Shown here one piece after another: positions 1 to 14,096 of a stretch of 14,096 nt of DNA; position 1 is the first letter of the stretch; every line of letters begins with the position of its first letter. This stretch comes from an uncultured Lachnospiraceae bacterium. Lineage in GTDB: Bacteria; Bacillota; Clostridia; Lachnospirales; Lachnospiraceae. The translations under genes were made by a program, and so were the position numbers. The notes under the pieces are model-generated. The model saw nothing but the letters and a program-made list of their open reading frames with translations, had not been told where the DNA came from and ran no database searches. Location of the stretch: NCBI GenBank assembly GCA_964643295.1, contig CAZXSN010000073.1:1-14096 (forward strand), given 5' to 3'.

Positions 1-1454
1 TCATAGTTTTCCACGAAGGAGACATACTCGCCCATGAATTTTTCGTAGCTGTCCATCGCCGCTTTGAAATCCGGACGTAATCCGTTCTCGTCCAGAACTT
101 CCTCTTTCGCATCCTCCGTAGAAGGTTTCACCTGAATGGGCACTCCGCCCGCTTCCTTATTTCCTTCTGAAACAGGCTGAGCCTCGGTTTCTGCTTCTGT
201 ATCGGTTTCTGTTTCAGTTTCGGTTTCTGCTTCGGTTTCCCTTTCTTCCTTAAGCGTTTCAGGAACAGCCGCTTTGGTGTCCTCTTCCAGGTCGGCCTCC
301 GCAGTCGATTCAACGTAATCCTTCGGAGCTTTGATCTCGATGCTCATTATGGAGTTGCCTTCAAATCTTATAGACACGTGCCAGCCCGCAGCGTTATCCG
401 CATCATATGCGTTTTCTTCTCTGCTGTAATCCACGTTGAAGCCTCTTTCCGAGCAGGCCGAAACATACTTCTCGTATGCTTCCTTATCGGTATCGCCAAC
501 GTAAACAAAGAAACTGGTATCGCGCTCATAAGAAAACTTACCGGTTGTGGACTCCGGAACCGGAAGCTGACTGCCTGCCGCGCCTGCAGGCCAGGTGATT
601 GTCTGCATTTCCATAGGCGCAAATACGGCTATGGTCAGGGTATTTCCGGTATGGCTCATATCCAGACAGTAGCCGTCTGCGTCATAAGCCTTATAAGTCA
701 CAGAACTCTTCTGCGGATCTCCGGTAAACCCTTTTTCCATGCAGGCATCCAGATAGTCGTTGTATTCCTTATCTTCCATCCCGGAATTATAAAAAATCCG
801 CAGCGCCTCATCGGAGTTTTCTATCACCTCTGCATCATCGGCTGGCGGTTCCGGAATCCGGTTTCCCAGTTCCATCGCTGACCAGTCAAGTACTGCCGTT
901 TTCTTTCCTGCCTGATTCTCCCCCTCAGACTGCTGATAGACATAGACGAAAAAAACAGCCAGAATCACCAGCAGAATAAACCACCAGCGTAGAAAAATGG
1001 GTTTCTTCTTTGGTGTTTTGTTCCCTGCCTTTTTGCCCTTCTTCTTTCCTCCCTGACTGTACTGCGGCGGAACGGATGCCGTCTGCTGATACGCGTATGA
1101 TTGCTGACTGTCCGCGCTTTCGAACCGCTGCCCAGCGGCTGAAGGATCCGTGTAATTCCAGGCTTCTTCTCTTCTTCTGACAGGTGTATCGGAGTAACTA
1201 TCTTCTGCGGCTCTCGTCCCGCACTCCGGGCAAAAAATTCCTTCAAATCTGGTACCGCACACCCGGCATCTTACTGTCCGCGGTCTGTTGGCTTCCGCAC
1301 CTGTCTGAGAATCTCCTCCTGTGCCCTGCGGGTGGGATTCCAATCCCTGCCGGTTTCCAACAGGCGGAGGGGAGGGGATATCCCGCGAAGCCCTTGTTCC
1401 GCATTCCGGGCAGAAGTTGCCTTCAAACTCTGTCCCGCAGTTTCTGCACCTCAT
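1..1454 (-). CDS. Tandem zinc-ribbon transmembrane protein with a duplicated extracytoplasmic domain. Its 3' end is truncated by the window edge.
   Basis: I translated the minus strand codon by codon from the ATG at 1454 to position 3 and found no stop; the supplied track omits this ORF because it runs off the edge. The start is preceded by GGGGGA about 7 nt upstream. The N-terminus has two CxxC-N9-CPECG zinc-ribbon units (MRCRNCGTEFEGNFCPECGTRA and RCRVCGTRFEGIFCPECGTRA). A K-rich stretch is followed by one TM helix (IFLRWWFILLVILAVFFVYVY). After it come two copies of a domain of about 60 aa (DYLDACMEKGFTG...YKAYDADGYCLDM and EKYVSACSERGFNVDY...YDADNAAGWHV) and an acidic TE-rich linker. The track ORFs at 128..313, 368..622 and 965..1246 are the wrong frame of this gene. 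Confidence 0.8.
   Translation of the reverse strand, partial: MRCRNCGTEFEGNFCPECGTRASRDIPSPPPVGNRQGLESHPQGTGGDSQTGAEANRPRTVRCRVCGTRFEGIFCPECGTRAAEDSYSDTPVRRREEAWNYTDPSAAGQRFESADSQQSYAYQQTASVPPQYSQGGKKKGKKAGNKTPKKKPIFLRWWFILLVILAVFFVYVYQQSEGENQAGKKTAVLDWSAMELGNRIPEPPADDAEVIENSDEALRIFYNSGMEDKEYNDYLDACMEKGFTGDPQKSSVTYKAYDADGYCLDMSHTGNTLTIAVFAPMEMQTITWPAGAAGSQLPVPESTTGKFSYERDTSFFVYVGDTDKEAYEKYVSACSERGFNVDYSREENAYDADNAAGWHVSIRFEGNSIMSIEIKAPKDYVESTAEADLEEDTKAAVPETLKEERETEAETETETETDTEAETEAQPVSEGNKEAGGVPIQVKPSTEDAKEEVLDENGLRPDFKAAMDSYEKFMGEYVSFVENY
185..238. repeat. Three tandem 18-bp repeats (cggtttctgYttcNGttt) that encode the TE-rich acidic linker of CDS 1..1454
   Basis: Read directly: 185-202 cggtttctgcttctgtat, 203-220 cggtttctgtttcagttt, 221-238 cggtttctgcttcggttt. 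On the minus strand these translate to ETEAETETETETDTEAETEA. Confidence 0.6.
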
Positions 1455-1499
1455 GCCAACATCCCCCTTCTCATACAGAAAGCACCCGTAACCAGAAAC

Positions 1500-2822
1500 T
1501 TATTTCTCCCTGGGAGGAATCGGCGGAATCTCCGGGAAGAGACTTTTTAGCGTCTGCACACTGCCCGCTTTCTCCCACTGACTCATCCCTTCCGTCCACA
1601 CCAGGGAATCTTTTTGAAGCTGTCCGGATGATACCATACTTTTCAAAGTTTCCAAGTCAAAAGGACCTGTCGGCTGTTCACCCGCAGCCACGTAAAAGGT
1701 CACCCTGGGAATTGGCGGCGGAACACTTCCCGTCTGCCCAGGAACAGGACCTCCCCGCATCACAGAATTCATGGAACCGGCGATGTTCTGACCGATGGCC
1801 CCGCCAACCGCCATGCTGGCCATCCAGGCCGCCATGTTGAACCCGTGCTGATCTCCAAGGTTAACGTTCCCGGAACCGTTCTCCCCCATTTTGCCAAGGG
1901 CCTGTGCACCCGCGATCCCTACTTCCGTCTGCTTTTCCACCTGATAGGCACCGAGATTGGACGACTGTGTCTGCTTGTGCAGGGAGTACTGTCCCTCTTC
2001 CCGCTGAATGCGCAGCCGCTCCACGTAATCCTGCGTCTCCGCCTGTATCTTCGCCCCGGTGACATCTCTGCTGACGCTCATGAGGTTCCGGTAGCCTTCA
2101 CTGGTTTTATCCAGTTCGATCGCCCCGATGTCCACACCGGATACTTCCACGCCGAAGTCCTCCCGCAGCCGGTCTTTTAGGTACAGTTCCGAGGCATCGT
2201 TGATCATCGCCGTCTTGGTCTCGATCTGAACAAGGGGAATATCATACTCTGCCGGGGCGTTCGCCACCGTATCCTTGACATATCTGGTCACCACGTCTCT
2301 GATCTGCCGCTGAAAATCCGCTGGCTGAAAAGTCGTAAGCCTGTGCAGCTTTACGAACTGCCTGTAATCGGCGATCCGAAAAGTCACGGTTCCCCTTACT
2401 GCTGTCGGCACCCCGAAATCCGCGAACCTGGGATCATAGATATCAAAAAAGGGAACTGCAAACTTCACCTGGATAACCTGGGCGAGATTGATAAAGTAAA
2501 CTTCCGCCTGAAAAGGAGTCCCTCCCTCATAGGCAAGTCCCACAAGACTGGCCAAAACCGGCAGGTTCCCGGTTTTGAGGATCTCATCAAACGGTCCGAC
2601 AATAAAATCCTCTGAAGTTTGGCTGCCGCGCCCATATACGAATACTGCCACTTCCCCATCCTTCACGCGCAGGGAAGATCCCCACCTGATCGCGTTCTCC
2701 CGCTCTTCACTGCCCTCTGCAACCCCCGGCGGATGCCACTTCCAGATCAGATACGAAGGCTCATCACAGCGGATCACGTCCATAAATCCGCCGTCTTTTT
2801 GTTTCCTGTCAAAAAGCCCCAT
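1500..2822 (-). CDS. SPFH/band-7 family protein (Band_7_1 / YdjI-like) with a C-terminal DUF4339 (GYF-like) domain
   Basis: This is a 440-aa ORF in the supplied track. Its ATG at 2822 follows GGAGGTG at a 7-nt spacing. The N-terminus (MGLFDRKQKDGGFMDVIRCDEPSYLIWKWHP...) and the following roughly 250 aa fit the stomatin/flotillin-like SPFH 'virion core protein' family. A G/M/A-rich low-complexity linker follows. The C-terminal segment GPFDLETLKSMVSSGQLQKDSLVWTEGMSQWEKAGSVQTLKSLF matches the DUF4339 pattern. The gap to the downstream gene is 45 bp, so the two are probably co-transcribed. Confidence 0.85.
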   Translation of the reverse strand: MGLFDRKQKDGGFMDVIRCDEPSYLIWKWHPPGVAEGSEERENAIRWGSSLRVKDGEVAVFVYGRGSQTSEDFIVGPFDEILKTGNLPVLASLVGLAYEGGTPFQAEVYFINLAQVIQVKFAVPFFDIYDPRFADFGVPTAVRGTVTFRIADYRQFVKLHRLTTFQPADFQRQIRDVVTRYVKDTVANAPAEYDIPLVQIETKTAMINDASELYLKDRLREDFGVEVSGVDIGAIELDKTSEGYRNLMSVSRDVTGAKIQAETQDYVERLRIQREEGQYSLHKQTQSSNLGAYQVEKQTEVGIAGAQALGKMGENGSGNVNLGDQHGFNMAAWMASMAVGGAIGQNIAGSMNSVMRGGPVPGQTGSVPPPIPRVTFYVAAGEQPTGPFDLETLKSMVSSGQLQKDSLVWTEGMSQWEKAGSVQTLKSLFPEIPPIPPREK

Positions 2823-2977
2823 AAAGGCACCTCCATTCCCTGTCCGCGCTCTTTTAGCGGCCTGGTGTGTTTCCTCTCCCGCTCATGGCCCACAGCCCCT
2901 GAGAATAAAGCTTCCCGGTCTGTTTCTGTCCTCTCTTTGATCACTTTTTGCTTCCCTGCTGCCGAAATGCGATGCCG

Positions 2978-3838
2978 TTACCTGTTCGAATGATGCGAAT
3001 TCTTCACTCCTTTGTAGGAATTGACCGCTCCGACGATCAGAACGATCACTCCGCACAGCTGAACGACGGAGCCATTCTCAAACGCGAACGACAGCAGGAC
3101 TGTGAATAATCCGCTCCCGATACACACAGCATAATCGATGAGGGACGCTCCTCTCCTGCCAAGAGAGGCAGCGGAAGCGATCAGAACAATACAGGCCGCC
3201 GGTTCCATCAAAGAGGAATTGCCGCCCGACCGGTCCACAAACGCCGCTGAGACGAGAAGCAGGATACCCGCACAGAAGACAATGTTTCGCAGCACGGTTT
3301 CCAGCGTAAACTTGTGTCTTTGCCGCTGTTTTTCTGAGGCGATATTGTTCTGGCAGTTTTCATAAATGCTCTGAATTTTGACAAAATCCTCATCCGACTG
3401 AAAAAGCAGTCTGGCCTTCTGGTAGGCCTGCTCAAATTTTGCCAGCCACGCCTCGTAGATATCCCGCTCATCTTCACCCAGAATGTTTGAGGATGCCAGG
3501 ATCATGAACTCCAGGATATCCTCCTTCGCATTGGGAATGGGGAAGCTGCGGATCATCTCATCTTTTTCCTCCACCGTTGTCCGCCGGTTTAACTCGCGGT
3601 AAAATTCCTGAGCGGAGAATGTGGCCTCCGCTCCCCTCAACTCATAGCCGCAGGCAGGGCAGCTGCCGACAAAAGAAGAAATCAGCTCCCCGCAGTTCGG
3701 ACATTTATAGAGCTTCCCTTCATAGACGGTCTCCCGCTGGGAGGTCGGTTTTTTATGCGGAAGGACACGCTGTCCGCAGTTTGTACAGAATTTCGCCCCT
3801 TCCGGGAGTTTCTGTCCGCAGTTCGTGCAATATGCCAT
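2978..3838 (-). CDS. Double zinc-ribbon membrane protein (YdjG-like N-terminus with C-terminal TM helices)
   Basis: The track ORF 2978..3856 starts at a GTG. I prefer the ATG at 3838 (MAYCTNCGQ...), which has GGAGGAGG 9 nt upstream. The protein has two zinc-ribbon pairs (CTNCG...CTNCG, then CPNCG...CPACG). A cytoplasmic helical region follows. Two to three hydrophobic helices sit at the C-terminus (IVFCAGILLLVSAAF, ACIVLIASAASL, LCGVIVLIVGAV). Confidence 0.8.
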   Translation of the reverse strand: MAYCTNCGQKLPEGAKFCTNCGQRVLPHKKPTSQRETVYEGKLYKCPNCGELISSFVGSCPACGYELRGAEATFSAQEFYRELNRRTTVEEKDEMIRSFPIPNAKEDILEFMILASSNILGEDERDIYEAWLAKFEQAYQKARLLFQSDEDFVKIQSIYENCQNNIASEKQRQRHKFTLETVLRNIVFCAGILLLVSAAFVDRSGGNSSLMEPAACIVLIASAASLGRRGASLIDYAVCIGSGLFTVLLSFAFENGSVVQLCGVIVLIVGAVNSYKGVKNSHHSNR

Positions 3839-3862
3839 GATGAATACCTCCTCCACACAAAG

Positions 3863-4081
3863 TCAGTCTTCTTCCCGCCGATAAGCATCGCAGATATCCC
3901 CAATGTTACAGTCCAGGTAATCGCATATTCTTAACAGCACGGAAAGAGCGACCTCCTCATTATGACGCAGTTTGGTCATCGTACCGGTGGCTATGTTGAG
4001 ATCCTTTCTCAGTGTCGCAGGAGATATTTCTTTTTCGATGAGCAGTATCCAAAGCTTTTTGTAGCTTATCCGCATACTCAT
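3863..4081 (-). CDS. Small XRE/Cro-C1-type helix-turn-helix transcriptional regulator (72 aa)
   Basis: The ATG at 4081 has AAGGAGG 8 nt upstream. The sequence SYKKLWILLIEKEISPATLRKDLNIATGTMTKLRHNEEVALSVLLRICDYLDCNIGDICDAY is typical of short HTH_26/XRE regulators of about 70 aa. Its stop lies 6 nt before the next gene's GTG codon (24 nt before my preferred ATG). Confidence 0.8.
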   Translation of the reverse strand: MSMRISYKKLWILLIEKEISPATLRKDLNIATGTMTKLRHNEEVALSVLLRICDYLDCNIGDICDAYRREED

Positions 4082-4092
4082 ATCTGCAGCCT

Positions 4093-4137
4093 CCTTAAGA
4101 TAAGCTGCAAATCGATCACATACCGCTTACCCTTAAG
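4093..4137. promoter_or_regulatory. Imperfect inverted repeat (CCTTAAGATAAGC ... GCTTACCCTTAAG) between the -10 element and the RBS of the XRE gene; candidate autoregulatory operator
   Basis: Half-sites lie at 4093-4105 and 4125-4137, with an ATCGAT palindrome at the centre. The right half overlaps the proposed -10 element. Confidence 0.3.
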
Positions 4138-4165
4138 CATAACACAGGATATAGCAATTTGTCAA
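4136..4165 (-). promoter_or_regulatory. Putative sigma-A promoter for the XRE regulator operon (TTGACA, 18-nt spacer, TATGCT)
   Basis: On the minus strand, TTGACA is the reverse complement of 4160-4165 and TATGCT the reverse complement of 4136-4141. The -35 element is perfect. The -10 element keeps T1, A2 and T6. It sits about 55 nt upstream of the ATG. Confidence 0.35.
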
Positions 4166-4832
4166 TGCGATTTGCTGTCATTTTGAGTAAATTTCGCAAC
4201 TTCTTGCGGTATCTGTTATAGTCTTAATCTCTAACTATCTATTTTGAAGCCCAGCCTGGCCATCCGATTGCTGCAGACTCATTGTCTGTTTCATGAATCT
4301 GCTTCCCTGCAAAGCAGGTCTGCTCTGCTCTAAGCCACGCTAAAGAGCCAGGAAGCCAGGCGGTTTACAAGTCTTTTCTTCCCTTAACTATAGCAGGATC
4401 AGAAGAATTTTGCATTAAAAATCATGGGAAATTTGCAAATTTGCGATGAATTGATTCAAGAACTTACGATCTTTTCGCATCCGGTAAACGTTTCCGTCCG
4501 GACTGTCTGCGGTGCCTGCCCCTTACGGCAAAGACCTCTGCCCTTTCGATTTAAGATCACCTGGTTTCCTGATCCGGGTTTTGCTCTTCAGCAGCGGTCT
4601 GAGAACCGGTCTTTTCTTTTCATCCGGTCAGAAGCATTCGATTCTCAGGCCTTCCAATTGGGGAAGGGGAGATCTTTCTGTCATGCCGATAAATCTACAT
4701 ATCAGCATATATCGATGTGAGCGCAGATTCCTCCCTGTTCTGCGGACTGTCTGGCCTTCAAACCCTCCGGAGAAGGGTTTCCCATGGAGAAACCAGATAC
4801 TGCAAAGGCACAGGGACAAAGGCACAGGGACG

Positions 4833-4871
4833 AAAAAATGGTGCCGCTCTTACGGCACCATCTGAGTTTTT
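4833..4871 (-). terminator. Rho-independent terminator downstream of the SH3b-repeat gene; possibly bidirectional
   Basis: The stem is GGTGCCG (4840-4846) paired with CGGCACC (4853-4859), with loop CTCTTA. On the minus strand the stem is followed directly by ATTTTTT. On the plus strand a T5 run follows 7 nt after the stem. It lies about 110 bp past the stop at 4971. Confidence 0.7.
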
Positions 4872-4970
4872 GTGTCTGCGTTTTCTGTCTGTATTTTCTT
4901 TCTTTGTTGTTTTGCGGCTCTTTGGTAAGGCTTGTAAGGCACACGGCCTTCCATTTCGGGAGACACGAGG

Positions 4971-6401
4971 TTAATACAGATAGTTGCTGTTTACGTATCC
5001 GTATTTCTGAAGCGTGGGCGCATAGACATACCAGTACGTGGAATCGGAAGTATCCTGTACCTGCACCGTCTCTCCGGTATAGAGCTTGCCGATCTCATTC
5101 GAATAGTCGTAGGCTTTCGCGTTGCGAAGCGCCAGATAGCCGCTCTCCACGCGGACCGTCTTTGTCACACCCGAAACGGAAGAGGAGGATGTTGAAACCA
5201 GATAGTTTCTGTTCACATAGCCGGACTTCCCGAGCTTGGAGGAATACACATACCAGTAGTCAGAATCCGACTTATCCTGGACCTGTACCGTATCTCCGGT
5301 GTAGAGCTTGCCAATCTCATTCTCGTATTCGAATGCCTTTGCCGTCCGCAGCGCCAGATAGCCGCTCTCCACTCTCACGGTCCAGGTTTCTCCTGAAACC
5401 GGGGCACTGGCTAAAGCGACCAGATAATTCTTATTCACGTAACCGGACTTATTCAGCGACGGCGCGTAGACATACCAGTAGGTATCATCCGACTTATCCT
5501 GGACCTGCACCGTATCGCCGGTGTAGAGTTCCCCGATTTCATTCTTATATTCGAAGGCCTTGGCCGTTCGAAGCGCCAGATAACCGCTGTCCACTTTCAC
5601 AGACCAGGTCTCCCCGGATGCTGACACACCAGTCGGGGCGATCAGATAATTCCGGTTTACATAGCCGGATTTGTTCAGCGATGGCGCATAGACATACCAG
5701 TAAGTATCATCTGACGTATCCTGAACCTGCACCGTATCCCCGGTGTAGAGCTTGCCGATCTCATTTTCATATTCGAAAGCCTTGGCCGTTCGAAGTGCCA
5801 GATAGCCGCTGTCCACTTTCACGGTCCAGCCATAGGACGACGGCGCAATCAGATAATTCCGGTTTACATACCCGGATTTCCCAAGCGACGGGGCGTAGAC
5901 ATACCAGTAGGTGGAATCGGAAGTATCCTGTACCTGCACCGTATCGCCCGTATAGAGTTCTCCGATCTCATTCTCATATTCGAAGGCTTTGGCCGTTCGA
6001 AGCGCCAGATAACCGCTGTCCACCTTCACGGTCCAGTACCCGGAAGTGTTCGTCGTCACAGGCTTCGAGGAAGAGGAGGAGGATACCGCCTTTAAATAGT
6101 CTTTGTTGACATAGCCGTATTTATCCAGCTTGGAAGAATAGACATACCAGTAGTCGGAATCCGTAGAATCCAGCACTTCCACCGTATCGCCCGTATAGAG
6201 CTTCCCGATCTCATTATAATAATCGAAGGCTTTCGCTGTCCGAAGCGCCAGATAGCCTTCCGTGACCTGCACCCGGTAGGTGGAACCGGCAGCCAGACAG
6301 GTTTTGCCAGCAGGCAGCAGAGTAACCGCCAGGGTAATCATAAACAGCAGCAGCCACCGGGATAAAGTCTTTTTCCCGGAACCAGTTTCATATCTTTCCA
6401 T
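4971..6401 (-). CDS. Secreted protein made of six tandem bacterial SH3 (SH3b/SH3_3) domains
   Basis: The track ORF 4971..6566 overlaps the upstream gene. I prefer the ATG at 6401 (MERYETGSGKK...), which has AGGGAGGA 6-7 nt upstream and sits 13 nt after the upstream stop. The N-terminus is a signal peptide (WLLLFMITLAVTLLPAGKTCLAAG). Six repeats of about 68 aa follow, each with GYLALRTAKAF-Y-NEIG-LYTGDTV-VQD-SD--YWYVY----K-GYVN-NYL. This is the SH3b pattern. Confidence 0.85.
   Translation of the reverse strand: MERYETGSGKKTLSRWLLLFMITLAVTLLPAGKTCLAAGSTYRVQVTEGYLALRTAKAFDYYNEIGKLYTGDTVEVLDSTDSDYWYVYSSKLDKYGYVNKDYLKAVSSSSSSKPVTTNTSGYWTVKVDSGYLALRTAKAFEYENEIGELYTGDTVQVQDTSDSTYWYVYAPSLGKSGYVNRNYLIAPSSYGWTVKVDSGYLALRTAKAFEYENEIGKLYTGDTVQVQDTSDDTYWYVYAPSLNKSGYVNRNYLIAPTGVSASGETWSVKVDSGYLALRTAKAFEYKNEIGELYTGDTVQVQDKSDDTYWYVYAPSLNKSGYVNKNYLVALASAPVSGETWTVRVESGYLALRTAKAFEYENEIGKLYTGDTVQVQDKSDSDYWYVYSSKLGKSGYVNRNYLVSTSSSSVSGVTKTVRVESGYLALRNAKAYDYSNEIGKLYTGETVQVQDTSDSTYWYVYAPTLQKYGYVNSNYLY
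4974..6281. repeat. Six tandem, highly similar coding repeats of about 204-210 bp (the SH3b units)
   Basis: Long near-identical nucleotide blocks recur with this period. One example is ccgatctcattctcatattcgaaggcYttggccgttcgaagYgccagataRccgctgtccac. Protein-level identity between units is above 80%. Confidence 0.85.
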
Positions 6402-6414
6402 CACAATTCCTCCC

Positions 6415-7428
6415 TTATCCGCAGTAGTAATCGTAAATCTGTCTGCTGAGTGACGCAATCGTCGACTGAGCACTTCCCACATCGGAGAGATTTTCCGACA
6501 TGAAGACAATGACCAGATCGTTGGCTGAATCATAGAGAATCCCCGCATCGTTTTCCACGTCGTCAAGTTCCCCGGTCTTGTTGGCGACGGACACGCCCTC
6601 CGGCATCTGCGCCGGGATCTTGTTTCGCCGCTGCTGCGCCTTTAACAGGGAATACATGGCATCCGCATAAGGATATTCTTCCACATTTTCGTAGTAGATC
6701 TCCTGCAGAAAATGCCCGCAGTCATTCACCGAAGTATAGTTGTCATCATACTCATTGCTGTGCAGAAGCAGCCGTCCCATATGCGACTGGAAATATCCGT
6801 GGTTCATGCAGAACTCATTCACCGCCGCCATCCCGGCATCCGTATCTCCGCCTCCCAGACAGCTCACCAGCTGATTCGCGGCTTCGTTGTCGCTGACCGT
6901 GATCATGGAATAGAGCCAGGAATCCAAAGATGCCGGATCATACTGAGCAGCCAGATCCTCATAAGATACATAGACCGCCCCCATGATGTAAAGCTTGATC
7001 AGGCTGGCGGCCTGCATACGCCGATCGTCGATGGCGGATTCGGTCCCCTTCACGAGGTCGCTTACATAGACAGCCCACTCTCCGTTTGAGCCGGGCAAGA
7101 GTCCCCTGATCTGAGACAGAAGGCTTTCCAGTTCCTCATCCACCGGCAGTTCCTGGCCTTCCGTCTGGCCTTCTGTCATTTCTTCCCCGCTTTCTGCCTC
7201 ACTTACTTCCTCAGTCGAGGCAGCCTCACTTTCCTCCCCGACCGTTTCCGGAGGAGCCTCAGGATGGTCTAAAGCCGCATCCGTCTCCTCCTCCCCGGCA
7301 TTCGTTTCGGTCACCGGATCCGCCTCTGGCTTCCGCTCCTCCGCGAAACTTACGCTGCAGCTCCCCAAGGTAAAGAGCAAAGTAAGCGTCAGGATCAGCA
7401 GATGCCTCCTCCGCAGCCGATCTTTCAT
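6415..7428 (-). CDS. Class-A beta-lactamase-fold serine hydrolase lipoprotein with an acidic E/T-rich linker
   Basis: This is a 337-aa ORF. Its ATG at 7428 follows AGGGGGAAGG. The signal sequence has a lipobox (LLFTLGSC). The three class-A beta-lactamase motifs are present: SxxK (ASLIK), SDN (VSDNEAAN) and KTG (ANKTG). Its stop lies 13 nt before the SH3b gene start, so the two genes likely form an operon. Confidence 0.8.
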   Translation of the reverse strand: MKDRLRRRHLLILTLTLLFTLGSCSVSFAEERKPEADPVTETNAGEEETDAALDHPEAPPETVGEESEAASTEEVSEAESGEEMTEGQTEGQELPVDEELESLLSQIRGLLPGSNGEWAVYVSDLVKGTESAIDDRRMQAASLIKLYIMGAVYVSYEDLAAQYDPASLDSWLYSMITVSDNEAANQLVSCLGGGDTDAGMAAVNEFCMNHGYFQSHMGRLLLHSNEYDDNYTSVNDCGHFLQEIYYENVEEYPYADAMYSLLKAQQRRNKIPAQMPEGVSVANKTGELDDVENDAGILYDSANDLVIVFMSENLSDVGSAQSTIASLSRQIYDYYCG

Positions 7429-7613
7429 AGTGCCTTCCCCCTTTTTGGCAGGCGGTCAATGTTTATATTCACCCGCCGCAGTATACAAAGATTCACGCCC
7501 CCAAAGCAGAGCTTTCTCTTCTCCCGCTCATTCCTGTTCATTCTCCCGCTTTCTATCATTGGCAAAGGTTCCCTTCTATGGAATCTTTCTCCGAGCGGAA
7601 AAACGCAGATTTC

Positions 7614-8081
7614 TCAGTCCAGATAGGCCGTATAGTGCATATCCTCCGGAGTGAGCGTATCCAGGACCTTTAAGTACTCCGCTGCTTCTCTTCTGCACCC
7701 TTCCAGGTCATGGTCGAGATAGTTCCCGCACTCTTCCTCTTTGGCTCCCGGAATCTCGCCTTCAAACGTGGTCATGGCCCGATACGATTCCCGAATACAG
7801 TCCAGCACTTCCTCATTGCTCAAGCCTCTGGTCAGAAAGTAGACACCGGTCCTGCAGCCCATGGGTCCGACATAAATGATGCCGTCCTTATATTTGCCGT
7901 TGCGGGCAAAGGTCGCGAAGAGATGCTCAATCGTGTGGCTCACTGCGGTGGAGAGGTAATCTCCGTGATTGGGTTCCTTCATGCGCACGTCCCAGGTCAT
8001 GATATCGTCATCCTGCCGGGACAGATACACGCCTCTTTTCAACTTTGTGTGATCAATACTGAAACTTGGAATTCTCTGCAT
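7614..8081 (-). CDS. luxS: S-ribosylhomocysteine lyase (autoinducer-2 synthase) LuxS
   Basis: The track ORF starts at 8276. I prefer the ATG at 8081 (MQRIPSFSIDHTKL...), which has AGGGAGG 7 nt upstream. That start gives 155 aa, the typical LuxS length. The HTIEH metal-binding motif and the PMGCRTG motif are present. A consensus promoter lies inside the track's N-terminal extension, which argues against the longer ORF. Confidence 0.9.
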   Translation of the reverse strand: MQRIPSFSIDHTKLKRGVYLSRQDDDIMTWDVRMKEPNHGDYLSTAVSHTIEHLFATFARNGKYKDGIIYVGPMGCRTGVYFLTRGLSNEEVLDCIRESYRAMTTFEGEIPGAKEEECGNYLDHDLEGCRREAAEYLKVLDTLTPEDMHYTAYLD

Positions 8082-8144
8082 CCTTTTGCCTCCCTGATAC
8101 GCTTTCCGGATCTTCCTTTTCTCCCGGTTTTCCTGTTGTGTGTT

Positions 8145-8173
8145 ATTATACAGCAATCCGCCCCGTTTGCCAA
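8145..8173 (-). promoter_or_regulatory. Sigma-A promoter for luxS (TTGGCA, 17-nt spacer, TATAAT)
   Basis: On the minus strand, TTGGCA is the reverse complement of 8168-8173 and a perfect TATAAT is the reverse complement of 8145-8150. The spacer is 17 nt. The leader is about 57 nt to the ATG at 8081. Confidence 0.5.
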
Positions 8174-8206
8174 TATGCCCCAGCAAAGATTTTCGATCTG
8201 ATTCGT

Positions 8207-8283
8207 CTGTAATGCCTGATTCATCTGAGATCTGTAATGCCTGCTGCATCCAAAGATTCCGCAATGCCTGATCCATCTGATGG
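8207..8283. repeat. Three imperfect direct repeats of about 25 bp (core AATGCCTG-N-T-N-CATC) just upstream of the luxS -35 element
   Basis: R1 at 8207 is ctgtaatgcctgattcatctgagat. R2 at 8232 is ctgtaatgcctgctgcatccaaagat. R3 at 8259 is ccgcaatgcctgatccatctgatgg. The spacing is 25-27 bp. Confidence 0.4.
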
Positions 8284-8371
8284 GTAAGGTTCCAAAAGGT
8301 GGCTAACAGTTGTTGCGCTTCTTCGCATCTCCTGCCACCCTGCTTCTCCGCTGCATCTAATCTCTCCGCAC

Positions 8372-8405
8372 AAAAAAAGTCCCGGACGGATCATCCATCC
8401 AGGAC
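8372..8405 (-). terminator. Rho-independent terminator after the cell-wall hydrolase gene
   Basis: The minus-strand RNA reads GUCCUGGA, an 11-nt loop, UCCGGGAC (an 8-bp stem with one G.U pair), then UUUUUUU. The T-run is the complement of the A-run at 8372-8378. It lies about 45 nt past the stop at 8451. Confidence 0.6.
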
Positions 8406-8450
8406 AGTTTTTCTTTCTATTCCGTTCTTCCGCTCACTCTAACAGGTGCC

Positions 8451-9701
8451 TCATCTGGCCCACGACTGGAAGAACACATGATCCCCGAGTTTCACATACT
8501 TGGATGTCAGATGCAGACGCTGAAACGCGGGCTGCGTCATGAAGAAAAGATACCCTTTCAGGCTCATCTTCTTTCCTTCCACATCAATCGTATATTTATC
8601 CTTTCGGTACATTTTCAGAACCTTGGCCGCTGCCTGCCTGCAGCTTTCCGTGATCAGGCTCTGATTGTTCAGCGCTCTGGTTAAGGCGCCGTCAAACGAG
8701 GGTGTGAACTGGGTGGTCTGATAAACCACTTCCTTCAGCTTCATCGGAAAACTGGTGCTGCGCATGCGGTTGGTGATCACCAGACCGACACCGAGCTGCC
8801 CGTAGTAAGGCTGATTGCCCGCCTCACAGTAAATGATGGCAGAAAGCAGGGTTTCGTCATCCACCTTGGGATCCGTATAATAGGTGCTCTGTACGGAAAC
8901 ATTGGGCTTACCCGTCTCCGTGGCCTCATCGGCTTTCTTTCCCTTGCCGTCCGAGCCAAACAGGTAGGTGACGCCGTCGATTTCCCTGGATTCATTTTCC
9001 AGGCGGTCCCCGGTTTCGGGATCAAAGTAATAGTAAGATCCGTCGACTTTCTGGAAGCCGGTGAGACGCTTTCCATCCGCTCCCACGTAGCGGTCTCCCA
9101 CCCAGGTACTGGTTAAGTTATGTCCTTCCTCCCCGATGAAATATCCGTTCACCCAGACGTTCGTGCCGCGAACGCCGTTGGGCTTGAAATAATACTTCTT
9201 TCCGTCCACTGAAACCAGCGCGTTCGCGACCATGTGGCCGTTCGCCTTCAGGAAGTAGTAGGTCTTCCCGTTAAACTCATGCATGCCGGTAACCATCGCG
9301 CCGCTTATGTCAAACCCGAACTTGTCCTCCCCGATCTTTACGATGCAGTCTTTATAAAGAGATCCTTTCTTGGAAGCGTAATACCGTTTCGATCCGCTGA
9401 CGATCCACTTGGACTTGAGCACCTTCCCCGTCTTCTCCACGTAGTAGCGGTCGCTGCCCACCGTCAGCCAGCCCTTATAGCGTCCTCCGTTCTTCTTATA
9501 GCAGTAGGTGGTTTTTCCGTTCTGGACAAAACCGACGTTTTGCTCTGCAAACCACTGACTCTCCATCTTCTTCCCGGAACTGTTGTACCAGGTATAGGAA
9601 CCGGCAGTATTTTTCACCCATGCTGCGTCGGCCTTCACCGGCATCAACAATATCAGAATCAGGAAAAGCAGCGCTGGCGCAAAAAACGTCTTTCGTCTCA
9701 T
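8451..9701 (-). CDS. Secreted cell-wall hydrolase: signal peptide, YYF-type cell-wall-binding repeats, C-terminal SleB-like (Hydrolase_2) domain
   Basis: This is a 416-aa ORF. Its ATG at 9701 follows GGAGGGA at 7 nt. The signal peptide reads MRRKTFFAPALLFLILILLMPVKADA. Repeated G-x-YY(F/A/V) units occur (KRYYASKKG, KTYYFLKANG, KKYYFKPNG, SYYYFDPETG). The C-terminal ETLLSAIIYCEAGNQPYYGQLGVGLVITNRM...TQFTP matches the SleB/CwlJ hydrolase domain. Confidence 0.85.
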   Translation of the reverse strand: MRRKTFFAPALLFLILILLMPVKADAAWVKNTAGSYTWYNSSGKKMESQWFAEQNVGFVQNGKTTYCYKKNGGRYKGWLTVGSDRYYVEKTGKVLKSKWIVSGSKRYYASKKGSLYKDCIVKIGEDKFGFDISGAMVTGMHEFNGKTYYFLKANGHMVANALVSVDGKKYYFKPNGVRGTNVWVNGYFIGEEGHNLTSTWVGDRYVGADGKRLTGFQKVDGSYYYFDPETGDRLENESREIDGVTYLFGSDGKGKKADEATETGKPNVSVQSTYYTDPKVDDETLLSAIIYCEAGNQPYYGQLGVGLVITNRMRSTSFPMKLKEVVYQTTQFTPSFDGALTRALNNQSLITESCRQAAAKVLKMYRKDKYTIDVEGKKMSLKGYLFFMTQPAFQRLHLTSKYVKLGDHVFFQSWAR

Positions 9702-9782
9702 GAGTCTATCCCTCCGTACCTGCTGGCCAGATTTGTTACATTTCTGTGCTAAATATTACGTTTCTGTTAACTGGATGGGACC

Positions 9783-9811
9783 ATTATAGGCTACGTTTCC
9801 AACTTTGTCAA
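9783..9811 (-). promoter_or_regulatory. Perfect-consensus sigma-A promoter (TTGACA, 17-nt spacer, TATAAT) for the cell-wall hydrolase gene
   Basis: On the minus strand, TTGACA is the reverse complement of 9806-9811 and TATAAT the reverse complement of 9783-9788. The spacer aagttggaaacgtagcc is 17 nt. The leader is about 75 nt. Confidence 0.6.
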
Positions 9812-9985
9812 TACCTATCTCGCTTTCGGGCAGATTCTTTCATCCAGATTTTTCGAACGATCCGGCGTTTTCCTCCAAAAACCCTTGATTTTCCTGAAGA
9901 TTCTCGCTCGCCCTCCCGCTTAAAGGTCTCTTCGAAATTTCCGGATTTTGCTCTTTTCCTCCTCTTTTTTCCTCTTTGCGGCCTC

Positions 9986-12139
9986 TTACGCGGGCAAAAT
10001 CAGGTGCTTTACATGCCCCTCCAGAGAAACTTCCGGTGATGTCCCATCATCGTCGTAGAGCTCATAGACCGCTCCCGCCTCCGCATAGTGGCAGAGCGTC
10101 AGGTGCTCCCAGTCCACCTCCTCCACGCACTGGGCGCTGTCAGCCAGGGGAAGGATGTATCCCTTTCGAATAAACAGCACCACCTCTTCCAGGGGAATCG
10201 ATACATAATGATGCCCTGCGGGCAGTTCCTTTTCCTCCGCGATCCTGTCGCCCGCAAAGCGTACCAGCTTCATCGGTTCCGGCAGGTAAACGATTCGTCC
10301 GCCCGCGTTCTGCTCATACACCGGCGCGATCAGAATGCTTTCCCCGATCAGCAGCTCATCTTCCGTCTGCCTGGCAACCGTATCCTTCGTCCAGACAAAA
10401 CCTAAAGGTCTCGCATACATCTTCCCGCGAAGCGCCGCTTTCATGAATTCGCTGTAGAGATAAGGAAGCAGACGGTACCGCAGCGACAAAATCCCCCGAA
10501 AAGCATCAACATCACCGAACGCATAAGGCTCCTGGGTGCGTGTTCCCGCTGCCGAATGATTGCGAAACAGCGGCAGAAAGATTCCCAGCGCCATCCATCG
10601 AAGCAGCAGATCCCGGGTGCAGTCGGCTCCAAAGCCGCCGATATCCGCCCCGGTATACAAAAATCCGCACATGTTTAAGGAGGGAGCCATCTTCAGGTTC
10701 ATGAGAAGATGCGACCACCAGGATCGATTATCCCCCATCCAGATCCCGGCGTATCGATGCATTCCAATATACGAGGCCCGGGAAAACAGAAGTGTCCGCT
10801 TATCGGGGCGCAGCTCCTCAAAGGCTTCCGCAGCCGAGCGCGTCATGTGAAACCCAAACAGGTTGTGGACCTGATCATGCCGCACAAGCTCTCCTTTGTA
10901 GTCATGGTAAAAGCTGCGGTAATCCTCAGGGTTTTTCGCCAGTGTCATGATCAGGTTCTGAAACTCAAAGGCCGTCTGAACGCTTAAGTCTTCCTCTTTG
11001 TACCCCTGGATTTTGGCCAGCACCTGCTTAAGACGCCTCTCGGAGTAGAAAAGAGCCGGTTCATTCATGTCGTTCCAGAAGCCTTCGATGCCTTTCTCCA
11101 GCAGCACCTCATACTTACGGCCAAACCACCGGCGGGCATCCTCGTTTAACATATCGGGGAAATAGCAAAGACCCGGCCATACACCCACCGCGAACGGCTC
11201 GCCGTTTTCATCTTTGCAAAAATACCCGCGCTCCAGTCCCTCCACGCAGACTTCATACCCTTCTTCTGCCTTTACACCGGCATCGATGATCGGAATCAGG
11301 CGGATATGCTGCGCACGCATCTCCTCTACAAGCTCTTCAAAGTCCGGGAATGTTTCCCGGTTAATCGTAAAGTCCTTGTAATGATCCATGTAATCGATGT
11401 CCAGATAGATCATATCTAACGGCAGACGGTTGTCCCGGTACTGTTTCGCGACCTTCCGCACATCCTCCGACGTTCGGTAACCCCAGCGGCTCTGCCCAAA
11501 GCCAAAGGCCCATTTCGGCGGCAGATAACTTGGCCCGATCAGTTCCCTGAAAGCATACACCACGTCATCCGGCGTCTCCCCGTAAATAAGGTAGAGATCA
11601 AACGCCCCGCCTTCCACCGTGATCTCCAGGCGGTCGGTGTCAGTATAGCCGATATCAAAGGTCACCTTCGCCGGTGTATCCAAAAAGATCCCCCGCTGTC
11701 TCTCCCCGGAGAGCAGAAGAAAGTTGTGGGCGCCGTAAAGGGAATGGGTATCCTCCTGGTGATGCGGTTCATCCGTACAGTCGCTTACATACAGCCAGCC
11801 GCGCTTGTTCATTCCACGCACCTGCTCTCCCAGGCCGTAAACAATCTCCCCTTTTTCAAGGGGCAGGGAAAGCACCGCCTCCTCATCCGGTATCTTTCTT
11901 ACAGGGCGTTTTGTTTCCCCGCTCTCACCGCCGCATTCCTTTTTTTGAACCGCGGTCTTCGCGGGTGCCTTTGGTTCCTCTTTGGCCGCTTCCCAGAAAG
12001 CACCCGCGCCAGCCGGTCTCTTAACAGCCGGTCTGACCGTAATCGTCATATCCGGCAGATCCTGCCAGCTTTGCGGATCCGGTTTGCAAAGAACCGCCTC
12101 CGTCTCTATGGGAACTCCAAACACAAATCTTCTGACCAT
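9986..12139 (-). CDS. Glycoside hydrolase family 31 alpha-glucosidase/alpha-xylosidase
   Basis: The track ORF starts at a TTG at 12301. I prefer the ATG at 12139 (MVRRFVFGVP...), which has AGGAGGA 7 nt upstream. That start gives 717 aa. GH31 signatures include DIDYMD, the catalytic region GFWNDMNEP, and WMGDN...GADIGGF. Confidence 0.9.
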   Translation of the reverse strand: MVRRFVFGVPIETEAVLCKPDPQSWQDLPDMTITVRPAVKRPAGAGAFWEAAKEEPKAPAKTAVQKKECGGESGETKRPVRKIPDEEAVLSLPLEKGEIVYGLGEQVRGMNKRGWLYVSDCTDEPHHQEDTHSLYGAHNFLLLSGERQRGIFLDTPAKVTFDIGYTDTDRLEITVEGGAFDLYLIYGETPDDVVYAFRELIGPSYLPPKWAFGFGQSRWGYRTSEDVRKVAKQYRDNRLPLDMIYLDIDYMDHYKDFTINRETFPDFEELVEEMRAQHIRLIPIIDAGVKAEEGYEVCVEGLERGYFCKDENGEPFAVGVWPGLCYFPDMLNEDARRWFGRKYEVLLEKGIEGFWNDMNEPALFYSERRLKQVLAKIQGYKEEDLSVQTAFEFQNLIMTLAKNPEDYRSFYHDYKGELVRHDQVHNLFGFHMTRSAAEAFEELRPDKRTLLFSRASYIGMHRYAGIWMGDNRSWWSHLLMNLKMAPSLNMCGFLYTGADIGGFGADCTRDLLLRWMALGIFLPLFRNHSAAGTRTQEPYAFGDVDAFRGILSLRYRLLPYLYSEFMKAALRGKMYARPLGFVWTKDTVARQTEDELLIGESILIAPVYEQNAGGRIVYLPEPMKLVRFAGDRIAEEKELPAGHHYVSIPLEEVVLFIRKGYILPLADSAQCVEEVDWEHLTLCHYAEAGAVYELYDDDGTSPEVSLEGHVKHLILPA

Positions 12140-12393
12140 GAAAGTATCCTCCTCTCGCAAAGATCCATCCTGTATCCAACTTTTCAGCGCACAGTCATCT
12201 GCCATGCAGAAAGCTTCCAGATGTAAGCAGCCAAAAAGAGTAAAAGTTCCTCTGTAGCCGAACACATTTTCTGTTGGATACACTTTGGGAAATCCTGGCA
12301 ATCAACTGTGGAAGCAACCCGGGGAAGTTTCGGCAAAAATGCATCTGCCTGTCTGCCCTGAAAAGAAAGGATGTAAAAAAGGGCATAAAAAGA

Positions 12394-12464
12394 AGCAGGT
12401 GAGGGGAATCGAACCCCCCTCTCCAGCTTGGGAAGCTGGCGTTCTACCGATGAACTACACCTGC
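12394..12464 (-). tRNA. tRNA-Gly (anticodon CCC)
   Basis: The minus strand reads GCAGGTG-TA-GTTCATCGGTAGAAC-G-CCAGC-TTCCCAA-GCTGG-AGAGG-GGGGG-TTCGATT-CCCCT-CACCTGC-T. This gives a cloverleaf with a 7-bp acceptor stem, a T-loop TTCGATT and the anticodon loop U-CCC-AA. No CCA is encoded. Confidence 0.85.
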
Positions 12465-12482
12465 ACGTCCTGAACAAACTTT

Positions 12483-12511
12483 ATTATATCCCCATCGTCC
12501 ACGTTTTTCAA
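12483..12511 (-). promoter_or_regulatory. Sigma-A promoter (TTGAAA, 17-nt spacer, TATAAT) for the tRNA-Gly gene
   Basis: On the minus strand, TTGAAA is the reverse complement of 12506-12511 and TATAAT the reverse complement of 12483-12488. The predicted start site is about 12 nt upstream of the tRNA 5' end. Confidence 0.55.
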
Positions 12512-12814
12512 GTGTTTTTTTCAAAAACTGAAAACCGCCCGAGGAACATCCGAAAAAGTCAAGAAACATCGTACATCTGCGGGACTTTCAGGCAAGAGGA
12601 GCTCTGAAGAGTAAACCTTCGTCGAAAAGCGGTCAAACAAGTCACTCCATCAGGCTCTCTGGCCAGTACTCAATATAAGGAAGCAATCCGGCAGCACCTT
12701 CCTTCATCTTTTCCCGAAAACCTTAGAAAACAGGGAAAAGAGCTTTCTTCCCATAAACACGCTCCTTCCCCCGCGCCCAGATAGCCTCTCTGATATCGGA
12801 TCACAGAGAAGCCT

Positions 12815-13696
12815 TTAAGAGCGCTCTTCCTTCTTTTGGCGCTCCTTTAACCACTCCTCAAGCGGTTCCATACTCCGGATGGCTTCCTTCCTCCCCAGAT
12901 CATACACCCGCTGAATCTGCTGCGGATCCGTCTCCAGCCTGCCAATCCCCAGATCCTTCTCGGGACGGATCACGAATACACTGCCCTGCTTTTCCAGGCG
13001 GCGGATATAGGAGAGGGTGTGGTTGTAATCCTGGGGGCGGTTTTTCATGGCCCGGCGAAATGCCGGATAACGCCAGTAAACCAGCCAGGAGAGATCCTTC
13101 TTCTCAGGCTGCTTTACATAATCCGCCGGTTGCGTAAGCACCAGCACATTGCTGCGGTAACCCATTCTGCGAAAAGCCCTGACCGGAATGCTGTCCGTGC
13201 AGCCGCCGTCCAACAGTTTCATGCCGTCCACCTTGACAACCTTAGAGACAAACGGCAGCGATGCCGATGCGCGGATATAGTCAATCTGGCGCTTCATATC
13301 GGTGATCTGCAGATACTCAGGCCTGCCGGTCTCCACGTTGCTGCAGGTTACAAAAAACTTCGTCGGTGAGGCTTTGAAGGCCTGATAATCGTAAGGATCC
13401 AGCCGCTCCGGAATGTCGTGGTAGCAGAACTTTTCATTCACGATCTCTCCGGTGCGCAGCAGACTCTTGATACCCATGAACCGGTCATCGCCGCAGTATT
13501 TTTTATAGTAGCGAATGCTTCGCCCATGCTGTCCTGACACAAAGGAACACCCGTGAATCGCTCCGGCCGATACGCCGATCAGCCCGTCAAAAGTAAGCCC
13601 ATGCTCCATGAACACATCCAGAACACCGGCTGTAAAAATGCCGCGCATCCCTCCGCCTTCCAGAACCAGACCCAGTTTGCCCGATTCACCGCTCAT
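12815..13696 (-). CDS. Patatin-like phospholipase
   Basis: The track ORF starts at a TTG at 13738. I prefer the ATG at 13696 (MSGESGKLGLVLEGGGMRG...), which has AAGGGAGGAA 5 nt upstream. That start gives 293 aa. The oxyanion-hole motif GGGMRG and the serine motif GVSAG (GxSxG) are present. A D-G-G catalytic aspartate motif (LLDGGC) is also present. Confidence 0.85.
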   Translation of the reverse strand: MSGESGKLGLVLEGGGMRGIFTAGVLDVFMEHGLTFDGLIGVSAGAIHGCSFVSGQHGRSIRYYKKYCGDDRFMGIKSLLRTGEIVNEKFCYHDIPERLDPYDYQAFKASPTKFFVTCSNVETGRPEYLQITDMKRQIDYIRASASLPFVSKVVKVDGMKLLDGGCTDSIPVRAFRRMGYRSNVLVLTQPADYVKQPEKKDLSWLVYWRYPAFRRAMKNRPQDYNHTLSYIRRLEKQGSVFVIRPEKDLGIGRLETDPQQIQRVYDLGRKEAIRSMEPLEEWLKERQKKEERS

Positions 13697-13724
13697 CGTG
13701 ATTCCTCCCTTTACAAATGAAACA

Positions 13725-13746
13725 GGTACGCCCGTCAAAGCGTACC
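13725..13746. promoter_or_regulatory. Inverted repeat (GGTACGC, 8-nt loop, GCGTACC) in the leader just upstream of the patatin RBS
   Basis: A perfect 7-bp stem lies at 13725-13731 and 13740-13746. On the plus strand it is followed by TTCCTTTTCC. Confidence 0.3.
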
Positions 13747-14013
13747 TTCCTTTTCCATCGAAAGTTCCCTAACCGGAAACCTCCTGCCATTCTTATTCAC
13801 CTGGGGTTTTTACCTACAGGCTGCTTTTCTTTCCTTTTTCGGTGCGCCTGTGCCTTCCCCTCTCTCCCGTCTCATCTAACGTTCAGTTTCCCTCATCGCC
13901 CATCTGATCACCCTTCCCGGGATGCAGGAAACAGAACATCCTGTTGATGGCGGTGGCTAAAGATTCCTTTAAGTACCCCGGCCTGTTTGGAGAAAGAAAG
14001 ATCACGTATCCTT

Positions 14014-14042
14014 ACTATACAGGATTTCACAGAGATTGTAAA
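14014..14042 (-). promoter_or_regulatory. Candidate sigma-A promoter (TTTACA, 17-nt spacer, TATAGT) facing the patatin gene
   Basis: TTTACA is the reverse complement of 14037-14042 and TATAGT the reverse complement of 14014-14019. If real, it implies a leader of about 310 nt. Confidence 0.3.
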
Positions 14043-14065
14043 TCCTATTTTTTTCAAATTGGCGG

Positions 14066-14094
14066 TTGATTTTTCCCTCCGCTGCTGGTATAAT
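14066..14094 (+). promoter_or_regulatory. Outward-facing sigma-A promoter (TTGATT, 17-nt spacer, TGgTATAAT extended -10) at the window edge
   Basis: On the plus strand, TTGATT lies at 14066-14071, a 17-nt spacer follows, and TATAAT lies at 14089-14094 with TG at -15/-14. It is divergent from the minus-strand candidate promoter. Confidence 0.45.
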
Positions 14095-14096
14095 CT

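Follow-up and report, generated by a model that had tools for sequence, protein, structure and literature searches.

One of the described systems closest to the locus presented here is SamGHI, also known as YdjGHI, of the Bacillus subtilis PspA-SamGHI (YdjFGHI) envelope-stress module. YdjG is composed of two zinc ribbons (ZnRs), an NTF2-like domain, and a transmembrane (TM) segment, and YdjH is a TPM-domain protein (PMC11237479, PMC8581546). In the soluble protein YdjI, band 7 and a low-complexity region are followed by a C-terminal ZnR, and its membrane recruitment depends on YdjG/H (PMC11237479, PMC8581546). YdjG and YdjH bring SamI/YdjI to membrane foci, and SamI/YdjI restrains their signalling (PMC8581546, bioRxiv 10.64898/2026.02.06.704340). 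The pspA-ydjGHI genes are under sigma-W control (PMC8581546).

Other systems share single parts with the locus. Direct binding of a proline-rich sequence has been described for a bacterial GYF domain, and in Myxococcus GltJ paired ZnR and GYF domains, joined by a linker, work as a switch (PMC11135422). Balaji and Aravind noted in 2007 an SPFH+GYF architecture, proline-rich stretches flanking bacterial GYF domains, and TM neighbours (PMC2034487). HflK/C-FtsH and stomatin-NfeD (QmcA-YbbJ) each consist of an SPFH scaffold encoded with a dedicated membrane partner, whose activity the scaffold probably organises or restrains. VanU of the vanG operon is a small HTH_26 regulator.

The window, i.e., the whole 14,096-nt stretch analysed, is from an uncultured Lachnospiraceae bacterium. 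Four genes lie on its minus strand where an earlier note had placed them, separated by gaps of exactly 24, 155, and 45 nt. Gene 1 (3863..4081) encodes a 72-aa XRE regulator, gene 2 (2978..3838) a double-zinc-ribbon 4-TM protein (ZnR1), and gene 3 (1500..2822) a TM-less SPFH protein of 440 aa. Gene 4 (1..1454), which runs past the window edge, encodes a double-zinc-ribbon single-TM protein (ZnR2-DUF6591). All of the note's domain calls were correct, as Pfam identifies HTH_26, Zn_Ribbon_1/DZR, Band_7_1 with GYF_2, and DUF6591 with DZR. The paired zinc ribbons on both membrane proteins are likewise matched by Pfam in genes 2 and 4, with the SPFH gene between them. The genes share their orientation and one promoter-like site, and no convincing internal terminator was found.

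The SPFH protein is the member most readily compared with known systems. Band_7_1 (PF13421) spans residues 41-238 (2109..2702, minus strand; Pfam 8.4e-21, 75 bits against a cut-off of 24), and YdjI, which the papers call just 'band 7', is presumably a member of the same family. Beyond it come a coiled region, then a low-complexity stretch rich in Met, Gly, and Ala (~320-356), and lastly, at the C-terminus, a GYF_2 domain (PF14237). GYF_2 covers residues 377-425 (1548..1694, minus strand; 7.3e-17, 61.3 bits against 25.8), so both profile matches expected for this protein were obtained and its tail is a DUF4339/GYF-like domain, not a zinc ribbon. The GYF_2 profile also matches the solved GltJ GYF domain (7z3c, E 1e-06). 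No TM-grade hydrophobic segment is present (maximum KD19 1.43). Relatives number at least 8,000 scored candidates, all at E<=1e-5, and the best 120 listed share ~70% identity and a common architecture.

ZnR1 begins with two zinc ribbons in residues 1-66 (Zn_Ribbon_1 5.6e-14, DZR 1.5e-08). Residues ~70-185 have no Pfam match and form a conserved cytoplasmic helical domain, in which the columns of the signature R-x-F-P-I-P-N-x-K-E-D ... W-x2-K-x-E-Q-x-Y-Q-K are invariant. An AF2 model (pLDDT 79.6) places four TM helices in residues 186-284. The helical domain belongs to an un-annotated family of 1,444 clusters (E<=1e-3), where it always follows DZR and the C-terminus is variable. ZnR1 probably anchors the SPFH protein to the membrane or acts as its partner.

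With these parts, the locus resembles SamGHI in some respects only. In both, a TM-less band-7/SPFH protein contains a stretch of low complexity and ends in a small adaptor domain, and its gene adjoins that of a membrane protein starting with two zinc ribbons. The earlier note described YdjGHI accurately in outline (PMC11237479, PMC8581546), and the resemblance it proposed stands for the SPFH class and the partner with two ZnRs. It fails for TPM (YdjH), the NTF2-like domain, the C-terminal ZnR, and PspA. The adaptor is GYF_2 here but a zinc ribbon in YdjI, and ZnR1 has a helical domain and four TM helices, whereas YdjG has an NTF2-like domain and one TM segment. The cassette has a dedicated XRE and a conserved palindrome in contrast to sigma-W for pspA-ydjGHI (PMC8581546), as well as optional DUF6591 or LRR ectodomain receptors. 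Neither pspA nor a gene for a TPM-domain YdjH accompanies it; as the note had seen, PspA is absent from view, with no PspA_IM30 in the window or in Pfam-annotated neighbourhoods.

The remaining systems differ more. Like GltJ, the cassette brings together zinc ribbons, GYF, and proline-rich sequences on the cytoplasmic side of membrane proteins (PMC11135422). Its GYF is on the SPFH scaffold and its ZnRs are on separate proteins, which would therefore act in trans, unlike GltJ; it is found in Firmicutes, not myxobacteria, and has no MglA/MglB or AglZ context. Unlike HflK/C-FtsH and stomatin-NfeD, the cassette has an SPFH protein of Pfam Band_7_1, not Band_7, with no membrane anchor of its own, and a partner that is neither a protease nor NfeD. 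The two-domain SPFH/Band-7 and GYF fusion, with flanking proline-rich stretches and TM neighbours, was listed in PMC2034487 from one planctomycete example, with no operon, regulator, partner family, or distribution. The suggestion that the combination is under-described thus fails for the fusion, but DUF6591 and Band_7_1 are nowhere mentioned in the literature searched. The cassette, operator, and partner families are not described in PMC2034487.

Gene order is conserved far beyond this contig. Relatives occur in 508 species-level genomes; the synteny counts refer to the best 80 species-level loci, with denominators that vary with the available flank. A ZnR1-type gene lies immediately upstream of the SPFH gene in 73/75 loci of Clostridia and Bacilli with differing flanks, and an XRE ortholog lies upstream in 51 of the 57 loci with enough flank. 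Synteny was recovered from two different starting genes and in different flanks, and it holds in many distant genomes. That the four genes are only neighbours without a functional relationship is highly improbable. The ZnR1-SPFH gap of 155 nt here is above the usual (median ~14 nt among loci), but adjacency and order kept across the two classes effectively refute this reading. The four genes are a real operon-like cassette, widely conserved in gut and oral Firmicutes.

The conserved core is composed of XRE(HTH_26), then the double-zinc-ribbon TM protein, then the TM-less Band_7_1 SPFH protein with its GYF_2 tail, in a fixed order and with little space between genes. The DUF6591 gene, which the note presented as one of four core genes, is an accessory: 16/65 loci have it downstream, and in 10 it is fused to the gene of the upstream ZnR protein. 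Zinc-ribbon proteins with DUF6591 or another ectodomain join the core as optional members. Between mutS and mutL, S. sanguinis and S. gordonii carry a minimal pair of ZnR1 and SPFH alone, which is also present in three viral contigs.

In the window, 484 of the 547 codons of ZnR2 are present, and the full 547 aa come from a second contig (L001). Pfam assigns DUF6591 (7.2e-66, two stretches) and DZR (2e-06). Two zinc ribbons and a low-complexity cytoplasmic linker precede a single TM helix at residues ~153-176 (927..998, minus strand; KD19 2.46). Because a Lys-rich stretch precedes this only TM helix, the predicted topology is N-in, C-out. Two tandem extracytoplasmic DUF6591 alpha+beta repeats follow at residues ~188-282 and 283-378 (321..893, minus strand), each beta-beta-alpha-beta-beta-beta-beta with a Y-x2-C-x2-GF helix. 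The proposed duplication is real (28% identity between the repeats, E 7e-12), and the acidic TE linker after them is present and disordered in the model; a C-terminal helical region ends the protein. The ectodomain, which the note called an uncharacterised fold, is a known Pfam family, DUF6591, and the closest solved folds, PA1624 and DcrB, are weak matches.

Proline motifs offer candidate ligands for the GYF domain. PPPIP (residues 368-372; 1707..1721, minus strand) is directly N-terminal of GYF, where PPP occurs in 76/80 orthologs, and PPIPP (residues 433-437; 1512..1526, minus strand) is at the SPFH C-terminus and in 71/80 orthologs. In ZnR2, the candidate ligand PPPV (residues 29-32; 1359..1370, minus strand) lies in the linker that follows zinc ribbon 1. 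PPP[IVL]/PP[IVL]P at residues 28-49 is found in 11 of 21 DUF6591-type partners versus 7/802 background ORFs. At fixed positions, the motifs exceed background ~100-fold in SPFH proteins and ~25-fold in DUF6591 partners. Since just 4/73 ZnR1-type proteins and the 11/21 DUF6591 partners have the motif, GYF-motif binding is not a universal docking mode for ZnR1.

The regulator is a bare 72-aa HTH of the Cro/C1 type without a sensor domain in Pfam (HTH_26, 6e-19). It is similar to VanU in length and sequence, but its score (70.6 bits, E 9.6e-20) is far under the equivalog cut-off of 150, making it VanU-like and sub-threshold, and van genes are absent. The region's best promoter match (10/12) is sigma-70-like and reads TTGACA-18-TATGCT, with an extended TG (4136..4165, minus strand). 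The shared promoter/operator that the note set at 4093-4165 includes the promoter but misses the one strongly conserved cis-element, a palindrome 27-28 nt upstream of the -35, TCGCAA-N4-TTGCGA (4194..4209, minus strand), which reads CCGCAAGAAGTTGCGA and has one match in the window. Its consensus is TCGCAA-GAAG-TTGCGA with symmetric A/T-rich flanks, and TTGAC and TATAAT hold conserved positions relative to it in related loci.

The palindrome is upstream of the cassette in 58/81 loci (<=2 mismatches of 12), and 32 of 36 strict sites in 900 kb scanned are just upstream of an XRE gene. An identical 16-mer heads an unrelated gene array ending in an HTH_26 fusion protein. Among the matches listed, from at least 120 exact metagenomic matches, 76/120 have no detectable HTH_26 nearby, and many of these are probably chance. 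The palindrome is probably the operator of the HTH_26 regulator, with TCGCAAGAAGTTGCGA as the candidate duplex. Its centre lies ~70 nt upstream of the inferred start of transcription, an unusual position for the site of a simple repressor.

That the cassette carries here a bidirectional intrinsic terminator or an insulator hairpin, rather than an operator, is quite unlikely. The palindrome was flagged as terminator-like in a scan, its symmetric A-run/T-run flanks are like those of bidirectional terminators, and in a second locus class it directly follows a relaxase-like gene. However, arm sequence is conserved rather than pairing: at least nine loci have an uncompensated TTGAGA, and of 30 variants only one is a compensated pair. 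The stem is merely 6 bp with three G-C pairs, spacing to the -35 is constant (27-28 nt in 28 loci), and two operon types unrelated to each other both have the palindrome together with an HTH_26 protein.

The regulator may instead be the output of a trans-membrane signalling device, in which ZnR domains would sequester or release HTH_26 on ectodomain signals like anti-sigma or anti-repressor modules, with SPFH as a brake, as SamI is on SamGH. In their arrangement of ZnR, TM, and variable ectodomain, the membrane proteins are comparable to membrane-tethered regulators. The sensorless XRE, the SamI-restrains-SamGH logic (bioRxiv 10.64898/2026.02.06.704340), and a candidate operator at ~-70, which suits an activator of controllable availability, point the same way. 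The ZnR-XRE contact is purely hypothetical, though, and because streptococcal and phage versions without any XRE retain ZnR1 and SPFH, XRE cannot be the essential output. This explanation is very unlikely.

An unlikely explanation is a mobile conflict system, one that acts against phage or aborts infection, excludes superinfection or conjugation, or senses bacteriocins. Surface receptors (DUF6591, LRR, others) would detect an invader, SPFH would hold a 4-TM ZnR1 effector inactive until triggered, and XRE would hold expression down, a feature of many defence operons. Distribution is patchy yet very broad at 62-71% identity, membership is variable with exchangeable ectodomains, and one SPFH protein, identical in sequence, recurs amid differing genomic flanks. 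Genes of the rumA type adjoin 11/80 loci, serine-recombinase, Mob, and primase gene clusters recur nearby, and the cassette is sometimes on integrative mobilisable elements. In L008 and L011-12 the cassette has integrase or recombinase genes as neighbours, L006 has a type I R-M system and Abi_alpha upstream, and a few phage contigs carry the pair. Against this, PADLOC gives no match for any of the four proteins, so the note's phage-defence hint found no backing, and Pfam finds no nuclease, NTPase, protease, or known pore-forming effector domain. Viral contigs are very rarely positive (3/2.9 million), plasmids lack the cassette barring SPFH proteins at ~25% identity, the streptococcal site is chromosomal and fixed, and recurrent neighbour clusters contain no defence genes.

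The preferred reading, at about even odds (~0.5), is a self-contained, transcriptionally autoregulated membrane-scaffold cassette combining SamGHI/YdjGHI-like docking, GYF-motif binding, and envelope coupling. All protein contacts within it are ones that we infer. The soluble SPFH protein would oligomerise beneath the membrane, docked by the ZnR1 anchor via its conserved cytoplasmic helical domain and zinc ribbons. The GYF_2 tail would bind short PPP[IV]/PP[IV]P motifs: those beside GYF itself may permit self-association or autoinhibition, and those in cytoplasmic linkers of receptor-like DUF6591 partners may permit recruitment. Variable ectodomains would sense envelope state and be coupled to the sub-membrane scaffold, and an XRE dimer would bind the palindrome and set operon expression, up or down. 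No effector or enzymatic domain was found by Pfam in the four proteins. The cassette is probably a soluble flotillin-like scaffold docked to zinc-ribbon membrane proteins under the control of a small DNA-binding regulator, and its likely physiological role would be envelope or membrane stress tolerance or signalling, without a linked PspA.

The cassette is real and is composed of an SPFH scaffold and a zinc-ribbon membrane partner. In the window, it is made up of four co-oriented minus-strand genes separated by gaps of 24, 155, and 45 nt. The first encodes a 72-aa XRE regulator (3863-4081; Pfam HTH_26, 6e-19). It is followed by ZnR1, a double-zinc-ribbon protein of 286 aa from the ATG (2978-3838; Zn_Ribbon_1 5.6e-14, DZR 1.5e-08), and the 440-aa SPFH protein (1500-2822; Band_7_1 8.4e-21, GYF_2 7.3e-17). 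The last gene, ZnR2 (1-1454; DUF6591 7.2e-66, DZR 2e-06), is open at the window edge after 484 codons; its full length of 547 aa comes from a second contig with an identical SPFH gene. The gene number, gaps, and co-orientation described in an earlier note on this DNA are borne out, and Pfam confirmed each of its domain calls.

The SPFH protein scores 75 bits to PF13421 (Band_7_1), where the cut-off is 24. Its C-terminus is a GYF_2 domain (PF14237, formerly DUF4339; 61.3 bits, gathering score 25.8), and the GYF_2 profile matches the solved GltJ GYF domain 7z3c (E 1e-06). No TM-grade segment was found in this protein, and a Pfam search found no zinc ribbon. ZnR2 matches DUF6591 (PF20234) in two stretches, at 222.7 bits against a gathering score of 27.1. 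Its single TM helix is preceded by a Lys-rich stretch and the protein is therefore oriented N-in, C-out. XRE scores 70.6 bits to VanU (NCBIfam NF000090), below the equivalog cut-off of 150, and is a member of the HTH_26 family only, not VanU. Apart from partial VanU and GltJ matches, NCBIfam gave no specific family for the cassette proteins, and no enzymatic or effector domain is present in them.

Relatives of the SPFH-GYF_2 protein are numerous, with at least 8,000 scored candidates, all at E<=1e-5. Among the 120 matches listed, identity is ~70% and the architecture is that of the window protein. The four-gene order, whose conservation had been left to be checked, recurs with different flanks in the neighbourhoods of two relatives (HTH_26 / DZR-TM / Band_7_1+GYF_2 / ZnR-DUF6591), and an alternative order, HTH_26 / DZR-DUF6591 / SPFH, is also observed. 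Starting from ZnR1 homologs (44-53% identity) recovered the same cassette. In a scan of one genome per species, at least 508 genomes encode a relative. The best 80 of these have relatives that are 62-71% identical and span Lachnospiraceae, Oscillospiraceae, Streptococcus, Peptoniphilus, Sedimentibacter, and Massilicoli. A few short MAG contigs carry the labels Bacteroides, Actinomyces, or Hallerella, which may reflect mis-binning or transfer.

All ORFs of the best-80 loci were searched with the domains of the window. A ZnR1-type protein is directly upstream of SPFH in 73/75 loci (median gap ~14 nt) and XRE is upstream in 51/57, while a DUF6591 protein follows downstream in only 16/65. The core is therefore XRE, ZnR1, and SPFH-GYF. 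In 10 loci, the upstream ZnR protein is itself fused to DUF6591, and two ZnR1 paralogs are found in 8 loci. Of the four-gene module proposed earlier, the first three genes stand as the core, and the DUF6591 gene is accessory and can be exchanged. Two families of small accessory ORFs also recur within the cassette. One, of 150 aa (L019 2055-2504; 6 loci), lies between XRE and ZnR1 in 5/6; the other, of 114 aa with one TM helix (L079 8570-8911; 4 loci), directly follows SPFH.

Alignment of the DNA upstream of XRE genes uncovered a conserved cis-element that the earlier note had overlooked, the palindrome TCGCAA-GAAG-TTGCGA with symmetric A/T flanks. The window copy is located at 4194-4209 on the minus strand and is a candidate XRE operator (duplex TCGCAAGAAGTTGCGA). 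With up to two mismatches, the palindrome is observed in 58/81 loci. In its strict form, it has 36 copies in 900 kb of loci, 32 of them immediately before XRE. In 28 loci, 27-28 nt separate it from the -35 hexamer downstream, which places its centre near -70; in 7 loci, the distance is 15 nt. Changes in one arm occur without compensation in the other, with one exception in 30 variants, and the central 4 nt can be inverted with the arms unchanged. Together with the spacing and location, these features speak for a dimeric protein site rather than an RNA hairpin. The palindrome could instead be a terminator, which is less likely since the arm changes are uncompensated. An XRE operator, used in repression or activation, is the role that we infer for it from sequence.

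An exact 16-mer scan of metagenome contigs returned at least 120 matches, many of them probably due to chance. Among the matches listed, at least 24 adjoin cassette XRE genes and at least 11 head an unrelated gene array on low-GC gut contigs (L136 7731-7746; L161 1251-1266; L213 1154-1169; also L121, L133, L137, L184, L185, L187, L200, and L214). This array is co-oriented and contains flavodoxin-like, HD, NUDIX-like, GNAT, and histidine-phosphatase genes and a gene for a 908-aa protein. It ends 3-7 kb downstream of the palindrome with a 235-aa protein whose N-terminal HTH_26 is related to XRE (E ~1e-16). In L137, L161, and L213, the palindrome comes just after a relaxase-like gene. Because the 16-mer co-occurs with HTH_26 in two gene settings, the palindrome travels with HTH_26 and not with SPFH. 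The array may be a second regulon type for the operator/regulator pair.

In S. sanguinis and S. gordonii, only ZnR1 and SPFH are encoded, inserted between mutS and mutL (L092 6208-8308, also L075 and L086; a ZnR1-type protein of 250 aa and an SPFH-GYF protein of 447 aa). XRE is absent from these loci, and no XRE-linked palindrome is found ahead of the pair. The few cassette-bearing viral contigs likewise hold only ZnR1 and SPFH, and the pair is therefore the minimal unit.

Between the cassette promoter and the next gene are ~760 nt (4210-4970) with no convincing ORF; Rfam matched nothing there, even at E<=1. GC content is at its lowest for the window in this stretch (0.41 for 4001-4500). The product of that next gene (4971-6410, minus) is a secreted protein whose bacterial SH3 (SH3_3) repeats, five or six in number, are ~75 aa long and nearly identical. 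The TTG start given at 6566 makes the ORF overlap the gene upstream and is probably placed too early, and a 441-aa plus-strand ORF (4784-6109) is a shadow of the repeats. The LuxS ORF (7614-8276, minus) is listed with a 65-residue N-terminal extension; Pfam LuxS begins only at residue 68, which makes an internal Met (MQRIPSF...) the probable true start. A patatin-like phospholipase with DUF6363 is encoded at 12815-13738 (minus), 9 kb from the cassette, and in two Eubacterium-type loci (L009/L010 12085-12927) a patatin-like gene is just downstream of it. The side and orientation differ and no other loci show this, so the proximity is probably coincidental and the gene was rejected as a member. 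Rfam searches of the window and of the 4082-4990 gap returned only a chance-level match and a tRNA gene (12394-12464, minus; 67.8 bits). The tRNA gene lies downstream of the patatin-like gene, a short way upstream of where a GH31 alpha-glucosidase ORF is listed to start.

The GYF_2 domain is flanked by proline motifs, with PPPIP in 76/80 orthologs and MPPIPP in 71/80. Scored as PPP[IVL] or PP[IVL]P, the pattern is present in 78/79 SPFH proteins and in 11/21 DUF6591-type partners, compared with 7/802 background ORFs. In the partners, it invariably falls at residues 28-49, right behind the first zinc ribbon; residues 26-33 of the window's ZnR2 read IPSPPPVG. Published work on GltJ found micromolar binding of its bacterial GYF domain to a proline-rich sequence, counted a neighbouring zinc ribbon in 44% of bacterial GYF proteins, and proposed a switch role for the pair (PMC11135422). 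Balaji and Aravind had earlier listed the SPFH+GYF architecture with proline-rich flanks and TM neighbours (PMC2034487). The pattern is a candidate GYF ligand motif. In the GltJ-type switch, the zinc ribbon and GYF are in one polypeptide with a flexible linker between them, whereas in the cassette GYF is on the SPFH protein and the zinc ribbons are on two TM proteins.

ZnR1 has 1,207 homologs at E<=1e-3. Their cytoplasmic region has no Pfam model and contains the invariant residues R-x-F-P-I-P-N-x-K-E-D ... E-F ... W-x2-K ... K. An AF2 model (pLDDT 79.6) predicts an all-helical bundle and a long helix, then four TM helices in the hydrophobic C-terminal part. A search with the helical domain by itself against 1.84 billion representatives recovered 1,444 clusters (581 at 1e-10), in proteins of 120-780 aa. 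The domain starts almost always directly behind a double zinc ribbon. Ten long members possess DZR and variable C-termini, e.g., BspA-type LRR or DUF6591, and none has a Pfam match on the helical domain.

The duplicated ectodomain reported earlier for ZnR2 is upheld, as the two repeats are 28% identical (E 7e-12). The model (pLDDT ~97) has two beta-beta-alpha-beta-beta-beta-beta units, followed by a disordered acidic linker and a helix. A Foldseek search against the PDB returned nothing at E<=0.001. As modelled, the domain is a generic extracytoplasmic alpha+beta sandwich with no solved close relative.

The cassette had been likened to SamGHI (also known as YdjGHI), a B. subtilis envelope-stress module linked to PspA, and this analogy holds in part. 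YdjI, or SamI, is presumably a member of PF13421. It is called only "band 7" in PMC9239133, is soluble, and needs YdjG and YdjH to arrive at the membrane (PMC8581546). SamI restrains SamGH signalling (bioRxiv 10.64898/2026.02.06.704340). YdjG contains two zinc ribbons, an NTF2-like (YpeB-related) domain, and a TM segment (PMC11237479), and pspA-ydjGHI is driven by sigma-W (PMC8581546). Shared with the cassette are a soluble, TM-less SPFH protein of the band-7/Band_7_1 type and a partner with two N-terminal zinc ribbons.

YdjI has a C-terminal zinc ribbon where the cassette SPFH protein has GYF_2. The TPM protein YdjH has no counterpart; TPM_phosphatase matched nothing in the window proteins or the Pfam-annotated neighbourhoods, and no such neighbour cluster recurs. 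Where YdjG is described as having an NTF2-like domain, ZnR1 is modelled with an all-helical middle domain. Both ZnR1 and ZnR2 possess two zinc ribbons and TM helices. ZnR2 lacks a folded domain on its cytoplasmic side; outside, it has a sandwich like those of PA1624 and DcrB, which is not clearly NTF2 when set against the published description of YdjG. The cassette does not share sigma-W control, and pspA is not in its operon. PspA_IM30 is absent from the 14-kb window and from +/-8-10 kb of the Pfam-annotated loci, in agreement with the earlier description of a module without PspA. The cassette would resemble SamGHI in its working and is not a SamGHI member.

By analogy with SamGHI, an SPFH-GYF oligomer would be held under the membrane by ZnR1. 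The GYF tail would engage proline motifs, both in cis and on receptor-like partners, and XRE would set expression via the palindrome. This is the function that we infer for the cassette.

The cassette directly follows a rumA/rlmD-type 23S rRNA methyltransferase gene in 11/80 loci. In L005 and L007 (6600-21335), its other side is occupied by integrative mobilisable element genes, including a sigma factor, XRE, primase, DUF5906 helicase, Mob_Pre relaxase, and serine recombinase. There, the cassette has the look of cargo, carried at the end of an element that inserted beside the rumA/rlmD-type gene. One identical SPFH protein is found in different genomic flanks. Plasmids encode only SPFH proteins at ~25% identity and essentially lack the cassette. 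It is rare in phages, where phage records and IMG/VR yielded one record and three contigs; a typically phage- or plasmid-borne cassette is rejected on these searches. The IMG/VR contigs L093 (6579-8729) and L094 (7217-9272) carry the ZnR1 and SPFH-GYF pair at ~58% identity without XRE, among genes whose first translated residues have a phage-like look. GenBank MT835670.1 ("Bacteriophage sp.") has a 58% SPFH match at 14466-15842.

The rumA/rlmD sites, the L005/L007 element genes, and the varied flanks explain the broad distribution. They also give some room to the reading of the cassette as a conflict system, which is unlikely. The hint of phage defence in the earlier note found no backing in PADLOC-DB v2, where no defence profile matched the cassette proteins, bar a chance-level ZnR match (E 0.034). 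Less likely again is a horizontally mobile "receptor-SPFH cage". Its exchangeable surface domains (DUF6591, BspA-type LRR, and others), borne by zinc-ribbon receptors, would sense a threat from outside, e.g., adsorbing phage, a bacteriocin, or a factor of the host. Contacts between proline motifs and GYF, and contacts of the zinc ribbons, would pass the signal to an SPFH assembly beneath the membrane that would gate the four-TM ZnR1, with a cassette-specific XRE and palindrome keeping the system poised. If true, this would be an unrecognised class of membrane immunity or envelope signalling not linked to a PspA gene.

SPFH/flotillin-like proteins are universal, and their mechanisms in bacteria are poorly understood. 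To our knowledge, only one soluble SPFH system, SamGHI from B. subtilis, is well studied, and it is entangled with PspA. The cassette is a compact relative without pspA in its operon; among gut and oral Firmicutes, at least 508 species-level genomes have it. Its hosts include genetically tractable streptococci with a natural two-gene version. Further handles are the newly noticed candidate operator, the candidate ligand motif for GYF, and a partner domain family that has no annotation (~1,400 clusters). The cassette could reveal how a soluble SPFH scaffold docks to membrane receptors and what role such modules have in anaerobic commensals.

Follow-up and report, generated by a model that had tools for sequence, protein, structure and literature searches.

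A conserved gene pair in Lachnospiraceae encoding a class A beta-lactamase-like serine hydrolase without Glu166 and a secreted SH3-repeat protein

The window analysed here, a stretch of 14,096 nt from a contig of an uncultured Lachnospiraceae bacterium, carries on its minus strand two neighbouring genes for a serine hydrolase and an SH3-repeat protein. In the ORF listing, the hydrolase gene (6415..7428; 337 aa) starts with an ATG at 7428, preceded by the Shine-Dalgarno-like stretch GGGGGAAGG, and ends with the stop codon TAA at 6415-6417. Its product is class-A-beta-lactamase-like by Pfam and PDB sequence matches (4ewf, 4hes and PBP-A, 2j7v), with a match to the Pfam HMM Beta-lactamase2 (PF13354) at E=4.8e-33 and 114.7 bits (cutoff 22). 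Inspection of the N-terminus MKDRLRRRHLLILTLTLLFTLGSC led to a lipobox pattern ([LVI][ASTVIG][GAS]C), L-G-S-C, at residues 21-24, and a signal peptide with this PS51257-type pattern, ending in Cys24, was assigned to 7357..7428. An alternative SPase-I site, SFA/EE, aligns with the ..YA/AE sites of homologues. Residues 25-95 (7144..7356), which include the motif HPEAPPE, form an acidic linker (24 D+E versus 2 K+R, pI 4.05), predicted to be disordered from pLDDT values below 50 for residues 21-93 of the AF2 model. The catalytic domain (residues 96-337; 6418..7143) was delimited by hhalign to TEM-1, by the alignment columns of 140 family representatives and by AF2 with Foldseek. Within it, S142-L-I-K145 (SxxK; 6994-7005), S179-D-N181 (SDN; 6886-6894) and K284-T-G286 (KTG; 6571-6579) align with S70/K73, S130-N132 and K234-G236 of TEM-1 respectively. 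The three motifs, the lipobox and the long acidic linker (about 70 residues) reported in the first-pass annotation were thus all recovered at their positions on the minus strand.

The SH3-repeat gene (4971..6401, minus strand; 476 aa) begins 13 nt past the hydrolase gene, as had also been noted: the hydrolase stop is followed by the spacer GGGAGGAATTGTG (6402..6414), which contains the ribosome-binding site of the second gene, and by an ATG at 6401. The ORF could be extended to a TTG at 6566, but would then overlap the hydrolase gene, and from the GGGAGG ribosome-binding site and the signal peptide the ATG at 6401 is the credible start. The signal peptide (approximately residues 1-37; 6291-6401) precedes six modules of about 67 residues with the common pattern GYLALR...YWYVY...GYVN.NYL, placed by motif positions and AF2 strands at residues 40-106 (6084..6284), 121-187 (5841..6041), 190-256 (5634..5834), 264-330 (5412..5612), 338-404 (5190..5390) and 412-476 (4974..5168), the last one closing the protein with ...NYLY. 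Modules three to five were additionally supported by a tandem DNA repeat under the modules with a period of 222/207. SH3_3 matched the protein with 81.2 bits (cutoff 27), SH3_1 and SH3_2 also exceeded their Pfam cutoffs, and AF2 led to six all-beta, beta-barrel modules with pLDDT 75-90. That the second protein consists of nothing but a signal peptide and six SH3b modules was therefore confirmed by Pfam, repeat structure and model, and the same layout, with three to six modules, was found in all 751 homologues. A Foldseek search with the model gave the SH3b array of Bacillus subtilis YrvJ as best match, further matches being the Psm endolysin and SH3b domains of the NlpC/P60 type. PDB matches by sequence were restricted to eukaryotic SH3 domains (Fyn, p47phox, Src), and in the alignment to these the canonical ligand-binding Pro is replaced by Asn. 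Non-covalent attachment to the cell wall would be the most likely role of the modules. Neither an anchor nor a recognisable docking element is present in the protein. A 441-aa plus-strand ORF over the repeats (4784-6109) lacks a Pfam match and most likely represents an antisense artefact.

A hairpin resembling an intrinsic terminator, ATGGTGCCG-TAAGAG-CGGCACCAT with a T run behind it, lies 109 nt past the SH3 stop (4833..4861, minus strand); the search had called it on the plus strand, and direct inspection of the sequence gave the minus-strand reading and the T tract. The gap 4082-4970 contained neither a credible Rfam match nor a convincing ORF. Upstream of the hydrolase gene, luxS is located at a distance of 185 nt, and as neither a terminator nor a consensus promoter was found in this gap, transcription of the pair could also begin at luxS. 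As a member of the unit, luxS was rejected, since it is near none of 80 related loci (0/80) and the adjacency is thus local only. A phage or prophage lysin cassette was rejected as well, because no PHROG matches the hydrolase, the PHROG matches of the SH3 protein are weak and of unknown function, and integrase or phage genes are missing from the window.

In class A beta-lactamases Glu166 is the general base of the omega loop and positions the deacylating water. It had been suggested that the enzyme is not a true beta-lactamase, and inspection of this position in the hydrolase agrees: hhalign against TEM-1 (probability 73%) placed R219 on R164, L221 (6766-6768) on E166 and N225 on N170, and phmmer paired L221 with Leu158 of PBP-A, as seen from the wild-type and L158E entries. 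After clustering at 50% identity, the 140 family representatives carry L, M, F, I or V in column 166 and never E, just as PBP-A has Leu158 and LRA-5 has Val166, and the equivalents of S70, K73, S130, N132, K234, T235 and G236 are invariant or nearly so. The acylation machinery of the hydrolase is hence complete on alignment. With the NCBIfam model bla_class_A (NF033103) it reached 52.6 bits (cutoff 200), and all named bla families stayed far under their cutoffs. A canonical class A beta-lactamase was consequently rejected, given Leu221, the low scores with NCBIfam models and the absence of Glu166 throughout the family. For the hydrolase, AF2 gave a model of moderate quality (mean pLDDT 63, low around residues 213-217 and 285-292) that is too weak at the omega loop and KTG for assigning residues, so that the assignment of the Glu166 position rests on the sequence and profile alignments. 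A Foldseek search with this moderate model gave LRA-5 as best match, and also PER, PSE-4, 4ewf and PBP-A; matches to class A enzymes, LRA-5 and PBP-A had a probability of 1.00 and TM values of about 0.6-0.7. Because complete acylation machinery is combined with Leu in place of the deacylating Glu166, the hydrolase is, on sequence grounds, most likely a penicillin-binding DD-peptidase of the PBP-A kind (carboxypeptidase and/or endopeptidase) and not an antibiotic-destroying enzyme.

Conservation of the pair was analysed in the 80 related genome loci by placing their hydrolases on an NJ tree, which split cleanly into two clades, A and B. Of the clade A loci, 34/37 have an SH3 gene as the immediate downstream neighbour in the same orientation; for clade B the figure is 0/43. 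In clade A it is the sole neighbour kept across at least six differing flanking contexts, and the adjacency persists down to 50-55% protein identity. Conversely, the hydrolase gene was found directly upstream (60-170 nt) in 33/39 metagenome loci with the closest SH3 proteins, and the proposed co-conservation of the two genes therefore holds in both directions. The nearest loci come from rabbit-gut Lachnospiraceae MAGs (63-74% identity), from which the host is predicted to be a gut bacterium of the Blautia group, and the two-gene unit is kept across Blautia-group genomes. Members of the SH3-repeat family were also seen apart from the hydrolase, namely in an abundant human-gut lineage, where a solitary gene is flanked by a dnaJ-like and a LysR gene, beside an alpha/beta-hydrolase gene in an Atopobiaceae MAG, and in another case with different neighbours; it is thus not a dedicated subunit family. 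Literature searches on the pair or the hydrolase subfamily returned nothing specific.

For the hydrolase family, 3,873 matches at E<=1e-3 were obtained among representatives of clusters at 50% identity; Blautia genomes have several paralogues each, and relatives are annotated as 'beta-lactamase class A' at source. In 56 long family representatives the catalytic domain is accompanied by Amidase_3 (12), SH3_3 (11) or choline-binding repeats (3), further partners being M23, Hydrolase_2, PG_binding_1, M15_4, 3D, NlpC/P60 and lysozyme domains. Among the related loci, L015 and L026 carry GH3 (NagZ-like) fusions, whilst in L080 the fusion is to Amidase_3. As relatives are fused to wall enzymes and wall-binding domains, a wall substrate is suggested for the hydrolase, and both the peptidoglycan substrate and the DD-peptidase chemistry are putative assignments. 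The expectation that SH3b domains are normally fused to the hydrolase they target is echoed within the family by the 11/56 fusions with SH3_3. In these fusions, SH3_3 sits on the N-terminal side of the catalytic domain and matches the HMM of the window's modules weakly (E ~1e-4 to 1e-2), which rules out a simple fission of an SH3-hydrolase fusion and limits a Rosetta-stone argument to the level of domain families.

The N-termini differ between the clades. Among the clade B paralogues, all devoid of an SH3 partner, 41/43 show a strongly hydrophobic and uncleaved-looking N-terminal anchor, and the signal peptides of clade A are cleavable or of the lipobox type. A lipobox-like Cys is present in about 10 of 38 clade A proteins (including L023, L035, L062, L049, L066, L019, L024 and L005), the other clade A hydrolases have SPase-I type sites, and the closest orthologues of the hydrolase (L001-L003) lack a lipobox, while L028 has LAGC. 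From these patterns the predicted lipobox anchor is variable by lineage. Since some clade A hydrolases have both a lipobox and an SH3 partner, the latter cannot be explained simply as replacing an anchor.

On balance we favour, with modest confidence, that the pair consists of a wall-acting DD-peptidase-like enzyme and a co-expressed SH3 partner. The hydrolase, with a class A beta-lactamase/PBP-A fold, would be exported and either lipid-anchored or released, and with Ser142 as nucleophile, Lys145, Ser179-Asp-Asn and Lys284-Thr-Gly as acylation set it would trim stem peptides of peptidoglycan as a carboxypeptidase and/or endopeptidase. The SH3 gene would be translated from the ribosome-binding site in the spacer, and its secreted six-module product, sitting on the wall, would retain or concentrate the hydrolase there, or present the substrate. 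Contact between the two proteins and targeting of the hydrolase by the SH3 modules are what we infer from this arrangement. Electrostatic docking, in which the acidic linker would be attracted to a basic SH3 protein, was ruled out, as both proteins are acidic (hydrolase, pI 4.1; SH3 protein, pI 4.9).

A possible but doubtful alternative is that both proteins are co-transcribed and never touch, being independent secreted wall proteins, a stem-peptide trimmer and a structural or adhesive SH3-repeat protein, which are needed together. This would agree with the stand-alone, monocistronic SH3-repeat genes of other lineages, with an SH3 protein that has its own signal peptide and is devoid of a recognisable docking element, with the acidity of both partners and with the lipobox anchors of several clade A hydrolases. 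However, adjacency and co-orientation that survive at least six rearranged neighbourhoods, and identities as low as 50-55%, are hard to explain without functional dependence; moreover, in relatives this catalytic domain is found joined to SH3_3 or other wall-binding modules, and the paralogue clade without a partner has a membrane anchor instead.

In a bolder version, unlikely in our estimation, the SH3 protein might be a multivalent extracellular scaffold that docks the hydrolase by eukaryote-like SH3-PxxP recognition of the proline-rich HPE(A/P)PPE or EPxP in its linker while gripping peptidoglycan, giving a non-covalent and stoichiometrically tunable 'wall peptidase complex'; if true, this would be a bacterial housekeeping equivalent of phage PlyC that relies on SH3-PxxP recognition. 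That the modules form a multivalent scaffold for several hydrolase molecules by binding the proline-rich HPE(A/P)PPE or EPxP of the linker in a eukaryote-like SH3-PxxP manner, instead of or besides peptidoglycan, is decidedly unlikely. By sequence, the modules do match only eukaryotic SH3 domains in the PDB and exceed the cutoffs of SH3_1, SH3_2 and SH3_3 alike, the linker in the window has HPEAPPE, and HPE.PP occurs in 8/36 clade A versus 0/43 clade B linkers and EP.P in 17/36 versus 6/43, counts which ignore phylogeny. Yet many SH3-paired hydrolases (among them L011, L013, L034 and L076) have short linkers without a proline motif, linkers rich in Pro and Glu are common in secreted Gram-positive proteins, and the canonical ligand-binding Pro of SH3 domains is Asn in the modules.

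It is very unlikely that the hydrolase is a determinant of beta-lactam resistance, either as a weak beta-lactamase or as a penicillin-binding 'sponge', with an SH3 protein that merely holds it at the wall. The class A fold with all three conserved motifs, Foldseek matches that are mostly class A beta-lactamases and the annotation at source would fit such a role, but Glu166 is found nowhere in the family, scores with the NCBIfam class A models lie far under their cutoffs, fusions to peptidoglycan amidase and GH3 domains occur in paralogues, and the presence of multiple copies in Blautia genomes fits housekeeping wall enzymes; the behaviour of LRA-5 and of PBP-A L158E, described below, argues in the same direction. 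An exported bacteriolysin against the walls of competitors, with the SH3 array as target-recognition subunit, is barely credible: two secreted proteins, the precedent of split subunits in PlyC and a repeat number that differs by species (3-6), as expected of a specificity module, are set against ordinary chromosomal contexts without immunity gene, mobile-element or phage context, against the lack of a PHROG match for the hydrolase and against the fact that, to our knowledge, DD-peptidases of this type are not known as lysins.

The pair is built from known parts, and the two proteins probably represent a cell-wall-trimming enzyme and its helper. For gut metagenomes, in which 'beta-lactamase class A' is the routine annotation of the hydrolase family, the uniform lack of Glu166 and the ties to wall-binding and wall-cleaving modules argue against counting such genes in the resistome; more probably, they encode DD-peptidases with which abundant commensals remodel peptidoglycan. 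The split, fused and membrane-anchored versions offer a natural three-way comparison of how Gram-positives hold a wall enzyme at its substrate, and if a complex forms, the pair would be a cellular, non-phage two-subunit wall hydrolase.

Among characterized proteins, PBP-A (Tll2115) from Thermosynechococcus elongatus is a DD-carboxypeptidase/endopeptidase that binds penicillin and has been described as restricted to cyanobacteria (PMC11189452). Its structures (PDB 2j7v and 2j8y; L158E mutant, 2j9o) share with the hydrolase the class A-like fold, SxxK, SDN and KTG, Leu at the position of Glu166 and a shortened omega loop. The L158E exchange led to a 90-fold gain, still orders of magnitude under real beta-lactamases (PMC11189452). 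Identity to PBP-A is only about 22-24% (phmmer E=5.8e-5), and in contrast to the hydrolase it has an N-terminal domain of its own and lacks a gene for an SH3 partner. The metagenomic class A 'precursor' LRA-5 (PDB 8eo5-8eo7) has Val166 and biologically insignificant beta-lactamase activity until Glu is introduced (PMC12777564). As the best structural match it shares the three motifs and a hydrophobic residue at 166, but differs in its soil origin, in an identity of about 20% and in having no known wall-related context or partner. Closer to the hydrolase than PBP-A are 4ewf (Sphaerobacter thermophilus) and 4hes (Veillonella parvula), the best PDB matches by sequence (E=2e-12 and 1.7e-7), which share KTG...(v)-x-ND-(v/a)G after the KTG strand and have Met at the aligned position 166; both are single-domain proteins from structural genomics with no SH3 partner known.

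For the SH3 protein, Acp of Clostridium perfringens, in which ten SH3b domains are joined to a catalytic domain in one polypeptide (PMC8470621), and YrvJ of B. subtilis are comparable bacterial SH3 arrays, there used in wall binding. The YrvJ array is fused to Amidase_3, whereas the array described here is a separate gene product. The split of catalysis and wall binding over two polypeptides had been called unusual; this judgement stands, although the arrangement is not unprecedented, phage PlyC being the precedent. In PlyC, a wall-binding octamer of PlyCB associates with the catalytic subunit PlyCA. As in the adjacent and co-oriented genes of the pair, PlyCA and PlyCB are separate products of one operon, but their folds (CHAP/glycosidase and the PlyCB fold) are unrelated to those found here, their origin is a phage, and PlyC is a proven complex while the pair is known from its genes.

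The hydrolase and SH3-repeat genes lie on the minus strand, as does every gene of the window. The hydrolase ORF (6415-7428, minus strand; 337 aa) matches Pfam PF13354 (Beta-lactamase2, E=4.8e-33), and its stop codon TAA (6415-6417) is separated by GGGAGGAATTGTG, the 13-nt gap already seen in the first-pass annotation, from the ATG at 6401 that opens the SH3-repeat ORF (476 aa, end at 4971, minus strand). Mechanically, the longest ORF for the SH3 gene begins with a TTG at 6566 within the hydrolase gene; the ATG at 6401 is credible as the true start, since a ribosome-binding site precedes it and a signal peptide follows directly. A 9-bp GC-rich hairpin and T run at 4833-4861, 109 nt past the SH3 stop codon, indicate that the two-gene unit ends there. 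Directly upstream of the hydrolase is luxS (S-ribosylhomocysteinase, PF02664; 7614-8276, minus strand), which is preceded by a sigma-70-like promoter (11/12; 8145-8173) and probably starts at a Met near 8081, as the Pfam match begins at residue 68. Scanning of the 185 nt between the luxS end and the hydrolase start for a terminator and a consensus sigma-70 promoter gave neither; a TTGTAT-15 nt-TATAAA element is visible ahead of the hydrolase, with a spacing outside the rule of the scan, and the pair may be transcribed from its own weak promoter or by read-through from luxS.

Two genes upstream of the pair, a secreted protein of 416 aa (8451-9701, minus strand; strong terminator after it at 8379-8405) combines choline-binding/glucan-binding-type repeats with a SleB-like Hydrolase_2 domain at its C-terminus. 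It has matches among phage endolysin PHROGs, and the organism thus also uses the conventional fused design of binding repeats and wall hydrolase. Further genes of the window are a tRNA-Gly (anticodon CCC; 12394-12464, minus strand) between GH31 glycosidase and patatin-like phospholipase genes, a Cro/C1-type HTH gene (3863-4081, minus strand) followed after 7 nt by a gene for a double zinc-ribbon membrane protein (2978-3856, minus strand), and, next in order, one for an SPFH/Band-7 protein (1500-2822, minus strand) that ends in a GYF_2 domain. The terminator of the operon and the HTH-gene promoter are separated by ~640 nt (4190-4830) with GC down to about 0.45, in which neither a convincing ORF nor an Rfam match was found; this stretch could be a decayed gene.

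The SxxK, SDN and KTG motifs noticed at first reading are present as S142-L-I-K145, S179-D-N181 and K284-T-G286, and a profile-profile alignment to TEM-1, built from 18 hydrolase family members, placed them on S70/K73, S130-N132 and K234-G236. In the same alignment R219 and N225 correspond to R164 and N170, and the omega-loop glutamate, named in the first-pass annotation as the residue separating a beta-lactamase from a PBP-like DD-peptidase, is replaced: Leu221 occupies the position of Glu166. A phmmer comparison with PBP-A (Thermosynechococcus elongatus Tll2115) gave the same register, with Leu221 opposite the position at which the wild-type structure 2j7v and the L158E structure 2j9o differ. 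A library of 1.84 billion proteins, clustered at 50% identity, supplied the catalytic domains of 140 family representatives. In these the nucleophile Ser, the Lys, Ser130, N132 and the K-T-G are invariant or nearly so, and the 166 column shows L (99) or M (27), otherwise F, I or V, and in no case Glu. With the NCBIfam class A model the hydrolase scored 52.6 bits against a cutoff of 200. A functional class A beta-lactamase was rejected on this score and on Leu221, two of its defining tests.

The hydrolase is a member of the PF13354 superfamily and on paper resembles PBP-A and LRA-5, a metagenomic class A 'precursor'. Its closest PDB sequences are the uncharacterised class-A-like proteins 4ewf (Sphaerobacter thermophilus) and 4hes (Veillonella parvula), then PBP-A, and the top structural match of its model, a moderate one with a mean pLDDT of 63, is LRA-5. 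PBP-A likewise carries Leu at the Glu166 position and acts as a DD-carboxypeptidase/endopeptidase with specificity for amidated muropeptides (PMC11189452); an identity of ~23% does not suffice to assign the hydrolase to the cyanobacterial PBP-A family itself. LRA-5 has a natural Val166, also non-Glu, and no deacylating water, and its beta-lactamase activity is biologically insignificant until Glu is introduced (PMC12777564). Leu221, the family-wide absence of Glu, the low NCBIfam score and the kinship with PBP-A and LRA-5 therefore support, at the level of sequence logic, the initial suggestion that the enzyme is a DD-peptidase of PBP type and not a true beta-lactamase.

The second protein is a member of the bacterial SH3 clan (SH3_3, 81 bits, cutoff 27) and consists, as first described, of a signal peptide and six modules of ~67 residues with the signature GYLALR..KA(F/Y).Y.NEIG.LYTGDTV.V.D.SD..YWYVY...L.K.GYVN.NYL, reflected in the DNA as a tandem repeat with a period of 207-222. 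Its AF2 model shows six all-beta modules (pLDDT 75-90) joined by low-confidence linkers, and in Foldseek it best matched the array of SH3b domains in B. subtilis YrvJ, followed by SH3b domains from NlpC/P60 enzymes and from the Psm endolysin and by eukaryotic tandem SH3 proteins. Antisense to the repeats lies an Arg/Ser/Pro-rich ORF of 441 aa (4784-6109, plus strand) without a Pfam match, in all likelihood a by-product of the way codons are arranged in the repeat.

Relatives were sought in one genome per species (185,579 species), which gave 235 loci; the best 80, nearly all from Blautia, Marvinbryantia or unnamed Lachnospiraceae, were fetched and their neighbours read by tblastn with the window proteins. 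An SH3-repeat gene lies directly downstream of the hydrolase, on the same strand, in 37 of these 80 best loci. No other window gene was found near the hydrolase except for a weak SleB-like match (32% identity) in one locus (L016), and the adjacency to luxS is absent in all 80. A neighbour-joining tree of the catalytic domains split cleanly into clade A, comprising the window protein and 37 loci with an SH3 neighbour in 34, and clade B, with an SH3 neighbour in none of 43 loci. Two of the three clade-A loci lacking this neighbour (L005, L015 and L026) encode an N-terminal GH3 (NagZ-like) glycosidase fused to the clade-A catalytic domain (L015, hydrolase ORF end 6723; L026, end 6241), linking the hydrolase family to muropeptide processing. 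When the ORFs of clade-A loci were clustered, only the SH3 gene was common to at least six unrelated flanking contexts, indicating that the pair moves as a unit. Carriers of the pair include cultured Blautia such as B. glucerasea and B. caecimuris (L035, L066). The SH3 genes encode three to six modules, usually four, so that the six of the window are the maximum seen.

In the reverse test, metagenome contigs were scanned with an alignment of SH3-repeat proteins. Among the 39 loci whose SH3 protein is nearest that of the window (60-71% identity) the hydrolase was present 60-170 nt upstream in 33, compared with none of the 41 that share about 52-64% identity with it (54% in most cases) and come chiefly from one abundant human-gut lineage in which the SH3 gene stands alone between dnaJ-like and LysR genes; another stand-alone SH3-repeat gene has unrelated neighbours. 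Conservation of the gene pair, by which the first-pass annotation had proposed to judge its reading, was thus seen from both sides, and the dependence is asymmetric: in the hydrolase lineage an SH3-repeat gene nearly always accompanies the enzyme, whereas SH3-repeat proteins can exist without the hydrolase.

Some further arrangements were observed. In one Blautia sublineage (L017, L018, L019, L021, L023, L024, L027, L028, L035, L038, L046, L047, L049, L062, L066) a second, divergently oriented hydrolase paralogue lies directly upstream of the hydrolase-SH3 pair. Downstream of the membrane-anchored clade-B paralogue there is consistently a convergent gene of ~410 aa without a Pfam match (e.g. 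L045, 6889-8118, minus strand; L037, 6867-8099, minus strand), which is a second conserved neighbourhood. In an Atopobiaceae MAG (L081/L082, 5001-6907) a 350-aa SH3-repeat protein of the same family as that of the window, again without the class-A-like hydrolase, is followed after 39 nt by an alpha/beta-hydrolase (Abhydrolase_1), which may be another pairing of SH3 repeats with a serine hydrolase.

SH3b domains had been described at first reading as usually fused to their hydrolase, and such fusions were indeed found when 56 representatives of at least 400 aa among the 150 best were searched with Pfam: SH3_3 precedes the catalytic domain in 11, Amidase_3 is fused in 12 and choline-binding repeats in three, with single cases of M23, Hydrolase_2, PG_binding_1, Peptidase_M15_4, 3D, NlpC/P60 and phage lysozyme. 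Within clade B, Amidase_3 (L080) and DUF285 surface repeats (L042) are fused. As relatives are so consistently joined to peptidoglycan hydrolases or wall-binding modules, this domain-level Rosetta-stone argument suggests that the catalytic domain acts on peptidoglycan and benefits from a wall-binding module. An origin of the split pair by fission of an SH3-hydrolase fusion was rejected, since the SH3_3 domains of the fusions show no more than weak similarity to the window modules and stand in a different domain order; the split design is thus a solution reached independently.

The N-terminus of the window hydrolase, MKDRLRRRHLLILTLTLLFTLGSC, satisfies the lipobox rule by inspection, and residues 25-95 are extremely acidic (D+E 24 vs K+R 2) and predicted to be disordered. 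The lipobox and long acidic linker of the first-pass annotation are hence both present, but L001-L003, the closest orthologues, have no lipobox. In another sublineage a lipobox Cys of canonical or near-canonical form recurs (L028, LAGC; L023, L035, L062, L049, L066, L019, L024), and SPase-I-type ..CYA|AE sites are found in most of the remaining clade-A proteins. For the window hydrolase a lipid anchor is plausible, as a trait that varies across the lineage. In 41 of 43 clade-B proteins, which lack an SH3 partner, the N-terminus is strongly hydrophobic (mean Kyte-Doolittle >=2.5 over 19 residues) with no cleavage motif after it and has the look of a signal anchor, whereas clade-A signal peptides are less hydrophobic and cleavable or of lipobox type. 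Each lineage would thus have some retention device. Between signal peptide or anchor and catalytic domain, a short conserved motif (E/Q)G(T/M)(L/I)SP(S/P)S..S..(S)VFG occurs in 25/36 clade-A and 42/43 clade-B proteins (e.g. L011, L013, L034, L020, L045) and is missing from the window hydrolase and its nearest relatives; the motif may serve for processing, for glycosylation or as a docking peptide.

On balance we lean towards a wall-acting, DD-peptidase-like enzyme with a co-expressed wall-binding SH3 partner. The hydrolase would be exported and lipid-tethered or released on its long acidic tether, and Ser142 would acylate on D-Ala-D-Ala-type stem-peptide bonds, trimming or cleaving them; beta-lactams would inhibit the enzyme and not be destroyed by it. 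The co-translated SH3-repeat protein, secreted without an anchor of its own, would bind the wall multivalently and either hold the hydrolase there or condition its substrate. The main rival, functional co-expression of the two proteins without physical interaction, is possible though rather unlikely in our estimate. Docking of the linker to the SH3 modules via a proline motif appears improbable, because many paired orthologues lack such a motif, even though all PDB matches of the modules by sequence are to SH3 domains of eukaryotes (Fyn, p47phox, Src) and the modules lie above the Pfam cutoffs for SH3_1 and SH3_2. The window linker contains HPEAPPE; HPE.PP occurs in 8/36 clade-A vs 0/43 clade-B linkers and EP.P in 17/36 vs 6/43 (Fisher p=0.002, ignoring kinship). 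A resistance determinant, in the case of the hydrolase, and a bacteriolysin, in that of the pair, are minor alternatives to a wall-acting enzyme with its SH3 partner.

In the searchable literature no account was found of a class-A-like hydrolase of cellular origin whose SH3-repeat partner is a protein of its own. The pair is a real, conserved two-gene unit of abundant gut commensals; its components are familiar ones, and it helps to correct 'beta-lactamase' annotations. It is reminiscent of PlyC, in which catalytic and wall-binding functions also reside on separate polypeptides; PlyC, however, is a phage lysin, whereas here a cellular class-A-like hydrolase is combined with an SH3-repeat partner.
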